Source: an uncultured Acidobacteriota bacterium
Lineage (GTDB): Bacteria; Acidobacteriota; UBA6911
Assembly: GCA_963827655.1 (NCBI GenBank)
Contig: CAWHCF010000029.1
Location: forward strand, 32,001-96,000
Direction of reading: 5' to 3'
DNA length: 64,000 bases
The first letter of the stretch is position 1, and each line of letters starts with the position of its first letter. Under the pieces are notes generated by a model that had not been told where the DNA came from, ran no database searches, and saw only the letters and a list, made by a program, of their open reading frames with translations. The translations under genes were made by a program, and so were the position numbers. This document shows positions 1-64,000 of the stretch, one piece after another.

Positions 1-825
1 AATCAGGTACTGCTCTCGCGCTGGTTCGATAAATCGCGCGGAAAAGCCATGGGGTTTGCGTATCTGGGAATAGGGATCGGAGGCGCCATCGTTCCGCTCC
101 TGGCTCACTGGCTCACCGGAGAACTCGGATGGCAGGGAGCGTTGAGGGCTCTTGGAATCTTGATGATTGCGATAGCCTTTCCGGTAGCCTTCTTTGTCAA
201 AGAGTCTCCGGGTGAGCCGCAATCTCGAAAACAGGCCATGGAACCCGTTCCAGTCGGAGACATTTTCAAGAGAGGATCCTTCTACCTGCTTGCAATCGGG
301 AGCATGTGTTCCATCGCGGCAGTCGGGGGGACGATGCAGAATCTCAAGCTCTTTCTCAGCCTGGACCAGAAGTACGCCCAGGGTGAAATCGCAAGGGTCC
401 TGTCGCTCGTCCTGGTCGGCAGCATCGCAGGCCGGTTGCTCATGGGATGGATGGCAGACCACTTTCCCAAGAAGTATGTCATGCTGTTGATATACTCGAT
501 CGTGGCCTGCGCCATACCGCTTCTCTTCTACGCCTCTTCTCCGGCCGTCCTCTACCTTTTCGCCATCACCTTCGGCATCGGGTTGGGAGGGGACTACATG
601 ATCATTCCGCTCATGGCGGCTGAGCTATTCGGCATTCGAGTGCTCGGCCGCCTTATGGGCGTGATTCTCACTGCAGACGGGGTGGCTGAGGCACTGGCGC
701 CCATGCTCGTGGCCTCGGTCCGAGATTCGACCCGGAGTTATGCGGGCGGGTTCGCGATACTGGTGGTTCTGGCGGCCATCGGCGCTGTGGCCGTCGCTTT
801 CTTGCCCAAGGCAAGATCCGATTGA
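1..825 (+). CDS. MFS transporter (OFA/MCT-like), 5'-truncated by the window edge
   Basis: The frame is open from base 1 (NQVLLSRWFDKSRGKAMG...). It has multiple TM helices and MFS motif A (GWMADHFPKK). Confidence 0.88.
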   Translation, partial: NQVLLSRWFDKSRGKAMGFAYLGIGIGGAIVPLLAHWLTGELGWQGALRALGILMIAIAFPVAFFVKESPGEPQSRKQAMEPVPVGDIFKRGSFYLLAIGSMCSIAAVGGTMQNLKLFLSLDQKYAQGEIARVLSLVLVGSIAGRLLMGWMADHFPKKYVMLLIYSIVACAIPLLFYASSPAVLYLFAITFGIGLGGDYMIIPLMAAELFGIRVLGRLMGVILTADGVAEALAPMLVASVRDSTRSYAGGFAILVVLAAIGAVAVAFLPKARSD

Positions 826-1001
826 CGATTGACGATTGACGATTGCAGCTTGGCAGCTGACGTTCGTATTATCGTCAATCGTCAGATGGTTATCGCATAG
901 AAGCTTCGCAATCGGCGCAAGTGTGACCAGCTACCATCGACGATAAGGCAAACGCGGTCTGCCAACGCAATCGTCAATCGTCAATCGTAAATCGTCAATC
1001 G
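820..1001. repeat. Inverted arrays of the heptamer GATTGAC/GTCAATC between convergent genes
   Basis: (GATTGAC)x3+GATTGC at 820-846 faces GCAATC(GTCAATC)x2-GTAAATC-GTCAATC at 967-1000. A partial copy lies at 871-884. Confidence 0.9.
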
Positions 1002-1784
1002 AAGGATTCGCTCCAGCGCGGTGATCGAGTAATAAAGAACGGTCGCGATCAGCGCAAGTACAGTCAGCGCCGCAAAGAGTAGGGCCGTGTTCACGCTGGA
1101 ACCGGCCACAAGAAGCAGGTACCCCAGCCCGCGATCCGCTCCGGCGAACTCTGCCGCCGTCACCCCGGCCACAGCAAGTGCAACCGCCATTCTGAGACCT
1201 TTGAAAATGTGTGGAAGACTGGCTGGAACCTTCACCTTGAAAAATAGTTGAGCTTTCCTCGCGCCCATTGCTCGGGTGAGGTCAATCAGTCCTTTGGGGA
1301 TCGAAAGCAAACCGAACATGGTCTGGGTCACAATGGGGAAGAAGCTGACCAGCAGGGCCATCAAGACCTTGGGCATCGTGCCGAATCCAAACCAGGCTAG
1401 TAACAACGGGGCCGTGGCGATGAGAGGAACAACCTGGCCGAACTGCAGCAAGGGCGCAAGCGCGCGATTCAGCGAATAAAACGAAGCCATGAGAAACCCG
1501 AGCGGAATAGCAAGCACAACAGCGCACAGGAAGCCGCCGGCAGCCTCACTGGCGGTAACCGAGGCGTGCTCGTACAACTTGGGTCCCTCTTTCCACATTT
1601 CCAGTAAGATCCTGGACGGCGTGGGCAACAGATCCGTTCGCAGCTGAAGAGCCCTTCCGAGAACCTCCCAACCCGACAGAGTCGATGCCACAATGACGGC
1701 GACCAGAACTCTACCCATCCAGGGCTGACCGGCGCGAGTCGTATCCGCACGATCTGCCGAGGGTGATTCAGACATTCGATTCAT
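981..1784 (-). CDS. ABC transporter permease, SsuC/TauC/ThiX (NitT) family
   Basis: LPTPS motif, about 6 TM segments, EAA-like loop (DLTRAMGARKAQLFFKVKVPASLP) and AEFAGADRGLG. No ATPase or binding-protein gene is adjacent. Confidence 0.88.
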   Translation of the reverse strand: MNRMSESPSADRADTTRAGQPWMGRVLVAVIVASTLSGWEVLGRALQLRTDLLPTPSRILLEMWKEGPKLYEHASVTASEAAGGFLCAVVLAIPLGFLMASFYSLNRALAPLLQFGQVVPLIATAPLLLAWFGFGTMPKVLMALLVSFFPIVTQTMFGLLSIPKGLIDLTRAMGARKAQLFFKVKVPASLPHIFKGLRMAVALAVAGVTAAEFAGADRGLGYLLLVAGSSVNTALLFAALTVLALIATVLYYSITALERILRLTIYD

Positions 1785-1966
1785 GGTCGAGAGGTACCTT
1801 GTAAGACCGAGCAGTTAGCGCAGGAGTTTTCGGAAGGTCATGTGTGACGGAGACGGGAATTCCAACCAACTCCCGGAGCCCCCTGCACATTGATTTCATT
1901 TTCTTCTTTACAGCCAGAGTTTTCCCGGTCATAAATCATGTTCAGGCCGGATGTATTATAGCGCGC

Positions 1967-1994
1967 TTGACTTCTTGGCCGCTTTACTCATAAT
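1967..1994 (+). promoter_or_regulatory. Putative sigma70-type promoter for the TPR/VWA operon
   Basis: TTGACT-16 nt-CATAAT about 65 nt upstream of the 2061 start. Confidence 0.4.
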
Positions 1995-2060
1995 GGCTCT
2001 AGATCTTCGTACCCATTCGTAGAAGCAGCCGTAGTCCCCCCAACGTGCGAGGAGGTTAGG

Positions 2061-5000
2061 GTGTTTAGAAGCGCACGTGGAGCCGGTGAATTCTTCCGAA
2101 TAGGGGCCCTGTGTATTGTAGCGTGTGGGTCTCTCACTGGCTTCGCTGCTTTCCAATCCAGCGAGAACGCAAACAAGCTTAGCCTTTCCGTCTACGTTGA
2201 TGGCGCCCCGCCGGGGCTTGGCGCCTCCGATTTTGCGGTCTCTGCCGGCGATTCCACTTTAAAAGTAGATTCCTCAGTTCCACTCGGTAAATCCCGTCCA
2301 ATTCTGATTATTGTCGATCCAGGTTCTTACAGTCGAACCGAACTCCGGCGCCGGCTTTCCTTGTTGAGCGCTGCCTTGGCCGAACCGACGGCGAGCGGCC
2401 AGGAGCCAGTCCCGCTTCGTTTGGGCTTTCCAATCCTGGATGGGGTCCTGACGGACACGATCACGGATCGAAAATTCCTTGGGAAGAGACTGGATTCAGC
2501 CATCGAGAGTTTCCTTCCAGCCGGACCCGAGTCAGAGACGGGGAATCTCGGGCGGTTCCTCGACCTGGTCGTGGAACTGGTGCGCCGGGCTGAAGAAGCC
2601 GGCGGCCCCGTGGATTGCCTGATTCTCGCGCGCGATCGAGGTTTTCCACCAGAGGAGGCGGATTATTTGAATTGGGGATCTGAGCGTCAGATTCTGAACG
2701 CCTCTACCAGAAAAGGAAGCACTTTTTACGGGTATCTGGACGAGTCGGGAATCATTCAAGACGTCTGCGTCGCCAGTGGCGGGCTGGTTTTTCGCGCGAA
2801 TGAGCCTGCGGACGCGGTGGTGCGCAAGATCATGTCGCGGCGGGCCAGAGGATACACGCTCGCGGTTGAGCGACCCGCGAAATCTGATCGCGAGGGACGA
2901 GTTGGGCTGGGCTTAAAGCTCGAAGGACGCACCGGGGCGGTGCAGGGCCCGCGTGCCTTGTGGCAAAACCCTGGCGGCGGTGCCGTTCCGGATCATTACC
3001 GAATGCGTCAGGCGCTTGATTGGATACGCCGCGCAAAGGAAGCTGAAAAGGACGAAAACCTGACCATCGCCCTCCGGTTCATTGAGATGTGCCTTCAGGA
3101 AGATTCCTGGAATCCTCAGGCTTTCTACCTCGGCGGCAAGATCGCGGCTGATAGCGGAGACCTCAACCTGGCTGCCTCCTACCTGACACGTGCGGTAACC
3201 TCCGGGGTTCCCAGTGAGCCTGCTCTCCTGCTCTACGGTCGCGTATTGGATAGACTCGGCCGACCACGCGAGGCTCTGGGAGCCTTTCAGGCCTCGCTGA
3301 GCTCGGGGCTCAGCGCCTCACCTGCGATCAATCTCCAAATGGCCCGGTTGCTGGCATCCAATCGCCAGCATGACGAGGCGCGGCAGGCGTTCGAATCGGT
3401 GCTTGGCAGCGAAGTCGATGATGATGCGACACGGGCGGACTACGGGAAAACCCTCTGGCTTTCCGGTAACAAGACTGCGGCCGCCGAGCAATACCGCCTG
3501 GCGCTTTCGAAAAACCCTGTGAATGCCGCCGCACTCATACATTTTTCCGCAGTCGCGTCGTCTGAGGGGGATGAGAAGGAAGCCTTGGATCTGGGGCTGC
3601 GTGCCCTGAAGGCCCATCCGAAAAACCCCGACACGCACGCGCACATGGGAGAGCTGTATGGCGAACGCGAGAAATGGGGCCCTGCGGTTGATTACTATCG
3701 AGCGGCCCTTGCGCTCGCACCAGGCCGGCGTGACATCACGGCTCGGCTCGTCGATGTACTGGTCCGAGCCGGACGGCCCGGCGAGTCGCTGGATTTATTG
3801 CGCAAGGAGCTGGAGTCTAATCCCTCCGACATCGATGCCTACCGCGCTCTAGCGGGGATTCAGGCAAAGAGCGGCCAACTCACCGAGGCTGTCGCTACCC
3901 TCGAGGGTGGAGCCGCACAGGCGTCGAAGGAAGCTCACGTTCTCTACCGCGATGCAGCGGTGCTGCGGGAGCGGCGCGGAGAGTATGGACAGGCCTTGCT
4001 GGACTATCGTGCCATGCTGAAATCCGTAGGATCCGAAGCTGCTCGCACGGTCGAGAATTCCCTGTCTCAACACCTCGCTTTTCTCTCGCTTTCCGTCAAC
4101 AGTGGAAGTTCCGCGGACAAGGAGCTGGGACCGGGCGCCGAGTTTCTGCCCAAGTTAGAGCCGACGCCGGCGGCTGCTGAAGAAAGTCGTAGTGAAGGAG
4201 AATTGGTCGTTCCGGGAGGCCTCACGCTCCTGGCGAGCACTCTGGGAGTAGAGGTCGGCTGGTTGCGAGAGCCCGAGGCGACCGAGCGTGTTTTTTCGTT
4301 CATGTTGGAGGTGAGCCCCAGTCACAGCGAGCGCCTGCAGGATAACCCGTTGCGCCGCGACCTGATTGCCTACCTTCGCAACTATGATGATCTGATCAAC
4401 CACATGCGCAAGCGCGGGTTATTACCCGCAGAGTTCGATCCCTTCAAGGGACATGAGTTTGTTTTTCCTTTGATAGGACCAGAGCCCGAGCTCAAGAAAA
4501 CCCAGCAGTTTCTCTCATTCTTTGGCGTGGGCCTGAAGGTCAAGCGATCCGGAGACGACTTTTCCGTCAACCTGACGCTCAAGGAGAACCGAGGCGCGAC
4601 GGAACGGCAACAGCTTTTGCGGAACCTGGGGATCAATCTGCTGGATCGAAATCTTCGGGAGCTTCGAGTAAGGCTCCGCAATGACAAGCTCCCGCTCCTT
4701 TACGATGAGCAGACGTGGTCCGGTAAAATCCTTGCCAATGAAAAAGCAAAATCAAAACAGTTGCTTGGGCGTCTGGTTCTGAGCGCCCGCGCAATGAACC
4801 TCTATGTCGCCCTGGCTGGGTGTTCAGACGCCACCCGGGATGGCTTGATTAAATCCACCGGTCCCGGGGAGCTGTTGAGCATGTCGGAGGCATTATCCAC
4901 CTTCGGGCGCCATCTCGATTTCAAAGATGGTCAGCTGGTCGTGCCCGGGCGACGGGAGACCTGGGAGGAGTTCCTGAGTGCGAAGGGGGGTGCGCAGGGA

Positions 5001-7424
5001 AGCATGGTGTCCAGCTTGCTCCGGCGGGATCAAGGAAAGGGACTACTCCTCTACTACTCTCTGTCGGTTGCTCCGAAACCCGTCCAGGATTTTTTCACAG
5101 CCTCGCCCCAGCGACTGAACGACATTTACCAGACCGTGGCGCTGGGCGCGTCGATTCGCCCGGCGTCCAGCGCCTCTGGCGCAGGGAAGCAGGACCCGGG
5201 GCGCATTCTGCGCCAGTTCTCAGCCGACAGCCAGGGACTTCTTCTTTCGTTAGACCAGCGTTTCGGGAAGTTTCTAACGCCTGGTCCTGTCACTGACGAC
5301 GCCTCCAAGGCGGCCGACACCGCAGGCATGCTGCGTGTCAGTCCAAAGCAGTTGCCCAAGCTGCTGGACCAGGGAACCTCTCCCAGTCCAGCTTTGTATC
5401 TTTCGGTCGTGGACACGGTGGAGTTTCTTAAATATGTCCAGTCGGAGAATCCGGCAATTTTAACCGAGGCCTCGATCGCAGCGATCATGCTTGATCCGGC
5501 GCTGACGCCGTCGTTGCTGGATCTGGTTTGGGATCTCAATCCTTCGCCAGAGCTATCGGTCAAATATCTGGCCTATTGCCGTGAGCTCGCGCAATCAGCC
5601 AAATCGACCTGGAACGCCAACAAGAATCGTACCTCTCAGTCGTTATTTTATCTTCTCTCACTCCTGTACCGTGAAGGGACCCTCTCGGCGGAGAACGCGA
5701 GAAAACTTCTTGAAGCGGCTCTCGAACGGCTTTCCTCGCCTGACGAGGGAACTTTTGCCATGGAAGTATCGCGTTTTCTAACCGAGCAATTTCTGCCTGC
5801 AGTAAAGCAGTCTCTCCCCGCGGGCCGTGAAGGCGCAGAGCTGGTTCTGCAAGGTCTCGCCGGCACGAATCAACCTCGGGAGTTCATATTTGAAGGAAAG
5901 CAGCTCCAGCTCGATCTGACCGGGTACAAGCTCCAGCGGATGAAAACCGCGATCCAGCAGCAAGTCTATACGCCGCTCGAGCAGCTCCTTGAGATTTACG
6001 CCGCTTTACTGGAGTTGCAGTCAGGCAAGCCTGCAGCCAGCGCTCTTCAAAGTCTGGAAAAAGGCTTAAGGGAAACCAAGGGCGCGGAGTTTTCAATTCG
6101 ATCCAAAGGGCTGACAGTTCCGGAGAACACGAAGGCTCTGAAACAGTCGGTTGCGCACGTGGAAATCGAGCCGCTGCGACAGAAAGTGGTTCTTCTATCG
6201 CAGGGGAACCAGGGCCAGGGAAGTACGTCGAAGCTGGCCTCGGAAATCGCCGCGGCGCTCCATACCGAGCTGGGGATCACTCTTTTGAGCTACTGCTACG
6301 CTTACCATGGATCTCCTGAAACCGACGCTCTGGCCTTCGATCCGAACTTCGTTCGGAAGCATGACTTCTCCGGCCAGGGTTTGCGTGCGGATACCGCATG
6401 GGGAGCAACTCGCCTGGAGCAGAAAGAAGGAGTGGGTACCTCCTTTGCGGGATCGGTCTCCGGTCTCGGCTTTGAGCTGAGTCGTCTGGAGACTGCCCAG
6501 TCGGTCCAGAGTTTCGGAAGGAGAGAGGGAAGGGGCTTGGTGCCGACGCTCCTCACCGGGATGCGAATAATCCGGCCCTCGCTGCGAAGCGACCGGGCGC
6601 AGGAGTATGTCGCCCTTTCCGTGAGGCTGGGACGCGAGGTTCTGGCTTTGTCGGCTGTGAACGCGAATCTCCGCCTCTGGTGTGAGAACTTTCTCCGGAC
6701 CCTGGTGTCACCGCGGCGGCGGGAGCGCGCGCTGCAGCTGGTACAGGAGGGGAATGCCCGGGCTGCCAGCGCGATTCTTTCGGCGTCCGAACTGTTCTTT
6801 ATCGGAGAAGCTTATCTGACTTCCTCCCAGGGACTGCCGCCTCGCTCGCCTTCGTCTGACATCGCAGGCGTCGAGGCGGGAAACAGCGGTTCGGCCGACG
6901 GGATTTCGGGGAACAGCCCCAATGGAAATGGCTCCGCTCATGGGTTGCCGTCAATCGAATCCTCGCTCGACGTCGATTGCCCGGTACTGGTCCGCATCAA
7001 AGAGATCATTCCAGCCCAAGGGAGCAGCGAGGCTCGCCAGTTTCGTCGTGAAGTCGAACAGTATGGCATCCTGCTGCGACGGCGCTTGGGTTTAAGCCAG
7101 CTCTCGTTCTCGCTGGCAGACTCGTACGAGCAGCTGGAAAGGAACTCCAGAGAGGAGCTCCTTTACGAGCGCATTTGCGATCTGAAGATCAAGATTGCCG
7201 AACTCAGCTACTCGCTCGGCCTTCCCGCGTACCTGGGTGAAGTCCTGGGAGAGCTGGCAGTCCGGGATATCCTTCCTCAATCGGCTGCGGTTCGCACGAA
7301 TAGCTGGAAGCTCGCCCTGGAGCAGATTGGGCGACTCGAGCCGGAGAATGCGCGCAATTGGGTTGAAGAACTACTGAACCGGGGAATCCTCGCCATACTA
7401 ACAAAGACTGCTGCTGAAAAATAA
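2061..7424 (+). CDS. Large putative secreted protein: degenerate VWA-like module, TPR array and ~1000-aa uncharacterised C-terminal region
   Basis: 1787-aa ORF with a hydrophobic N-terminal signal-like stretch. The N-terminus resembles acidobacterial VWA modules (GLGASDFAVS...ILIIVDPGS...GYTL). TPR-like helix repeats span about residues 315-660. The start codon is uncertain. Confidence 0.8.
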   Translation: MFRSARGAGEFFRIGALCIVACGSLTGFAAFQSSENANKLSLSVYVDGAPPGLGASDFAVSAGDSTLKVDSSVPLGKSRPILIIVDPGSYSRTELRRRLSLLSAALAEPTASGQEPVPLRLGFPILDGVLTDTITDRKFLGKRLDSAIESFLPAGPESETGNLGRFLDLVVELVRRAEEAGGPVDCLILARDRGFPPEEADYLNWGSERQILNASTRKGSTFYGYLDESGIIQDVCVASGGLVFRANEPADAVVRKIMSRRARGYTLAVERPAKSDREGRVGLGLKLEGRTGAVQGPRALWQNPGGGAVPDHYRMRQALDWIRRAKEAEKDENLTIALRFIEMCLQEDSWNPQAFYLGGKIAADSGDLNLAASYLTRAVTSGVPSEPALLLYGRVLDRLGRPREALGAFQASLSSGLSASPAINLQMARLLASNRQHDEARQAFESVLGSEVDDDATRADYGKTLWLSGNKTAAAEQYRLALSKNPVNAAALIHFSAVASSEGDEKEALDLGLRALKAHPKNPDTHAHMGELYGEREKWGPAVDYYRAALALAPGRRDITARLVDVLVRAGRPGESLDLLRKELESNPSDIDAYRALAGIQAKSGQLTEAVATLEGGAAQASKEAHVLYRDAAVLRERRGEYGQALLDYRAMLKSVGSEAARTVENSLSQHLAFLSLSVNSGSSADKELGPGAEFLPKLEPTPAAAEESRSEGELVVPGGLTLLASTLGVEVGWLREPEATERVFSFMLEVSPSHSERLQDNPLRRDLIAYLRNYDDLINHMRKRGLLPAEFDPFKGHEFVFPLIGPEPELKKTQQFLSFFGVGLKVKRSGDDFSVNLTLKENRGATERQQLLRNLGINLLDRNLRELRVRLRNDKLPLLYDEQTWSGKILANEKAKSKQLLGRLVLSARAMNLYVALAGCSDATRDGLIKSTGPGELLSMSEALSTFGRHLDFKDGQLVVPGRRETWEEFLSAKGGAQGSMVSSLLRRDQGKGLLLYYSLSVAPKPVQDFFTASPQRLNDIYQTVALGASIRPASSASGAGKQDPGRILRQFSADSQGLLLSLDQRFGKFLTPGPVTDDASKAADTAGMLRVSPKQLPKLLDQGTSPSPALYLSVVDTVEFLKYVQSENPAILTEASIAAIMLDPALTPSLLDLVWDLNPSPELSVKYLAYCRELAQSAKSTWNANKNRTSQSLFYLLSLLYREGTLSAENARKLLEAALERLSSPDEGTFAMEVSRFLTEQFLPAVKQSLPAGREGAELVLQGLAGTNQPREFIFEGKQLQLDLTGYKLQRMKTAIQQQVYTPLEQLLEIYAALLELQSGKPAASALQSLEKGLRETKGAEFSIRSKGLTVPENTKALKQSVAHVEIEPLRQKVVLLSQGNQGQGSTSKLASEIAAALHTELGITLLSYCYAYHGSPETDALAFDPNFVRKHDFSGQGLRADTAWGATRLEQKEGVGTSFAGSVSGLGFELSRLETAQSVQSFGRREGRGLVPTLLTGMRIIRPSLRSDRAQEYVALSVRLGREVLALSAVNANLRLWCENFLRTLVSPRRRERALQLVQEGNARAASAILSASELFFIGEAYLTSSQGLPPRSPSSDIAGVEAGNSGSADGISGNSPNGNGSAHGLPSIESSLDVDCPVLVRIKEIIPAQGSSEARQFRREVEQYGILLRRRLGLSQLSFSLADSYEQLERNSREELLYERICDLKIKIAELSYSLGLPAYLGEVLGELAVRDILPQSAAVRTNSWKLALEQIGRLEPENARNWVEELLNRGILAILTKTAAEK

Positions 7425-7433
7425 GGAGCTGTC

Positions 7434-10388
7434 ATGACCTGTCGCAATGCTCTTATCCTTTTCTTGATGGCCCTCACTTGTTTGGCGAATCCGGCTGTTT
7501 CCCAGGATCCAAAACCCGAAGCGGAACCTCAGGATCTCACCTATCGCGTACAGTCGCAGCTCGTCCAGATTTACTTGACAGTAACCGAAGGAACCCAGCG
7601 GATAAGCGACCTGAAGCAGTCAGATTTTTCGGTTTCGGAGGACGGTGTTGCAAAAGACATAGATCGCCTCGACAGCGGGACGGTTCCGCTTCAGGTAGCG
7701 CTCCTGCTCGATACCAGCGAAAGCATGCGCGAAGCCCTGCCCAGCACGCAAGAAGCCGCAGCCTACTTCGTCGAGTCGTTGAGCGTCCGCGATCGCGTTA
7801 CGTTGGTTCCGTTCAATTCCGACATTCGGAGCATTCATCAACTCTCCGACGATCGCGCGCCGATCCTGCACGCGATCCGGAGTACTCAAGCGGTTGGCGG
7901 AACGAAACTTTATGACGCGCTCCTTTTTGCCATGAAGCATCTGAGCGGCAAGGAGGGGCGAAAGGCGATCGTGGCATTCTCGGACGGAGAGGACACGGCG
8001 CGAAGCTCATCGCTCAATATCGTGATGGCTGCTGCCGCGCGCTATGGTTTCCCGATCTATACCATCGGGGCCGGCGCGGGTCTACGCCGGGATTCTCTCA
8101 AACGGGTGATGCGCCAGCTCGCCGACATCAACAGCGGCAAGATGTATGTGGTTGAAGACCCGCGTGACTTGCGCGAAGCATTTACCGAGGTCTCCTCCGA
8201 GCTGAGCTCCGCCTACGTGCTGAATTACTACACACAGGTTCCCTTCGATGGGCGCTGGCACGACGTCAAAATCTCGCTTTCGAACCCGAAATATCGTGTG
8301 CATTGTCGCAGGGGTTTTTATGCCAAGGCCGGCGGCTCAAGCGCTCTGTTGACGGATCTGGGAGAAAATGACCGAAAACGCACCTTCAACGTGCGCGATT
8401 ATGCGGATGCTCCCGAGGGAGCCGCCAAGGTTGCAGCCACCGAGGTTCTCAAGACCCCGGTTTCGATGCGCGAGCTTGAGGCGAGTCCGCTCCGTAGTTC
8501 AGCTCCGGCCGCCGGACAGAGTGGGACTCAATCAAAGACTCCGGTCTTCAAGGTAGAGTCCCGCTTCGTGGAGGTTCCCGTCATCGTCGAAAGTCCGACT
8601 GGACGGGAATTGCCATTGCTCACGGAGAAAGACTTCCGCGTCTACGAAGACGATTCCCTGAGGGAGATTGCCTTCTTCAGCCGGGACATCGCCACGCAAA
8701 ACCTGTCGCAGCTGAGAGACAAGGCGATGAAAAAAGTGGGCGCGCCGGAAAGCTCTGTGACTTTGTCCAGCGACGGCGACAACGTACTCCTGGGTCGCTA
8801 CTACCTGGTGCTGGATGACATGATGTCGGATGTCTCCTCCTTTCTCCAGACCAAGACAGCCGCCGAGAAAATTGTCCGGGAGTTTCATAGTCCTCTGCGC
8901 CCGGTTTCCCTCCATTTCACGAGTCAGGCTCAAGCGGATATCCTGGCTCAAGACAGCCTGGAGATCATGCTCCAGAAGATTCGCAAGTCGCTTCCGCGCG
9001 CGAGCCGAGAGCTGACCACGAGCGACAATATCATGAGCGTCTATGAGGCATACCTGATCGAACGCGGGGACACGCAGGCGACCCAGTTGGCGGAGCTGCG
9101 CTATGCCTCCAGCCTTTTGCTGCGATACAAGAATGACCTTGGGGAAGTGGAGGGACAGGAAGTAGCCAGCCCGGAGATGGTCATCAATTCGGTTCAGAAC
9201 ACCAGCCGCCAGCTGGTCGCGTCAAATTTCGCGCAGCTTACACGCGCCCTCGATGGTCTGCGCGCCGTGGTGGCGGCAGCCACATCCGATCCGGGGACTC
9301 ATCCCAAAACCGCCATCTTCCTCTCCTCCGGTTTCTCTCTAGGCCGCACGAGCGCGCGGGGCGACATGGCCGGGATGCTCGACAACATTATTGCCGCAGC
9401 GAAGCGAAGCACTGTGAAGGTCAATGCCATTGACGCGGCCGGTCTTACGGTCGATGAATCTCTGGGGATCGGGGCCAATGGCGCCTTCCTGGTGCGCAAT
9501 CCTCACCTGAGTTCAATCCTGGCCGAACATGCCCGAAGCTGGCACAGCGATAAGCAGTCCCCGCTGTTTCAGATGGCCTCCGAAACAGGAGGCAAATTCG
9601 TTCATTCGAACAACGACCTGGCTTCCGCCGCTTCCACGGTGATGCGGTCTTCCGGGCAGCTCTACTACCTCGGGTACCTTTCCAAGCAGCCTGCCGACGG
9701 TCGTTTCCACCGAATTCGCGTCACCAGCTCATTGAGCACGGCAAAGATCCACGCGCGCAAAGGGTATATTGCCGGGCGACAAAACGCGCCCGAGACGCTG
9801 GCTGCTACCAGTCCCGAGGGAGAGGACTGGGAAGGACTTCTGGTTCGAGCCAATGAGGCTCGCAAGAACGGGGACATGAAGGAACTCGCTGCCAGCCTGG
9901 AGGCCCTGGTGCGCCGATTTCCGAACGAGTCGAACTTCTGGTTCAACCTGGGCGCGGCTCATTTGAAGCTCGGGAATCCCCTGCGCGCGGTCGAGGTGTT
10001 GCAAAAGGCGTTTGCGCTTTCGCCGGATGACAAAACCATTGCGCTGACTCTTTCGCAGGCATTCATGGCTTCAGGTTCTCCTGACGCGGCTAGCGAGACC
10101 CTGGAGATCATGGCTCGCCGCCATCCGCGCGATGTGGACCTGCTTATGCTGCTTGGGCGAGTCTACGAATCGGATTCCCGGGTCGAACAGGCCTACGAAA
10201 CATACCGCAGAATCCTTGATCTTTCGCTGGCGCCTCCCCTCGACCTCTATGTTCTTTTGACACGCACGTCTATGCGCTTGGGACGGCGCGTGGAAGCGGG
10301 GCTGTTTATTGATGATTTCCTGAGACGGGGTGGATCGGCCGGGCAGATCGAAGCCTGGCGCCAGGTCCTCGGTCCGGCTTCGCAATAG
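7434..10388 (+). CDS. Secreted tandem VWA-domain protein (acidobacterial VWFA-related) with C-terminal TPRs
   Basis: Signal peptide. VWA1 has an intact MIDAS (LLDTSESM, TKLYDA, FSDGED) plus Y..Y...DGRWHDVKI. VWA2 is degenerate (LDDMMSD, FLSSGF, SETGG, YYLGY...DGRFHRIRV). TPRs at the C-terminus. AAGGAG SD. Confidence 0.88.
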   Translation: MTCRNALILFLMALTCLANPAVSQDPKPEAEPQDLTYRVQSQLVQIYLTVTEGTQRISDLKQSDFSVSEDGVAKDIDRLDSGTVPLQVALLLDTSESMREALPSTQEAAAYFVESLSVRDRVTLVPFNSDIRSIHQLSDDRAPILHAIRSTQAVGGTKLYDALLFAMKHLSGKEGRKAIVAFSDGEDTARSSSLNIVMAAAARYGFPIYTIGAGAGLRRDSLKRVMRQLADINSGKMYVVEDPRDLREAFTEVSSELSSAYVLNYYTQVPFDGRWHDVKISLSNPKYRVHCRRGFYAKAGGSSALLTDLGENDRKRTFNVRDYADAPEGAAKVAATEVLKTPVSMRELEASPLRSSAPAAGQSGTQSKTPVFKVESRFVEVPVIVESPTGRELPLLTEKDFRVYEDDSLREIAFFSRDIATQNLSQLRDKAMKKVGAPESSVTLSSDGDNVLLGRYYLVLDDMMSDVSSFLQTKTAAEKIVREFHSPLRPVSLHFTSQAQADILAQDSLEIMLQKIRKSLPRASRELTTSDNIMSVYEAYLIERGDTQATQLAELRYASSLLLRYKNDLGEVEGQEVASPEMVINSVQNTSRQLVASNFAQLTRALDGLRAVVAAATSDPGTHPKTAIFLSSGFSLGRTSARGDMAGMLDNIIAAAKRSTVKVNAIDAAGLTVDESLGIGANGAFLVRNPHLSSILAEHARSWHSDKQSPLFQMASETGGKFVHSNNDLASAASTVMRSSGQLYYLGYLSKQPADGRFHRIRVTSSLSTAKIHARKGYIAGRQNAPETLAATSPEGEDWEGLLVRANEARKNGDMKELAASLEALVRRFPNESNFWFNLGAAHLKLGNPLRAVEVLQKAFALSPDDKTIALTLSQAFMASGSPDAASETLEIMARRHPRDVDLLMLLGRVYESDSRVEQAYETYRRILDLSLAPPLDLYVLLTRTSMRLGRRVEAGLFIDDFLRRGGSAGQIEAWRQVLGPASQ

Positions 10389-10417
10389 GACAGGGCGGGC
10401 CGTCCCAGAGAAGGAAC

Positions 10418-10446
10418 TTGACACAATCCATGATACACGGTACAAA
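10418..10446 (+). promoter_or_regulatory. Putative sigma70 promoter of the leader-cysG operon
   Basis: Consensus TTGACA (10418-10423), 17-nt spacer, TACAAA (10441-10446). Confidence 0.6.
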
Positions 10447-10468
10447 ACTTGAGTCAGGTTATAAGGAT

Positions 10469-10543
10469 ATGACGAGATTCTGCCACATTCTTACTTGTTG
10501 TTGTAGCGGGCGCCATGCGTCGGTGGCAGATGGCGTAACTTAA
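10469..10543 (+). CDS. Cys-rich leader peptide MTRFCHILTCCCSGRHASVADGVT (24 aa), putative attenuator peptide
   Basis: ATG..TAA ORF with TGC plus tandem TGT-TGT-TGT. It lies between the promoter and a terminator upstream of the siroheme synthase genes. It is below the ORF-track size cutoff and its SD is weak. Confidence 0.75.
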   Translation: MTRFCHILTCCCSGRHASVADGVT

Positions 10544-10567
10544 TCCCTGGGAAATGCAGCACTCTTG

Positions 10568-10608
10568 AGCCCGCCACCGGCAATTGCTGGTGGCGGGCTT
10601 TTTATTTT
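10568..10608 (+). terminator. Intrinsic terminator (attenuator 3:4 hairpin)
   Basis: 14-bp stem AGCCCGCCACCGGC / GCTGGTGGCGGGCT (one G-U) with loop AATT, followed by TTTTATTTT immediately before the cysG ATG. Confidence 0.88.
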
Positions 10609-11244
10609 ATGAAGCTTTATCCGGTTCATCTCAAGCTCGAAGGCAAGCAGGCGCTCGTGGTTGGCGGCGGGGAAGTGGCTTCTGTCAAAGCCCGCGCACT
10701 ACTCGAAGGGGGCGCGGTCGTGAAAATCGTTGCGCCGCATTGTTCGGACGAGATGCGTACCCTGATCGAGACTTTTCACCTTTCCTGCGAGCTGCGGCCG
10801 TTCGTGGCCGCGGATTTGAACGATGTCTGGATTGTGGTAGCGGCGACCGGCGATCCGGAATTGCATGAACTGATTTTTCGAGAGGCGACCGCGAGAAACT
10901 TGCTGCTGTGCGTCGCGGATGATCCCGCGCACTCGAACTTCATTGTGCCGGCCGTGCTTCGAAGAGACGAGCTGGTGGTAACGGTTTCGACGTCGGGAAA
11001 GGCTCCGGCGCTGGCAGCAAGGATCCGGGACTACCTGGGAGAGATTCTGGGCGAACAGTACGGGCAGGTTCTGAAACGGCTGGGCACTACACGCGAGCGA
11101 CTTAAAGCGCAATACCCGGATTTTGCGCGCCGCCGGGAAGCGTGGTATCGACTTCTGGATACAGAGGTCATGCCGCAACTTCGGCGCGGAGAACTGCCCA
11201 GCCTGGAGGCGAGAGGGCAGGACTCCAGGGAGAGCGCAGGATGA
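10609..11244 (+). CDS. cysG: Precorrin-2 dehydrogenase/sirohydrochlorin ferrochelatase (CysG N-terminal part, SirC/Met8-like)
   Basis: YPVHL...LVVGGGEVA..K, AATGD, VADDP, VSTSGKAPALA motifs. Confidence 0.92.
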   Translation: MKLYPVHLKLEGKQALVVGGGEVASVKARALLEGGAVVKIVAPHCSDEMRTLIETFHLSCELRPFVAADLNDVWIVVAATGDPELHELIFREATARNLLLCVADDPAHSNFIVPAVLRRDELVVTVSTSGKAPALAARIRDYLGEILGEQYGQVLKRLGTTRERLKAQYPDFARRREAWYRLLDTEVMPQLRRGELPSLEARGQDSRESAG

Positions 11245-11999
11245 ACGGGAAGGTATTTATCGTCGGCGCGGGACCTGGTGACCCAGGGCTGATCACAATG
11301 CGAGGCTTGCAGTGCATCCGCGCGGCCGACGTGCTCGTGTATGACCGGCTGGTCCATCCCTCGTTGTTGAAGGAAGCTCCCGCTCATGCCGAGCATGTCT
11401 ATGTCGGGAAGGAGGCGGACCACCATACCCTGGATCAAGAGAGCATCAATGAGCTTCTGGCGATGCACGCAATGCTGGGACGGAACGTGGTTCGGCTCAA
11501 GGGGGGAGATCCCTTCGTTTTCGGCAGGGGGGGAGAGGAAGCAGTCTTTCTAGCCGAGAGAGGAATATGCTTCGAAGTAGTTCCCGGCATCAGTAGCGCC
11601 ATCGCAGTACCCGCTTTTGCGGGCATCCCGATCACGCAACGGGGCGTCTCGAGCAGCTTTGCCGTGGTTACGGGTCATCTGTGCGGGAAAGAACTTCCGG
11701 TTGATTATGCTGCCATGCTTCGGAGCGTCGGTACCCTCGTGATTCTGATGGGGGTTCGCAGTTTTCCTACGATTGCCAGGCAGCTCCTGGACGGCGCGAT
11801 CGACAAATCAACTCCGGTCGCATTCATCGAGCAGGGAACACACGAATCGCAGCGTACCCTGGTGACGACACTCGAGAACGCGATCCGGGACAGTCGCGAG
11901 GTGCAGCCGCCTGCTGTCATAGTCATCGGCCACGTCGTATCGTTGCGTGAACAGATCGAATGGTTTCACGAAGCAGCGCGCGCTTCCACTTGCCGCTGA
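11241..11999 (+). CDS. cobA: Uroporphyrinogen-III C-methyltransferase
   Basis: VGAGPGDPGLIT, VYDRLV, RLKGGDPFVFGRGGEE, PGISS motifs. The ATGA overlap with the upstream stop puts the start at 11241. Confidence 0.95.
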   Translation: MNGKVFIVGAGPGDPGLITMRGLQCIRAADVLVYDRLVHPSLLKEAPAHAEHVYVGKEADHHTLDQESINELLAMHAMLGRNVVRLKGGDPFVFGRGGEEAVFLAERGICFEVVPGISSAIAVPAFAGIPITQRGVSSSFAVVTGHLCGKELPVDYAAMLRSVGTLVILMGVRSFPTIARQLLDGAIDKSTPVAFIEQGTHESQRTLVTTLENAIRDSREVQPPAVIVIGHVVSLREQIEWFHEAARASTCR

Positions 12000-12004
12000 G
12001 ACCC

Positions 12005-12040
12005 CAATCGTCAATCGTCAATCGTCAATCGTAAATCGTC
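12005..12040. repeat. Heptamer (CAATCGT)n array between convergent genes
   Basis: CAATCGT x4 followed by AAATCGTC, the same unit and variant as at 967-1000. Confidence 0.9.
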
Positions 12041-12439
12041 TCACCCCATCGTGTTGGTGCGCTCCGGAATGATCTTGTAGAGGACCCGCACCTCATCGGG
12101 CTGGCGAAAGGGGTATTTGTCCACGTTCAGGTACTTCTTAGCCATCTTGTTGATGTGGGCGTCAGCCCCTTGCTCGGTGATCTCGGCGACCTTGCCGCGC
12201 ACGCCGAGGTAGCGGTAAGGATTCTGCGGGTCCATGATCGAAAGAGCGACCCTGGGATTCTTCCTCATGTTGCGGTCCTTTACTCTTCCCTTGGCTGAAT
12301 TGACCAGGATGTGTTTGCCGTCGAAGTCAATCCAGACCGGCGTTACTTGTGGACTCCCGTCGGGCATGACGGTCGCAAGACTGGCGAAGACAGGCTGCTC
12401 AAAGAGTTTCTCGAAACCTTCTGGAATTCCATTCGACAT
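12041..12439 (-). CDS. PPOX-class F420-dependent oxidoreductase (split beta-barrel FDOR)
   Basis: LATVMPDGSPQVTPVW, GRVKDRNMRKNPRVAL, DPQNPYRYL and AKKY motifs. It is the last gene of the cof operon. Confidence 0.9.
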   Translation of the reverse strand: MSNGIPEGFEKLFEQPVFASLATVMPDGSPQVTPVWIDFDGKHILVNSAKGRVKDRNMRKNPRVALSIMDPQNPYRYLGVRGKVAEITEQGADAHINKMAKKYLNVDKYPFRQPDEVRVLYKIIPERTNTMG

Positions 12440-12451
12440 AGTTCCTCCTCT

Positions 12452-13255
12452 TTATCGAAAGAGATCGTCTTCCTGGGAACGGATCAGTTCCCGGCCGGAA
12501 CCTGATCCGGGTTGATACTGAAATCCTTCGATTACCACGACCGGGATGCCGAGCGTTTTTCCCATGACAAGTTCCGCAGCCGCGGCCAGCTCGTCAGCCA
12601 CGGCAAGCACCGTAGCGCGCAAAGGCCGCCCGTAGAAATCGACCTTGCCCCTGTAGTCGACCAGAGGGGCAAGTCCTGCTACGCCCAGCGCCACGTTCGT
12701 TAAACCCTGTCGCCAGGGTCTTCCGAAGGTATCGGATATTATCACGGCCAGCTCGACCTTCAGCGCTTCTTCCAGGTCCGAACGCAGTTCCTGTGCCGAT
12801 CGGTCTGGATCTTCCGGCAGCAGGACCACGGTTCCCTTCGGGGCATTCGAGGCATCGACCCCGGCATTGGCGCATACAAATCCGTGGTGAGTTTCAGAGA
12901 TGAGCACGCCCCGATCCATGCGGACTACGCGCTTCGTCTCTCGAAGAACGGCCTCCACCATCCTCGGGTCCTTATCGTGCCGGCTGGCCCATTCCTGCGC
13001 CTGGACCGAGGGCCTTACCGTTTCGAGGTCGACGAGCCGCCCCTCCGCTTTACTCACGACCTTCTGAGCCACGACCAGGATACTGCCGGGCCGGACCCAT
13101 GCATCGGAGGAGTCAACCTGGCGGCGGGGCGCTTCCGTATCGGTCGTTCCGGAGCGTTGACGGAGGGCCGCGAGAATTGTTTCGCACAGGTTATCTCCTG
13201 GGTTGATCTCGGGCATTCCTTCGAGACCCCAGATTCGCACCTCGCTAGGTGGCAT
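12452..13255 (-). CDS. cofE: Coenzyme F420-0:L-glutamate ligase (single-domain CofE)
   Basis: AQKVVSKAEGR, GFVCANAGVDASN, LLPEDPDRSA, ISDTFGRPWR, ADELA, DDLFR. Likely start MPPSEV at 13255. Confidence 0.93.
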   Translation of the reverse strand: MPPSEVRIWGLEGMPEINPGDNLCETILAALRQRSGTTDTEAPRRQVDSSDAWVRPGSILVVAQKVVSKAEGRLVDLETVRPSVQAQEWASRHDKDPRMVEAVLRETKRVVRMDRGVLISETHHGFVCANAGVDASNAPKGTVVLLPEDPDRSAQELRSDLEEALKVELAVIISDTFGRPWRQGLTNVALGVAGLAPLVDYRGKVDFYGRPLRATVLAVADELAAAAELVMGKTLGIPVVVIEGFQYQPGSGSGRELIRSQEDDLFR

Positions 13256-13910
13256 GCTCCATGAGCCTTTCTTCAATCCTGAGATCGCGCAGGAGGCGAT
13301 AACTTTCGGTTTGAGACGCATCTTTCATGAACCAGAGAATGTCGGAAGGGGTATCAAGGTCGAGGGCGATGCGGTTGTTCTCCAGGATCGTGAATGAGGC
13401 CTGGACGCGCATGGCTTCCTGCGTGTGGAGGACCAGGCTATTGTGGCCGAAGCGTGAAGCGAAAAGATTTGGAGGCATGCGGATCAGGGCGTTCGTTCCC
13501 AAGAAGTCGCGTGAAGGCACAAGGATGGAAGAGCCGTTTTCGAGGGTTTGGTTCATGAGCGCATGGATGTCTTCCGGCTGCACCAGCGGAATGTCGGCCG
13601 GCAGCCTGAGCACGGCCTCCGTGCCTTGCATTGCGAGTAGATTCGACGCGCGATCGACCGACGCGCTCTCTGATATTTGCTCGCTTTCCCAGAATATCCG
13701 CCATCCCAATTCGCGAGCCGCATTCGCGGCTCTGGTCGAGCCGGTCACAACGGCTATCTGCGATGCCGGCGAAATCGAGCGCAGCGCGCGCGCCACATCC
13801 TGAAACATAGCCCAGGCGAGCCTGGAACGTTCTTCCGAGGCTAACGCCGGAGCCATCCTCAGCTTGGCCTGCTCCGGATCTTTCACCGGTATCAGAATCA
13901 CGGGCGGCAT
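13245..13910 (-). CDS. cofC: 2-phospho-L-lactate/PEP guanylyltransferase
   Basis: LIPVK...AKLRM, PADIP, GTNAL, FGHNS...H, LDLDTPSD. The real start is MPPVIL at 13910 (the ORF-track start overlaps cofD). Confidence 0.9.
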   Translation of the reverse strand: MPPVILIPVKDPEQAKLRMAPALASEERSRLAWAMFQDVARALRSISPASQIAVVTGSTRAANAARELGWRIFWESEQISESASVDRASNLLAMQGTEAVLRLPADIPLVQPEDIHALMNQTLENGSSILVPSRDFLGTNALIRMPPNLFASRFGHNSLVLHTQEAMRVQASFTILENNRIALDLDTPSDILWFMKDASQTESYRLLRDLRIEERLMEHAT

Positions 13911-13983
13911 GCGACTCACTACCTCGGCCGGGGTGGCGGCGAGTACTTGAAACCAACGCCGCCGCCAGGACGAACAGACGCGA

Positions 13984-14907
13984 TCACACCATCTCGACCA
14001 CCTTCCGGGCCAGATCAATCTTGGATTGGTGATCATCCATGAGGGTGTCAGCCAGGCGTACCTGCAGCCCCAGGCTGGCAACACGAGGTAACAGGCCGGC
14101 ATCCCGCTCGTCCAGCACGAAAAGATCGACGAAATCACTATACATGCGGGCGACCGAAAGGGCCGAGACGTCTTGCCCCATTTCGCGCAGCATGCGCGCC
14201 GTGGGGCCTTTGATAGCCCGTCCGGCAATGATCGGGGTAATGGCCACGATTCGGGCATCAGTCTCATGAAGCGCTTCCCGAATCCCGGGCACGGCAAGGA
14301 TTGGACCGATGCTAATGTAAGGGTTACTGGGACAGATAAAGACCACCTCGGCCGCGCCTATGGCCTCGAGCACACCAGGGGCCGGACTGGCATCTTCGAT
14401 CGCCCGGAACAGGAAATCCTTTACGCGCGGCTCGCATCTTCTCCGCACGAAGTAATCCTGAAAAGCCAGTGTCCCCTCGTCGGTTTGAATCTCCGTGGGA
14501 ACATAGCTGTTGGTCATGGGCAGGATCACTGAACGAATGCCGCTCTTGCGAGAAATGTCACCGGTGACTTGGCCGAGGGTGTTTCCCTCGCGGATCTTTT
14601 GCGAACGATAAATGTGGGTGGCGAGATCGCGGTCTCCAAGTTTGAACCAGGTGTCGCACCCCAGCGTTTGCAAGCGCTCGAGGGCATGGAAGCTGTCGCC
14701 GAGTATACCCCATCCAGTCTCAGGATTAGCCAGCCCGGCCAGAGTGTACGTGACCGTGTCCAAATCCGGACAGATGTAAAGACCCATCCACTGAAAGTCG
14801 TCGCCCGTGTTGACGATGATGGTGACCTGCTCCGGCGGAAGAACCGCCATCAACCCGGCGAGGAATTTCGAAGCCCCGATGCCTCCGGCTAGTGCGACGG
14901 CCTTCAC
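13984..14907 (-). CDS. cofD: 2-phospho-L-lactate transferase
   Basis: [62 protein letters not shown]. Confidence 0.95.
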
Positions 14908-14990
14908 TGACTAGATCCTCGAAGCGTTTCGACTGTTCATGATCCGCAAGCGGGAACAAGCGCCAACGCCAAGACGCGAAGGACCCCTTA

Positions 14991-15114
14991 GGGTTCGCGC
15001 AGAAATAAGTTCGCCCGAAGGGGCGCGATCCTCAGCGTGCTTAGCGAACAGAAACGGTTCATGATTGACCACCGACTCTCGCGCCAGAATGTGAAGTTAT
15101 TTCTGCGCGAGCCC
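14991..15114. mobile_element. MITE copy 1 (internally deleted, 124 bp, opposite orientation to copies 2 and 3)
   Basis: TIRs GGGTTCGCGCAGAAATAA...TTATTTCTGCGCGAGCCC flanked by a TTA direct repeat (14988-14990, 15115-15117). The sequence matches the elements at 19942 and 56756. Confidence 0.85.
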
Positions 15115-15777
15115 TTAGAGTCCCTCGATTCGGTAGCGGGCGCCCTTCTTCTTGTAATGACGATTGAGGTGAATGGCGAGTACCGTCATGCGTTCGAGGG
15201 TTCGAGCGGTTTTCAACGGCCCGGCATCAAGAGGTCGAAGAGTAGGAATCAGTCCCGCAGCCGCCATGACTTTCTTTCTGGCATCCTGGGAGTCGCTGCA
15301 TACCAGGACGTCGCACTGGAGCGGAACATCGGTTTCTGCAAGGATGTGCGCCGGGATGGTCTTGAAGGCCGCAACGACCTGGACACTTTCGGGTACAAGA
15401 CTGGCGATCAGTTCCGCATTGGAGCCTTCGGACGGTTCCAGATACTCGACCTGTCCGGCTTTGAATTGCATCGGAACCGTTACGTCAACCAGAACCAGAT
15501 TCGCGGGAAAATCGGCTCGCAACCCCTCGAGCGCGGCTTTCGCGTGATCGAACGGGACCGTGAGGAAGACTATTTCCGATGAAGCCAGCATTTCGGAATT
15601 AGTCATTCCACGGATGAGGGCGTTACCTATTTCATTGTTGTACTCCTGGGCCGCCGACTGGGCGCGTTCAGCCGACCGCGAGCCAACAATGACCCGAACA
15701 CCCGCAAGTGCAAAACGTAGTGCGAGCCCTTTACCCTCGATGCCTGTGCCGCCCAAGAAACCGATCTGTCCAATCAT
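15115..15777 (-). CDS. npdG: NADPH-dependent F420 reductase (Fno)
   Basis: IGFLGGTGIEGKGLA, GSRSAERA, LTVP, VDVTVPM, GSNAE, VVAAF, DAGPL..ARTLE. It sits at the head of the cof cluster. Confidence 0.9.
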   Translation of the reverse strand: MIGQIGFLGGTGIEGKGLALRFALAGVRVIVGSRSAERAQSAAQEYNNEIGNALIRGMTNSEMLASSEIVFLTVPFDHAKAALEGLRADFPANLVLVDVTVPMQFKAGQVEYLEPSEGSNAELIASLVPESVQVVAAFKTIPAHILAETDVPLQCDVLVCSDSQDARKKVMAAAGLIPTLRPLDAGPLKTARTLERMTVLAIHLNRHYKKKGARYRIEGL

Positions 15778-15860
15778 CTGGTGCCACCTCTTCTACGCCG
15801 TTAACTAAACCAGGCAAGGGCTGCGCCCCCTTGGTCTCCGCCAAAAGCAGCAGATATGGG

Positions 15861-15955
15861 AGCAGAAAGTCAGGAGCCAGAATGGCTCGTGCAGTCGGAC
15901 TCGAGCCGGCTTGAGGTGCCGATGAAAATTCTGGCTTCTGACGCCTTGCTTCTAA
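15861..15955. repeat. Inverted period-7 repeat (AGYCAGR / YTCTGRC) in a divergent intergenic region
   Basis: AGCAGAAAGTCAGGAGCCAGAAT faces ATTCTGGCTTCTGACGCCTTGCT. Confidence 0.55.
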
Positions 15956-16114
15956 CGCGAACAGAATTCTAATAAAGTTTCGTATGACGGCCTAAACTAA
16001 CCGCAAAGACGCGAAGACAACCAATGCTATTCATTCCTGGTCCCTGGAGTCTTTGTGGTTATCTTCACCGGACGATGTGACATAATGCCGGACATTTCAA
16101 GCCGGAGCAACGCA

Positions 16115-17206
16115 ATGTATTCATTCGAACCATCCGACGAACAGAGAATGCTGATAGACGCTGCCAGAAAGTTCGCTGCCAGGGAGCTTCAGAGCCAGCT
16201 TCGTGAGGGGGACCAGACATGCCAGCTGCCGCCCGAAATGACACAGGCGGGCTGGGAACTGGGTCTTCTGCCCGCGAGCATTCCAGAGACCTACGGCGGG
16301 TTTGGAGAACGTTCAGCGGTCACGGGCGTGCTTGCGGCAGAGGAGCTGGCGTGGGGAGATCTCGCGGGCGCGCTGGCCTTGATGGCACCCAACCTCATCG
16401 CATTTCCTGTGCTTCTGTGCGGGAGTCCGGAACAGAAAGAGACGATTCTTCCCAGGTTCTGTTCCGAATCCTACATTCCCGGATCGGCGGCGCTCATGGA
16501 GCCCCGTTACAACTTCGACCCAAACGCGCTTGCGACGACCGCTATCCGATCGAATGGAAACTACGTCTTGTCGGGAGCAAAGTGCAACGTTCTGTACGCT
16601 GCCGAGGCCGAGTGGATGCTGGTATACGCCGGCCTGGATGGCAAGACTGAAGGGTTTCTCGCGCGTCGCGATACTCCCGGGCTGGCGGTCAAGGAGCGGG
16701 AGCAGAATATGGGCATGAAGGCACTTCCTCTCTATTTCGTGGAGTTTAAAGAGTGCGCAATTCCTGCTTCACAGCGTTTGGGTGGCTCTGCGGGATGCGA
16801 TTTCGACCTGCTCTTGAATTCATTCCGTGTGGCGCTCAGCGCGATGGCGCTGGGAGTCGCGCGCGCCGCTTACGAGTACGGCCTCCAGTACGCCAAGAAT
16901 AGAAAGGCATTCGGCGAAGCTATCGCCCAGCGGCAGGCAATCGCATTCATGCTCGCGGAAATGATCACGGATCTCGAGGCCGCCCGCATGATGGTGTGGG
17001 AGGCAGCCTGGTTTCTCGACCAAGGCAGGCCAGCGACTCGCGAAGCCTATCTGGCGAAGAACTTTGCGGATGACATGGTCCTCATGGTGACCGACCGCAC
17101 CGTGCAGATCCTGGGAGGACACGGCTATATCCGGGACTACCCGGCCGAGCTCTGGCTGCGCAATGCGCGCGGATTCGCCGTCATGGAAGGCATTGCGATG
17201 GTCTGA
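16115..17206 (+). CDS. Acyl-CoA dehydrogenase, FadE24-like (short C-terminus)
   Basis: EELAWGD, ALMEP, RKAFGEAIAQRQAIAFMLA, VQILGGHGYIRDYPAELWLRNAR. GGAG SD before MYSFEP. Confidence 0.9.
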   Translation: MYSFEPSDEQRMLIDAARKFAARELQSQLREGDQTCQLPPEMTQAGWELGLLPASIPETYGGFGERSAVTGVLAAEELAWGDLAGALALMAPNLIAFPVLLCGSPEQKETILPRFCSESYIPGSAALMEPRYNFDPNALATTAIRSNGNYVLSGAKCNVLYAAEAEWMLVYAGLDGKTEGFLARRDTPGLAVKEREQNMGMKALPLYFVEFKECAIPASQRLGGSAGCDFDLLLNSFRVALSAMALGVARAAYEYGLQYAKNRKAFGEAIAQRQAIAFMLAEMITDLEAARMMVWEAAWFLDQGRPATREAYLAKNFADDMVLMVTDRTVQILGGHGYIRDYPAELWLRNARGFAVMEGIAMV

Positions 17207-17251
17207 CGATGAGTGTTGCCTGAGAACAATTTCTTTCTGCCGACTCCTGAG

Positions 17252-17279
17252 GCCGATGGCTGACAGCTGATAGCTGAGT
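17252..17279. repeat. Period-7 tandem repeat GCTGANN
   Basis: GCCGATG-GCTGACA-GCTGATA-GCTGAGT in the spacer between the two ACAD genes. Confidence 0.55.
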
Positions 17280-17297
17280 CTGGCAGTGAGGTAATCC

Positions 17298-18518
17298 ATG
17301 ATCAGCTTTGAAATGCCGGACGAAATCAAACAGCAGGTCGATTTCACTCAGTCCGTCGCGCGCAAGATGATGCGTTCAAGCGCTCGTTATTACGATGAGA
17401 ACGAACATCAGATTCCCTGGGACTACGTCAACCTCATGTGGGAGGCTTCCCTCAAAACGGGCAGAAGTTTTCGCTCCGGGGCGACGCGGACGGGGGACGG
17501 TCCCAGTCTGGTCTCGACCATGCTGATTCACACCATCGAATCTCTTTCCTGGGGGGATGCAGGAATCTATCTTTGCACACCGGGCGCAGGACTTGGCGGC
17601 GCGGCGGTCGAAGCCACCGGGACCAAGGAGCAGAAAGAGCGGTTCCTGGCCAAGTATCGCGAGGGAAAACCTAAATGGGCCAGCATGGCGATGACCGAGC
17701 CGCACTGCGGGTCCGATACGGCGGCCATCAAGACGACCGCGGTGCGCAGTGGAGACTTCTGGGTATTGAACGGCGAGAAGATTTTTGTCACCGGCGGCCA
17801 CAAATCGATGATCGATTCCGACGGCTTCATGGTGGTTTGGGCTACCGTCGATCCTTCGGCAGGGAGAGCCGGGATGAAACCCTTTGTGGTGGAGGCCGGA
17901 ACTCCGGGGGTCACGATTACGAAGCTCGAGCACAAGTTGGGAATCAGGGCCAGCGACACCGCCGCGGTATTACTCGAAAACTGCCGGCTGCCACTGGACA
18001 GTCTGCTCGGCAGCCCGGAAGTCGTCGACCGGACCAAAGGATTCAAGGGCGCGATGGCAACCTTCGACGCCACCCGTCCCTCGGTCGCCGCGAGCGCGCT
18101 CGGGATCGCGCGCGCCACCATCGAACATCTAAAGGAACTGCTGGCGCAGGAGGGCATTGTTATTCGTTACCACACGCCGCGAAATCTACTGTCTGCGATC
18201 GAAAGGGATGTCGTGGAGATGGAAGCTCAACTTCGAGCGGGTTGGCTGCTCACGTTGAAAGCGGCCTGGCTGATGGACCAGCGATTGCCGAATACAATCG
18301 AGGCCTCCATGTGCAAGGTGAAGGCAGGAGAAGTCGTGACCCGCGTGACTCAGAAAGCCGTAGAGCTGATGGGACCGCTGGGATACTCCCGAAAGCTGCT
18401 CTTCGAAAAGTGGATGCGCGATGCCAAGATTAATGACCTTTTCGAAGGAACGGGGCAGATAAATCGGCTGATCGTCGCTCGCAGAATCCTGGGATATTCG
18501 AGCAAGGAACTCAAGTAG
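17298..18518 (+). CDS. Acyl-CoA dehydrogenase, FadE23-like
   Basis: MAMTEPHCGSD, LNGEKIFVT, KLGIRASDT, FDATRP, EKWMRDAKINDLFEGTGQI...RRILGYSSKELK. Confidence 0.92.
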   Translation: MISFEMPDEIKQQVDFTQSVARKMMRSSARYYDENEHQIPWDYVNLMWEASLKTGRSFRSGATRTGDGPSLVSTMLIHTIESLSWGDAGIYLCTPGAGLGGAAVEATGTKEQKERFLAKYREGKPKWASMAMTEPHCGSDTAAIKTTAVRSGDFWVLNGEKIFVTGGHKSMIDSDGFMVVWATVDPSAGRAGMKPFVVEAGTPGVTITKLEHKLGIRASDTAAVLLENCRLPLDSLLGSPEVVDRTKGFKGAMATFDATRPSVAASALGIARATIEHLKELLAQEGIVIRYHTPRNLLSAIERDVVEMEAQLRAGWLLTLKAAWLMDQRLPNTIEASMCKVKAGEVVTRVTQKAVELMGPLGYSRKLLFEKWMRDAKINDLFEGTGQINRLIVARRILGYSSKELK

Positions 18519-18631
18519 ATTGCGGATTGTCGGATTGCGGATTGCGGATTTCGGATTGCGGATTGTGGATTGGATCTGTCGATACTCAGGTCAAAAAATC
18601 CGCAACTCCGAAATCCGCAATCGGCACAATC
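18517..18631. repeat. Inverted arrays of the heptamer GATTGCG/CGCAATC between convergent genes
   Basis: About 8 degenerate GATTGCG units at 18517-18575 face about 5 complementary units (AATCCGCA, AAATCCGCAATC) at 18597-18631. Confidence 0.9.
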
Positions 18632-19937
18632 ACTGCATGACCCAGGCCTCATTGAAGCGCGCGTGTTTGATCGACTTTGACGCGGCTCTTCCCTCGGCAT
18701 CTCGCGGGAGATCCTTCCTCCCAAGATGATAGCTGTAACTGGCATGCAAGGTCCCGTCCCTGGCCTCGATGATCGACGGGTAGTGATACGATCCCGCTTC
18801 CGGACCGGGCGGATCGTATTCCAGATGCCTCTTCCATTTCCAACTTTTTCCTTCGTCTTCTGAGATCTGCACCGCCAGGCTATTCCTTCCCCGCTCCGTG
18901 TCATTGCCAATCAGCACCCAGTGGCCGTTTCTCAGCGAGATGATTTCGGCGCCCGATCCGGGATTGGGCATGTCGCTGTCAGTGACGGCACTCCACGTTT
19001 CGCCGCGGTCGCGTGATTCGCTCTGGTGCAGCCTTTTGGGAGGTGACCCGTTGTCCCGCATCAATGTGAACAGCGACCCGTCTTTCCGGCGGACGATGCT
19101 CGGTTGAATGTTGCCGCCACCCACAAGGGGCGTGCTCGTATGCCAGGTCTTACCCCAGTCATCGCTGATGGCCATCAGTGAAAAGGAGAACCCGTCGGAG
19201 TACAAGGGGACGATCAGCCGTGATCCATCGAGAACGAAGGGATGCGCGCGTGTCATCCAGCCCAGCCGGCGTTGGAGCTTGTCGGACGCGCGCTTCCGCA
19301 CGGCGTCAAAGTGAGCGCGGATTCGTCCTTGCTCCGGATGCTGCGAAGTCTGCAAAGCGGTTTCCAGACGAGGGAGTTCTCTGAGAACCGTATCCTCAAA
19401 TTCCTTTCCCGGGGTTATGTGAAGGACTTCGCTGATTTCCCACTGGGGCGGACCCGGTCCTTCGTAACTGGAGGCGATGCGATATTTCATCAGAGCGCTC
19501 GCCCATTCATTGGCCAGGATAGTGGGCCAGAGGAGCCACAGGCGGCGCCGCGGGTCGATGAACATCGCGCAATTTGTATCGGGGTATCCGGGCGTGTCGG
19601 CCATCGTGAAACGGGGACTCCAGCTCTCGGCTCCTTTTTGCTTGCGCGCGCCTTCGATCTTGACGTCGTCTGCCGTTCGCTCTCCAGACCCGTGAAACCA
19701 GCACACCAGCAGATCGCCGCCTGGCGTCTCGACAATACACGAGCCGTGGTTATGCCAGTGCTCGAGCGGAAAGATCAGCTCGGACTCGAGAAAGGGCGCG
19801 CCTTTAGCGCTTCTTTGCGTCGTCGCGTTTCCGCGGTTAATGGGGTTCGGCAACATTAACCACAAGGACGCCAGGAGGCTCAGACAGGCGAAGCTTTTTG
19901 CTCCTGCCGTGGTGATCATGCCCAATCGGGGTTTCAT
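18630..19937 (-). CDS. Exported sialidase-like BNR/Asp-box beta-propeller protein
   Basis: Signal peptide, Asp-boxes SDDWGKTW, SRDRGETW and SEDEGKSW, and HGSCIVE, NIQPS, YHYPS motifs. Confidence 0.85.
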   Translation of the reverse strand: MKPRLGMITTAGAKSFACLSLLASLWLMLPNPINRGNATTQRSAKGAPFLESELIFPLEHWHNHGSCIVETPGGDLLVCWFHGSGERTADDVKIEGARKQKGAESWSPRFTMADTPGYPDTNCAMFIDPRRRLWLLWPTILANEWASALMKYRIASSYEGPGPPQWEISEVLHITPGKEFEDTVLRELPRLETALQTSQHPEQGRIRAHFDAVRKRASDKLQRRLGWMTRAHPFVLDGSRLIVPLYSDGFSFSLMAISDDWGKTWHTSTPLVGGGNIQPSIVRRKDGSLFTLMRDNGSPPKRLHQSESRDRGETWSAVTDSDMPNPGSGAEIISLRNGHWVLIGNDTERGRNSLAVQISEDEGKSWKWKRHLEYDPPGPEAGSYHYPSIIEARDGTLHASYSYHLGRKDLPRDAEGRAASKSIKHARFNEAWVMQ

Positions 19938-19941
19938 CTTA

Positions 19942-20173
19942 GGGCTCGCGCAGAAATAACTTCACATTCTGGCGCGAGTGTCGGTTGTCAGTCATGAGCC
20001 GGTTTCTCTTAGCTAAGCACGCTTGGGATCGCGCCCCTTGGGCTGCGGCCCGCAGGCCCGCTGGCTTTGTTGCTCGCTCCTCACGTACCGCGCCGGGTAC
20101 GCATCGTCGCTCGCGCCTCGCCAGCGGGCCTGGGGGCCTGCAGCAGAATGCGAACCTATTTCTGCGCGAACCC
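19942..20173. mobile_element. MITE copy 2 (232 bp)
   Basis: TIRs GGGCTCGCGCAGAAATAA...CTATTTCTGCGCGAACCC with flanks TTA/TGA. Near-identical to 56756-56988. Confidence 0.85.
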
Positions 20174-20335
20174 TGAGATTTGGCGTGTCTTCGCGTCTTT
20201 CCCGTGGATGCTGCTTTCACGAGTTCGAAGAGGTTTACACGCGTGACAGACAATGCTATGTATGTCCGATCCATGTCAAGTCTCGATCCGGCTATCCTCG
20301 TCGTAAAGAAGCGTCCACGCAAATGGGGAACCTAT

Positions 20336-22030
20336 ATGAAGATCATGAATCGTCGTGCGCTTGGCGTAGCGGCTCTCTCCTGGCTCCTGGTTCTGAAGAT
20401 TCCGGGAGGGGCCCAGCAAGCTGAATTCAAGGGCACTTTTCAGGAAGTAATGGTTGGAATGCGCGACGGGGTGAAACTCGCCACCAATGTGTTTGTGCCT
20501 GAAGGTCAGGGGGGCTGGCCTGCCGTCTTGATGCGCACTCCGTACGGAAAGGACGGGAGAGGCAAAGATGTGGAGCCCGGATCCAACCGAATGCAGGCGG
20601 CCGCGTATGCTGCCCGTGGCTACGCGCTTGTGGTTCAGGATTGCCGGGGGACGGGAAGGTCCGAAGGTGAAAATGTTCCGTTTCGATTGGACCAGCCGGA
20701 CGGCTATGACACGGTGGAATGGATTGCCAAGCAGTCCTGGAGTAATCGCAAGGTCGGCATGGTTGGCGGTTCCGCGCTCGGCATAACGTCTACCTTGGCC
20801 GCGACCTATGCTCCGCCTCATCTGGTATGCGCCTTTGTCGCGGTAACTCCGGCGAATATTCGCACCGATACCCTCTACATGGGTGGCGTGTATCGCAAGG
20901 AGATGAACGACGGATGGCTGAAAACTCAGGGAAAGGAAAACCAGATTGCAGAGACAGTGGCGCGGCCGATTTCGGACCGCTACTGGGACTGGCGCGACAT
21001 CGTCAGCCAGCACGGCAAGATACGGATTCCCATCTACAACGTAGGGGGCTGGTACGACATTTTCGCGCAAGGCAACATCGACAATTTCGTGGGGCTGCAA
21101 GCTAATGGGGGAGGGGTTGCGGCCGGGAACCAGAAGCTGCTCATGGCCCCGATCGGACATGGCGGCCTGTCCGGACGCCTCAAATATCCTGAGAACTCCC
21201 GTTTCAACCAGCAGGAGATTCAGTTCCGCTGGCTCGACTATTGGCTGAAAGGCGCGCGCAACGGCATTATGGATGAACCCGCCGTGCGGTATTACGCGAT
21301 GGGCGATCCGTCGGATCCACAGGCTCCCGGCAATGAATGGCGAACCTCTGATTCATGGCCTCCGCCATCCAGGATCACGCCCTACTACCTGGGGCCGAAG
21401 GGAAGTCTCGCCGTTGACTACCCCGCCGAAGGGGAAAGCGCCGGTGAGTACCGCTACGATCCGAAAAACCCGGTGCCTACGGTGGGCGGCCAGAATCTCA
21501 TGATTCCGGGGAAGGGTCCGATGGACCAGCGGGCGATCAAGGAACGAGACGACTACCTTCGCTTCGAAACACCGGCCCTCACCCAACCCGTCGAAGTCAC
21601 GGGCCGCGTTTATGTCGATCTTTGGGTAGAAACGGATGCTCCCGATACGGACTTCGTGGCCAAACTCGTGGACGTATATCCGGACGGGTATGAGGCGCTG
21701 GTCCTCGATGCGCCGCTTCGCCTCAGATACCGCGAGGGGCTGGACCGGGAGGTTTTCATGAAGCCCGGTGAAGTTGTGAAGATCAGGCTGGACCTCTGGT
21801 CGACCAGTCTTGTGTTCAACAAAGGTCACAAGATTGCGGTCCACGTCACGAGCAGCAATGATCCGCGATTTGATCCAAATCCGAATACCGGGAAACGCCT
21901 CAGGCAGGATGACGAGACGCGCGTCGCCGTAAACCGCGTGCACCACGACGCCGCCCACCCTTCGCGAATTCTGCTTCCCCTGGTCCGCCCCGACGCTAAA
22001 CAAGGGAGCATGGCCGGAAAAGGGAACTGA
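20336..22030 (+). CDS. CocE/NonD family serine hydrolase (peptidase S15-like), exported
   Basis: MRDGVKLAT, RTPYG, QDCRGTGRSEG, DGYDTVEWIA, GGSALG nucleophile elbow, GWYDIF, TDFVAKLVDVYPDG. Likely start MKIMNRR at 20336. Confidence 0.9.
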   Translation: MKIMNRRALGVAALSWLLVLKIPGGAQQAEFKGTFQEVMVGMRDGVKLATNVFVPEGQGGWPAVLMRTPYGKDGRGKDVEPGSNRMQAAAYAARGYALVVQDCRGTGRSEGENVPFRLDQPDGYDTVEWIAKQSWSNRKVGMVGGSALGITSTLAATYAPPHLVCAFVAVTPANIRTDTLYMGGVYRKEMNDGWLKTQGKENQIAETVARPISDRYWDWRDIVSQHGKIRIPIYNVGGWYDIFAQGNIDNFVGLQANGGGVAAGNQKLLMAPIGHGGLSGRLKYPENSRFNQQEIQFRWLDYWLKGARNGIMDEPAVRYYAMGDPSDPQAPGNEWRTSDSWPPPSRITPYYLGPKGSLAVDYPAEGESAGEYRYDPKNPVPTVGGQNLMIPGKGPMDQRAIKERDDYLRFETPALTQPVEVTGRVYVDLWVETDAPDTDFVAKLVDVYPDGYEALVLDAPLRLRYREGLDREVFMKPGEVVKIRLDLWSTSLVFNKGHKIAVHVTSSNDPRFDPNPNTGKRLRQDDETRVAVNRVHHDAAHPSRILLPLVRPDAKQGSMAGKGN

Positions 22031-22071
22031 ACCGGATCGGCGAGACCCTCGCCACCCTGACAGGAGGAAAT

Positions 22072-24270
22072 ATGCCGAATCGACGCGCTCGCGTTGCCTT
22101 CACATTCTTGATGATACTCGCCAGCGTTTCTGGCCGCGGGCAGAACGCTGTCGGGAGAAGGGATCCCGACGCCGGCAAGGTTGTTGTCTATCGCGACGAG
22201 TATGGTGTTCCCCACATCTTTGCCCCGACGGTTGAAGGTGGGGGATATGCGGTCGGATATGCTCAGGCCGAGGATCGGCTGGAGGAGTTATTGAAGAATA
22301 TTCTGCGGGGCACGGGAGAAATGGCGGCCGCGTTCGGAGCCGAGGAACTCAACAGCGACCTTCAGAACCGGATGTGGCGGCACTACGAGATTGCGCGGAA
22401 AAACTTCAATCGCATCCGCCCTGAGGTGCGCCGATACATGGCAGCCTACGTTCAGGGAGTAAACGACTACCTGACTTCGCACACGAGCGAGATTCCGGCC
22501 TGGTGGGGAGACCGGAAACTGGACGTGTACATGTCGGTGGCCCACGGCCGGCAGTTCATGTGGGGTTGGCCATCGGGCCAGGCGCTGGGAGAATTGCGCG
22601 CCGCCGGTATCAATCCGAACTTTGGCGCCGATTTCCGCAGTTCGAATCAAATGGCGATTGCTCCCGGGCGAACATCGGTCAAGGCTCCGATTCTGATCAT
22701 CGATCCACACCTTTCCTGGTGGGGCGCGACGCGGTTCTGGGAATTCCGGATCCACGCGGGAGAGCTCAATGGATCCGGATTCACCATTCCCGGTAATCCG
22801 TATGTCGGCCTGGGTCACACCGACCACACCGCCTGGGCGATGACCACCGGGGGGCCTGATACGGCAGATATATACGTCTTGACCTTGAATCCCGAAAACC
22901 CTCTTCAGTACAGGTACGATGATAGCTGGAAGACGCTGACGCCCCGTACCGTCCGAATCGCAGTGAAAGGGGAAGAGAAGCCACGCGAGGTAACGTTCCA
23001 CGACTCCCACAATGGGCCGGTTGTCGCCAAGGTCGGGAATAAAGCTTATGTCGCAAAACTGGCCTATGCGGATGAGGTGCAGTACGGCGAATCGTTCTGG
23101 CTCTTCAACCTGGCCAGGAATGTTGAGGACTTTCGCAAAGCGCTCGATCTCAACCAGATCATGCCCCAGAACGTTATGGTGGCCGACACCAGCGGCGACA
23201 TTTACTATCAGCGAACGGGGCGGGTCCCGATCCGCCCCGACGGATATGATTTTTCGAAACCGGTGGACGGTTCCACCAGCAAGACCGAATGGCTCGGGAT
23301 TCATCGCGCGCGCGACTTGATCTCGATCGAAAACCCGGCTCAGGGCTACATGCAGAACTGCAACATCCCTCCGGACGTGATGATGGTGAATTCCACTCTG
23401 ACTCCCGATCAGAAGAAGATCTACATGTTCAATCAGCCGGCGGGCCGGACGCACCAGCGAGCCGCCCAGGCGGTGCAAGTTCTTCACAAGGATAACTCTG
23501 TGACTCCCGAAGAGGCGATTGCTCTTGCCCTGGACAGCTACTGTTACCAGTACGATCGATGGACCGAAGCCCTGAAAAAGGCCGATGAAAAATACGGCGC
23601 CGCGTACAAGAACGACTCCGACTATCAGCAAGGGTTGCGAGAAATACTTTCGTGGAACGGGCGGTCCGATCCGGATTCTAAAAATGCTCTGAAGTACTAT
23701 TACTGGCGCCAGGGAATGAAACAGATCCTCGGCCCTGGATATCGGGACTTGATTGAAAAGCTGGCCGATTACATGGAGGCGTTGGGGAAACCCAAGCAGG
23801 CTACGGATGTCGTATCCGACGCGGAGTTCAAGGCGATGGCCGCGGGACTGGCACTGGCGATGAAGACCATGCGCCAGAATCACAACTCGCTGGACGCGGT
23901 TTACGGGCAGGTCTTTCGCGTCGGGCGGGAGGACAAGTCTTGGCCCGTCGGCGGTGGATCTCTTCAGGAGGAAGGAATGGCAACCCTTCGCGCGATTGGT
24001 TTTGGCAACCCGCGAGGCGACCACACGCGCTGGGGCGGGAGCGGCCAGACTTCAACCCAGGTTGTGCTCCTTACCCGTCCGGTCCGAAGCTGGACGCAAC
24101 CTCCAATTGGCCAGAGCGACCGGAGCGACTCGCCGTTCTTCCGGGATCAAGCGGAGAAACTCTTCAGTCCCGGCAAGATGAAGCCCACATGGTACGAGAA
24201 GAGCGAGCTATTGAAGCACGTCCATAGCCGAACCGAACTCAAGTATGTTCCGCCGGCGCCTGCCAATTGA
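22072..24270 (+). CDS. Penicillin acylase family (S45 Ntn-hydrolase), exported
   Basis: RDEYGVPHI, GYAQAEDR, beta-chain start SNQMAI, DPHL, QNCN. Confidence 0.9.
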   Translation: MPNRRARVAFTFLMILASVSGRGQNAVGRRDPDAGKVVVYRDEYGVPHIFAPTVEGGGYAVGYAQAEDRLEELLKNILRGTGEMAAAFGAEELNSDLQNRMWRHYEIARKNFNRIRPEVRRYMAAYVQGVNDYLTSHTSEIPAWWGDRKLDVYMSVAHGRQFMWGWPSGQALGELRAAGINPNFGADFRSSNQMAIAPGRTSVKAPILIIDPHLSWWGATRFWEFRIHAGELNGSGFTIPGNPYVGLGHTDHTAWAMTTGGPDTADIYVLTLNPENPLQYRYDDSWKTLTPRTVRIAVKGEEKPREVTFHDSHNGPVVAKVGNKAYVAKLAYADEVQYGESFWLFNLARNVEDFRKALDLNQIMPQNVMVADTSGDIYYQRTGRVPIRPDGYDFSKPVDGSTSKTEWLGIHRARDLISIENPAQGYMQNCNIPPDVMMVNSTLTPDQKKIYMFNQPAGRTHQRAAQAVQVLHKDNSVTPEEAIALALDSYCYQYDRWTEALKKADEKYGAAYKNDSDYQQGLREILSWNGRSDPDSKNALKYYYWRQGMKQILGPGYRDLIEKLADYMEALGKPKQATDVVSDAEFKAMAAGLALAMKTMRQNHNSLDAVYGQVFRVGREDKSWPVGGGSLQEEGMATLRAIGFGNPRGDHTRWGGSGQTSTQVVLLTRPVRSWTQPPIGQSDRSDSPFFRDQAEKLFSPGKMKPTWYEKSELLKHVHSRTELKYVPPAPAN

Positions 24271-24313
24271 GGAAGTGTCCTGGAAGTCCTCGCGTCTTCG
24301 TGGTTGATTCTGG

Positions 24314-25516
24314 TTATGGTTCCCGAATGGTAAAGGAATCTGCCACAGTCCTGTCCAGGGTTCGGACCGCTTCGACTTGAAGTTCTTTTTTTGTTACTCG
24401 GACTCGCAGATAGTGCGGGGAACTCTCGCGGTAGGCTGTGATCGCGGGCTGTTCCTTGACGAATTCATAGAGTGACTTCCCGCCGCCTCCGCTTATGGCG
24501 AACACTACTCCGCTCGATTTACGATAAGGACCGGGACCGCTTTCGGTAACCGTTGCGCCTCTCAAGGGGTAGCTTCGTTCATAGTTGTGATTGTGCCCTG
24601 CAAACACCAGGTCGACCTGATAAGTATCCAGTACCGAGCGCATGGCGTCGATCAGCGGCTGATTGTTTAGCCTGCGGACATTGGAGCTGTACAGGGGATG
24701 ATGCTGGAATACGATCAACCAGCGGACCTTCTTATCCAGCCGCGCGCTCTTGAGAGTGCTGGTAAACCAATCCATCTGCTCCGGGTCGCTGAACTGATGC
24801 GAATTGAAGGCAACGAAGCGCGCTTCGCCATAGTCGAAACTGTACCGGCTCTCTGGAGGCGGAAGAGCGAGGCGGGTAAGGTAAGCCACGTATCCGATCG
24901 GCTTTCCGTCTACTTGCTCGTTTTCGTGGTTACCCAGCGTCGGCATCACCGGGATTCTTCGCGACAAGGGTTCCAACTGATCGAACCAGCGGTCCCATAC
25001 CGGTTGGTTTCCATTGGCGTAAGATAAATCGCCCAGGATTAGATGGAATGCCGGGTTTTCACTCAGGACCAGGTCGACATTGGTTTTGCTGGTCTCTCCG
25101 ACGCCGTGATCCCCGAACGCGGTGAACAAGAAGTCTTTGTCATCGGATGGAGCGGTTTCAAAGGAGGAAGGCGCGCTGAATCCGCCTTTCGGGTCGCCTA
25201 CTCGGTATGAGTAGCGCCGGCCCGGTTCGAGACCTTCGAGTACTGCTTCATGAATGATCCCGGTCTCGTAAGGATAGGAGACGCGCCGTCCCTCCGCCCT
25301 CTGGTCCAGTCTGTCCGACGCCCCATACTCGACGACAGATTTTTCCGTGGGTAGAGCGGTCTGCCACACCACGGTCATTGTAGTCTTGGGCGGGCCGCTC
25401 CAGGATAGACGTAACTGCGTCGGTAGCGTGCCATCCGGCGCAAGCGGAGACCCCGCCCATGCGAGCAGGGAGAAGACCGCGATGACGATTAAGGGCTGAA
25501 AGCGAACCGGTTTCAT
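24314..25516 (-). CDS. Purple acid phosphatase-family metallophosphoesterase with N-terminal FN3-like domain
   Basis: FGDHG, GDLSYA, GNHE, HHP and GHNH metal motifs plus a signal peptide. Confidence 0.9.
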   Translation of the reverse strand: MKPVRFQPLIVIAVFSLLAWAGSPLAPDGTLPTQLRLSWSGPPKTTMTVVWQTALPTEKSVVEYGASDRLDQRAEGRRVSYPYETGIIHEAVLEGLEPGRRYSYRVGDPKGGFSAPSSFETAPSDDKDFLFTAFGDHGVGETSKTNVDLVLSENPAFHLILGDLSYANGNQPVWDRWFDQLEPLSRRIPVMPTLGNHENEQVDGKPIGYVAYLTRLALPPPESRYSFDYGEARFVAFNSHQFSDPEQMDWFTSTLKSARLDKKVRWLIVFQHHPLYSSNVRRLNNQPLIDAMRSVLDTYQVDLVFAGHNHNYERSYPLRGATVTESGPGPYRKSSGVVFAISGGGGKSLYEFVKEQPAITAYRESSPHYLRVRVTKKELQVEAVRTLDRTVADSFTIREP

Positions 25517-25776
25517 CTGGCTGTTTCCGCGATGGCGGTACAGGGTACCACGATTCTTGGTGTTTCTTCGTGTCTTTGTAATCCTGGTGTTATTTGTTTG
25601 GCAGCTGTAACCACGAAGACACGCTAAAAGCGCTTCTTTGCGGCCGCAGGGCAGGTCAGGCCTTCGCGCTTGATGCTCTCCTGGTGGTAAATGTTGCCGA
25701 ACGGTCGCCTCTTCTCTTATAATGCGCCGTTCTTACGGTCCGCTAAAACATTCTTTCTCATGGGCCTTTAAGCTCC

Positions 25777-26421
25777 ATGCACCTAAGGACCAATCGTCTC
25801 TTTCTTGAGTCAGCCGCAAAGGACTTCAAGCGCACCGGTGCCGTGGTTCCCAGCTCCAGGACCCTGGCTAACGCGATGTCGCGCGAACTCGCCTGGCGTT
25901 ACAAGAGTCCGGTCCGGGTTCTCGAAGTCGGAGCAGGAACCGGACGAATCACGGAAGAGATCGTCCGCCATGTCTCGCTCGTGGATCACGTCGATATTTA
26001 TGAGATCGAGCCCACGCTGGCGAACCTGATCCGGCTGCGCATTCGAGAGGACAAGGCTTTCCGACATGTCGACGCCGCGCTTCGCGTGCACAATAAGCCG
26101 ATCGAAAAAATCGAGCGGCGCCCCCGCTACGACTTCGTGATTTCGTGTCTCCCATTCACAAATTTTCACCCAGGCTCGGTGCGGGACATCTTCGAAATTT
26201 TTCGGGGAATCCTCAAGCCGGGAGGTACCTGCAGCTTCTATGAATACATCTTCGTACGGAAGGCTGCCCGAATTATGAGCGGCAAGCCCGCGGAACGCGA
26301 ACGCATGCAAAAGGTGGGGCAAATCGTCCGCGAATATATCAATCGCTACGAATACAGTCATGAGGTCGTACTGCGAAATCTGCCTCCCGCGATGGTACAC
26401 CACATTCGCTTTACCGATTAG
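25777..26421 (+). CDS. Class I SAM methyltransferase, phospholipid N-methyltransferase (PmtA)-like
   Basis: TGAVVPSS..LA..M, VLEVGAGTG.IT, SCLPF, RNLPPA.V. Confidence 0.75.
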   Translation: MHLRTNRLFLESAAKDFKRTGAVVPSSRTLANAMSRELAWRYKSPVRVLEVGAGTGRITEEIVRHVSLVDHVDIYEIEPTLANLIRLRIREDKAFRHVDAALRVHNKPIEKIERRPRYDFVISCLPFTNFHPGSVRDIFEIFRGILKPGGTCSFYEYIFVRKAARIMSGKPAERERMQKVGQIVREYINRYEYSHEVVLRNLPPAMVHHIRFTD

Positions 26422-26579
26422 CCCCCAGCGCAGTCGAAGTGTTCCTGGTGCCGGCGGGACTTGACGGCTATTTGGCTCCTGGGCATGCGCACCGGTTTCC
26501 GAGCTGCTGTGAGCGGCGTCATACGATCTTTGCTTGGCGAGTCGAGACGCCGGCGTTTCGATTACGTTCGGATCTTGTC

Positions 26580-27849
26580 ATGACTACCGACGTTGTAAAG
26601 AGCTGGCTCGAAACCGAGGCAGCCCATCTGTCCACGCTGGAGCCATCCGCTCCGCTCGAAGATCTTGACTTCCTCGCCGAGGTGGTTGGAGACGCGCGCA
26701 TTGTCGGGGTGGGAGAAAGCGCTCATGGAATCCACGAGTTCTATCTGGCGCGCCACCGCATCCTTCGTTTCCTGGTTGAGAAGCTGGGATTTCGTGCCTA
26801 CGTCCTGGAGTCAGGCTGGTGCGAGGGTGTTGCCGTCAATGACTGGGTACATGGCGGTACGGGTAATCTTGTCGATCTTCAACGAAGCGGCTTCACCTAT
26901 GGAATGGGGGCATGCAAGGAGATGACCGCCCAGCTCGAGTGGATGCGCGCGCACAATCGGGCGGGCGGCCCCGGCGTCGATTTCTCCGGCATGGACATGA
27001 TCGCAGCCCTGGCAACGCCGGAGCCCGGTCTTCGGCCTGCCCTTGCCTACCTCGAGCGGGTCGACCCGCCGGCAGCGGAGTACTTCCGGAGAGAAGTTAT
27101 CCCGCTGGTCGAGCGATTCGCATCTGACGAGCCGGACATGGCACGGTACCTCGCTATTCCGGCGGCCGACCGCGACCGGCTTACTGCGCTGCTGACAGAC
27201 ATCGCCCTGTTGTTTGACGACCGCAGGATCCAGTACATCTCGGCGACCAGTCTTGAGGACTACACAATTGCCCGCCAGCACGTCGCGCTGGTGAAGCAGT
27301 TCGACGATTTCATTCGCCATTTTCCTACGACCCCCGAGGCCGACGACGTGCATCCGCTTTGCGGACGGCCGCATGCGCGACCGTTACATGGCGGAGAACG
27401 TGGCGTGGATCCTCGATCATCTGGGTTCTGACGCCCGGATCGTCGTCGCGGCGCACAACGGCCATCTGCAGCGCAAGCCGTTGACCGTGACCATGGGAGG
27501 ACAGGAGGTGACCGCAATACCGACCACGCTTGGACAATACCTGGACGCTGACTGGTCCGACGATTACCGGCCCATCCTTCTTACCCATCGTGCTGGACAG
27601 ATCAGCGCGTCGCCTCCTGTCGTTCTGAGTGCTCCGGATGAGGACTCGCTCGCTGCGCTTCTGGCACGTGGCGGCGTGGAGCGGCTTCTCGTCGACCTCC
27701 GGTCCTGGCCCACCGATGGGCTGGTAGGAGAGGAGCTGGATAGCGTGACGATCATGCGCTTGAACGAAGACTACGCCTCCGTCGACCCGCGCCGTGGGTT
27801 CGACGCAGCCCTGTATGTCGACACAACGAGCCCCTACGAGAAGATTTGA
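26580..27849 (+). pseudogene. Erythromycin esterase (Ere)-family protein with one +1 frameshift near 27330-27370 (may be a sequencing error)
   Basis: Frame 1 has RIVGVGESAHGIHEF...R...LGF...LES...W. Frame 2 continues RDRYMAENV.WI...AHNGHL...LG..L...FDA.LYV. Confidence 0.75.
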
Positions 27850-27910
27850 TCGTGCCTTACCGTTCGTTGTGGTTACACGATCCGAGTCGACTTTGGCAAG
27901 GAGCAATTCT

Positions 27911-28897
27911 ATGAGGATTCTGGTCCTGTTGTTGGCAGCCCTGCACCTCGCTCAGGCAACGCCGGACGAACGGCCGGCGCTGGCGGTAGTTGAGAAGATT
28001 TCGGGGTCGGTCGGGTTTTATACAGCCGAGGGCAAACGCATCGGCGGCGTACAGGTGGGAGTCCACCCGCACGAGATCATCCTCTCACCTGACCGGCGCT
28101 ACGCCTACGTGTCTGACAACGGGATTCTGTGGATGACGAACCCGGGTGAGGGAGGCAATACGATCTCGATCATCGACCTGAAAAGCATGAAGAAGGCCGG
28201 TGTAATCTCGCTGGGCAACTATCGCCGTCCTCACGGGATGGACGTGGACCCCAAAACAGGCCGGCTCGTGGTGACAATCGAGAACCCTGACGGCCTGCTC
28301 CTCGTCGATCTGTCGGAGCGCAAGGTGCTGCGAAAGTACGATGTCCAGGGGGGCGATCCTCACATGGTGACGCTGAGCCGGGACGGCCAACACGCGTTCG
28401 TGAGCAACACCACGACCAACACCATCGCCGCAGTCCATCTCGATACCGGTAAGGTGACGCTGATTCCGACCGACGCTCGACCCCAGGGAGGTACCCTTTC
28501 GCGCGATGGCAAGCGCTACTACATCGCCAATGCCGAGGGCAATTCCATTGCGATCATCGACACCGAGAAGAAACAACGCATCGGGACGATCAAGTGCGGA
28601 CGGGGCGCCGCCCGGGTCGCGCTGACGCCTGATGGCAAGACGCTGGTCTACAACCTGGGCGAAGGCGGCAACGCGGTCGGGTTCGCGGACGTCGCGTCGC
28701 TGAAGGAAACAACAGTTCTGCCTATCGGCGGCCGCCCGCTCTCGCTGACTCTCTCAAGCGACGGTCGATTCGCCTACCTCGGCGTTCAGGACCAGGACAG
28801 GATCGTAGTCGTCTCGGTACCCGAACGGAAGATTGTCCGGGTAATCGAGACTCCGAAGGGGGCCGGCCCGGATCCCGCGCTGCCGCTGAATTGGTGA
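27911..28897 (+). CDS. YncE/YVTN-type beta-propeller repeat protein, exported
   Basis: Signal peptide MRILVLLL and repeated P-x(3-4)-S/T-P/R-D-G-x(2)-Y-V-x-N...I..ID blades. Confidence 0.82.
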   Translation: MRILVLLLAALHLAQATPDERPALAVVEKISGSVGFYTAEGKRIGGVQVGVHPHEIILSPDRRYAYVSDNGILWMTNPGEGGNTISIIDLKSMKKAGVISLGNYRRPHGMDVDPKTGRLVVTIENPDGLLLVDLSERKVLRKYDVQGGDPHMVTLSRDGQHAFVSNTTTNTIAAVHLDTGKVTLIPTDARPQGGTLSRDGKRYYIANAEGNSIAIIDTEKKQRIGTIKCGRGAARVALTPDGKTLVYNLGEGGNAVGFADVASLKETTVLPIGGRPLSLTLSSDGRFAYLGVQDQDRIVVVSVPERKIVRVIETPKGAGPDPALPLNW

Positions 28898-29016
28898 GGG
28901 CTACGCCTTTCACCAATTTCAGATGAATGGTTGGCTAAACTAACTGCGTACGCTCGTCGCCCAATCCTTCTGTGCATAATCTGAAATTGGGAAAAGCGTA
29001 GCCTGTCACCAGTTTT
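28888..29016. repeat. Pair of inverted REP-like palindromes (BIME-like) between convergent genes
   Basis: AATTGGTGAGGGCTACGCCTTTCACCAATT (28889-28918) and its inverted relative AAATTGGGAAAAGCGTAGCCTGTCACCAGTTT (28984-29015). Confidence 0.7.
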
Positions 29017-30566
29017 CACAGCGGCGGTGTGCGGGCAACCCAGGGCCTGGCTTTTTCGAGCTGCGCGGCCAGTCGTAAGAGAGTCGCCTCGTCGCCAAAA
29101 CGCGCGGAAAACATAACCCCGACCGGCAGTCCGTCCGGCGTCCAGTGCAGCGGGACAGATGCCGAAGGCTGGCCGGTGACGTTATACAGCGCCGTGAACG
29201 GACTGAATTCCACGACCTCTTTCATGAAGACCTGCATGTTCTCCGGCGAGAGGCTCAAGACTCCCAGGTTCACCGGCGGCTTGGCCAGCGTGGGGTTCAG
29301 GATGACATCGTACTTCTCGTGGAATCTCGCCATCAGCAGGCCCACCTGATGAAGCGTACCGATGGCTCGGGAATAAGCCACGCTGCTGACCGCGCGCCCC
29401 ATCTTCGCCATTTCCCAGGTGACCGGCTCGACGTCTTTCTCGGTGACCGCGCGGCCCAGTGAGCTGGCCGCGTCTTCCAGCGTGCGAGCGAGTGAAACCG
29501 TGATGATGTTGAGGAAGGATTCGCGCATCGCGGCGAAATTGATCCCAGGTTCGTACGGTTCGACCCGATGACCCAGGCTCTCGCAAAGCTTCGCCGCCTC
29601 GGTCGCGGCGTTCCGGCATTCGGCGTCCACCGGAGTTCCGGTCGGAGCGGCAAGCGCCAGGGCGATGCGCAGCTTGCCCGGATCGGCCCCGACTTCTTTC
29701 AAGTAAGGCCGCGGCGGTGGAGGAGAAAAATAGGGTGAGCCTGCTTCAGCGCCGCCGGTGGCGTCGAGCAACGCGGCGCTATCCCGCACCGTCATCGTGA
29801 GAGCGTGATGCGCGGATAGCCCATTCCATCCTTCGAACTGGGTCGGGCCCATGGGCACTCGGCCGCGCGTAGGCTTGAGACCGAACACACCGCAGCAGGA
29901 GGCCGGGATCCGGATAGAGCCGCCGCCATCACTGCCGTGCGCCATCGGGATGATGCGGCCGGCCACGGCGGCCCCGGCGCCGCCCGAGGAGCCGCCTGGG
30001 GTGCGCTCGAGATTCCAGGGATTGCGCGTCTTGCCGTAGAGCACCGATTCCGTGGTCGTGGTGAGACCGACCTCGGGCGTCGTCGTCTTGCCGAAGATCA
30101 CCAGACCCGCATGCTTGTAGCGCGCTACCAGAGTGCTGTCAAAGTCGGGCGTGTAGTCCTTGAAGACACGGCTGCCGGCCGACGTCACGGTTCCGGCCAG
30201 GTGCTGTCCCAGGTCTTTGAGCGCGAAGGGCACGCCCCGGAACGGACCCTGCGGAAGACCTTGCTTTATCTGAAGCTCGGCCTTTTCGAAGAAGAGCTGG
30301 CAGAACGCGTTCACCTTCGGGTTGAGCCTCTCGACCCGGGCGCGGACGGCCTGGAGGAGTTCGAGCGGGCTGATCTGTTTTTTCGCGATCAGCTCCGCCA
30401 GGCCAAGCCCGTCGTGCCGATCGTATTCGGCGGCCAGCCCGGAGAAGGGAAGGGGCGCGCCGACGGCGCTTCTGACACCGCGTTCAAGGGACATCAAGGG
30501 CGCTAACGCGCCTGCAGCCGCGAGCCGCGCCAGCAGCTCGCGACGGCTGATCCGTTTGGAATCCAT
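29016..30566 (-). CDS. Amidase-signature family amidase with Tat signal
   Basis: SRRELL twin-arginine motif, GVPFALKDL, GKTTTPE, GGSSGG, GSDGGGSIRIPA. Start MDSKR at 30566. Confidence 0.92.
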   Translation of the reverse strand: MDSKRISRRELLARLAAAGALAPLMSLERGVRSAVGAPLPFSGLAAEYDRHDGLGLAELIAKKQISPLELLQAVRARVERLNPKVNAFCQLFFEKAELQIKQGLPQGPFRGVPFALKDLGQHLAGTVTSAGSRVFKDYTPDFDSTLVARYKHAGLVIFGKTTTPEVGLTTTTESVLYGKTRNPWNLERTPGGSSGGAGAAVAGRIIPMAHGSDGGGSIRIPASCCGVFGLKPTRGRVPMGPTQFEGWNGLSAHHALTMTVRDSAALLDATGGAEAGSPYFSPPPPRPYLKEVGADPGKLRIALALAAPTGTPVDAECRNAATEAAKLCESLGHRVEPYEPGINFAAMRESFLNIITVSLARTLEDAASSLGRAVTEKDVEPVTWEMAKMGRAVSSVAYSRAIGTLHQVGLLMARFHEKYDVILNPTLAKPPVNLGVLSLSPENMQVFMKEVVEFSPFTALYNVTGQPSASVPLHWTPDGLPVGVMFSARFGDEATLLRLAAQLEKARPWVARTPPL

Positions 30567-30792
30567 GGTTGAAGCTCCTCGCGCCATCCAGCGCCGCAAA
30601 CGGGAGGCGACGGCAGGAGGCGCTTGCACGATTTTCTCGAGGGGAACAGTTATAAGCGCTGATCCGAGGGATTTCCAAGGCCAATCTGCAGTGGGGGAAA
30701 GCGCCCTTCACATAAAGCTGAAAACTCGGCGGCGGCACTATTGTGCTGAAATCCGAGCGGCGCAGTGGTGAGGTTTGTTATACTGCGGGATT

Positions 30793-32079
30793 ATGCGACT
30801 ATCACGACTTCTCTTAGTGCGTCAGAATTTTCCGGATCGCGCCATACGCGACATTCCGGCCGAAGTACACGGGCAGCTTTCCCGATCGCCATTCGCCGCC
30901 GGGCTGAAGCCCGGATCCCGGGTTGCCATCGGAGTCGGGAGTCGGGGCATTGTCAATATCGCCGTGATCGCAAGGTCGGCCGTAGAGTACTGGAAGTCGG
31001 CGGGTATGCGGCCCTTCATCTTTCCGGCGATGGGCAGCCACGGCGCCGCCACTGCGGAAGGTCAGGCCGACGTGCTGGCGCATTACGGGATCGTCGAGGG
31101 CACGATGGGCTGTCCGATTGTCAGTTCGCTCGACGTCGTTCCGCTGGGGAAAACTCCGGAAGGCATCGACACCTTCATGGATCGCAGCGCTTTCGAAAGC
31201 GATGGCGTGATGCTCCTGGCCCGGGTGAAATGGCACACGGATTTTGCGGGCAAGATCGAAAGCGGCCTGCACAAGATGATGGCGATCGGCCTGGGGAAAT
31301 TCGCCGGGGCTCAACGCTACCACACCTTTGCCCACAGGCTCGGACTGGAGCCCGTGATTCGGAGCATCGGCCGGCAGGTGCTTCGCTCCGGAAAGATTCT
31401 CGGGGGACTGGCCATCCTCGAAGATGCCCATCACAATACGGCGAAACTTGCCGCCGTCCCGGTCGACGACATGGAACGGGGCGAAGAGGAACTGCTGGCG
31501 CTGGTCAAATCCTGGATGGGCCGCATCCCAACCGATCTCGACATCCTGATTCTGGACGAAATCGGCAAGAACATCAGCGGAGCGGGAATGGATACCAAGG
31601 TGGTCAACCGCAGCGTCTATGGCGCCTATAACCCCTGGCCCGACACGCCGCGCATCGAGCGCATCTTTGTGCGGGATCTGAGCGAGCTGACCTATAACAA
31701 TGCGACGGGCCTGGGAATGGCCGATGTGGTTACAGATCGCCTGGTCGATCGCGTCGACTGGAAGCCCACCCACATCAATGCGCTGACGGCTTCCACGCCG
31801 GCGGCAATCCGCACTCCGATCCATTTCCCGAGCGACCGTGAGTGCCTGGAACGTATCGCGCCGACAGTGGGGAAGGTGGATATGGGTGAGGTCACAATCG
31901 GCTGGATTCGCAATACCATGGAACTCAGCCTGCTGGCGCTCTCCGAAAACCTGCGGCCTCAGATCGAAAACAATCCGCAACTAGAAATCCTGGGCGATCC
32001 CCGGGAAATCGAATTCGACGCTTCCGGTAACCTGGTAACCATGCTGGCTCAGCTCGGAGAGATGGCTCACGTGAGCTAG
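30793..32079 (+). CDS. LarA/lactate-racemase-domain superfamily protein (DUF2088-like)
   Basis: VAIGVGSRGI, PAMGSHG, HTDF.G..ESGL.KM.AIGLGK, GKNISGAGMD. Substrate unknown. Confidence 0.75.
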   Translation: MRLSRLLLVRQNFPDRAIRDIPAEVHGQLSRSPFAAGLKPGSRVAIGVGSRGIVNIAVIARSAVEYWKSAGMRPFIFPAMGSHGAATAEGQADVLAHYGIVEGTMGCPIVSSLDVVPLGKTPEGIDTFMDRSAFESDGVMLLARVKWHTDFAGKIESGLHKMMAIGLGKFAGAQRYHTFAHRLGLEPVIRSIGRQVLRSGKILGGLAILEDAHHNTAKLAAVPVDDMERGEEELLALVKSWMGRIPTDLDILILDEIGKNISGAGMDTKVVNRSVYGAYNPWPDTPRIERIFVRDLSELTYNNATGLGMADVVTDRLVDRVDWKPTHINALTASTPAAIRTPIHFPSDRECLERIAPTVGKVDMGEVTIGWIRNTMELSLLALSENLRPQIENNPQLEILGDPREIEFDASGNLVTMLAQLGEMAHVS

Positions 32080-32082
32080 CCT

Positions 32083-33519
32083 TTAAAGTCGGCGCCGCAA
32101 GGCTGCACCGGCGCGTTTGAGGAGTTGCCGGCTTCGGTACCACATGCCGTCAAGCCCCGGCTTCTCGCGGAGCTCTCTATCAAGTTGGAGTGCCCACTCG
32201 GTGCGTTCTTCAAGCTCCCGGTTCCGTTGCGCAACCACCGCCCTCGTGTCTTCCACTTCTTTGTTAAGTTGCAGAGCCCACCGCGTGCGTTCATCAAATT
32301 CCTGCCCCAGCCGAACAACCTCCGCCCTCAAGGCTTGAATCTCCTGATCCTGACGCCGCGCGCATGCTTCCATGTCCGCGAGCCGGCAGCAGGCGATTTC
32401 CAGTTCACGTCGGGCGCTGTGCGGCCAACTGTGCCATTCGTACGCCCCCCGACCGCGCTCGTCCTCCGTTCGCGTTGTAGCCGTCTGAGCTTCGGTCGCT
32501 TTCTGATTCTCGCCGGTCTCGCCGGGCCACCTGACACAAAACGGCGGGCTGAAGGGTTCGAGGAAGCGCGTGGGCTCGTCGGCTTCCGTGCCCAGGATCG
32601 CGAGCATCTGGGTTGGCTTGATCGTTCCGCCAATAAGCAGTTCCTCGTCCCGCTGATGGACCTCGTCGATGAATGCACGGTCCCATGCCGCAGCCGCATC
32701 GAAGTTGTGGCCGAAACTTCGGTCAACGAACGGAGCGATGACATTTGCATAGGCGACGAATTGCTTGAAATGAAATGTTTCAATCAGCAGGGGAAGGATG
32801 TCCTGTGAGCGAATCCCTTCGAATCCCTCCTGCGAACAGTCCCAGTCCTCGAACGACTCCTCGTAACGCCGAAGCTGATGGTTGTACCGGTAGGATGGAG
32901 GCAGCTTCCGCCAGAACTCGTGAATGACCGGCAACGCTTCGGGCCAGCGCATGTGTCCGTTACGGCCAATCATGTCGGAGATGACGAAACAGCCGGTGCG
33001 CGTCAAGCTTTGCTTGATTCCAGCGAACAAGCCCTCAAGATTGACCACGTGATGCAACGCTTGAATTGCGATCACGCCGTCGTACTCGCGCGTAGGACTC
33101 CACTGGTTGAAATCCGCCGTAATAAAATCCAGTTGCTCGGAAACATCTTGCGAACCGGCGGCCAATCGCCCTCGAGCCAGCATGGCGTCATTGAGGTCGA
33201 GGCAGTCGATCACGAAGCGAGGTTGTCCCGCTGCCAGAAGCTTGGAGGCGATCTCGATTTCAAGGTCGCAGTTCCCCGATCCGATGCTGAGAAAACGGAC
33301 GCGCCGTCCGGTGTTGCGCTCGCATTGGCTTCGAAGAGGCTGGTAGAAAAAATCCGTCGAGCCCTCAAGTCCGACGGCCTTCAGTTTCGGCCGGACATAC
33401 TTGTGGGACCAGTAATGAAAAATATCAGGCAGATTGTGAACTCTCTCGCAAGCCCTGTAGAACCGCTGTTCTTCCTCGAGACGGGTCGAGTAATCGCATT
33501 GAGGCTCCGCAGGTTTCAA
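32083..33519 (-). CDS. Class I SAM methyltransferase with C-terminal coiled coil
   Basis: LSIGSGNCD, DLN, ALHHV, DMIGRNG. The coiled coil carries a repeated ERT.WALQL. Confidence 0.8.
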   Translation of the reverse strand: MKPAEPQCDYSTRLEEEQRFYRACERVHNLPDIFHYWSHKYVRPKLKAVGLEGSTDFFYQPLRSQCERNTGRRVRFLSIGSGNCDLEIEIASKLLAAGQPRFVIDCLDLNDAMLARGRLAAGSQDVSEQLDFITADFNQWSPTREYDGVIAIQALHHVVNLEGLFAGIKQSLTRTGCFVISDMIGRNGHMRWPEALPVIHEFWRKLPPSYRYNHQLRRYEESFEDWDCSQEGFEGIRSQDILPLLIETFHFKQFVAYANVIAPFVDRSFGHNFDAAAAWDRAFIDEVHQRDEELLIGGTIKPTQMLAILGTEADEPTRFLEPFSPPFCVRWPGETGENQKATEAQTATTRTEDERGRGAYEWHSWPHSARRELEIACCRLADMEACARRQDQEIQALRAEVVRLGQEFDERTRWALQLNKEVEDTRAVVAQRNRELEERTEWALQLDRELREKPGLDGMWYRSRQLLKRAGAALRRRL

Positions 33520-33940
33520 TCTTCACGCCTCCTGACGATGAATCCGGACATTGGGCCCGGGCGGTTCCTGGCCGAGGGCTCGGTCGACATCGTACCGTGA
33601 ACTCCGGCTGCTGAACAACCGGAAAGCCTGGATACTGTTGGGCCGTGGACCCGCCGGGACCAGAGCGCCTTGGAAGCAAGCTGCGCCAATTCAAGGAAAG
33701 CCTTGGAGACGCCAAATTCCTGGTGCTTCAATCGGTGAGGCCGGATAGTAATGACGCAGTTGCGCACTGAGGATCCGCGTTTTACCATGCTATGCTCGGA
33801 GTCTTGCCCATGATAGCCAGAGAAGGGCTCCTGGTGTTTCTTCGTGTCTTCATGTTAGAGCTGTGTAACAAATACCACCAAGACTCAAAGACACGAAGCA
33901 ACACCAGGAGTGATGCAGAGAGGTGCAAGGAAACCGATCT

Positions 33941-34471
33941 ATGGTTAGACGCCGCGGCGCTTGTTTGCTGCTTTCGCTGATTCTAATCCAATGTTCGCCG
34001 GCCGACATAGTGCGTCCGGAGAGGTCGGACACGCGACTGCTTTTGGCAAACTTCCGGGTGGTGGGACATCCAGAGTTCCCGCCCAGATCTCTTCCCGTCA
34101 CCCGGCGAGGCAAGCGACGCGACGCGATCGTCCTCATCGCTCCGTCGACGGTGAAGCTAACGCTCGGCGGGATCTCCGGCCCTATCAGCCTTAAGGGTTG
34201 GGCCACTCCGGTTTTCAATGTCGGAGACGGAATCCAAATGGAAATGAAGCTGACGGATTCGCAGCAGCAACGAACGGTGTACAGTCGGCGCTTTGATGCG
34301 GCTCGAAACGGGGCGGACCGCGACTGGATACCGCTGGATATCGGTTTCAATCTTGACGAGAGCGGCAAGTGGGACTTGGAAATGATTGTCTCGGCAGGCC
34401 CCCAAGGAGACCTCGTCGGCGATTGGGTTGCCTTAGCCGAGTTACACTTGTCGAGGAACTCGAGCCAATGA
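33941..34471 (+). CDS. Hypothetical exported/lipoprotein, beta-rich
   Basis: MVRRRGACLLLSLILIQC signal. Its stop overlaps (ATGA) the next start. Confidence 0.6.
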   Translation: MVRRRGACLLLSLILIQCSPADIVRPERSDTRLLLANFRVVGHPEFPPRSLPVTRRGKRRDAIVLIAPSTVKLTLGGISGPISLKGWATPVFNVGDGIQMEMKLTDSQQQRTVYSRRFDAARNGADRDWIPLDIGFNLDESGKWDLEMIVSAGPQGDLVGDWVALAELHLSRNSSQ

Positions 34472-35607
34472 AGCCTCCGGACTTCACGGGCGAGCGTTAT
34501 ATTCCGGGCCAGGGTGGCGCTCAGCTGGCTTACGAGCACCTCCATCGATACCTGTTCGCTTTGAGATGGGCGAAGGGGAAAAAGGTGCTCGATGTTGCGA
34601 GCGGTTCCGGGTACGGCGCCGCTCTCCTTTCGCAAGCGGCGAGCCAGGTTTGGGCACTCGAACTCGACCGACCAAGCGTGCTCTACGCGCGGCACACCTG
34701 GGAGCGATCGAACCTGATCTTCGTTCAGGGAGACGCAACCTCACTGCCGTTCGAATCTGCTTCCTTCGACCTGGTCGTGGCGTTCGAAATTCTGGAGCAT
34801 GTTCAAGACAGCAGGGAATTGGTCCGGGAGATCGCGCGAGTTGTTCACCCCGGCGGCGTTGCCCTGATCTCCACCCCCGACAAGGCCAGATATTCGGACG
34901 CAAGAAATTATTCCAATCCATTTCATGTGCGCGAGCTGTACAGGGAGGAATTTATCGCGCTACTGGGGGAGTATTTTCCAGCTTTTGAGTTGATGAGCCA
35001 GCAGGTACGTGCCGGGTCGCTGATCGTAGCGGAGAATCCGGCCGCGGCTGACGAGGAAGTGATCGCAGGCCACTTTCCGGGCGAAACACGGACCGCAGTA
35101 GATCCGATGTACTTCCTGGCGCTTTGCCGTCTCGAACAGGCGCCTCATGAAGTTCCCGCGCTGTCATCTTATGTCGACCTGTCGGATTACTTGTTCGAAG
35201 AATGGCGCGACCGGGAACAAGCTTTGCTGCGAGAGATTTCCACCCTGGACAGTGAACTCGAACAGCGGGGAGTCTGGGGCACGCAGCTGGCAGACACCAT
35301 ACGAGATCGAGACCAAACTCTAGGTCGCGTCCTGACGGAGATTGGTGAGCGTGATCAGACCATTCGGGAGCTGCAGGACGAAATAAGGAGAGAAGTTTCT
35401 AAAAGGGACCAGGCCCTGACCGAACTCCGCCGGGACTTCGATGAGCGGACTCGGTGGGTCAAGGAGGTCGAGACCGAACTTCACGATCGGGACAGAAAGC
35501 TGGCGGAAACCATGCAGGAGCTGAACACGGTAGCGGCGCGTTTAGCCCTGATCCGACATTCGACCCTCTATCGGGCACTCTGCCGTTTGGGCCTCTTGCC
35601 CAAGTGA
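34468..35607 (+). CDS. Class I SAM methyltransferase with C-terminal coiled coil (surface-glycan associated type)
   Basis: FTGERYIP...EHLHRY, VLDVASGSGYG, FEILEH, ISTP, NPFHVREL, then a long coiled coil and an amphipathic tail. Confidence 0.85.
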   Translation: MKPPDFTGERYIPGQGGAQLAYEHLHRYLFALRWAKGKKVLDVASGSGYGAALLSQAASQVWALELDRPSVLYARHTWERSNLIFVQGDATSLPFESASFDLVVAFEILEHVQDSRELVREIARVVHPGGVALISTPDKARYSDARNYSNPFHVRELYREEFIALLGEYFPAFELMSQQVRAGSLIVAENPAAADEEVIAGHFPGETRTAVDPMYFLALCRLEQAPHEVPALSSYVDLSDYLFEEWRDREQALLREISTLDSELEQRGVWGTQLADTIRDRDQTLGRVLTEIGERDQTIRELQDEIRREVSKRDQALTELRRDFDERTRWVKEVETELHDRDRKLAETMQELNTVAARLALIRHSTLYRALCRLGLLPK

Positions 35608-36146
35608 TCGACTCGGCCGTTCCCTGGATGGACCGGTCCCTTGCAGTCGTGGAAGCTGCTCCAAGCCCCCCTCGATTTCTTTGGCGCCGAGGCCGGTTAT
35701 GGTAGTATGGCGCCATTCCATATAACTCTCTGCCCCTCCCCCGGGTGAATGTTGAGGAGAGTCGTTGATGTAAGCACGATACTGGTCTGATTCTGCGTAG
35801 TTGATCGCCTTGTTGCAACGATTGGCTCTGCTCGCGTCGACTCCACTCAAAGAGAATATCGAAGCAACCGCAACCTAGCATAATCACGGGACCCATTGTG
35901 TAAGACCGAACTGGAAGGTTTTAGTGCGCTGTTTTGTGTCTTGGCGCCTTCGTGGTCGATTTGGTCCGGCAACACCAAGAGCCACGGCGCGAAGACAGGA
36001 AGAAACGCCAAGTAAGCGAAGTACGTCCCTGGTAGCTCTCGGCGAAAATCCGTAAGGGTGTGCGTTTCGGCTCGGTTCGACCGAGCCGAGCTAATGAAAA
36101 ACTATGCCGAATTGACGGCGCTCAATACGACCATGGAGGAAAGGTC

Positions 36147-39100
36147 ATGAAGTCGAACCTTAGGAGTTTGGTACTGGTGATAACGTTATGCGGCGTATTC
36201 CATTCTCTGGTGTTGGGACAGACGGCGACGGGCGGCATTCGCGGAGTTATCAGGGACGATTCTGATGGCCTGATCCGGGGCGCGACAATTACGGTAACCA
36301 ACAAGGGAACGGGTGTAGCGCGCCAGTCGATCTCGGATGAAACAGGAAACTACCAGGTGAGAAATCTCCTGCCGGGTGAGTACGAGATCAAGGTTGAACT
36401 TGCAGGCTTGCAATCGCAAGCACAGTCCGTAACCGTGTTGACGGGCGCGAATGCCAACGCCGATTTCAAGATGACGGTGGGATCGGCCTCGGAAGTGATT
36501 CAGGTCGAGAGCAAAACCGCCCAGGTGAACCTGACCGAATACAAGATCGACGGTGTGGTTACTCGCGAGCAGATTGAAGGCCTGCCTCTGAACGGACGCA
36601 GTTTCCTGTTGCTGGCGATGCTCGAACCCGGCGTTGACGTTAACGCCGTATCAAATCCCGGTACCAGTCCCAATAACTTCTTCCGCGTATCGATTGGAGG
36701 GGCGAACCAGGCGCTTACCAGGGTTTCTGTTGATGGAGCGACCGTAAACGATCGGATCACTGGCGGCACAGCACAGAACTTCTCACAGGAGTCGGTGCAA
36801 GAGTTTCAAATAACTACCTTCAATTTTGACCTGGCGACGAATCTTACCGGCGTAGGCTCGGTGAATGTCGTTTCGCGGACCGGCACCAATGATATTCACG
36901 GAAGCGGCTTCTTCTTTTTCCGCGACCACAATTTGTCCGCATACCCCGGACTTAAACGAGAACCTGAGAATCCCGACCCCTTCTTCGCCAGGCGCCAGGG
37001 CGGTTTCTACCTGGGTGGGCCGTTGAAGAAAGACAAACTCTTCTGGTTTACCAACTTTGAAAACAACAATCAGACCAGCGTCCAGACGATCGCTCACGGA
37101 GATCCGGTTTTCCGCTCATACGATCATATCGGGCAGGCTCCGTTCCGGGGCAAGCAGTTCAATGCGCGTGTCGACTATGTCCTGGGCATCAAGCATTTCA
37201 TGTTTGTACGCTACAGCCAGGACAACAGCCGGTTTCTGTCTCCAAATACCAACCTGGAATCTAACTGGATTTCCACACGCAATTGGGCCAATCAGGCGCT
37301 ACTAAGCCTGACCAGCGTGCTGAGTTCGAGCCTCGTGAACGACTTTCGCTTCTCCTATCAATTCTATAGCGCGCATTTATCCCCTCCCTCGCCATCGGAC
37401 TGTACTCATCCCCTGGGCTGCATCGGTCTGGGCGGTCCTCAGATGGTGGTTTCCGAAGGCGGCCCTACCCTCGGTAACCACCAGCAAGTTCCTCAGAAGC
37501 GACTGCTGCGCACCTATCAATTGACCGAGAACGTGAGCTGGCAGAAGGGCAATCACAGGATCAAGTACGGCGGTGAATGGGAGCATTTCTTTGGCACGGG
37601 CGACTGGGGGCTTCTAACCTCGGGTCAATACAATCTCTTTGGACCGTCCGCAGTCGCGATTCTGAATCCGGCTTTGTATCCAACGCTGCCCGCTTCTCTG
37701 AGAAGCACGACGGCCGGCGCGCCGACGCTGGCAGATATTACCCGGCTGCCGCTCGCAGTCCTGACTTTCGGGGTAGGAGACATCGGCCAGCCGCCCAAAT
37801 ACAACATCGATAAGGCCAGCCGAAACGACCGGTACCGTGCCTATTTTCAGGACGCGTGGCGGATTCATCCCAGATTTGTCTTCAACTACGGCGTCGCCTA
37901 CTCCTACGAGGACAACCTGGGGAACCACGACCTGGATAAACCCGAATACTTGCGCCCCGTGCTGGGTGGCGCCGCAGCCGACCTTCGGCCGACCCGCCGG
38001 GATCCTAACAACGTGAACCCCGTTATCGGATTTGCGTGGGGCGTGGACCGGTCGGGCAAGACCGTCATCCGAGGTGGTTCGGGAATTTACCATGATTCCA
38101 ATCTCTTCTTTGCCCGTCTGGGAGAGCGTTTATCCATTGGCCCGCGCGGAAACGGGCTGGCCCTGGTGAACGGGCAGGTCATCCCGAATCCGTTTCCAGG
38201 CACCGGATCCCCCGTCCTGGACTTCAGGTTCGTTCCGACATATGTGAACCAGCAGTTGGTGAGTCCCCTCTTTCCCACGATCCAGAACGGCGTTTTGCAG
38301 AGTTGGGGTGACGGAACCGACCTCTCGATCCGGGGTATCGAGGTGCTGAAACAGGTACAGGTCCTTCCGATCTTCCAGCAAGACAGCACCGTTCCCTATA
38401 CGGCTCATGTCACAGGTGGTATACAGCGGGAAATCGCCCGGGATACCGTGCTCCAGGCAGACTTTGTTATGCGCCGCGCTGTCCATTTCGGAGGGTATCA
38501 TGACCTGTTCCCGGTCGATGAGAATCGCTGGGACCGCAGGCGGGTCTTGTCCGTGAACCCTGATGGGTCTGTTAATTCGGTGCGCGATCCCTTGATTCCC
38601 GTCTGCCAGGGATCCCAAGGCCAGGATCCAAGGGCTCAGTGCTCGCAGGGTCAGATTACCGTTTACAGGTCGGCAGCCAACTACCGGTACACGGCTCTGC
38701 TGGCCAAGCTGGACAAGCGGTTCTCCAGCCGCTACCAGTTCACGGTATCGTACGCTTACTCGCGGTACACGGGGTTCAACGGGGTGATCAACAATGATAA
38801 TCTCAACGAAAGCTATGGTATTCAGGGGAGTGACCGGCCGCATCGCTTCACCTTCAGTGGAATCTGGAACATCCCTGGGTACGGGGGAGGTAATGCGATT
38901 GCCCGGGGACTTGCGAATGGATGGCAACTGTCTGCGATTCATCAGATGGTGAGCGCTCCGCCGCTCAATCCGCAGCTCAGTCTCGATATCGATGGAGACG
39001 GGATTTCCACGCTCGTGCTCCCAGGCATGGAGTTCAACGGCTTCGGGCGCAGTTCCGACGCCGATGATATCCGGCAACTGGTGGATCAGTTCAACAAAAC

Positions 39101-39419
39101 CATGCCGACCTCGGTAACGGGGATGCGTACGCCGCAGAATCAGGTGGTTCCAACAATCACGCTGCCGGCGGCATTCTCCAACGGGGATACATTTTTTTCC
39201 ACCGATGTCAGGCTGACTCGGGTATTCTCAATTAAAGAGCGAGTCAAGCTACAGTTCATGGCGGAGGCATTTAACCTGTTCAATATTGCCAATCTCAGCG
39301 GCTACGGAAATGGATTGGTTCAGACCGCCGCATTCGGGCAGCCTACGGTCCGCGGGGCTCAGATATTCGGTAGCGGAGGGCCGCGCGCCTTCCAGTTTGG
39401 CGCGCGATTGAGCTTCTGA
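36147..39419 (+). CDS. TonB-dependent receptor, Oar-like, with N-terminal carboxypeptidase-regulatory-like domain
   Basis: Signal peptide, LPLNGRSF, VDG, QEFQ, GTNDIHGSGFFFFRD, FQDAWR, C-terminal PRAFQFGARLSF. GGAGG SD. Confidence 0.92.
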   Translation: MKSNLRSLVLVITLCGVFHSLVLGQTATGGIRGVIRDDSDGLIRGATITVTNKGTGVARQSISDETGNYQVRNLLPGEYEIKVELAGLQSQAQSVTVLTGANANADFKMTVGSASEVIQVESKTAQVNLTEYKIDGVVTREQIEGLPLNGRSFLLLAMLEPGVDVNAVSNPGTSPNNFFRVSIGGANQALTRVSVDGATVNDRITGGTAQNFSQESVQEFQITTFNFDLATNLTGVGSVNVVSRTGTNDIHGSGFFFFRDHNLSAYPGLKREPENPDPFFARRQGGFYLGGPLKKDKLFWFTNFENNNQTSVQTIAHGDPVFRSYDHIGQAPFRGKQFNARVDYVLGIKHFMFVRYSQDNSRFLSPNTNLESNWISTRNWANQALLSLTSVLSSSLVNDFRFSYQFYSAHLSPPSPSDCTHPLGCIGLGGPQMVVSEGGPTLGNHQQVPQKRLLRTYQLTENVSWQKGNHRIKYGGEWEHFFGTGDWGLLTSGQYNLFGPSAVAILNPALYPTLPASLRSTTAGAPTLADITRLPLAVLTFGVGDIGQPPKYNIDKASRNDRYRAYFQDAWRIHPRFVFNYGVAYSYEDNLGNHDLDKPEYLRPVLGGAAADLRPTRRDPNNVNPVIGFAWGVDRSGKTVIRGGSGIYHDSNLFFARLGERLSIGPRGNGLALVNGQVIPNPFPGTGSPVLDFRFVPTYVNQQLVSPLFPTIQNGVLQSWGDGTDLSIRGIEVLKQVQVLPIFQQDSTVPYTAHVTGGIQREIARDTVLQADFVMRRAVHFGGYHDLFPVDENRWDRRRVLSVNPDGSVNSVRDPLIPVCQGSQGQDPRAQCSQGQITVYRSAANYRYTALLAKLDKRFSSRYQFTVSYAYSRYTGFNGVINNDNLNESYGIQGSDRPHRFTFSGIWNIPGYGGGNAIARGLANGWQLSAIHQMVSAPPLNPQLSLDIDGDGISTLVLPGMEFNGFGRSSDADDIRQLVDQFNKTMPTSVTGMRTPQNQVVPTITLPAAFSNGDTFFSTDVRLTRVFSIKERVKLQFMAEAFNLFNIANLSGYGNGLVQTAAFGQPTVRGAQIFGSGGPRAFQFGARLSF

Positions 39420-39429
39420 GCACTTTTAA

Positions 39430-39462
39430 TCCGGGCGGTTGATTCATGATCAACCGCCCGGA
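39430..39462. other. Perfect 14-bp hairpin after the receptor gene (possible mRNA stabiliser or terminator without U-tract)
   Basis: TCCGGGCGGTTGAT-TCATG-ATCAACCGCCCGGA. Confidence 0.6.
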
Positions 39463-39504
39463 GGCGGCGCCTTGATTACTTGCAAGGTGCAATGAGAGGA
39501 AATC

Positions 39505-41037
39505 ATGTGGATTCGAAAATGCTACAAAGATCATTCCCGAGAGATGAGTTCTCCTGTACCCACTGAGATCGTCTCCAATGAAGAATTCGTTCCCGTTCCT
39601 CAGACCGACGAACAAAAACTGGCCGAGGCGATCATGTTTGAACACGGGACACGCCACGCCAGAAGACTTGGAGTGAACCGCCGTGAGTTCATGCGCAGCG
39701 CCGGAGGCATCTTTTGCGCGCTGGCTGCCATGAACCAGGTTTTTGGCAAAACCTGGGACGTTACCGAGGAGATGATTTACCATCCCGAGATGCTCTACGA
39801 GAAATGGCCCAAAGACCAGTTCATCTTCGACGTTCAGACTCATCATATCGACATCGAGGGGAATTGGTTCCACGCCACCGAAGCCGGACGGAGGTCTCTC
39901 ACTTTTTTCCGGATGCTGCGGCGGTCGCGGTTGAAGCAGGGGCAAGATGGAAAGATCAAGCTGGCCAATCTGGCCGACGAAACCGCTGATATTCTGGCGC
40001 AGCTCAATCAAGACTTCTACATCAAGGAGCTGTTCATGGACAGCGATACGGTGATGACCTGCATGTCCGGCGCTCCGACTCCTACGCATCAGGAAAACTT
40101 TCTGCCGCCTCAAAAGATGGTCGCTACCAGAAACGCGGTGAACAAGCTCGCGGGCAGCCAGAGAATGGTGAGTCACGGGCTGCTGATTCCCAATTGGGAA
40201 CGCCAAAAAGCGGTCGAGGACATGGAGTGGCAAGCCAAGGAACTCAAGATCGAAGCCTGGAAGATGTACACCGGTGCAGCGATGGGAGACACTCAGGGAT
40301 GGTGGCTCGATGATGAGAAGCTGGCGTATCCCTTCTTCGAGAAGGCCCGCCAGATGAAGATCAAGAATCTCTGCATCCACAAGGGTCTACCCCTGGGGTT
40401 TTTCACCGAGGAGTATTGCCATCCAAAGGATGTCGAAAAAGCCGCAAAGGATTGGCCCGACCTGAACTTCATCATCTACCATTCCGCATTGCACTTGAAT
40501 CCGTTGATGTCTCGCGACGGGCGGGAAAAGTCAGCCCAGGATCCTCTCTGGATTCCCTGGTGCTCCGACCTCTTTGCGATCAAGAAGCGCAACCCTCAAC
40601 TCAAGAACATCTATCTGGAACTCGGGAGCACGTTTGCTCAACTGCACCGTAATCCCAAAATGCTCACTCATTTCTTTGGCCAGGCGCTGCAGCTCTTCGG
40701 AGCGGATCACATCTTATGGGGGACGGATTGCTTGTGGAGCGGCAGCCCTCAACCGGTCATCACTTCTCTGCGAACATTCAAGATGGATCCCGAGATTTCA
40801 GCCAAGCACGGCTATCCTGACCTTTCCGATCAGGACAAGAATCTGATCTTCGGTCTCAACGCCGCCCGTCTCTACGGTATCGATCCCAAGGCAAAGCGCA
40901 GCGCGCTGAAGCACGATCATGTTGCGCAGCTGCGGCAAGAATATCAGGTCGACCCGCATCCAAACGGAACCTCCTATGGATGGGTCTGGGTGGATGATGA
41001 CGAAGGTCGCCGGATCATGCGAGACGTGAAAGGGTAG
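39505..41037 (+). CDS. Amidohydrolase family (Amidohydro_2) protein
   Basis: FDVQTHH, WKMY, CIHKG, IIYHSA, WGTDC.W, IFGLNAARLY. Internal NRREFM motif near residue 58. Confidence 0.85.
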   Translation: MWIRKCYKDHSREMSSPVPTEIVSNEEFVPVPQTDEQKLAEAIMFEHGTRHARRLGVNRREFMRSAGGIFCALAAMNQVFGKTWDVTEEMIYHPEMLYEKWPKDQFIFDVQTHHIDIEGNWFHATEAGRRSLTFFRMLRRSRLKQGQDGKIKLANLADETADILAQLNQDFYIKELFMDSDTVMTCMSGAPTPTHQENFLPPQKMVATRNAVNKLAGSQRMVSHGLLIPNWERQKAVEDMEWQAKELKIEAWKMYTGAAMGDTQGWWLDDEKLAYPFFEKARQMKIKNLCIHKGLPLGFFTEEYCHPKDVEKAAKDWPDLNFIIYHSALHLNPLMSRDGREKSAQDPLWIPWCSDLFAIKKRNPQLKNIYLELGSTFAQLHRNPKMLTHFFGQALQLFGADHILWGTDCLWSGSPQPVITSLRTFKMDPEISAKHGYPDLSDQDKNLIFGLNAARLYGIDPKAKRSALKHDHVAQLRQEYQVDPHPNGTSYGWVWVDDDEGRRIMRDVKG

Positions 41038-41066
41038 CTTTTCTTCGTGCCTTGGAGTCTTCGTGG

Positions 41067-42413
41067 TTAATTCTGTTCGCCACCGGAGGCCTGGCGCATC
41101 CAATCCTGAAGCTTCTTCATGTCACGGCGCACCGTGACCGAACCCGCAAACAAAACCAGCGCGAGCGCAATGCCCAGGAGCGGAACCATGTACATGGCCT
41201 GGTGAAGGCCAACCGCCTTGAATTGTTCGGGAATCGGGGAAGCTTCAAGGAGCGTCACACCGGCCGCAGCCGCCGCCCTGCGCGCCATGAGGTCGCTCAC
41301 CCAACCGGTGCCGATGGGTCCAAGCGAGGCTCCAAGAACGTACATTGCGAAGAAATAGAGCGCCATGGCGGTTCCTCTCAGAGCGGGTTCGACGATGTCC
41401 TGCACCGTCGAGTATACGGTGGCGTAGTAGACGTACATCATCATCGATGCTGCCGCCTGAAAGAGCATGAACTGCGTCAGGGCGCCGCTCGGCTGCATCA
41501 GAGCGAGAAAGCTCATGGGGACGCTGAGGAGCAAGGCCCAGCTGGCGACCAGCATGCGGCCGGATTCCCGCCGAAGCATCATCCAGTCACCCAGCCAGCC
41601 GCCGAGGAGCATCCCGCCCGCCCCGACGGACCCGATGACGATCCCGGAGATGAATCCTGCCGTCTGCAGGCTCACATGGTGGTAGCGGCTCAGGAACGCC
41701 GGCAGGAAGGATCCGACTGCGTACATGTTGAAGTTGTGGAGAGCTCCCGAAGCGATGATCCACCACATGGTCGGGATACCGAGGACCAGCCGGTAAGGCG
41801 ATCCAGGCCGCCGGGCAGTCCCAATGTTTTTGATCTCGGAGGACCCACGCCGGGGTTCACGAATCAGCAGAGCCAGCCCGGCCAGAGCCAATCCGGGAAC
41901 GCCCGCTACATAAAACGCGTAGCGCCAGCCGTAGTGTTGAGCGATCGTGCCGCTGACGATATAGCTCAGCGCCAGTCCGACCGGGAGCCCCAGCATGAAG
42001 ATCGATATCGCGCGGGAGCGCTCGTGGGGGCGGAAGAGGTCGCCGATCAGTGAACTCGACGCAGGCGCGCATACGGCCTCTCCGACTCCGACCCCGAGCC
42101 GCGCGCCAAACAACGGCCAGTAACCTCGGCAGAGTCCGGAAGCATATGTCAGTGCGCTCCAGAGCGAGAGGCCGATGGCCAGGAGGTATTTTCGATTCCA
42201 CAGATCCGCCAGCCGGCCCAGCGGCACTCCCACGGCGGCGTAGATCAGAGTAAACGCGGTGCCGAGGAGCCCGACCTGCGTATCGCTCAGAGCCCATTCT
42301 TTGCGAATCGGCTCCGTAACGGCGCTTGGAATCTGCCGGTCGAAGAAGTTCATGGCGTTGATTCCGAAAAGCACCCACAGGGCGAAGAGAGCCTTACGGC
42401 GTTCCTGGTTCAC
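41067..42413 (-). CDS. MFS transporter (spinster-like)
   Basis: NFFDRQI, GRLADLWNRK, RLGVGVGEA, EPRRG; about 12 TM segments. Confidence 0.9.
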   Translation of the reverse strand: MNQERRKALFALWVLFGINAMNFFDRQIPSAVTEPIRKEWALSDTQVGLLGTAFTLIYAAVGVPLGRLADLWNRKYLLAIGLSLWSALTYASGLCRGYWPLFGARLGVGVGEAVCAPASSSLIGDLFRPHERSRAISIFMLGLPVGLALSYIVSGTIAQHYGWRYAFYVAGVPGLALAGLALLIREPRRGSSEIKNIGTARRPGSPYRLVLGIPTMWWIIASGALHNFNMYAVGSFLPAFLSRYHHVSLQTAGFISGIVIGSVGAGGMLLGGWLGDWMMLRRESGRMLVASWALLLSVPMSFLALMQPSGALTQFMLFQAAASMMMYVYYATVYSTVQDIVEPALRGTAMALYFFAMYVLGASLGPIGTGWVSDLMARRAAAAAGVTLLEASPIPEQFKAVGLHQAMYMVPLLGIALALVLFAGSVTVRRDMKKLQDWMRQASGGEQN

Positions 42414-42499
42414 GCGAACCTCTGGTCGAAGATGTGGTGTTTCTTCGTGCCTTTGTGTCCTGGTGGTATGTTGCGCCTAACCACGAAGACACAAAGGCG

Positions 42500-43103
42500 C
42501 TAACGCGATTGAACTGCAGGGTGACTGGCTTCGAAACTGGAAATCCTGTCTGACAAGGCAAGCAGATAGCCGAGCTCGTCGACGCCGTCCAGAAGACACT
42601 TCTTCGAGAACGGGATCGACGGGAAAGGAGACCTGCTTTCCATCCGGCAGCGTCAACAGTTGGGGCGCCAGGTCGACGGTGACTTCAATCGAGGGATCCA
42701 GGCCGACGAGCTTGAAAAGCTCCTGGTGAACCTGGACTTCGACCACGATGGGGAGCAGCCCGTTCTTCAGACAGTTGTTGCGAAAGATGTCGGCGAAAGA
42801 GGTGCTGATGATGGCGCGGAAACCAAAGTCGCCCAGCGCCCAGGGGGCATGCTCACGCGAGCTTCCACAACCAAAGTTGTTGCCTGCTAGAAGTACCTCT
42901 GCCCCGGCGATCTCGGGTTGGTTCAAAACGAAGCCGGGGATTGGATTGCCGGCTGCATCGAAGCGCCAGTCGTAAAACAGGAACTTACCCAATCCTGTTT
43001 TGGCAGTCACCTTCAAGAAGCGCGCCGGAGTAATCTGGTCGGTATCGACATTCTCGTTGGGAAGAGGCACAAGGCGGCTTGTAAACCTGCGAATCGGTTC
43101 CAC
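42500..43103 (-). CDS. leuD: 3-isopropylmalate dehydratase small subunit, with an apparent +1 frameshift at the G run 42612-42614
   Basis: [37 protein letters not shown]. Removing one base restores [19 protein letters not shown]...*. GTG start with GAAGGA SD. Confidence 0.9.
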
Positions 43104-43114
43104 AGCGGTCCTTC

Positions 43115-44518
43115 TCACATAAGGCGCCGGACATCGGCTACCGCCCCGGCGATTGCCGATGCCGCCGCAGTTAGCGGGCTGGCTAAAAAGGTTCGACCCC
43201 CTTTGCCCTGGCGACCTTCGAAATTTCGGTTGCTCGTGCTGATGCAATACTGGCCGGGCTGCAGTTCGTCGCCATTCATGGCAATGCACATGCTGCACCC
43301 GGGCTCCCGCCACTCGGCGCCCGCCTCCAGGAAAATCCTGTCGAGGCCCTCGCTTTCGGCCGCGGCTTTGATGGCCTGCGACCCCGGCACTACCAACACG
43401 CGCAACTTCGGGTGGACCTTTCGTCCTTTAAGCACGCGGGCTGCGGCTCGCAGGTCGAGGAGGCGCGAGTTGGTACAGCTCCCAATGAAAACCACGTCGA
43501 GGGGCTGGCCCAGGAGGGGCTGCCCCGGCGTCAGTCCCATGTATTTCAGCGCTTTGGTGAGGCTGTTTTTGCGAGATGGGTCTGGAATCCCGTCAGGATC
43601 GGGTACGCGGCTCGTGATCGGGACTCCCATTCCGGGGTTGGTCCCGTACGTGATCATCGGCTCGAGATCCGACGCGGTCAGCTGAATACTCTCATCGTAG
43701 ACCGCGCCCTCATCGGTGCGAAGGGCGCGCCACCGCGCGAGCGCGGCATCCCAGTCCCGTCCTTCGGGGACATAGGGTCTACCGGAGAGATACTGAAAGG
43801 TAGTGTCGTCAGCAGCGACCATCCCGGCGCGCGCGCCCCCTTCGATGGACATGTTGCAAATCGTCATGCGTTCTTCCATGTCGAGCGGGCGAATCGCGCT
43901 GCCGGTATATTCGAACACATGACCGGTTCCGCCATCGACGCCAACCTTGGCGATCAGGGCAAGGATAATGTCTTTAGCCGAGACTCCAGCCTCGAGCTTC
44001 CCCTCGACACGCACTTCAAAAGTCTTGGGCTTGCGCTGAAGCAAACACTGGGTCGCGAGGACATGTTCTACCTCGCTGGTGCCGATGCCAAAGGCCAGGG
44101 CTCCAAACGCCCCGTGAGTCGATGTATGGCTGTCGCCGCAAACTATCGTCATGCCCGGCTGCGTCAACCCCAGCTCCGGACCGATGACGTGGATGATGCC
44201 TTGCCGGGGATTTCCCAGACCGAAAAGCTCAATCCCGAAGTCTTTGCAGTTAGCCTCCAGCTGCCGGACCTGGTTCGCGGCCATGGCATCCGCGATCGGA
44301 AGTCCCTGATTTCGGGTGGGGACAATGTGATCCATGGTTGCCACGGTGCGCTCCGGCCGCCGGACTTTCAGATTGCGATTCCGAATGCCCTGGAAGGCCT
44401 GAGGAGATGTGACTTCGTGGATGAGATGCAGGTCGATGTAAAGAACCGCCGGGCAATCCGGCTCGGCCGAAACTACGTGGTTGTTCCAGATTTTCTCAAA
44501 CAGCGTCTCTCGCGTCAT
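43115..44518 (-). CDS. leuC: 3-isopropylmalate dehydratase large subunit
   Basis: [49 protein letters not shown]. Confidence 0.97.
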
Positions 44519-44624
44519 GATGAGCCAATTTTATCATGGGACGTCCGGTCGTTTCCCTCATTTCTGACAGCGGGGAACGACGCCTTCCTCTGCTTTTGAA
44601 ATGAGGCGCCCGGGGAAAGTCCTG

Positions 44625-46908
44625 TTATTCGAGTTTGAATCGTATGCCGGCATTGTAGCGGCGCGGCATTCCCAGGGTCTCGACCGGTGTGCGCCCCACG
44701 GCGTAACTCCGGTCGAAGAGATTTTCACAGGCGAAGAATAGCTCCGCGAAGCGCGTCACGCGGTTTCCCGATCGAGAAGTCCAGCAGCTGATAGGCTCCC
44801 AGCAGGAATTGGTTCTGGTCGTCATCGAACTGGCTGCTCGAGACCCGCAACATCAGGTAAACGAAAAACCGCTCCGGTTGATGGTAAGAAGCTTGAAAAA
44901 CAGCTTGGTGCCGCGGCACCTGTGGAATTCGTAGTCCGACGAGATCGGGTGCCGCCGGGGCGCTCCGGACGGTAGCGTCGGAAAAGAAGTAGCCTGCCCC
45001 GAGAGTCCACCGGGTATCGGGTCGATACACGGCATCGAGTTCGACGCCCCGGCTGCGCGTGCTCCCCAGATTCTGGCGCTGGCGGGTAATGAGGGCGGGT
45101 GTGGAAGAGAGGGTGACGTTGGCAATGTTGTCTTCGATTTCATATGAAAATACCGTTCCCTGGATCGATACCGGCTTGCGCAGCCCCCAATCCAAGCCGA
45201 TCTCTCCTCCTGAGGCGTGTTCCGGCCTCAAGTCACCGTTGGGGTTCGTGACGACATTGCCGACGCGGAAGCCGCGGTAAAGCTCGTTCAACGTCGGGGC
45301 TCGAAACGATCGGGAGATCGATCCGCGCAGCCAGAAGTCGTGGTCCAGATCCAGTCGGGCGCCCACCTTTGGACTCCAGGCGGTATCGCTCCGGGACGAG
45401 AAAGGCGTTTGACGCGCAGCCCCGGTCGAGAAAGTCGTCGTGAACAAGTAGGCGTCGTGATTGCTCCAGCCGTCCCATCGGATTCCCAATACAGCCTGAA
45501 GACGCGAATGGATTTGCCAGAGATCCTGAAAGTAGAAGCCTCCCCTGTCTTGCCGTCCATCGACGCGGCTCGTTCCGGTCGCAATACCGGCGATGTAGGC
45601 GAGCTCATCACTCGCTCCTTTGACCTGGACATAGTCTCCGCCGGCGATGAGCAGGTGTTTCGTTCCGATTGGGCGGCGCCAGAGAGCCTGCCCGCCCGCG
45701 CTCTGCGCGGGGACGCGCTGGCTGCGCGTGAGCAGTTCGCTGGTGCGGTCCAGCGCCACGGAAGAGAACAAGGCGTCGAAAGTTTCGCTCATCGCGAACG
45801 ATTGCACCGACCACTCGTTTCCTCCGGTAACAAAAGACGCGCCGGCCGCCAGGCTCTTCATCTGGGTATCGTTGGTCTGGAGCGGAGTACCGTTCCCGCG
45901 CTCTTCGGAGAAGTCCGAAGCCACCACGAACATTCTGCTGTTCGCATCAAACTGATAATCCCACAGTGCCTCCAGGGCACGATGCTTGCTGCGGGAGGCT
46001 ATGTCCACAGGACCCCTTTCCAGCGGGGCTACCTGAATGTAACCTTCGGTGCGGAACACGTCGCCGCTCAGCGCAACGCCGTGCCGGCCGAATCGGTGTG
46101 AGGTTTGGAAAGCATAATCGCTGGTCTGGAAATTTCCGAGATAGCCCTCGAGGTTTAGTGTCCTGGAGGCGGGTGTTCGCCGAAAGACCTGGATGACGCC
46201 GCCGAGCGCGTCGGTGCCGTAGAGTTCCGAAGCGCCGCCCCGGAGTATCTCGGTCCGATCGATCGAGAGGCGCGGGACTCGACTCCAATACACCCAGCCG
46301 CCAAAGGGATCATTGAGCGGGATGCCGTCGGCAAGCACCAGGCTCCGGCTGGCGCCGCTCGGCCCGACGCCGCGCAGCGAAACGCCTTGCGCCGTAGGAT
46401 GCGCCACGAGGCTGCTGGTGCGGCGAAAAAGCGTGAATCCTGGAACCCGGCGCAGAAAATCATCCAATGTCAGGGCGGGGCTCATTTGCTGATCTTCGTC
46501 TGACAGCAGCGTTACGCTTTGAATGGAACGCGATATCGGGAGCTCGCCTCGGGCGGCGGTCACGGTAACGGAGTCGGCCAGGCGCGAAGGTCCCAGTGTT
46601 ATGGATATCTCGCCGGTGGCCAAGTCGGCGAGCTCGCGCTGCGCTGCCGCGTAGCCGGGCGCATACACCTGAAGCCGCACCGGGAGATTTCCCTTCAGCT
46701 CAAGATGGAACAGGCCGTTTTCGTCGGCGCGAACTTCGTCGACATTACCATCGGCGTAGCTCGCGACGATCCGAGCGAACGGGATGGGATGGTCCGATTC
46801 GTCCAGGATTCGCCCCTGGGCTGTAACGGACTGCGCTATTGAGTCGGACGGGCCGAGAAAGAAGGATGCGATAACCAGGTAACGCAGTATCTGCACTGAG
46901 AGCCTCAT
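44625..46908 (-). CDS. TonB-dependent receptor (plug + barrel), with an apparent +1 frameshift near 44762
   Basis: Signal peptide, VTVTA, LRRVPG, DGIPLND, EILRGGASELYG..ALGGVI, FRAPTLNELY. The C-terminus ENLFDRSY...PRRYNAGIRF lies in the next frame. Confidence 0.88.
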
Positions 46909-47089
46909 GCGGGAAACCTCGAGCGCGCCGAGCCTGAAGTGAAAATGCAATTCAGCGTACGGCTAAGTATAATCTCCAGAGTCTCAGGTTGTGGAAGAGA
47001 ATTACAGAAGAGCCTGGGAGGGTTCGCGTTAAACGCGGGAAAAGAACCACCGCCAAGACGCGAAGCCGCTGTTATAACGGAGGGATTCT

Positions 47090-47470
47090 ATGCTGGGACT
47101 GCGGCACGTCGCGCTTAGAGTCGGGGACATTCGCAAGTCGCTCGATTTTTACACGCGGGTTTTGAAGTTGAAGGTAGAGTGGCACCCCGATCCTGACAAT
47201 GTGTACCTCACCAGCGGTACCGACAACCTGGCCCTGCATCAGGTGGGCGGTGATTCGGTGGCGGCCGCCCCCGGGGCGACAGGTCTGGACCATTTCGGTT
47301 TTCTGGTGGCCACTCCGGAAGAAGTCGATCAGTGGGCGGACCGGCTCCAGCAAGAGGGAGTTGAACTGGTTCAGCAACCGAAGACACATCGAGACGGCGC
47401 GCGATCCATCTACTTCCGCGATCCGGACCGAAACCTCATTCAACTCATTTACCATCCTCCCATAAGCTGA
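47090..47470 (+). CDS. VOC/glyoxalase family protein
   Basis: LRHVALRV.D..KS.DFY, LDHFGF, HRDGARSIYFRDPD. GGAGG SD. Confidence 0.9.
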   Translation: MLGLRHVALRVGDIRKSLDFYTRVLKLKVEWHPDPDNVYLTSGTDNLALHQVGGDSVAAAPGATGLDHFGFLVATPEEVDQWADRLQQEGVELVQQPKTHRDGARSIYFRDPDRNLIQLIYHPPIS

Positions 47471-47561
47471 AAACTCCGTGGTATACTCGGGCGCTCGCTT
47501 TGGGGGATTGCATGCCAGCCGAATTCACGTCGGACGTTCGCGAGGATGGACATTATTGTCG

Positions 47562-48164
47562 GTGAAGAGGAAGATCACTCCACAGGTAGCAAAGCTGATC
47601 GATAGCACGCTCGAGGCCATCATCGATCAATGGTACCTCAGCGTCAGCGACTACTACATTACCATCGAGAGAAGAAGTGAAAACCCCGGTCTCACCGAGA
47701 CCGAGGAACTCAAACGTTTCCATGATGAGACGGGGCACCGCATCAAGTTCAATAAAGGAGAGCTGGATTTCACTTACGGATTGAGTCTTCAGTCAGGGGA
47801 GGAAGGCCACCTTCTCGAAGTCAGCGTCAATAACAAGGTTCCACATTTCAATTACAAGGAACTGGTGCGCCGGCTCTCCTCCTACTACGAATCAGCGCGC
47901 AACAAGCCGATCGCGGGCTTCCAGGATGCCAAGGCGCTGCGTAACTCCGACATCTTCTTCCTGCAGGATCAGATCAAGAACAGCATCACCGTGGAGCAAA
48001 GAGAGGGAAAAGCGGACATCGTCCGCTTGTCCTTCGGAATTGTGGAGGATCATTTCGAAGACCTTGTCGCAGACCCGCCGAGTTTTATGGAAATGATCCA
48101 CCGCTATTGCGTCGCCCCGCTGAGAAGGATCTACGCCGACCTCTACCGCACCAAGAGGAAATAA
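47562..48164 (+). CDS. Hypothetical protein
   Basis: About 200-aa soluble ORF with coding-like composition filling the gap. GTG start inferred; no family recognised. Confidence 0.65.
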   Translation: MKRKITPQVAKLIDSTLEAIIDQWYLSVSDYYITIERRSENPGLTETEELKRFHDETGHRIKFNKGELDFTYGLSLQSGEEGHLLEVSVNNKVPHFNYKELVRRLSSYYESARNKPIAGFQDAKALRNSDIFFLQDQIKNSITVEQREGKADIVRLSFGIVEDHFEDLVADPPSFMEMIHRYCVAPLRRIYADLYRTKRK

Positions 48165-48306
48165 ACAGCGAGACCTGTCACACGTTTCCCGCATTCTTGC
48201 AAGGTACGGATTCCGCCTGGAAAGCTTCGATACCAGCTCAAACAAATGCTGCCAAGAAAAGACATTTGGGGAAGTCCTCGCATCCCCGCGAAGACGTGCT
48301 TATCTA

Positions 48307-48336
48307 TTGACACTTTCAGCCGACCTGAGCGACAAT
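48307..48336 (+). promoter_or_regulatory. Putative sigma70 promoter
   Basis: TTGACA-18 nt-GACAAT about 40 nt upstream of the receptor start, which has an AAGGAGG SD. Confidence 0.45.
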
Positions 48337-48377
48337 CAGTAAATCTCTGGCATCGCTAACCTTGTGAAGGAGGCTCA

Positions 48378-51300
48378 ATGAAGCGAGCGGCTGTAGTGTG
48401 TCTGCTGGTGGCCACAAGCCTGGGTGCGGCATTGGCGCAGGCGCCGGTTGGGATCATCTCCGGCAAAGTCACCGACGAGAGTGGCGGGGTTATTCCAGGC
48501 GCATCGATCGTGATCAAGAACAAGACCACAGGCGCGGAACGCCAGCTGGTGTCGGCTGTGGACGGGGCTTTCAGCGTTCCCGGTCTTCCGGCCGGTCTCT
48601 ACGACGTCCGAGTGGAAGCCAAGGGCTTTCGCACGATCGTGAGGGAGGCCACGGTCGAGACCGGCGCCACCACTACCGCCGATATCCGCATGCTCGTGGG
48701 CGAGGTCACCGAGGTTGTAAGCGTCCAGGCGGCCACAAGCCAGATCGAGTATGAGCGGCACGCGATTGACGGTGTCATTACGCGTCAGAAGATCCAGGAG
48801 CTGCCCCTCAACGGACGCAGCTTCCTGCAGCTCGCCTTCCTGGAGCCGGGCGTGACCGTTTCGCCGGGCACTACAGCGCAGTACAACTCGCTATTCTCGG
48901 TTTCCGTACTCGGCGCCGAATCCAACAAGACGGCGATAACGGTGGACGGCGGCAATGTGCGCAACGCGATCGAAGGCCAGACCCAGATCAACCTCTCCCA
49001 GGAAATGGTGCAGGAGTTTCAGCTCTCCTCGGCCAATTTCGATCTCTCGACGGGCATCACCAGCTCGGGCGCGGTCAACATCGTCACCCGGGGGGGCGGC
49101 AATGATTTTCATGGCAGCGGCTACTTCTTCTTCCGCGATCACAATATGTCCGCCTATCCCAACCTGGTCCGCAGCGCGCTGACGCCGGATCCGTTCTTTG
49201 CGCGTCGCAACCCGGGGTTCTGGGTGGGCGGCCCCATCAAGAAGGACAAGGCCTTTTTCTTTTTCAACTACGAGTACATGAACCAGGTTCAGGTGTTCAG
49301 CTTCAACCCGGACCTCCCCTCGCTCGCCCCCTTGACCAGCGTCAACTACAGCCCGTATGAAGGCAAGACGCTCAGCCTGCGTATGGACTATCGCCTGGCC
49401 TCCAGGCACGACCTGTTCGTGCGTTATTCGCACGACGGCAATGAAGGCTTCGGCCCCAACTCCGGCTCGCCGCTTCCGTCCAACTGGCTGCGCAATACAA
49501 ACTTCAGCGACCAGAGCGTGCTCGGCTTCACCAGCACGTTGACTCCCTCGGTGGTGAACGAATTCCGCTTCAATTACACCTACTGGCAGAACCGCAACCT
49601 GTTCCCGAGGCCCGAGGATTGTCCGGGCTGCGTCGGGCTGGGCTTTCCCAGCGTCACGATGCAGGGCAGCACCAATTTCACGGCGGGCAACACGCTCAAT
49701 GCCACGCAGGGCCGCGACCTGCGGCGGTTCACGTTCACCGACGGCCTGACCTGGCAGAAGGGCACGCACCGTTTCCGTTTCGGCACCGAGCTCGAGTTTG
49801 CCCCGGGCACCGGCTTCTGGGGCTATTGCGACCCGGCCTGCACCAGCGTGTTCTCGATCGAGTCTGTGCGCGGGCTCGTGCCGGCGCAGTTCCTGCCGCT
49901 CTTCAATCTTCCTTCCAGCGTGGCCTCGGACGCGGATCTGCTGCGCCTGCCGTTTGCCGGCGGCGTGGTAGGAGTCGGCGATCCCGGCCAGCCCCCACCG
50001 TACAATCTCGACAAGGCCAAGGCCAACAACCGCTACCGCCTGTACGTTCAGGACACCTGGCGCATGCGCCCGAATTTTACGCTTAACTATGGGTTGAGCT
50101 GGCAGTTCGAGAGCACTCTGGTCAACGGTGATCTCGACAAGCCGGCCTATTTACAGCCGCTCTACGGCAACGACCTGAGCCCAACCGACAACAACTACAG
50201 TAACTTCTCGCCCGCGCTTGGTTTTGCCTGGAACGTGGGCCATGACAACAAGACCGTGGTGCGCGCAGGAGGCGGCATCTACTGGGAGACGGAGCTCTTG
50301 TGGCGCCGGCTCCAGGAGCGCGCCTTCATCGGCCCGGTGGGCAACGGCCGCATTCAGTTTCCTCACACCGGCTTCGTGAACATCTATCCCAATATCACCA
50401 ATTTCAACACCGGCCAGCCGGTGCCGGTGGGAGCTCCGCTGCCGTCGAACACTCTGACCAACCTGACCCTGGGGCAGTTCATGGATATTTACCGCCAACA
50501 GATCGGAGCGGTCAACGCGGCACTGACGCCGAGCAACCCCAATGATCTGTCGGTGCGCGCCGTCGACATCAACAAGGCGGGCGCGCAGCTGTATCCCAAG
50601 AGCTATCCGGTTCAGCGCAGCTATCACATGACGGCGGGCGTGCAGCGCGAGCTGAGGCACGACCTGGTGCTGAGCGTCGACTTTGTCCGCCGCGTTTTTT
50701 CCAACACGCTGCTGGGCGAGGTTGATTACAATCGCTATAACCGGTTCATCAACGGAGTGCGCACGCCGGTGATCCGCCCCTGCCTGACGTCTGAGCTGCA
50801 AAGGCCGGGAATTCAGTGCTCCAGCGGTCCGATCACTTTCTGGACACCCGCCGGCCGCGGGGTCTACAACGCACTGCTGGTGAAGGCTGACAAGCGCTTC
50901 TCCAGCCGGTACCTGTTCACGGTTGCGTACGCTTTAACCGATCAGGAAGGCATCAACAGCGTTACCAACCTCGACAACTATTTCGAGTCCTTCGGCCCGC
51001 AGGGCGCGCGACACATTCTTAACGTGTCGGCAATCGTCGACATGCCGTGGGGTTTCCAGGCGAGCTTCATCTCGGCCACGAGCAGCCGCGGACCGGTGAC
51101 GGCGAACGTCACCAGCGTCGACCTCAATGGCGACGGCACTACGACCACTCCCATCCCCGGCGTTGCGATCAACACCCTGAACCGCGGCTCAGATAAGGAT
51201 GACCTGGCGGCGGCGGTGGGGGCCTGGAACCAGACTTACCCGGCCGGTTCACGCGACGCTCGCGGTCAAAACATCCCCCAGTTGATCCTGCCGTCCAATT

Positions 51301-51560
51301 TCGGTTTCGGCGATACTTTCAGCACCCAGGACGTCCGGTTGACCAAGAACTTCACCTGGGGCGAGCGCTACCAGATCTCGGTTTTCGGCGAGCTATTCAA
51401 CATGTTCAATATCGCCAATCTCAGCGGCTTCAACTACAACCTCGATACCGTGCGCACGCCGCAGACGTTCGGCTTCGGCCAGCCGACCCAACGCGTCAAC
51501 CAGGTGTTCGGTTCGGGCGGTCCCCGCGCGCTTCAATTGGGTTTCCGGTTTAGTTTCTGA
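48378..51560 (+). CDS. TonB-dependent receptor, Oar-like; paralog of 36147-39419
   Basis: Shared motifs IDGVITR..I..LPLNGRSF, FFFRDHN.SAYP, DPFFARR, and C-terminal FGSGGPRALQLGFRFSF. Confidence 0.92.
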   Translation: MKRAAVVCLLVATSLGAALAQAPVGIISGKVTDESGGVIPGASIVIKNKTTGAERQLVSAVDGAFSVPGLPAGLYDVRVEAKGFRTIVREATVETGATTTADIRMLVGEVTEVVSVQAATSQIEYERHAIDGVITRQKIQELPLNGRSFLQLAFLEPGVTVSPGTTAQYNSLFSVSVLGAESNKTAITVDGGNVRNAIEGQTQINLSQEMVQEFQLSSANFDLSTGITSSGAVNIVTRGGGNDFHGSGYFFFRDHNMSAYPNLVRSALTPDPFFARRNPGFWVGGPIKKDKAFFFFNYEYMNQVQVFSFNPDLPSLAPLTSVNYSPYEGKTLSLRMDYRLASRHDLFVRYSHDGNEGFGPNSGSPLPSNWLRNTNFSDQSVLGFTSTLTPSVVNEFRFNYTYWQNRNLFPRPEDCPGCVGLGFPSVTMQGSTNFTAGNTLNATQGRDLRRFTFTDGLTWQKGTHRFRFGTELEFAPGTGFWGYCDPACTSVFSIESVRGLVPAQFLPLFNLPSSVASDADLLRLPFAGGVVGVGDPGQPPPYNLDKAKANNRYRLYVQDTWRMRPNFTLNYGLSWQFESTLVNGDLDKPAYLQPLYGNDLSPTDNNYSNFSPALGFAWNVGHDNKTVVRAGGGIYWETELLWRRLQERAFIGPVGNGRIQFPHTGFVNIYPNITNFNTGQPVPVGAPLPSNTLTNLTLGQFMDIYRQQIGAVNAALTPSNPNDLSVRAVDINKAGAQLYPKSYPVQRSYHMTAGVQRELRHDLVLSVDFVRRVFSNTLLGEVDYNRYNRFINGVRTPVIRPCLTSELQRPGIQCSSGPITFWTPAGRGVYNALLVKADKRFSSRYLFTVAYALTDQEGINSVTNLDNYFESFGPQGARHILNVSAIVDMPWGFQASFISATSSRGPVTANVTSVDLNGDGTTTTPIPGVAINTLNRGSDKDDLAAAVGAWNQTYPAGSRDARGQNIPQLILPSNFGFGDTFSTQDVRLTKNFTWGERYQISVFGELFNMFNIANLSGFNYNLDTVRTPQTFGFGQPTQRVNQVFGSGGPRALQLGFRFSF

Positions 51561-51575
51561 GGCGATAGAGATCAA

Positions 51576-51701
51576 CCACAAAGACGCAAAGACACGAAGA
51601 AACGCAAGGAATGGGGAAGAAGCTATGGCGCGAAGGCGAAGGATGCAGGCAAAGACCGGCGGAGATCGCCCACAAAGACGCAAAGACACGAAGAAACGCA
51701 A
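51576..51701 (+). repeat. Two identical 32-nt direct repeats built from period-8 units
   Basis: CCACAAAGACGCAAAGACACGAAGAAACGCAA at 51576-51607 and 51670-51701. Confidence 0.9.
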
Positions 51702-51705
51702 AGAA

Positions 51706-52146
51706 TTCAACCATTACGCGGTTGGCTGGGCCCATGCCATGGACACGCCCTACCAATGGACGAAGCAGGTGGCGTCACACTGGGGCGGCACTCGCAACGG
51801 GACCATCGTGCACTGGCCGGGGGGGATCAAGGGCAAGGGTGAACTGCGCCATCAGTTTCATCACGCGATCGATGTCGCGCCGACCATTCTGGAGCTGGCG
51901 CACCTGCCGCAACCGACGATAGTGAACGGCGTGCTGCAGCGCCCGATCGAAGGCGTCAGTATGGCATTCTCATTCAACGATGCGGCCGCGGCGGAGCGCC
52001 ATGAAACGCAGTACTTCGAGATGTTCGACAATCGCGGCATCTACCACAAAGAGTGGACGGCTGTGACCAAGCACTGCACGCCGTGGGAGACGGGGCAGGT
52101 CAAGACTAGTGCCCTGAACAATTTCAAGGAAGTGAGGAACTTGTAA
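51706..52146 (+). pseudogene. Internal fragment of an arylsulfatase
   Basis: NHYAVGWAHAMDTPYQWTKQVASHWGGTRNGTIVHWP...QFHH.IDVAPTILE...TQYFEM. It lacks the N-terminal catalytic CxPxR domain and the C-terminal domain. Confidence 0.85.
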
Positions 52147-52163
52147 GTTGCGGTTTTCCTAGT

Positions 52164-54206
52164 TTAGTTGGAGCGAGGCGAGCGGGGAAGAATCCAGTCA
52201 AGGATTTCCTTCTCGCTCGCGCGCCTGGCCTCGATTCGAAGCAGATCCGATTTCGCCAACGAGCGATAGGCGGATTGGATCCAGTCGGAAGGGAAGGAAG
52301 CGCTTGCATTCTGAATCCAGAGCGGCCCGCGCATATTTAGAACGGCGGCGGTTCGAAAATCTCCCGCCCGGCGGATCCCTGGTATGTTGAACCCCTGCAG
52401 ATAGGCCTGATCGCTGCCGGCATCGAATTGATCCGCATCGACGCAGAAGGCGACCTCCTCGACTGTCAAAGCCCGCGCCATCAAACACCAGAGCCCCGCT
52501 CTTTCAAACCCCACCACCTTGAGAGGAATCTGCGGCGCTTCTCGCCGCAGATAAGCCAGACCGGTCAGGATGTCCTGAACCCGGTTGGCATCATCGGTGC
52601 GGTTGTAGGCGGTAAAAAATCTCTTCGTCTCCCTCTTGCCCAATGATGCCCGCCCGGTATTGAACACATCCGGGATCAACACGGAACATTCTTCCTTGAG
52701 CAGCGACTTGACCAGCTCGCCGGGAGCGCCGTTCTGTTCAAAACGCTCCGACCCCTTGGGATGAATCAGCAAGACCGCCTGTCGCACCGCCTGTTTCCCG
52801 GAAGGAAGCCACTGCGTTGCGGGAACGTGATCTCCCTTATTTGAACGCCTCAGATAGAAGCGCCTGACGCGATGACCCGAGCCGTCCTTCGATTCCGGTT
52901 GAAGTGTTTCGACCGAACCGGACGGAGGGAATTCCGCCATGAGCGAGTATCGCAGCGCCGGTTCAAAGGCGTCTCTGTAGCGCTGGAGGCTTGCAGGATC
53001 CGAGAGTTTAAGCCGATCAATCGAAGCCGCCGCGTTCTGAATGAACTGCTCGACGATCTGGCGCTCGGTTTTGGCTTCCGGCGGAAGAGGCCGGCCGTAG
53101 AAAACCAGGAGATCGCTGGGGAATTCAACCGGCACGTTCTTCTCAACCAGAGCGCCGGTATCTGAAAGTCCGAGCATCCAGCGACCAAACCAGCGATAGA
53201 CGTGTTCGCGGCTCGGCTTGTTGTAATTGTGATCCGCTTGTTCCTGGACGGCCGAGATTTTGTCTTCGGCTCCAAGGAGACGGTAGATGCTCTGAATGGC
53301 CGGGAATTCAACCTGGAGCGTATTCTTGGTCCAATCGCCTGTCGCCGAGACCATGATCATCGGACGCGGAGCGGCCAGCGCCCCGATTTCCATGTTGTTG
53401 GTATCGATCCGGAGGTTGGGCGCGTTTTCACAGACGTCTCCTCCTTGCATGTGCGCCGAGATCATGTTCACCGGAGCGGACACGGCGATCCGCTTGTCGA
53501 CCGCGCTGAGAAGAAAGGTCTGCGTTCCCCCGCCGCTCGCGCCCGTACACGCAATCCGGGTCTTATCGACGTCAGGCAAAGTTTCGAGGAAATCGACCGA
53601 GCGGATGCTGTTCCAGAGATGAAGTCCGAGAGAACCGAATCCCCACAAAGCTTCGCGTTCTCCCATGAAGCGATGGTTAACCTGGCGGCTGTCGTTGTAG
53701 CCCACCATGTCGTATGCGAAAACCACATAGCCCTGCCGCGCCAGGGTAATGGATCGCGCGGGAACGGAAGCGGACTCGGAGTTCTGAAGCCGCCCGTAGG
53801 CCCAGTGGCCGTGCGGCGACAGAACGCCGGGAAAGGGCCCGTTTTTTCCCAGGGGCCGATAGAGATTCCCGGTGACATAGAACCCGGGATAGCTCTCGAA
53901 ATAGACTTTCTCGATCGAGTATCCGTTGCGTTCGAGACGATCAAATACGTGCGGGTTCAACGGCGTCTTTTCGGGCATCGGCCAGAGTCCGGAGGCTACC
54001 AGGATCTGCATCCGCAGCGATTCGCTGCGAGCCAACCATTCCTCCTTCGTTTTGTACCCGGGCATCGTATAGGTCATGTCGACGTGCCGAACTACGGTCG
54101 CGCGCGTGTCCTCGAGTGCAACCGCCTTTTGCTGCCCGGTGATGAACGGCGGCATGGCCAGAGTTATCGAGAGGAGTTGCAATCCTGATCGGATTCGAAT
54201 TGACAT
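52164..54206 (-). CDS. Exported alpha/beta hydrolase (acetylxylan esterase-like) with a second degenerate hydrolase domain
   Basis: EKVYFES.PG..VTGNLYRP, PHGH, TGASGGGTQT nucleophile, GDWT, HNYN. The C-terminal repeat domain lacks the Ser motif. Confidence 0.8.
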   Translation of the reverse strand: MSIRIRSGLQLLSITLAMPPFITGQQKAVALEDTRATVVRHVDMTYTMPGYKTKEEWLARSESLRMQILVASGLWPMPEKTPLNPHVFDRLERNGYSIEKVYFESYPGFYVTGNLYRPLGKNGPFPGVLSPHGHWAYGRLQNSESASVPARSITLARQGYVVFAYDMVGYNDSRQVNHRFMGEREALWGFGSLGLHLWNSIRSVDFLETLPDVDKTRIACTGASGGGTQTFLLSAVDKRIAVSAPVNMISAHMQGGDVCENAPNLRIDTNNMEIGALAAPRPMIMVSATGDWTKNTLQVEFPAIQSIYRLLGAEDKISAVQEQADHNYNKPSREHVYRWFGRWMLGLSDTGALVEKNVPVEFPSDLLVFYGRPLPPEAKTERQIVEQFIQNAAASIDRLKLSDPASLQRYRDAFEPALRYSLMAEFPPSGSVETLQPESKDGSGHRVRRFYLRRSNKGDHVPATQWLPSGKQAVRQAVLLIHPKGSERFEQNGAPGELVKSLLKEECSVLIPDVFNTGRASLGKRETKRFFTAYNRTDDANRVQDILTGLAYLRREAPQIPLKVVGFERAGLWCLMARALTVEEVAFCVDADQFDAGSDQAYLQGFNIPGIRRAGDFRTAAVLNMRGPLWIQNASASFPSDWIQSAYRSLAKSDLLRIEARRASEKEILDWILPRSPRSN

Positions 54207-54246
54207 TGGCATTCCTTTCACCGCGAAGACGTGGAGAATCGATAGG

Positions 54247-56619
54247 CTATCGATTCGAATTGGTTTCGGGTCTTAGAATCAGCCGATGCCGGGTGACCTT
54301 CTCTACGTAGGGGCGGGAAAAAGCCAGAGGGTGATATTTTCCCTCGGCCCAGAGCGGCAACAAATCGTCGTAGTGAGGGCTTCCCGGCTCGCCGGACTGG
54401 CCGGGGACGCTGGTGGCTACCGATCGATCCCAGTCCGACAGATCGAGGATCTGGCGATAGGATGCGCCGCTGGTCTGCCTCAGGTTTGAACCGGGAGAAG
54501 TGTTGTTCACCGTCATCGCATCACCCCCGCGCGGTACCGGACCACGATCGAGTAGCGATCTCAGAGCTTCATCTCCTTCCAGACCGTGCCGGAAGAACGC
54601 ATGATGCAGATTACCCCAGGTCCAGGCGCCCCGGTCAGGACCGTAACGCGCGCGCAGGTCCGTGAGCGCTGATTCCAGCGCTTCCAGCAAGCACCGGTTC
54701 CGCGCGTTCACGGGATCATTGCCAAACACCTCCGTGCTGGGGTTCCGGAGCCATTGTATCGCCAGGTCCTGCGAGGCCCGGCTTCCCATGAGGCGAAGTT
54801 GCGGCGCCGCCAGCCTCTTGCTCCAGACCATAGGGACGAGTCTTGCCACCCAGAATTGATAGATACCGGCCTCGGTCGATCCGCGGTCGAGCGCGAAATT
54901 CCAGGCGAGCAGCTTCTGTACCGTATCGCGCAACTGATCCGTCGCTGGTCGAGTCTCCCGGAGCAAGGGTACTAGAAGTCGCGCAGGCAAGGAGGTTTCG
55001 TCATGCTGTAATCTTTGGAAATCTTCAATGGTAAAACCCTTGCGCGCGCGGAGGACTTCGTCGATGCGACGAAAACGCCACGGGGCCGCCCATTCGTAAC
55101 CGAGAGAGTGGCGATATCCGGCCGGCAAGATATTGTGGTTTGCGGTCGCGACGAAACCGTGACCGGGATTGTAGAGCCGCGGCAATTGGTCGAGTGAGAG
55201 AAAGCCTTGCCATTCATAATCTCCCGATCCTGGAACCGGCAGCAGCCCGAGCCAGTTCTTCCTGACCGGAGTGAGCCCGGCGGCTTGCCAGCCGATGTTC
55301 CCTTCGACGTCGGCATACGCATGGTTCTCCGAGGGGACTTTCCAGCGTTCCAGCGCATTCAGGAATTCTTTCCAGTTCGTCGCGCGATCCAGGGAAAGGG
55401 AGCCGAGATAGCCGGCGCTTCCGGGTTCACTCCCCACCCAGCGCAACGCGTAGGCGCGCTGTTTCGCTCGATCTTCGTGGATGACAGGTCCATGAACCGT
55501 AAAGCGCAGCTCGAGCGATTCCGGCTTCTCGCGCCCTTTGACCATCACGGTTTCTTGACGCGTCTCCATCTTGAGCCATTGCCCCTTGTGGCGATATTCG
55601 AGCGGATTCGCCGGATTCAGTTCTTCCACGTACAAGTCCTGCTGGTCGATTCCGACGACGGTGAATCCGAAGGCGACCCGCTCGTTGTGTCCCACGGCGA
55701 TGCCCGGAAGACTGGGCTCGCCGGCGCCGATCACATTCCACCCGGGCGCGACCAGATGCGCCATGTAACGGAGGCTGGGAATGTTAATGGGGCGGTGGGG
55801 ATCGTTCGCGAGTATGGGCTTGCCCGTGGCGGTGAGGGACCCGGCAACGGTCCAGTTGTTGCTGCCGTCATCGCGCGAGCTGCTGGGAAGGCTCGCGGCC
55901 GTGTCCGTCAGGATGCCGGGATCGATCCCGCTCAGATCCAGACCCCGAGGCAACTCAAGACGAGCGTCGGGATCGAGAGGCCAGAGTTTGAGAGTTTCTT
56001 CAAGGCCGATCTCGCGGACGAGCTGCGCGCGCGCGACCTCGTTGGACAGGTTGCGCGTCATCGCGTACGCGGTCATGCGGGTGATGCATGTTTCGGGGGT
56101 CCAGGGCTGAGGCGCGATCCCCATGACCTTGAACTCAAAGGGGAGGTTCTGGCGGCGCGAGGCGATGTTGGCGTTTATACCCGCCACGAAAGCTTCGACG
56201 ATCTCTCGCGCGTCCGGGGAATAGCTCTTCCATTCCGCTTCCATGTTTCCGCGGTAGAGGAGCAGGCGAGCCAGCCGGTCTCTTCGCAGCGCGGACGGAC
56301 CGTAGATCTCGGCTAGTTTCCCCTCGCCGGTCCGCCTCCAGATTTCCATTTGCCAGAGCCGGTCCTGAGCTGCGACGAACCCCTGAGCCATGAAGAGATC
56401 GCGCGCGTTCTGCGCGTAAATGTGGGGAATCCCCCAGGTATCGCGCAACACTTCGACTTCCCGCTGGAGACCCGGCAAGACCAGCGTGCCTTCGATCGGT
56501 GAGACCGAGCTGCGAGCCGCGGTTTGGTGATCGGCGGCGATCTCGGTTTTCACGGGGGGCCGGACCGCTTGGGTAGAGGCGATCAGAGTGACCAGAAGAG
56601 TGATCCATGGAAGAGTCAT
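54247..56619 (-). CDS. Penicillin acylase family (S45 Ntn-hydrolase), exported
   Basis: RDTWGIPHIYA, AQDRLWQM, GSNNW, LANDPH, TANH, PGQSG.P.SPHY.D. Confidence 0.93.
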   Translation of the reverse strand: MTLPWITLLVTLIASTQAVRPPVKTEIAADHQTAARSSVSPIEGTLVLPGLQREVEVLRDTWGIPHIYAQNARDLFMAQGFVAAQDRLWQMEIWRRTGEGKLAEIYGPSALRRDRLARLLLYRGNMEAEWKSYSPDAREIVEAFVAGINANIASRRQNLPFEFKVMGIAPQPWTPETCITRMTAYAMTRNLSNEVARAQLVREIGLEETLKLWPLDPDARLELPRGLDLSGIDPGILTDTAASLPSSSRDDGSNNWTVAGSLTATGKPILANDPHRPINIPSLRYMAHLVAPGWNVIGAGEPSLPGIAVGHNERVAFGFTVVGIDQQDLYVEELNPANPLEYRHKGQWLKMETRQETVMVKGREKPESLELRFTVHGPVIHEDRAKQRAYALRWVGSEPGSAGYLGSLSLDRATNWKEFLNALERWKVPSENHAYADVEGNIGWQAAGLTPVRKNWLGLLPVPGSGDYEWQGFLSLDQLPRLYNPGHGFVATANHNILPAGYRHSLGYEWAAPWRFRRIDEVLRARKGFTIEDFQRLQHDETSLPARLLVPLLRETRPATDQLRDTVQKLLAWNFALDRGSTEAGIYQFWVARLVPMVWSKRLAAPQLRLMGSRASQDLAIQWLRNPSTEVFGNDPVNARNRCLLEALESALTDLRARYGPDRGAWTWGNLHHAFFRHGLEGDEALRSLLDRGPVPRGGDAMTVNNTSPGSNLRQTSGASYRQILDLSDWDRSVATSVPGQSGEPGSPHYDDLLPLWAEGKYHPLAFSRPYVEKVTRHRLILRPETNSNR

Positions 56620-56755
56620 AGCATTCTCCCCTGCGTTTCTTTGCTTCTTGGCGTCGCAGCGTAATTGTCCCGAGAGGCGGCGCTATTGTATCATCCGCCG
56701 AAGACTCGAAGACACTAAGATAAGGTTCTCGGTGTCTTTGAGTCTTCGTGTCGTA

Positions 56756-56988
56756 GGGCTCGCGCAGAAATAACTTCACATTCTGGCGCGAGAGTCGGTG
56801 GTCAATCATGAACCGGTTTCTGTTCGCTAAGCACGGTGAGGATCGCGCCCCTTCGGGCTGCGGCCCGCAGGCCCGCTGGCTTTGTTGCTCGCTCCTCACG
56901 TACCACACCGGGTACGCATCGTCGCTCGCGCCTCGCCAGCGGGCCTGGGGGCCTGCAGCAGAATGCGAACTTATTTCTGCGCGAACCC
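56756..56988. mobile_element. MITE copy 3 (233 bp)
   Basis: TIRs GGGCTCGCGCAGAAATAA...TTATTTCTGCGCGAACCC with flanks GTA/TTA. Confidence 0.85.
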
Positions 56989-57010
56989 TTAGAGGCAGGT
57001 GGTTTGCCCG

Positions 57011-58351
57011 ATGCTGAATCGACTGGGCCGTTACACAATCGAATCCGAGCTTGGCAAAGGAGGGATGGGGACCGTCTACCGCGCGCGCGATGAGCGGCTG
57101 GGCAAGACCGTGGCGCTAAAGGTACTTTCCGAGACTCGAGCCGGAGGCTCCGATAGCCGCCAGCGCCTTCGCCGCGAGGCGCGAGCCGCTGCCATCCTGA
57201 ACCATCCTGGAATCGTGGCGGTTTACGATTACGACGAGGAGGACGGCGTACCGTTCATCGCCTATGAATACGTTGAAGGGAAAACGCTCGACCAGGTTAT
57301 CGCGGACGAAAAACTCAGCGCAGAAAGAATGGCTGATATAGGAGCGCAAGTCGCGGCCGGACTGGCGTACGCCCACGAACGGGGAATTCTCCACCGTGAC
57401 GTAAAGCCGCAGAACATCATGGTGATGGAAGATGGCAGGGTCAAAATCCTGGATTTCGGCCTGGCGAAAAAAACCGGTATCGCCCTTCACAAAGCGGATG
57501 GCCAGCAACTCGACACCACCACGGTTGAAACTGCAGTCGGTACCATTGTGGGAACCGTGCAGTACATGTCGCCGGAGCAAATTGCCGGCGAGGAATTGGA
57601 TGGCCGGTCGGATGTCTTTTCATTGGGGATCACGCTGTATGAAATGGCGACCGGAAAGAACCCGTTTCACGGCCAGAGCTTCGCCTCGACCGTGGGAAAG
57701 ATCATGTCTCCGGAACCGCCTCCATTGTCCGGAGAACGAAGGCGCGTCCCGGCCGAGCTTCAAGACATTATTCTTCGGTGCCTGCGGAAGAAAAGGGAGG
57801 AGCGCTATCCGAGCGCGCGAATCCTGCAGGAGAATCTGGAGCAGGTCAGTGCCGGCGCATCATCGGGGCGTCCATCCTCAAGAGGATTGCGCCGCGCCGA
57901 AATCGCCGAGTCGGTGATCCCCCGATCACTGGCCCGTGGTCTGCTGATTCTGCTTCAAACCTTGTATCTCGGCATGTATGGCTTTGCCCTGTATTACCAG
58001 GGCGACGTGTTTCAGGGCGTGGGACGGGCATTAATGATGATCTCGTCGCCTCCGCCATGGACTACGGTTCACCTGGTCATGACTTGTGCGACCACCTTTT
58101 TGGTAACAGCATGCTGTGGCGTCGCCGTCCGTTTGTATTTTGTGGCGTCGGTCGGATTCGACGATCCCGATACGGGACGGCAATTCCGCAGACTCTTTCC
58201 GCTTCTTTTTCTGCTCGATGAGTTGTGGGCGCTCTCGCCGCTCCTGCTGATTGGAAAGTGGCCTGCAGGGGTGACCTTCTTTTGCATGGCGGTGCTGGCT
58301 TATCTTCCCTTTTCCCACCGCAACCTGATTCGAGCCTCTTATCCGGAATGA
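57011..58351 (+). CDS. Hanks-type Ser/Thr protein kinase with C-terminal multi-pass membrane domain
   Basis: GKGGMGTVY, VALK, HRDVKPQN, DFG, YMSPEQ, DVFSLG. About 4 hydrophobic segments at the C-terminus. Confidence 0.92.
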   Translation: MLNRLGRYTIESELGKGGMGTVYRARDERLGKTVALKVLSETRAGGSDSRQRLRREARAAAILNHPGIVAVYDYDEEDGVPFIAYEYVEGKTLDQVIADEKLSAERMADIGAQVAAGLAYAHERGILHRDVKPQNIMVMEDGRVKILDFGLAKKTGIALHKADGQQLDTTTVETAVGTIVGTVQYMSPEQIAGEELDGRSDVFSLGITLYEMATGKNPFHGQSFASTVGKIMSPEPPPLSGERRRVPAELQDIILRCLRKKREERYPSARILQENLEQVSAGASSGRPSSRGLRRAEIAESVIPRSLARGLLILLQTLYLGMYGFALYYQGDVFQGVGRALMMISSPPPWTTVHLVMTCATTFLVTACCGVAVRLYFVASVGFDDPDTGRQFRRLFPLLFLLDELWALSPLLLIGKWPAGVTFFCMAVLAYLPFSHRNLIRASYPE

Positions 58352-58481
58352 CCCGAGCGCTGCATCGCGGCAACGCTGAGATGCGGAGCAAGCGCGCTTG
58401 CGGGGCGATGGTAACTATATTAAACTCAGGTCGAACTGCGAGGTTGCTGCTGAACCATCACCGTCGAGTTAGGAGGATCTT

Positions 58482-59444
58482 ATGCAGGCGACAAGACTGT
58501 TGGCCGGATGTGTCGGTGTTTCTCTTCTCTGCCTTGGCTTGGGGGCGACTCCCAACGGAGTGGTGTTTAACAAGGGTGACGGCCGCATTGATGTTGTCAT
58601 TGCGGGAAAACCATTCACGACCTATTACTACGCCTCCAATCTCCCGCGACCTTTCTTTCACCCTCTCCGGACCGCAGATGGAAAAGTTGTGACGCGTGGA
58701 TTCCCGATGGTCACGGATGCGCCTGCAGAGAGCCAGGACAGGGATCATCCACACCATCGCTCTTGCTGGTTCACTTTTGGTGACGTCGATGGCGTCGATT
58801 ACTGGGGCGAAGGGGCCAAGGTCCAGGGCCGGATTGTAAACCGCTCGATAGACAAGATGGAGGGAGGAGAAAAAAAGGGTGTCCTGGCGACGACGATGGA
58901 TTGGGTGGACAACACCGGCCGCAAGGTCCTGGTGGAAAAGCAGGAAGTCATCTTCCACGGAGACGCGACCCGACGCTATATGGACTACACCATCGTGGTG
59001 ACGCCCACAGAGCGCGATGTGACCTTCCGGGATACCAAGGAAGGGATGTTCGCTGTCCGACTCGCGACTCCTTTAAAAGAGAAGAACGGCGGCGTGATCA
59101 CGAATTCCAAGGGCGCCGTGGGGATGAAGAATTGCTGGGGAAAGAGCGCGGAGTGGGTCGACTATTCGGGACAGCTCGACGGATCTAAGGTGGGCGTGAC
59201 CATAATGGATCACCCGGGCAGCTTCCGCCATCCGACCACCTGGCACGTGCGGGACTATGGTCTTTTTGCCGCGAATCCCTTTGGCGTGCGCGATTTCACG
59301 GGCGACAAGGCTAAAGACGGAAGTCACGTCATTGCGACAGGGAAGAATATTACTTTTCGCTACAGGATTCTGATCCATCCGGGAGACCTTCAGGAAGCGA
59401 AGGTTGCGGACGAATATGGGAAGTATGTACGGGAAGTAAAATGA
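58482..59444 (+). CDS. Exported DUF6807 ('PmoA family') protein; not methane monooxygenase
   Basis: RPFFHPL...TRGFP...DHPHHRS.WF, KEG.FAVR, WVDYSG, DHP....PT.WHVRDYGLFAANPFG. Confidence 0.75.
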   Translation: MQATRLLAGCVGVSLLCLGLGATPNGVVFNKGDGRIDVVIAGKPFTTYYYASNLPRPFFHPLRTADGKVVTRGFPMVTDAPAESQDRDHPHHRSCWFTFGDVDGVDYWGEGAKVQGRIVNRSIDKMEGGEKKGVLATTMDWVDNTGRKVLVEKQEVIFHGDATRRYMDYTIVVTPTERDVTFRDTKEGMFAVRLATPLKEKNGGVITNSKGAVGMKNCWGKSAEWVDYSGQLDGSKVGVTIMDHPGSFRHPTTWHVRDYGLFAANPFGVRDFTGDKAKDGSHVIATGKNITFRYRILIHPGDLQEAKVADEYGKYVREVK

Positions 59445-59502
59445 ATCGGTCTGGTGAATCAACCACAATCGAGCACAGACGCGAGGAAACGCCCGGATTC
59501 TT

Positions 59503-61098
59503 ATGAATCTTCCTCTCACTCCCCTTCGATTCAAACGCCGCGCTGCGCACCTGTACCGCAGGAAACTTGGTGTGGTGTGCGGTGCGTCACGTTTCACCTA
59601 CGGCGAATTCGTCCAGCGCTGCGACCGGCTAGCCCATGCGCTCCTCTCCCTCGGGGTTCATTCAGGGGACCGGGTAGCCTTCCTGGCGTATAACTGCCAC
59701 CGGCTGCTGGAAGCCTACTACGGCGTCGTTCAAATGGGTGGCGTTCTCCTTCCCCTGAACATTCGCCTCTCGAGGGAAGATTTCATTTACATTCTCAACG
59801 ATTCTGAGACCCGGGTTTTGTTCTTCGACACCGAATTCAGGGACGTCGTCGACCAGATGCGCTCACAGCTCAAAACCGTGGAGTTTTTCGTCCCCCTCGA
59901 TGCTCCCGTGCGTGATGGCTGGGCGGCGCCCAAGACCTATGATCAACTGCTGGAACAAGCGGATGCGACTCCGTTTGAGGAGATCGAGCCGGATGAGGAT
60001 GAAGTCGCGGAGATTTTTTACACCAGCGGCACTACGGCGAACCCGAAGGGCGTGATGCTTACTCATCGAAATCTTTACTTGCATGCGCTGACCGCAATCT
60101 GCGGGCTCGGGCTGCGAGACAGCGACGTTCAATTGCACACGATCCCTCTGTTCCATGTCAACGGATGGGGGACGCCGCAAAGTCTTACCTGTGTGGGTGG
60201 CACCCATGTCATGATCAAGAAGTTTGATCCGCCTGTCGTGCTGGAGATGATGGAGAGGGAAAAGGTGACCCTGCTGGCGATGGTGCCCACCATGGCCACC
60301 GCGCTGCTCAACCATCCCGCCCTGCCAGACCACACCTACTCCAGTCTCCGGATGCTCAATGTCGGCGGCGCGGCGCCTTCGGTCGAGATGATCAAGAAGC
60401 TGGAGGAAGCCTTCGGCGCCCCTTGTTATACCGGTTACGGGTTGACGGAAACCTCCCCTCTCCTGACTCTGGCCACGATCAAATCCACACTGGGCAGTCT
60501 TGATGAACCGGAGCGGCGGCGCAGGCAGGCCATGACCGGGTGGCCTCAGGTTGGAATTGAGCTGAGAGTGGTAGATGAAAGCGATCGGGACGTAAAACCG
60601 GATGGGCAGGAAATAGGGGAAGTGATTGCGCGCGGTGACAGCGTCATGAAAGGGTACTGGAGACAACCGGATGAAACCGCCAGGGCCATGCGGGGCGGCT
60701 GGTTTCGTACGGGCGACATGGCGACCGTGGACGACGAAGGCTACATTCTCATTGTCGATCGAAAGAAGGACATTATCATCAGCGGCGGGGAGAACATTGC
60801 CTCAATCGAAATCGAAAAATGCCTCTCGGCCCACCCGTCGGTCCTTGAGTGCGCCGTCATAGCCGTACCCGATTCGAAGTGGGGAGAGGTGCCCAAGGCC
60901 CTGGTTGTCTTGAAGGAAGGGGCCGAGGCAACGGAGCGGGAGCTCCTGGATTTCTGCAAGATGCGGCTGGCCGGTTACAAGTGCCCCCGTTCCATCGATT
61001 TCTATGATCTGTTGCCCAAAGGGGGGACGGGGAAGATCCTCAAGAAGACGCTTCGGGAAAAATACTGGGTCGGTGAGGAAAAGCGAGTCCATGGATGA
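59503..61098 (+). CDS. Long-chain/medium-chain fatty acid--CoA ligase (ANL superfamily)
   Basis: YTSGTTANPKG, PLFHVNGW, YGLTET, WFRTGD, DRKKDIIISGGENI, PKGGTGKI. Confidence 0.93.
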   Translation: MNLPLTPLRFKRRAAHLYRRKLGVVCGASRFTYGEFVQRCDRLAHALLSLGVHSGDRVAFLAYNCHRLLEAYYGVVQMGGVLLPLNIRLSREDFIYILNDSETRVLFFDTEFRDVVDQMRSQLKTVEFFVPLDAPVRDGWAAPKTYDQLLEQADATPFEEIEPDEDEVAEIFYTSGTTANPKGVMLTHRNLYLHALTAICGLGLRDSDVQLHTIPLFHVNGWGTPQSLTCVGGTHVMIKKFDPPVVLEMMEREKVTLLAMVPTMATALLNHPALPDHTYSSLRMLNVGGAAPSVEMIKKLEEAFGAPCYTGYGLTETSPLLTLATIKSTLGSLDEPERRRRQAMTGWPQVGIELRVVDESDRDVKPDGQEIGEVIARGDSVMKGYWRQPDETARAMRGGWFRTGDMATVDDEGYILIVDRKKDIIISGGENIASIEIEKCLSAHPSVLECAVIAVPDSKWGEVPKALVVLKEGAEATERELLDFCKMRLAGYKCPRSIDFYDLLPKGGTGKILKKTLREKYWVGEEKRVHG

Positions 61099-61124
61099 CG
61101 AAGACGCCGCACTCGGGGTGCCCA

Positions 61125-61153
61125 TTTACACGACTTGACTTCATTGCTATATT
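61125..61153 (+). promoter_or_regulatory. Putative sigma70 promoter of the cysM-mec-Ubl/moeB operon
   Basis: TTTACA-17 nt-TATATT with an extended TG at -10. It overlaps a TTGACTT direct repeat. Confidence 0.55.
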
Positions 61154-61233
61154 GACTTGGCTTACAAATGAGGCGTCGGAGCCTCCCTGAAGGACGCGTG
61201 CAGCCTTGAGCATCAAGGATAAATGTAGAAACC

Positions 61234-62175
61234 ATGGCTCATCGCTTGAAGGTTCCAGATACCGAACTTCCGTCCGACGTACTGTCGCGCATCGGAAACA
61301 CCCCTCTCCTTCGTCTTAGCAAAATCACGAGAGATCTGCCGGAAGCCGTCACTCTGCTTGCGAAAGCCGAATGGTTTAATCCCGGAGGCTCGGTCAAGGA
61401 TCGTCCGGCACTCAGCATGATCCTCGACGGAGAACGGACCGGGAAGCTGACCCCCGGAAAGGTGATTCTCGACGCGACCTCGGGAAACACCGGAATCGCA
61501 TATGCCATGATCGGGGCGGCCCGCGGGTACCGCGTGCGGCTCTGCATAGCCGCCAACGTGAGCCCCGAGCGAAAAAGTATCCTGCGGGCTTATGGAGCGG
61601 AGCTTACCTACACGGACCCCAGCGAGAGCTCCGACGGCGCCATTCGAAAAGCTCGTGAACTTTACGCTCAATCTCCGGATGTATTTTTCTACCCGGATCA
61701 ATACAACAACGACGCGAACTGGCGAGCTCATTTCGAAATGACCGGGCCCGAAATCTACCGGCAGACAAACGAAGAAGTGACTCATTTTGTGGCCGGCCTG
61801 GGTACGAGTGGAACCTTTGTGGGAACGTCGCGGTTCCTGAAGTCGGTCAATCCCCGTATTGAAGTCATCTCCTTTCAACCGGACTCGGGATTTCATGGTC
61901 TCGAGGGCTTGAAGCATATGGAGACCGCAATCGTGCCGGGGATTTACGACCCGAGTGTCGCCGACCGCAGTCTGGCCGTGGATACGGATGAAGCGTACGC
62001 CATGGCCCGCCGGCTGGCGCGTGAAGAGGGTTTGCTGGTCGGTATTTCATCGGGCGCGGCTGCCGTGTGCGCGCTCAAGATCGCCCGCGAGTTGAAGGAA
62101 GGAGTTGTGACCACGATATTTCCCGATAGCGGTGACAAGTATCTGAGCCAGCGTTTCTGGACCGAGGAAGAATGA
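61234..62175 (+). CDS. cysM: PLP-dependent cysteine synthase (CysM-like, probably sulfur-carrier dependent)
   Basis: IGNTPL, NPGGSVKDR, TSGNTG, QYNN, GTSGT, GISSGA, PDSG.KYLS. Operonic with mec and the CysO-like gene. Confidence 0.88.
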   Translation: MAHRLKVPDTELPSDVLSRIGNTPLLRLSKITRDLPEAVTLLAKAEWFNPGGSVKDRPALSMILDGERTGKLTPGKVILDATSGNTGIAYAMIGAARGYRVRLCIAANVSPERKSILRAYGAELTYTDPSESSDGAIRKARELYAQSPDVFFYPDQYNNDANWRAHFEMTGPEIYRQTNEEVTHFVAGLGTSGTFVGTSRFLKSVNPRIEVISFQPDSGFHGLEGLKHMETAIVPGIYDPSVADRSLAVDTDEAYAMARRLAREEGLLVGISSGAAAVCALKIARELKEGVVTTIFPDSGDKYLSQRFWTEEE

Positions 62176-62594
62176 GCTTGATGATTTCCGATCAACTGCT
62201 CGAGAGTATTCGCGAGCACGGGAAAAGGGCCTACCCGAATGAATGCTGCGGTGTTCTGCTCGGGCGGATGGAGAATAGCCGCAAGTCAGTCGTCGAACTC
62301 AGGCCGATGGAAAACGCGCGCGAGGACTCGCCGCGCAACCGCTATCTCATTTCTCCTCGAGACCTGCTGGAGGCGGAGAAAGCCGCGCGCGCTCTCGGGC
62401 TGGACATTGTCGGGGTGTATCACTCTCATCCGGATCACCCGGCTCGCCCCTCCGAATTCGATCGGGAGCACGCGTTCCCGTGGTACTCGTACATCATCGT
62501 CAGCGTGCGCGGCGGTGAACCTCTCGATTTGACTTCCTGGACTCTAAGAGATGATCGGTCGGCTTTCGATGCCGAGGATTTGAATAGTTCATAA
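62172..62594 (+). CDS. mec: JAB/MPN (M67) metallopeptidase, Mec-like
   Basis: YPNECCG and the JAMM motif YHSHPDHPARPSEFD. ATGA overlap with cysM. Confidence 0.9.
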   Translation: MSLMISDQLLESIREHGKRAYPNECCGVLLGRMENSRKSVVELRPMENAREDSPRNRYLISPRDLLEAEKAARALGLDIVGVYHSHPDHPARPSEFDREHAFPWYSYIIVSVRGGEPLDLTSWTLRDDRSAFDAEDLNSS

Positions 62595-62611
62595 CAGGCA
62601 AGGAGCATCTT

Positions 62612-64000
62612 ATGACTGTCAAGGTTCACATACCCACGCCGTTGCGTCAGTACGCCGGACAGAGCGCGACCCTTAGCGTGGAGGGCAATACGGTCGGCGA
62701 GGCGCTGGGAAAGATCACCTCACAATTCCCCGATCTGAAAAAGCAGCTTTACGGCGACGGAGGAAAGCTGCGCAGCTTCGTCAACATTTATGTCAATGAT
62801 GAGGACGTGCGCTACCTTCAGAAGGATGAGACACCTCTGAAAGAGAATGACGAGTTGAGAATCATTCCCTCGATCGCGGGCGGCAGCGCGACGCTACACG
62901 AAGGGGTGAGTCTCGATCAAACCGAGGTCCTGCGTTACAGCCGGCACCTGATCATGCCCGAGGTCGGCATGGAGGGCCAATTAAAGCTTAAAGCCGGGAA
63001 GGTTCTCACGATCGGGGCCGGGGGACTGGGTTCCCCGCTGGCCCTTTATCTCGCCGCGGCCGGCGTGGGCCGGATTGGAATCGTTGACTTTGACGTGGTC
63101 GATTTGACCAACCTGCAGAGACAGGTTTTGCATTCTACCGCGACCGTGGGCAAGTCGAAGCTTGCCTCGGCGAAGGAACGCCTCCAGGCGCTGAACCCGG
63201 GGGTTCAGATCGATCTTCACGAGACCAGATTGACTTCCGAAAATGCGCTTGAAATTCTACGGGACTACGACATCGTGGTTGACGGCACCGACAATTTTCC
63301 TACCCGCTATCTCGTGAATGACGCCTGCGTGCTGTCGGGCAAGCCGAACGTCTACGGCAGTATCTTCCGGTTCGAGGGGCAGGCATCGGTCTTCGGTATG
63401 CCGGGAGGCCCGTGCTATCGGTGCCTCTACCCGGAGCCGCCACCGGCCGGACTGGTCCCGAGTTGCGCGGAAGGGGGCGTGCTTGGAATTCTTCCTGGCA
63501 TAATCGGAGTGATCCAGGCGACCGAAACAGTCAAGTTGCTGCTCGGAGCGGGAGAGCCGCTGGTCGGGCGCCTACTCCTCTTTGACGCGCTCCAGATGCG
63601 CTTCCGCGAGCTGAGACTGCGCAAAGACCCGCAGTGCCCGATCTGCGGCGAGCATCGGACGATCCATAAGCTCATCGACTACAACCAATTCTGCGGCATT
63701 TCTACCGAACCGCAGGAAAAGCTGCCCAGCGATTGGGAAATCGATCCAGTGCAGTTGAAGGCAATGCTGGACAAGGGCGAGCCGCTTTACCTGCTCGATG
63801 TGCGTGAGCCCCACGAATGGCAAATCTGCCAGATTCCTGACGCCCACTTGATCCCGCTGGGGCAGCTGGCCTCGCGGATGAATCAGCTCAACAGCGCGGA
63901 CAACATTGTCGCGTACTGCCGCAGCGGCGTGCGCAGCGGGAAGGCAGTCGACCTGTTGAGAAAATCCGGCTTTCAGAAGATCAAGAACTTGACCGGCGGG
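62612..64000 (+). CDS. moeB: Fusion of a MoaD/ThiS (CysO-like) sulfur carrier, MoeB/E1 adenylyltransferase and rhodanese (MoeZ-like); 3'-truncated and absent from the ORF track
   Basis: Translated by eye: MTVKVHIPTPLRQY...FVNIYVNDEDVRYL...IIPSIAGG, then in frame RYSRHLIMPEVG..GQ..L...IGAGGLGSP, NLQRQ, DGTDNF, CYRC, SCAEGG, CPIC, LDVREPHEW...YCRSGVRS. AAGGAG SD. Confidence 0.92.
   Translation, partial: MTVKVHIPTPLRQYAGQSATLSVEGNTVGEALGKITSQFPDLKKQLYGDGGKLRSFVNIYVNDEDVRYLQKDETPLKENDELRIIPSIAGGSATLHEGVSLDQTEVLRYSRHLIMPEVGMEGQLKLKAGKVLTIGAGGLGSPLALYLAAAGVGRIGIVDFDVVDLTNLQRQVLHSTATVGKSKLASAKERLQALNPGVQIDLHETRLTSENALEILRDYDIVVDGTDNFPTRYLVNDACVLSGKPNVYGSIFRFEGQASVFGMPGGPCYRCLYPEPPPAGLVPSCAEGGVLGILPGIIGVIQATETVKLLLGAGEPLVGRLLLFDALQMRFRELRLRKDPQCPICGEHRTIHKLIDYNQFCGISTEPQEKLPSDWEIDPVQLKAMLDKGEPLYLLDVREPHEWQICQIPDAHLIPLGQLASRMNQLNSADNIVAYCRSGVRSGKAVDLLRKSGFQKIKNLTGG

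Follow-up and report, generated by a model that had tools for sequence, protein, structure and literature searches.

A candidate cysteine-codon transcription attenuator upstream of the siroheme synthesis genes in an uncultured Acidobacteriota bacterium

Two adjacent genes of an uncultured soil bacterium of the phylum Acidobacteriota, sirC-like and cobA-like, whose family matches indicate a predicted role in siroheme synthesis, begin directly after a strong intrinsic terminator, and the question raised by this locus is what a terminator, preceded by a small unannotated reading frame rich in cysteine codons, is doing at the very start of a cofactor operon. Assimilatory sulfite reductase uses siroheme as its cofactor. 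The window analyzed here, that is, the whole stretch of 64,000 nucleotides from contig CAWHCF010000029.1 (assembly GCA_963827655.1, forward strand), carries upstream of sirC, at positions 10418-10608, promoter-like hexamers, an ORF with Cys codons and three predicted alternative helices, one of which is the terminator. Taken together, these elements very probably constitute a classical ribosome-mediated transcription attenuator of sirC-cobA that senses Cys-tRNA. The features of the locus are as follows, counts of loci referring to the eight homologous loci described below.

10418 to 10446, plus strand: promoter-like TTGACA (10418-10423), a 17-nt spacer and TACAAA (10441-10446), read from the sequence and kept in homologues.
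10469 to 10543, plus strand: leader ORF of 24 codons plus TAA (ATG at 10469, TAA at 10541-10543), encoding MTRFCHILTCCCSGRHASVADGVT; frame, Cys cluster and stop column are kept at 8/8 loci.
10479 to 10486, plus strand: segment 1, TCTGCCAC, putative 5' strand of the 1:2 anti-antiterminator, forming 8 bp with 10523-30.
10496 to 10504, plus strand: putative regulatory codons TGT TGT TGT; 8/8 loci have two or more neighbouring Cys codons aligned in common columns.
10519 to 10530, plus strand: segment 2, GTCGGTGGCAGA, alternative partner of segment 1 or of the terminator 5' arm; its GGTGGC core is invariant at 8/8 loci.
10567 to 10608, plus strand: intrinsic terminator found by the terminator scan, comprising a stem-loop at 10567-10600 (core 10569-10598) and a T-tract at 10599-10608.
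10573 to 10581, plus strand: segment 3, GCCACCGGC, the part of the terminator 5' arm used by the putative antiterminator, identified by its pairing with segment 2.
10609 to 11244, plus strand: sirC-like gene for a precorrin-2 dehydrogenase / sirohydrochlorin ferrochelatase of 211 aa (PF13241, PF10414, PF14824; TIGR01470).
11241 to 11999, plus strand: cobA-like gene for a uroporphyrinogen-III C-methyltransferase (PF00590; TIGR01469 with 290 bits, cut-off 185).

The sirC-like product is homologous to the N-terminal part of CysG, scoring 163 bits with TIGR01470 (cysG_Nterm) against a cut-off of 62. Its gene has no Shine-Dalgarno sequence, its ATG is abutted by the U-tract of the terminator and its TGA is overlapped by the cobA ATG (ATGA); sirC is translationally coupled to cobA. 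Upstream of the leader, on the same strand, lies a VWA/TPR gene (7434-10388) that has no terminator of its own.

In soil and rhizosphere metatranscriptomes, four runs contained near-identical contigs (151-263 nt, depth about 2-4), which cover 10410-10560 and sirC/cobA and from which neither the boundaries nor the abundance of transcripts can be read. The first base of one RNA-library contig, 10410, precedes the predicted start site, and this contig may reflect DNA carry-over or read-through.

Does the small ORF look like a leader peptide gene? Cysteine accounts for 4 of its 24 codons, compared with 0.89% of the codons in the 2861 long ORFs of the genome, the fourth Cys codon being a TGC at 10481-83. 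The genome has a single tRNA-Cys(GCA) gene, and it is TGT, the rarer Cys codon, that is enriched in the leaders, where it makes up 16 of the 34 Cys codons at the eight loci against 27% in long ORFs. Upstream of the leader ATG there is only an AGGA at 1 nt or an AGG at 10 nt. The promoter-like hexamers are present at all eight homologous loci in the form TTG[AC]CA-17-TAnAAA; a consensus promoter scan did not list TTGACA-17-TACAAA because the final T, required by the tool, is absent from the second hexamer. The shifted frame TTG TTG TTG TAG, which would encode Leu, was rejected, given that it has no start codon and is not conserved among relatives.

The leader RNA can form alternative helices. 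Segment 1 can pair with GTGGCAGA at 10523-30 (1:2), and TCGGTGGC at 10520-27 can pair instead with GCCACCGG at 10573-80 in the terminator arm (2:3); with the whole of segment 2 and 10573-81, the latter helix reaches 9 contiguous pairs, which is equalled by 1.2% of shuffles. The terminator (3:4) reads GCCCGCCACCGGC-AATT-GCTGGTGGCGGGC at 10569-10598, followed by TTTTTATTTT at 10599-10608 and the ATG at 10609, and with 15 pairs, 11 of them G-C, and a loop of 4 it is the sole strong site detected by the terminator scan within 9900-12500. The 164-nt leader folds with an energy of -62.7 kcal/mol (z = -3.4; none of 200 shuffles is as stable), the 1:2 helix being present in both the MFE and the centroid folds, and the separate helix energies are -18.8 for 1:2, -20.8 for 2:3 and -32.4 kcal/mol for 3:4. 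The TGT run starts 10 nt past segment 1 and ends 15 nt before segment 2, and the leader stop lies 11 nt 3' of segment 2. A previous sequence-only reading of this DNA had placed the promoter, the 24-codon ORF, the Cys codons, the pairing segments and the terminator at coordinates that all match ours to the base, and the three alternative helices that it proposed do all fold. An Rfam scan of 9800-11200 with E up to 10 gave hairpin noise and no family match, the best scores (E = 0.56-5.5; 12.7-19.8 bits, where the gathering scores are 40-170) being attributable in every case to the hairpin.

Comparison with relatives revealed that the element is kept upstream of sirC in three of the four related genomes with a close SirC (G007, G014 and G009) and in all four metagenome contigs with a SirC identity of at least 63% and readable upstream DNA (L045, L046, L048 and L049). 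Together with the window these make up the eight homologous loci, which span four genera or clades; since the sequences are related, counts over the eight are not independent. At each locus the ORF has 24-27 codons with 4-5 Cys, at least two of them adjacent, and its stop falls in the same alignment column (TAA in seven, TGA in one), the indels in the leader being multiples of three (3, 9 and 99 nt). The distances from stop to stem (25-31 nt) and from stem to ATG (10-11 nt) vary little, the terminator with its U-tract and both alternative pairings are kept at 8/8 loci, and the GGUGGC/GCCACC antiterminator core is invariant throughout. In G009 and G014 the gene upstream of the leader is transcribed divergently, and therefore the terminator cannot belong to the upstream gene. 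A search of 51 genomes with a covariance model, R1, found no members beyond the four genomes already found.

How far do the pairings exceed what such sequences would give by themselves? Over the eight sequences, 89.3% of the cells of 1:2 and 3:4 are paired, compared with 38-53% when the partners are slid (87.5% for 1:2 alone), and for 2:3 the corresponding values are 90.6% and 27-62%. The set of 1:2 and 3:4 contains one compensatory pair, which falls in 1:2, its scores being reached by 110-123 of 500 column shuffles, and 2:3 contains none among these eight close sequences, because its core never varies. Thus the expectation that relatives would show a Cys-run sORF with covarying stems was borne out at 8/8 loci as regards conservation of the sORF and the stems, with no covariation of 2:3 among these sequences.

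In a duplex-energy test of 2:3, the fraction of dinucleotide shuffles pairing as well ranged from 0.018 to 0.49, being at least 0.12 at four of the eight loci; this test does not discriminate for G-rich leaders against a C-rich arm, and the longest-helix statistic was used instead. In ten of 15 leaders of the two leader families (sirC-type and sir-type), the post-Cys region and the terminator 5' arm share a longest contiguous helix of 8-10 bp with a shuffle fraction of at most 0.03; the statistic was non-significant for L048, L049 and G007 (0.24-0.35). In 12 of the 15 leaders the start of segment 2 precedes the stop by 19-26 nt, and in three of the four sir-type leaders it does so by 35-36 nt. 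When the footprint of a ribosome at the first Cys of the run was masked, 2:3 was the best nascent fold in six of eight loci (the window, L045, L046, L049, G007 and G014), and masked folding yielded no clean antiterminator in L048 and G009.

Is this arrangement confined to sirC? The same genome contains a second Cys-codon leader followed by a strong terminator, in front of sulfite reductase-cysH. Its sORF is MELAVTGKNPIVDLKTQAACRCICTAFIQRNRSDGP, a segment, CGGAACCGG, is complementary to the terminator arm CCGGTTCCG, and the leader is conserved in G007, G009 and G014, where the loci were inspected. It looks unrelated to the sirC leader and is an independent case of the same predicted design, the siroheme genes forming their own two-gene operon with its own leader, separate from the sir-cysH operon with a different one. 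The trp/his-style reading put forward from the sequence alone is thus supported by conservation at 8/8 loci, by masked folding at six of the eight and by this second leader. DNA searches with the sir leader are swamped by a dispersed heptamer repeat.

A second covariance model, R2, detected distant homologues of the sirC leader in two further families. The homologue in G028 precedes a NIR_SIR gene, and of two in G026 one precedes a Sulf_transp gene and the other a gene with a sulfite-reductase-like N-terminus, recognized by reading only. A joint change of both terminator arms and segment 2 is seen in G028, from GCCACC/GGTGGC/GGTGGC to GCTACC/GGTAGC/GGTAGG. A genome-wide scan demanded three or more Cys within at most 5 codons of a sORF and a strong hairpin with T-tract no more than 160 nt further on. 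It gave five hits in 8.18 Mb on both strands; among the three that were followed (C9 and C26 were left out), two precede sulfur-assimilation genes, namely the sirC locus and sulfite reductase. The third, C46, lies inside a permease gene and is a false positive.

Of 40 Sir upstream regions sampled from Acidobacteriota, seven have a sense-strand sORF with three or more Cys in at most 5 codons, compared with 1 of 40 on the antisense strand and 102 of 4000 random own-genome windows. Outside families f40 and f45, none of 32 Sir upstream regions has a Cys sORF of the same pattern, start codons being guessed. Among the f40/f45 examples, a terminator or antiterminator went undetected by simple rules in four of eight, and the remaining four showed no significance in the helix test. 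Some f40 genomes are assembled as a single contig, which suggests that there are strains in culture. The 'ICCFCQSTNS' sORF of G060 and G049 was discarded, as it lies on the antisense strand of a conserved gene. No Cys sORF was seen upstream of cysD/cysN (G000:C20).

From the elements observed, their conservation, their pairing potential and their geometry, we infer that the ORF is translated, that ribosomes stall on it, that transcription terminates at the hairpin and that the outcome responds to cysteine. Transcription would begin a few bases past TACAAA, and the 24-codon ORF would be translated at once. With Cys plentiful, the ribosome would reach the TAA at 10541-43, overlapping the 3' part of segment 2, and after its release segments 1 and 2 would re-pair; under this condition, or with no translation, segment 3 would be left free, the 3:4 hairpin and U-tract would form and RNA polymerase would stop at about 10600-10608, just 5' of the sirC ATG. 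With Cys-tRNA scarce, the ribosome would stall at 10496-10504, covering or sterically blocking segment 1, and segment 2 (10519-30) could pair with the emerging terminator 5' arm (10573-81). Formation of 2:3 would prevent the terminator and allow sirC-cobA to be transcribed, and the extra siroheme would then supply sulfite reductase, so that the cofactor would most likely be made only at a shortage of cysteine-charged tRNA. Given that the sir-cysH operon has its own Cys-codon attenuator, both operons would therefore respond together.

It might be supposed that the leader acts on translation, as in mycobacteria, a stalled ribosome remodeling the RNA for sirC translation, with termination secondary or absent and the hairpin beside the ATG acting mainly on initiation or mRNA stability. 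Ms5788A of M. smegmatis, a demonstrated Cys leader, is translational (10.1101/834739), the hairpin ends 10-11 nt from the sirC ATG at 8/8 loci, sirC has no Shine-Dalgarno sequence and most homologues have a leaderless geometry like that of mycobacteria. We nevertheless regard translational control as unlikely here, since a stem of 15 pairs with TTTTTATTTT directly after it, and with a U-tract at 8/8 loci, makes the hairpin a canonical intrinsic terminator, and the start codon, as well as any ribosome-binding sequence, lies outside it. Conservation of the C-terminal half of the peptide (RHAxVAxGV in six of eight) and retention of the reading frame could also be expected of a Cys-rich micropeptide with a function of its own, metal- or redox-active for instance, and with its own terminator, in which case sirC would depend on constitutive leak-through or on a different promoter. 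However, the conserved C-terminal codons are those of RNA segment 2, where conservation is at the nucleotide level and includes third positions, and the peptides encoded by the second leader family and by other acidobacterial leaders have only Cys clusters in common; moreover, all such leaders precede sulfur-assimilation genes, and the gap of 10-11 nt between terminator and ATG is too small for a separate sirC promoter. A micropeptide as the main product of this region is accordingly judged very unlikely.

An RNA switch that works without translation, be it a riboswitch or a leader bound by a protein, is considered highly improbable; the UGU/UGC run would then belong to a binding site, and the ORF would be incidental. 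The leader is indeed structured (z = -3.4) and is conserved in part at the nucleotide level, but no Rfam match rises above noise (best E = 0.56), and start, frame and stop survive indels of 3, 9 and 99 nt and a change from TAA to TGA. In addition, relatives do not keep the other frames of the TGT run open, and in-frame Cys codons are the sole feature common to the unrelated leaders. Chance is the least credible explanation, the hairpin then serving the upstream VWA/TPR gene as its terminator, or acting as an insulator, and the small ORF being noise: the upstream gene (7434-10388) does lie on the same strand with no terminator of its own, and one RNA-library contig begins at 10410, before the predicted start site, but this explanation is contradicted by the conservation data. 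All parts are kept at 8/8 loci, the leader-terminator-sirC unit persists next to a different or divergent neighbour (G009, G014), and the genome-wide scan gave five hits in 8.18 Mb, of which, among the three followed, two precede sulfur-assimilation genes and one lies in a permease gene.

How does a Cys-tRNA-sensing attenuator of sirC-cobA compare with known systems? In the enterobacterial attenuators trpL, hisL, leuL, thrL and pheL, a sORF rich in codons for the end product is combined with 1:2, 2:3 and 3:4 helices. The sirC leader resembles them in its promoter-proximal sORF, its predicted mutually exclusive helices, of which the 3:4 terminator is the strongest, and its comparable distances, and has no sequence relationship to them; it differs in that cysteine would be sensed, that the genes regulated would be those of a cofactor, siroheme, and that the phylum is Acidobacteriota. 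A further difference is that five of the eight sirC-leader homologues appear to be leaderless, with the ORF 6-7 nt past the -10 hexamer, as judged from the hexamers only (L048, G014 and G009, and the long in-frame ORF of G007 and L049). The ORF of the window is not leaderless, its ATG lying 22 nt from the -10.

Mycobacterial polycysteine leaderless sORFs are found at the 5' ends of cysteine operons at several loci, forming a 'ribulon', and in the case studied the Shine-Dalgarno sequence of the next gene is unmasked with no intrinsic terminator involved (Canestrari et al. 2020, 10.1101/834739, Mol Microbiol 114:93). The sirC leader shares with these sORFs the lack of annotation, the consecutive Cys codons, the association with cysteine-related operons and the occurrence at several independent loci per genome; unlike the studied case, it has a strong terminator, a U-tract and a putative antiterminator and involves no Shine-Dalgarno sequence. 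In Actinobacteria, candidate Cys leader peptides with Cys-codon runs were described upstream of cys operons and cbs, and that work reports them without terminators or antiterminators and suggests Rho dependence (Seliverstov et al. 2005, PMC1262725); the sirC leader has all the elements of a classical attenuator, including a putative antiterminator. Upstream of cysS in Rhodobacterales, the motif uORFC-8-2 is a predicted ribosome-mediated attenuator, in which a uORF has Cys codons in tandem and a 3' U-run would fit an intrinsic terminator (Brewer et al. 2021, PMC8632094). Like the sirC leader it is a prediction, and it differs from that leader in preceding a cysteinyl-tRNA synthetase gene, in belonging to Alphaproteobacteria and in having two Cys codons, in positions 14 and 15. 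The Rfam scan of the sirC leader region gave no hit related to uORFC-8-2. In the literature searched we found no Cys leader for Acidobacteriota or for siroheme genes. The claim of the sequence-only reading that such an attenuator is undescribed holds within the literature searched, with the qualification that a Cys uORF with an intrinsic terminator has been predicted before cysS in Rhodobacterales (PMC8632094). The attenuation principle is not new; it is the cysteine version in Acidobacteriota for which no description was found in the literature.

A broader proposal, to which we give an even chance of being correct, is that sulfur assimilation in Acidobacteriota is governed by a ribosome-read 'Cys ribulon' of intrinsic-terminator attenuators, in which unrelated and mostly leaderless families of poly-Cys leaders stand before sulfite reductase, before a sulfur transporter and, separately, before the siroheme branch. 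In such a ribulon, a module consisting of GGUGGC / GCCCGCCACC would have moved between operons across families, and cofactor synthesis would be gated by the charging of tRNA-Cys and not by a CysB-type regulator. Acidobacteriota are among the most abundant soil phyla, and their regulation is almost uncharted. In a 2010 survey, the acidobacterial attenuator predictions were almost all without an assigned function (PMC2965389). The value of the present finding would lie in its breadth and in the two-operon arrangement, with no new mechanism, and the locus draws attention to small unannotated ORFs overlooked by annotation pipelines. If the proposed mechanism is true, it would provide a clear example of a classical attenuator in Acidobacteriota and would extend terminator-type leader-peptide control to cysteine, with an amino-acid sensor gating a tetrapyrrole cofactor branch, that of siroheme, alongside the siroheme-dependent enzyme.

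Inspection of positions 10201-10800 confirmed, coordinates included, the promoter, ORF, Cys codons, pairings and terminator that the sequence-only reading had placed upstream of the siroheme genes. The first four features below come from this inspection, and the two genes that follow were assigned by family matches.

10418-23 and 10441-46, + strand: promoter-like TTGACA + 17 nt + TACAAA
ATG 10469 to TAA 10541-43, + strand: leader ORF of 24 codons, MTRFCHILTCCCSGRHASVADGVT
10481-83 and 10496-10504, + strand: leader Cys codons, TGC and TGT TGT TGT
10569-10598, + strand: terminator hairpin GCCCGCCACCGGC-AATT-GCTGGTGGCGGGC, then TTTTTATTTT
ATG 10609, + strand: sirC-like protein, 211 aa (PF13241, PF10414, PF14824; TIGR01470)
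11241-11999, + strand: cobA-like uroporphyrinogen-III methyltransferase (CobA-type)

The promoter was missed by a consensus promoter scan because the tool demands a final T, which TACAAA lacks, and the 15-pair terminator was the sole strong site within 9900-12500 in a terminator scan. The sirC ATG directly abuts TTTTTATTTT at its 3' end. The Cys run is separated from segment 1 by 10 nt and from segment 2 by 15 nt, and 11 nt lie between the end of segment 2 and the stop codon; with these spacings the stalling geometry fits an attenuator, with 1:2 as anti-antiterminator, 2:3 as antiterminator and 3:4 as terminator. The family matches of the sirC product are to the SirC-like, N-terminal portion of siroheme synthase, and the cobA ATG overlaps the sirC TGA (ATGA at 11241-11244), which suggests translational coupling. 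Since the genes beyond cobA (PNPOx-family and cofE-, cofC- and cofD-like F420 biosynthesis genes, 12041-14907, - strand) are convergent, the regulated unit is the two-gene siroheme operon sirC-cobA. Upstream of the leader, 2061-10388 (+ strand) encodes a 1787-aa TPR protein and a 984-aa VWA+TPR protein.

In the window's own genome, an acidobacterial MAG, cysteine accounts for 0.89% of codons (2861 long ORFs counted); there is a single tRNA-Cys gene, and TGT is the minor Cys codon (27%). This assembly of 8.18 Mb was scanned for sORFs that place 3 or more Cys within at most 5 codons and have a strong hairpin plus T-tract no more than 160 nt downstream. The scan gave five matches, three of which were looked at: the sirC leader, one upstream of the sulfite reductase gene, and one that was discarded as a leader, being located within a permease gene.

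When 40 relatives were searched at the DNA level, three had the leader (G007, G014 and G009), and a covariance model recovered the same three plus the own genome among 51 family genomes. SirC homologues occur in 30 of the 51, the close ones (58-66% identity) only in G007, G002, G014 and G009. The own-genome Sir protein (P0001) carries a C-terminal extension of ~130 aa (residues ~580-713, …AWEWLAQGEAYFYHHEYEH…VDPFTSEQAFWEFENIFVLSGE…) with no family match in family scans, and in G002 (locus L013) the gene directly 5' of sirC ends with the same kind of extension. The G002 sirC thus appears to be part of a sir operon, and therefore no leader would be expected at that position. Among ten metagenome loci, the leader was present in all four with at least 63% SirC identity and readable upstream DNA (L045, L046, L048 and L049), the others being set aside for an absent upstream region (L047, L052) or identity of at most 41% (L050, L051, L053, L054). 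No Cys sORF was seen upstream of sirC in L051 or in L044, Anaerolineae-type contigs that share a ~60-nt motif (…ACCTGCACG.AATGACATCTGGCACTCCC…TTTTCACAGATAAT…) ~130-60 nt 5' of their sirC homologues.

The sequence-only reading had proposed aligning cysG/cys upstream regions of related genomes, and in the eight sirC sequences now aligned the Cys-codon ORF, stop column and stem spacing are all kept. The ORF has 24-27 codons and 4-5 Cys, always including a pair or longer run of Cys codons at matching alignment columns; insertions and deletions measure 3 or 9 nt; the stop is TAA in seven and TGA in one; and stop-to-stem and stem-to-ATG distances are 25-31 and 10-11 nt. All eight carry TTG[AC]CA-17-TAnAAA. 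The leader ATG lies 6-7 nt past the -10 hexamer in L048, G014 and G009; G007 and L049 have an in-frame ATG at the same distance, from which the ORF runs to 57 codons, the short ORF of L049 starting with GTG. Hexamer spacing suggests a leaderless start in most homologues and ~15 nt before the ORF in the window's clade.

No Rfam family matched the leader region. The window leader folds at -62.7 kcal/mol (z = -3.4), its separate helices giving -18.8 (1:2), -20.8 (2:3) and -32.4 (3:4) kcal/mol. Across the eight aligned sequences, pairing is 89.3% in the 1:2 and 3:4 helices (38-53% after sliding the partners 1-3 columns) and 90.6% in the 2:3 helix (27-62% after sliding). As for the covarying stems that had been put forward as a check, 1:2 and 3:4 show only one compensatory pair, with scores not above column shuffles, and 2:3 shows no covariation because its GGUGGC:GCCACC core is invariant in all eight. 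The alternative structures were folded, as had been proposed, on nascent transcripts cut before the terminator 3' arm, with the ribosome footprint masked: 1:2 forms without a ribosome, and a ribosome whose A site holds the run's first Cys codon makes 2:3 the best structure in six of eight, L048 and G009 not being cleanly so. A duplex-energy comparison with dinucleotide shuffles, a weak test, gave fractions of 0.018-0.49 pairing equally well. Between the post-Cys region and the terminator 5' arm, the longest unbroken helix is 9 bp in the window clade (shuffle fraction 0.004-0.012), 8 bp in G014 and G009 (0.008-0.022) and 6 bp in L048, L049 and G007 (0.24-0.35).

The leader is built like a trp/his-type attenuator and would read tRNA-Cys charging. 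A ribosome stalled on TGT TGT TGT would leave segment 2 free to capture the terminator 5' arm, and sirC-cobA would be transcribed; with an unhindered or absent ribosome, 1:2 and 3:4 would form and transcription would end at the U-tract. We infer leader translation, stalling, termination and the cysteine response from the elements observed, their conservation and their pairing potential. Control of sirC may also have a translational component, given the 10-11 nt between the hairpin and the sirC ATG, which has no Shine-Dalgarno sequence. That the hairpin simply terminates the upstream gene is excluded, because sir and sirC lie side by side in divergent orientation in both G009 and G014, with one leader apiece. 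With the ORF, Cys cluster, terminator and pairings kept in relatives, the sirC leader is a conserved, real element and very probably a cysteine-sensing leader-peptide transcription attenuator, as had been proposed from the window alone.

The own genome (G000) holds a second such element outside the window, upstream of the sir-cysH operon:

G000, contig C25, ~31640-31900 (locus L060, 1746-1942), - strand: Cys-codon leader, sORF MELAVTGKNPIVDLKTQAACRCICTAFIQRNRSDGP

Its CGGAACCGG segment is complementary to the arm CCGGTTCCG of a strong terminator, and homologous sir leaders occur in G007, G009 and G014 (helices of 8-9 bp, shuffle fractions 0.014-0.106). Between this terminator and the sir ATG (C25 ~31520-31650, - strand) lie tandem CAATCGT heptamers, which belong to a dispersed repeat: the query part containing them matched 26 sites of the own genome, with many further matches spread over 23 of 50 family genomes. 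About 600 nt farther upstream, a hairpin is flanked by a mirrored AATGAC-type repeat. In G014, a perfect palindrome, ATCTAATCC-GA-GGATTAGAT, separates the divergent promoters of sir and sirC, with an imperfect copy in G009 (L003/L007; L004/L063) and none in the window; this palindrome may serve a protein regulator of both promoters as operator.

A second covariance model (R2), run over 137 genomes of the class, picked up three weaker homologues from two other families:

G028: sORF MKHTLCCMPCCCPPQAAGRGVAVF, next gene NIR_SIR
G026: sORF MIDRIGNWKGCACCRRLQRGLPVAVCPS, next gene with a sulfite-reductase-like N-terminus, by reading rather than family scan
G026, second: sORF MIAYRSECVCCCRIQKGASGGGLSIMT, next gene Sulf_transp (YeeE/YedE-type)

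In G026 the terminator arm reads GCCGCC, and its helix with segment 2 is 10 bp long (shuffle fractions 0/500 and 0.006). In G028 the 5' arm (GCTACC), 3' arm (GGTAGC) and segment 2 (GGTAGG) have all changed together, as a functional 2:3 helix would predict, the homology being distant and MAFFT misplacing the segment by two columns. Among 251 sampled Acidobacteriota, 44 had a Sir homologue at E <= 1e-40, giving 40 upstream regions once G102, G156, G277 and second matches within a genome were left out. A sense-strand sORF placing 3 or more Cys within at most 5 codons was found in 7 of the 40, versus 1 of 40 on the antisense strand and 102 of 4000 random own-genome windows; six of the seven come from one family (f40) and hence are not independent. 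An eighth region (G112) has a Cys sORF by eye, and the remaining 32 have no sORF fitting the pattern. In another genus of the window's family (G055, L017), a leaderless-looking sORF, MSSLRRSTFQTANRPGCCCRRPTAWLAAWTCAAS (TTGACA-17-TAGAAT-7 nt-ATG), lies ~336 to 234 nt 5' of the sirC homologue, ahead of sirC-cobA-cysH-like genes; no canonical terminator was seen there.

The sirC leader belongs to a well-known kind of element, the leader-peptide attenuators. Cys-codon leaders without terminators have been predicted in Actinobacteria (PMC1262725), and those of mycobacteria have been shown to act via masking of the ribosome-binding site without a terminator (10.1101/834739), whereas the sirC leader has a strong one. 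The suggestion that such an element was undescribed holds in part: no description of the sirC element was found in literature on siroheme/cysG, sulfite reductase, sulfate assimilation or, among the top matches listed, Acidobacteria Cys leaders, subscription-only papers lying outside the search, but a tandem-Cys uORF with a terminator had already been predicted upstream of cysS in Rhodobacterales (PMC8632094). What is noteworthy is that the window's genome has at least two such Cys leaders, and that the sirC leader would gate the cofactor branch separately from the enzyme operon.
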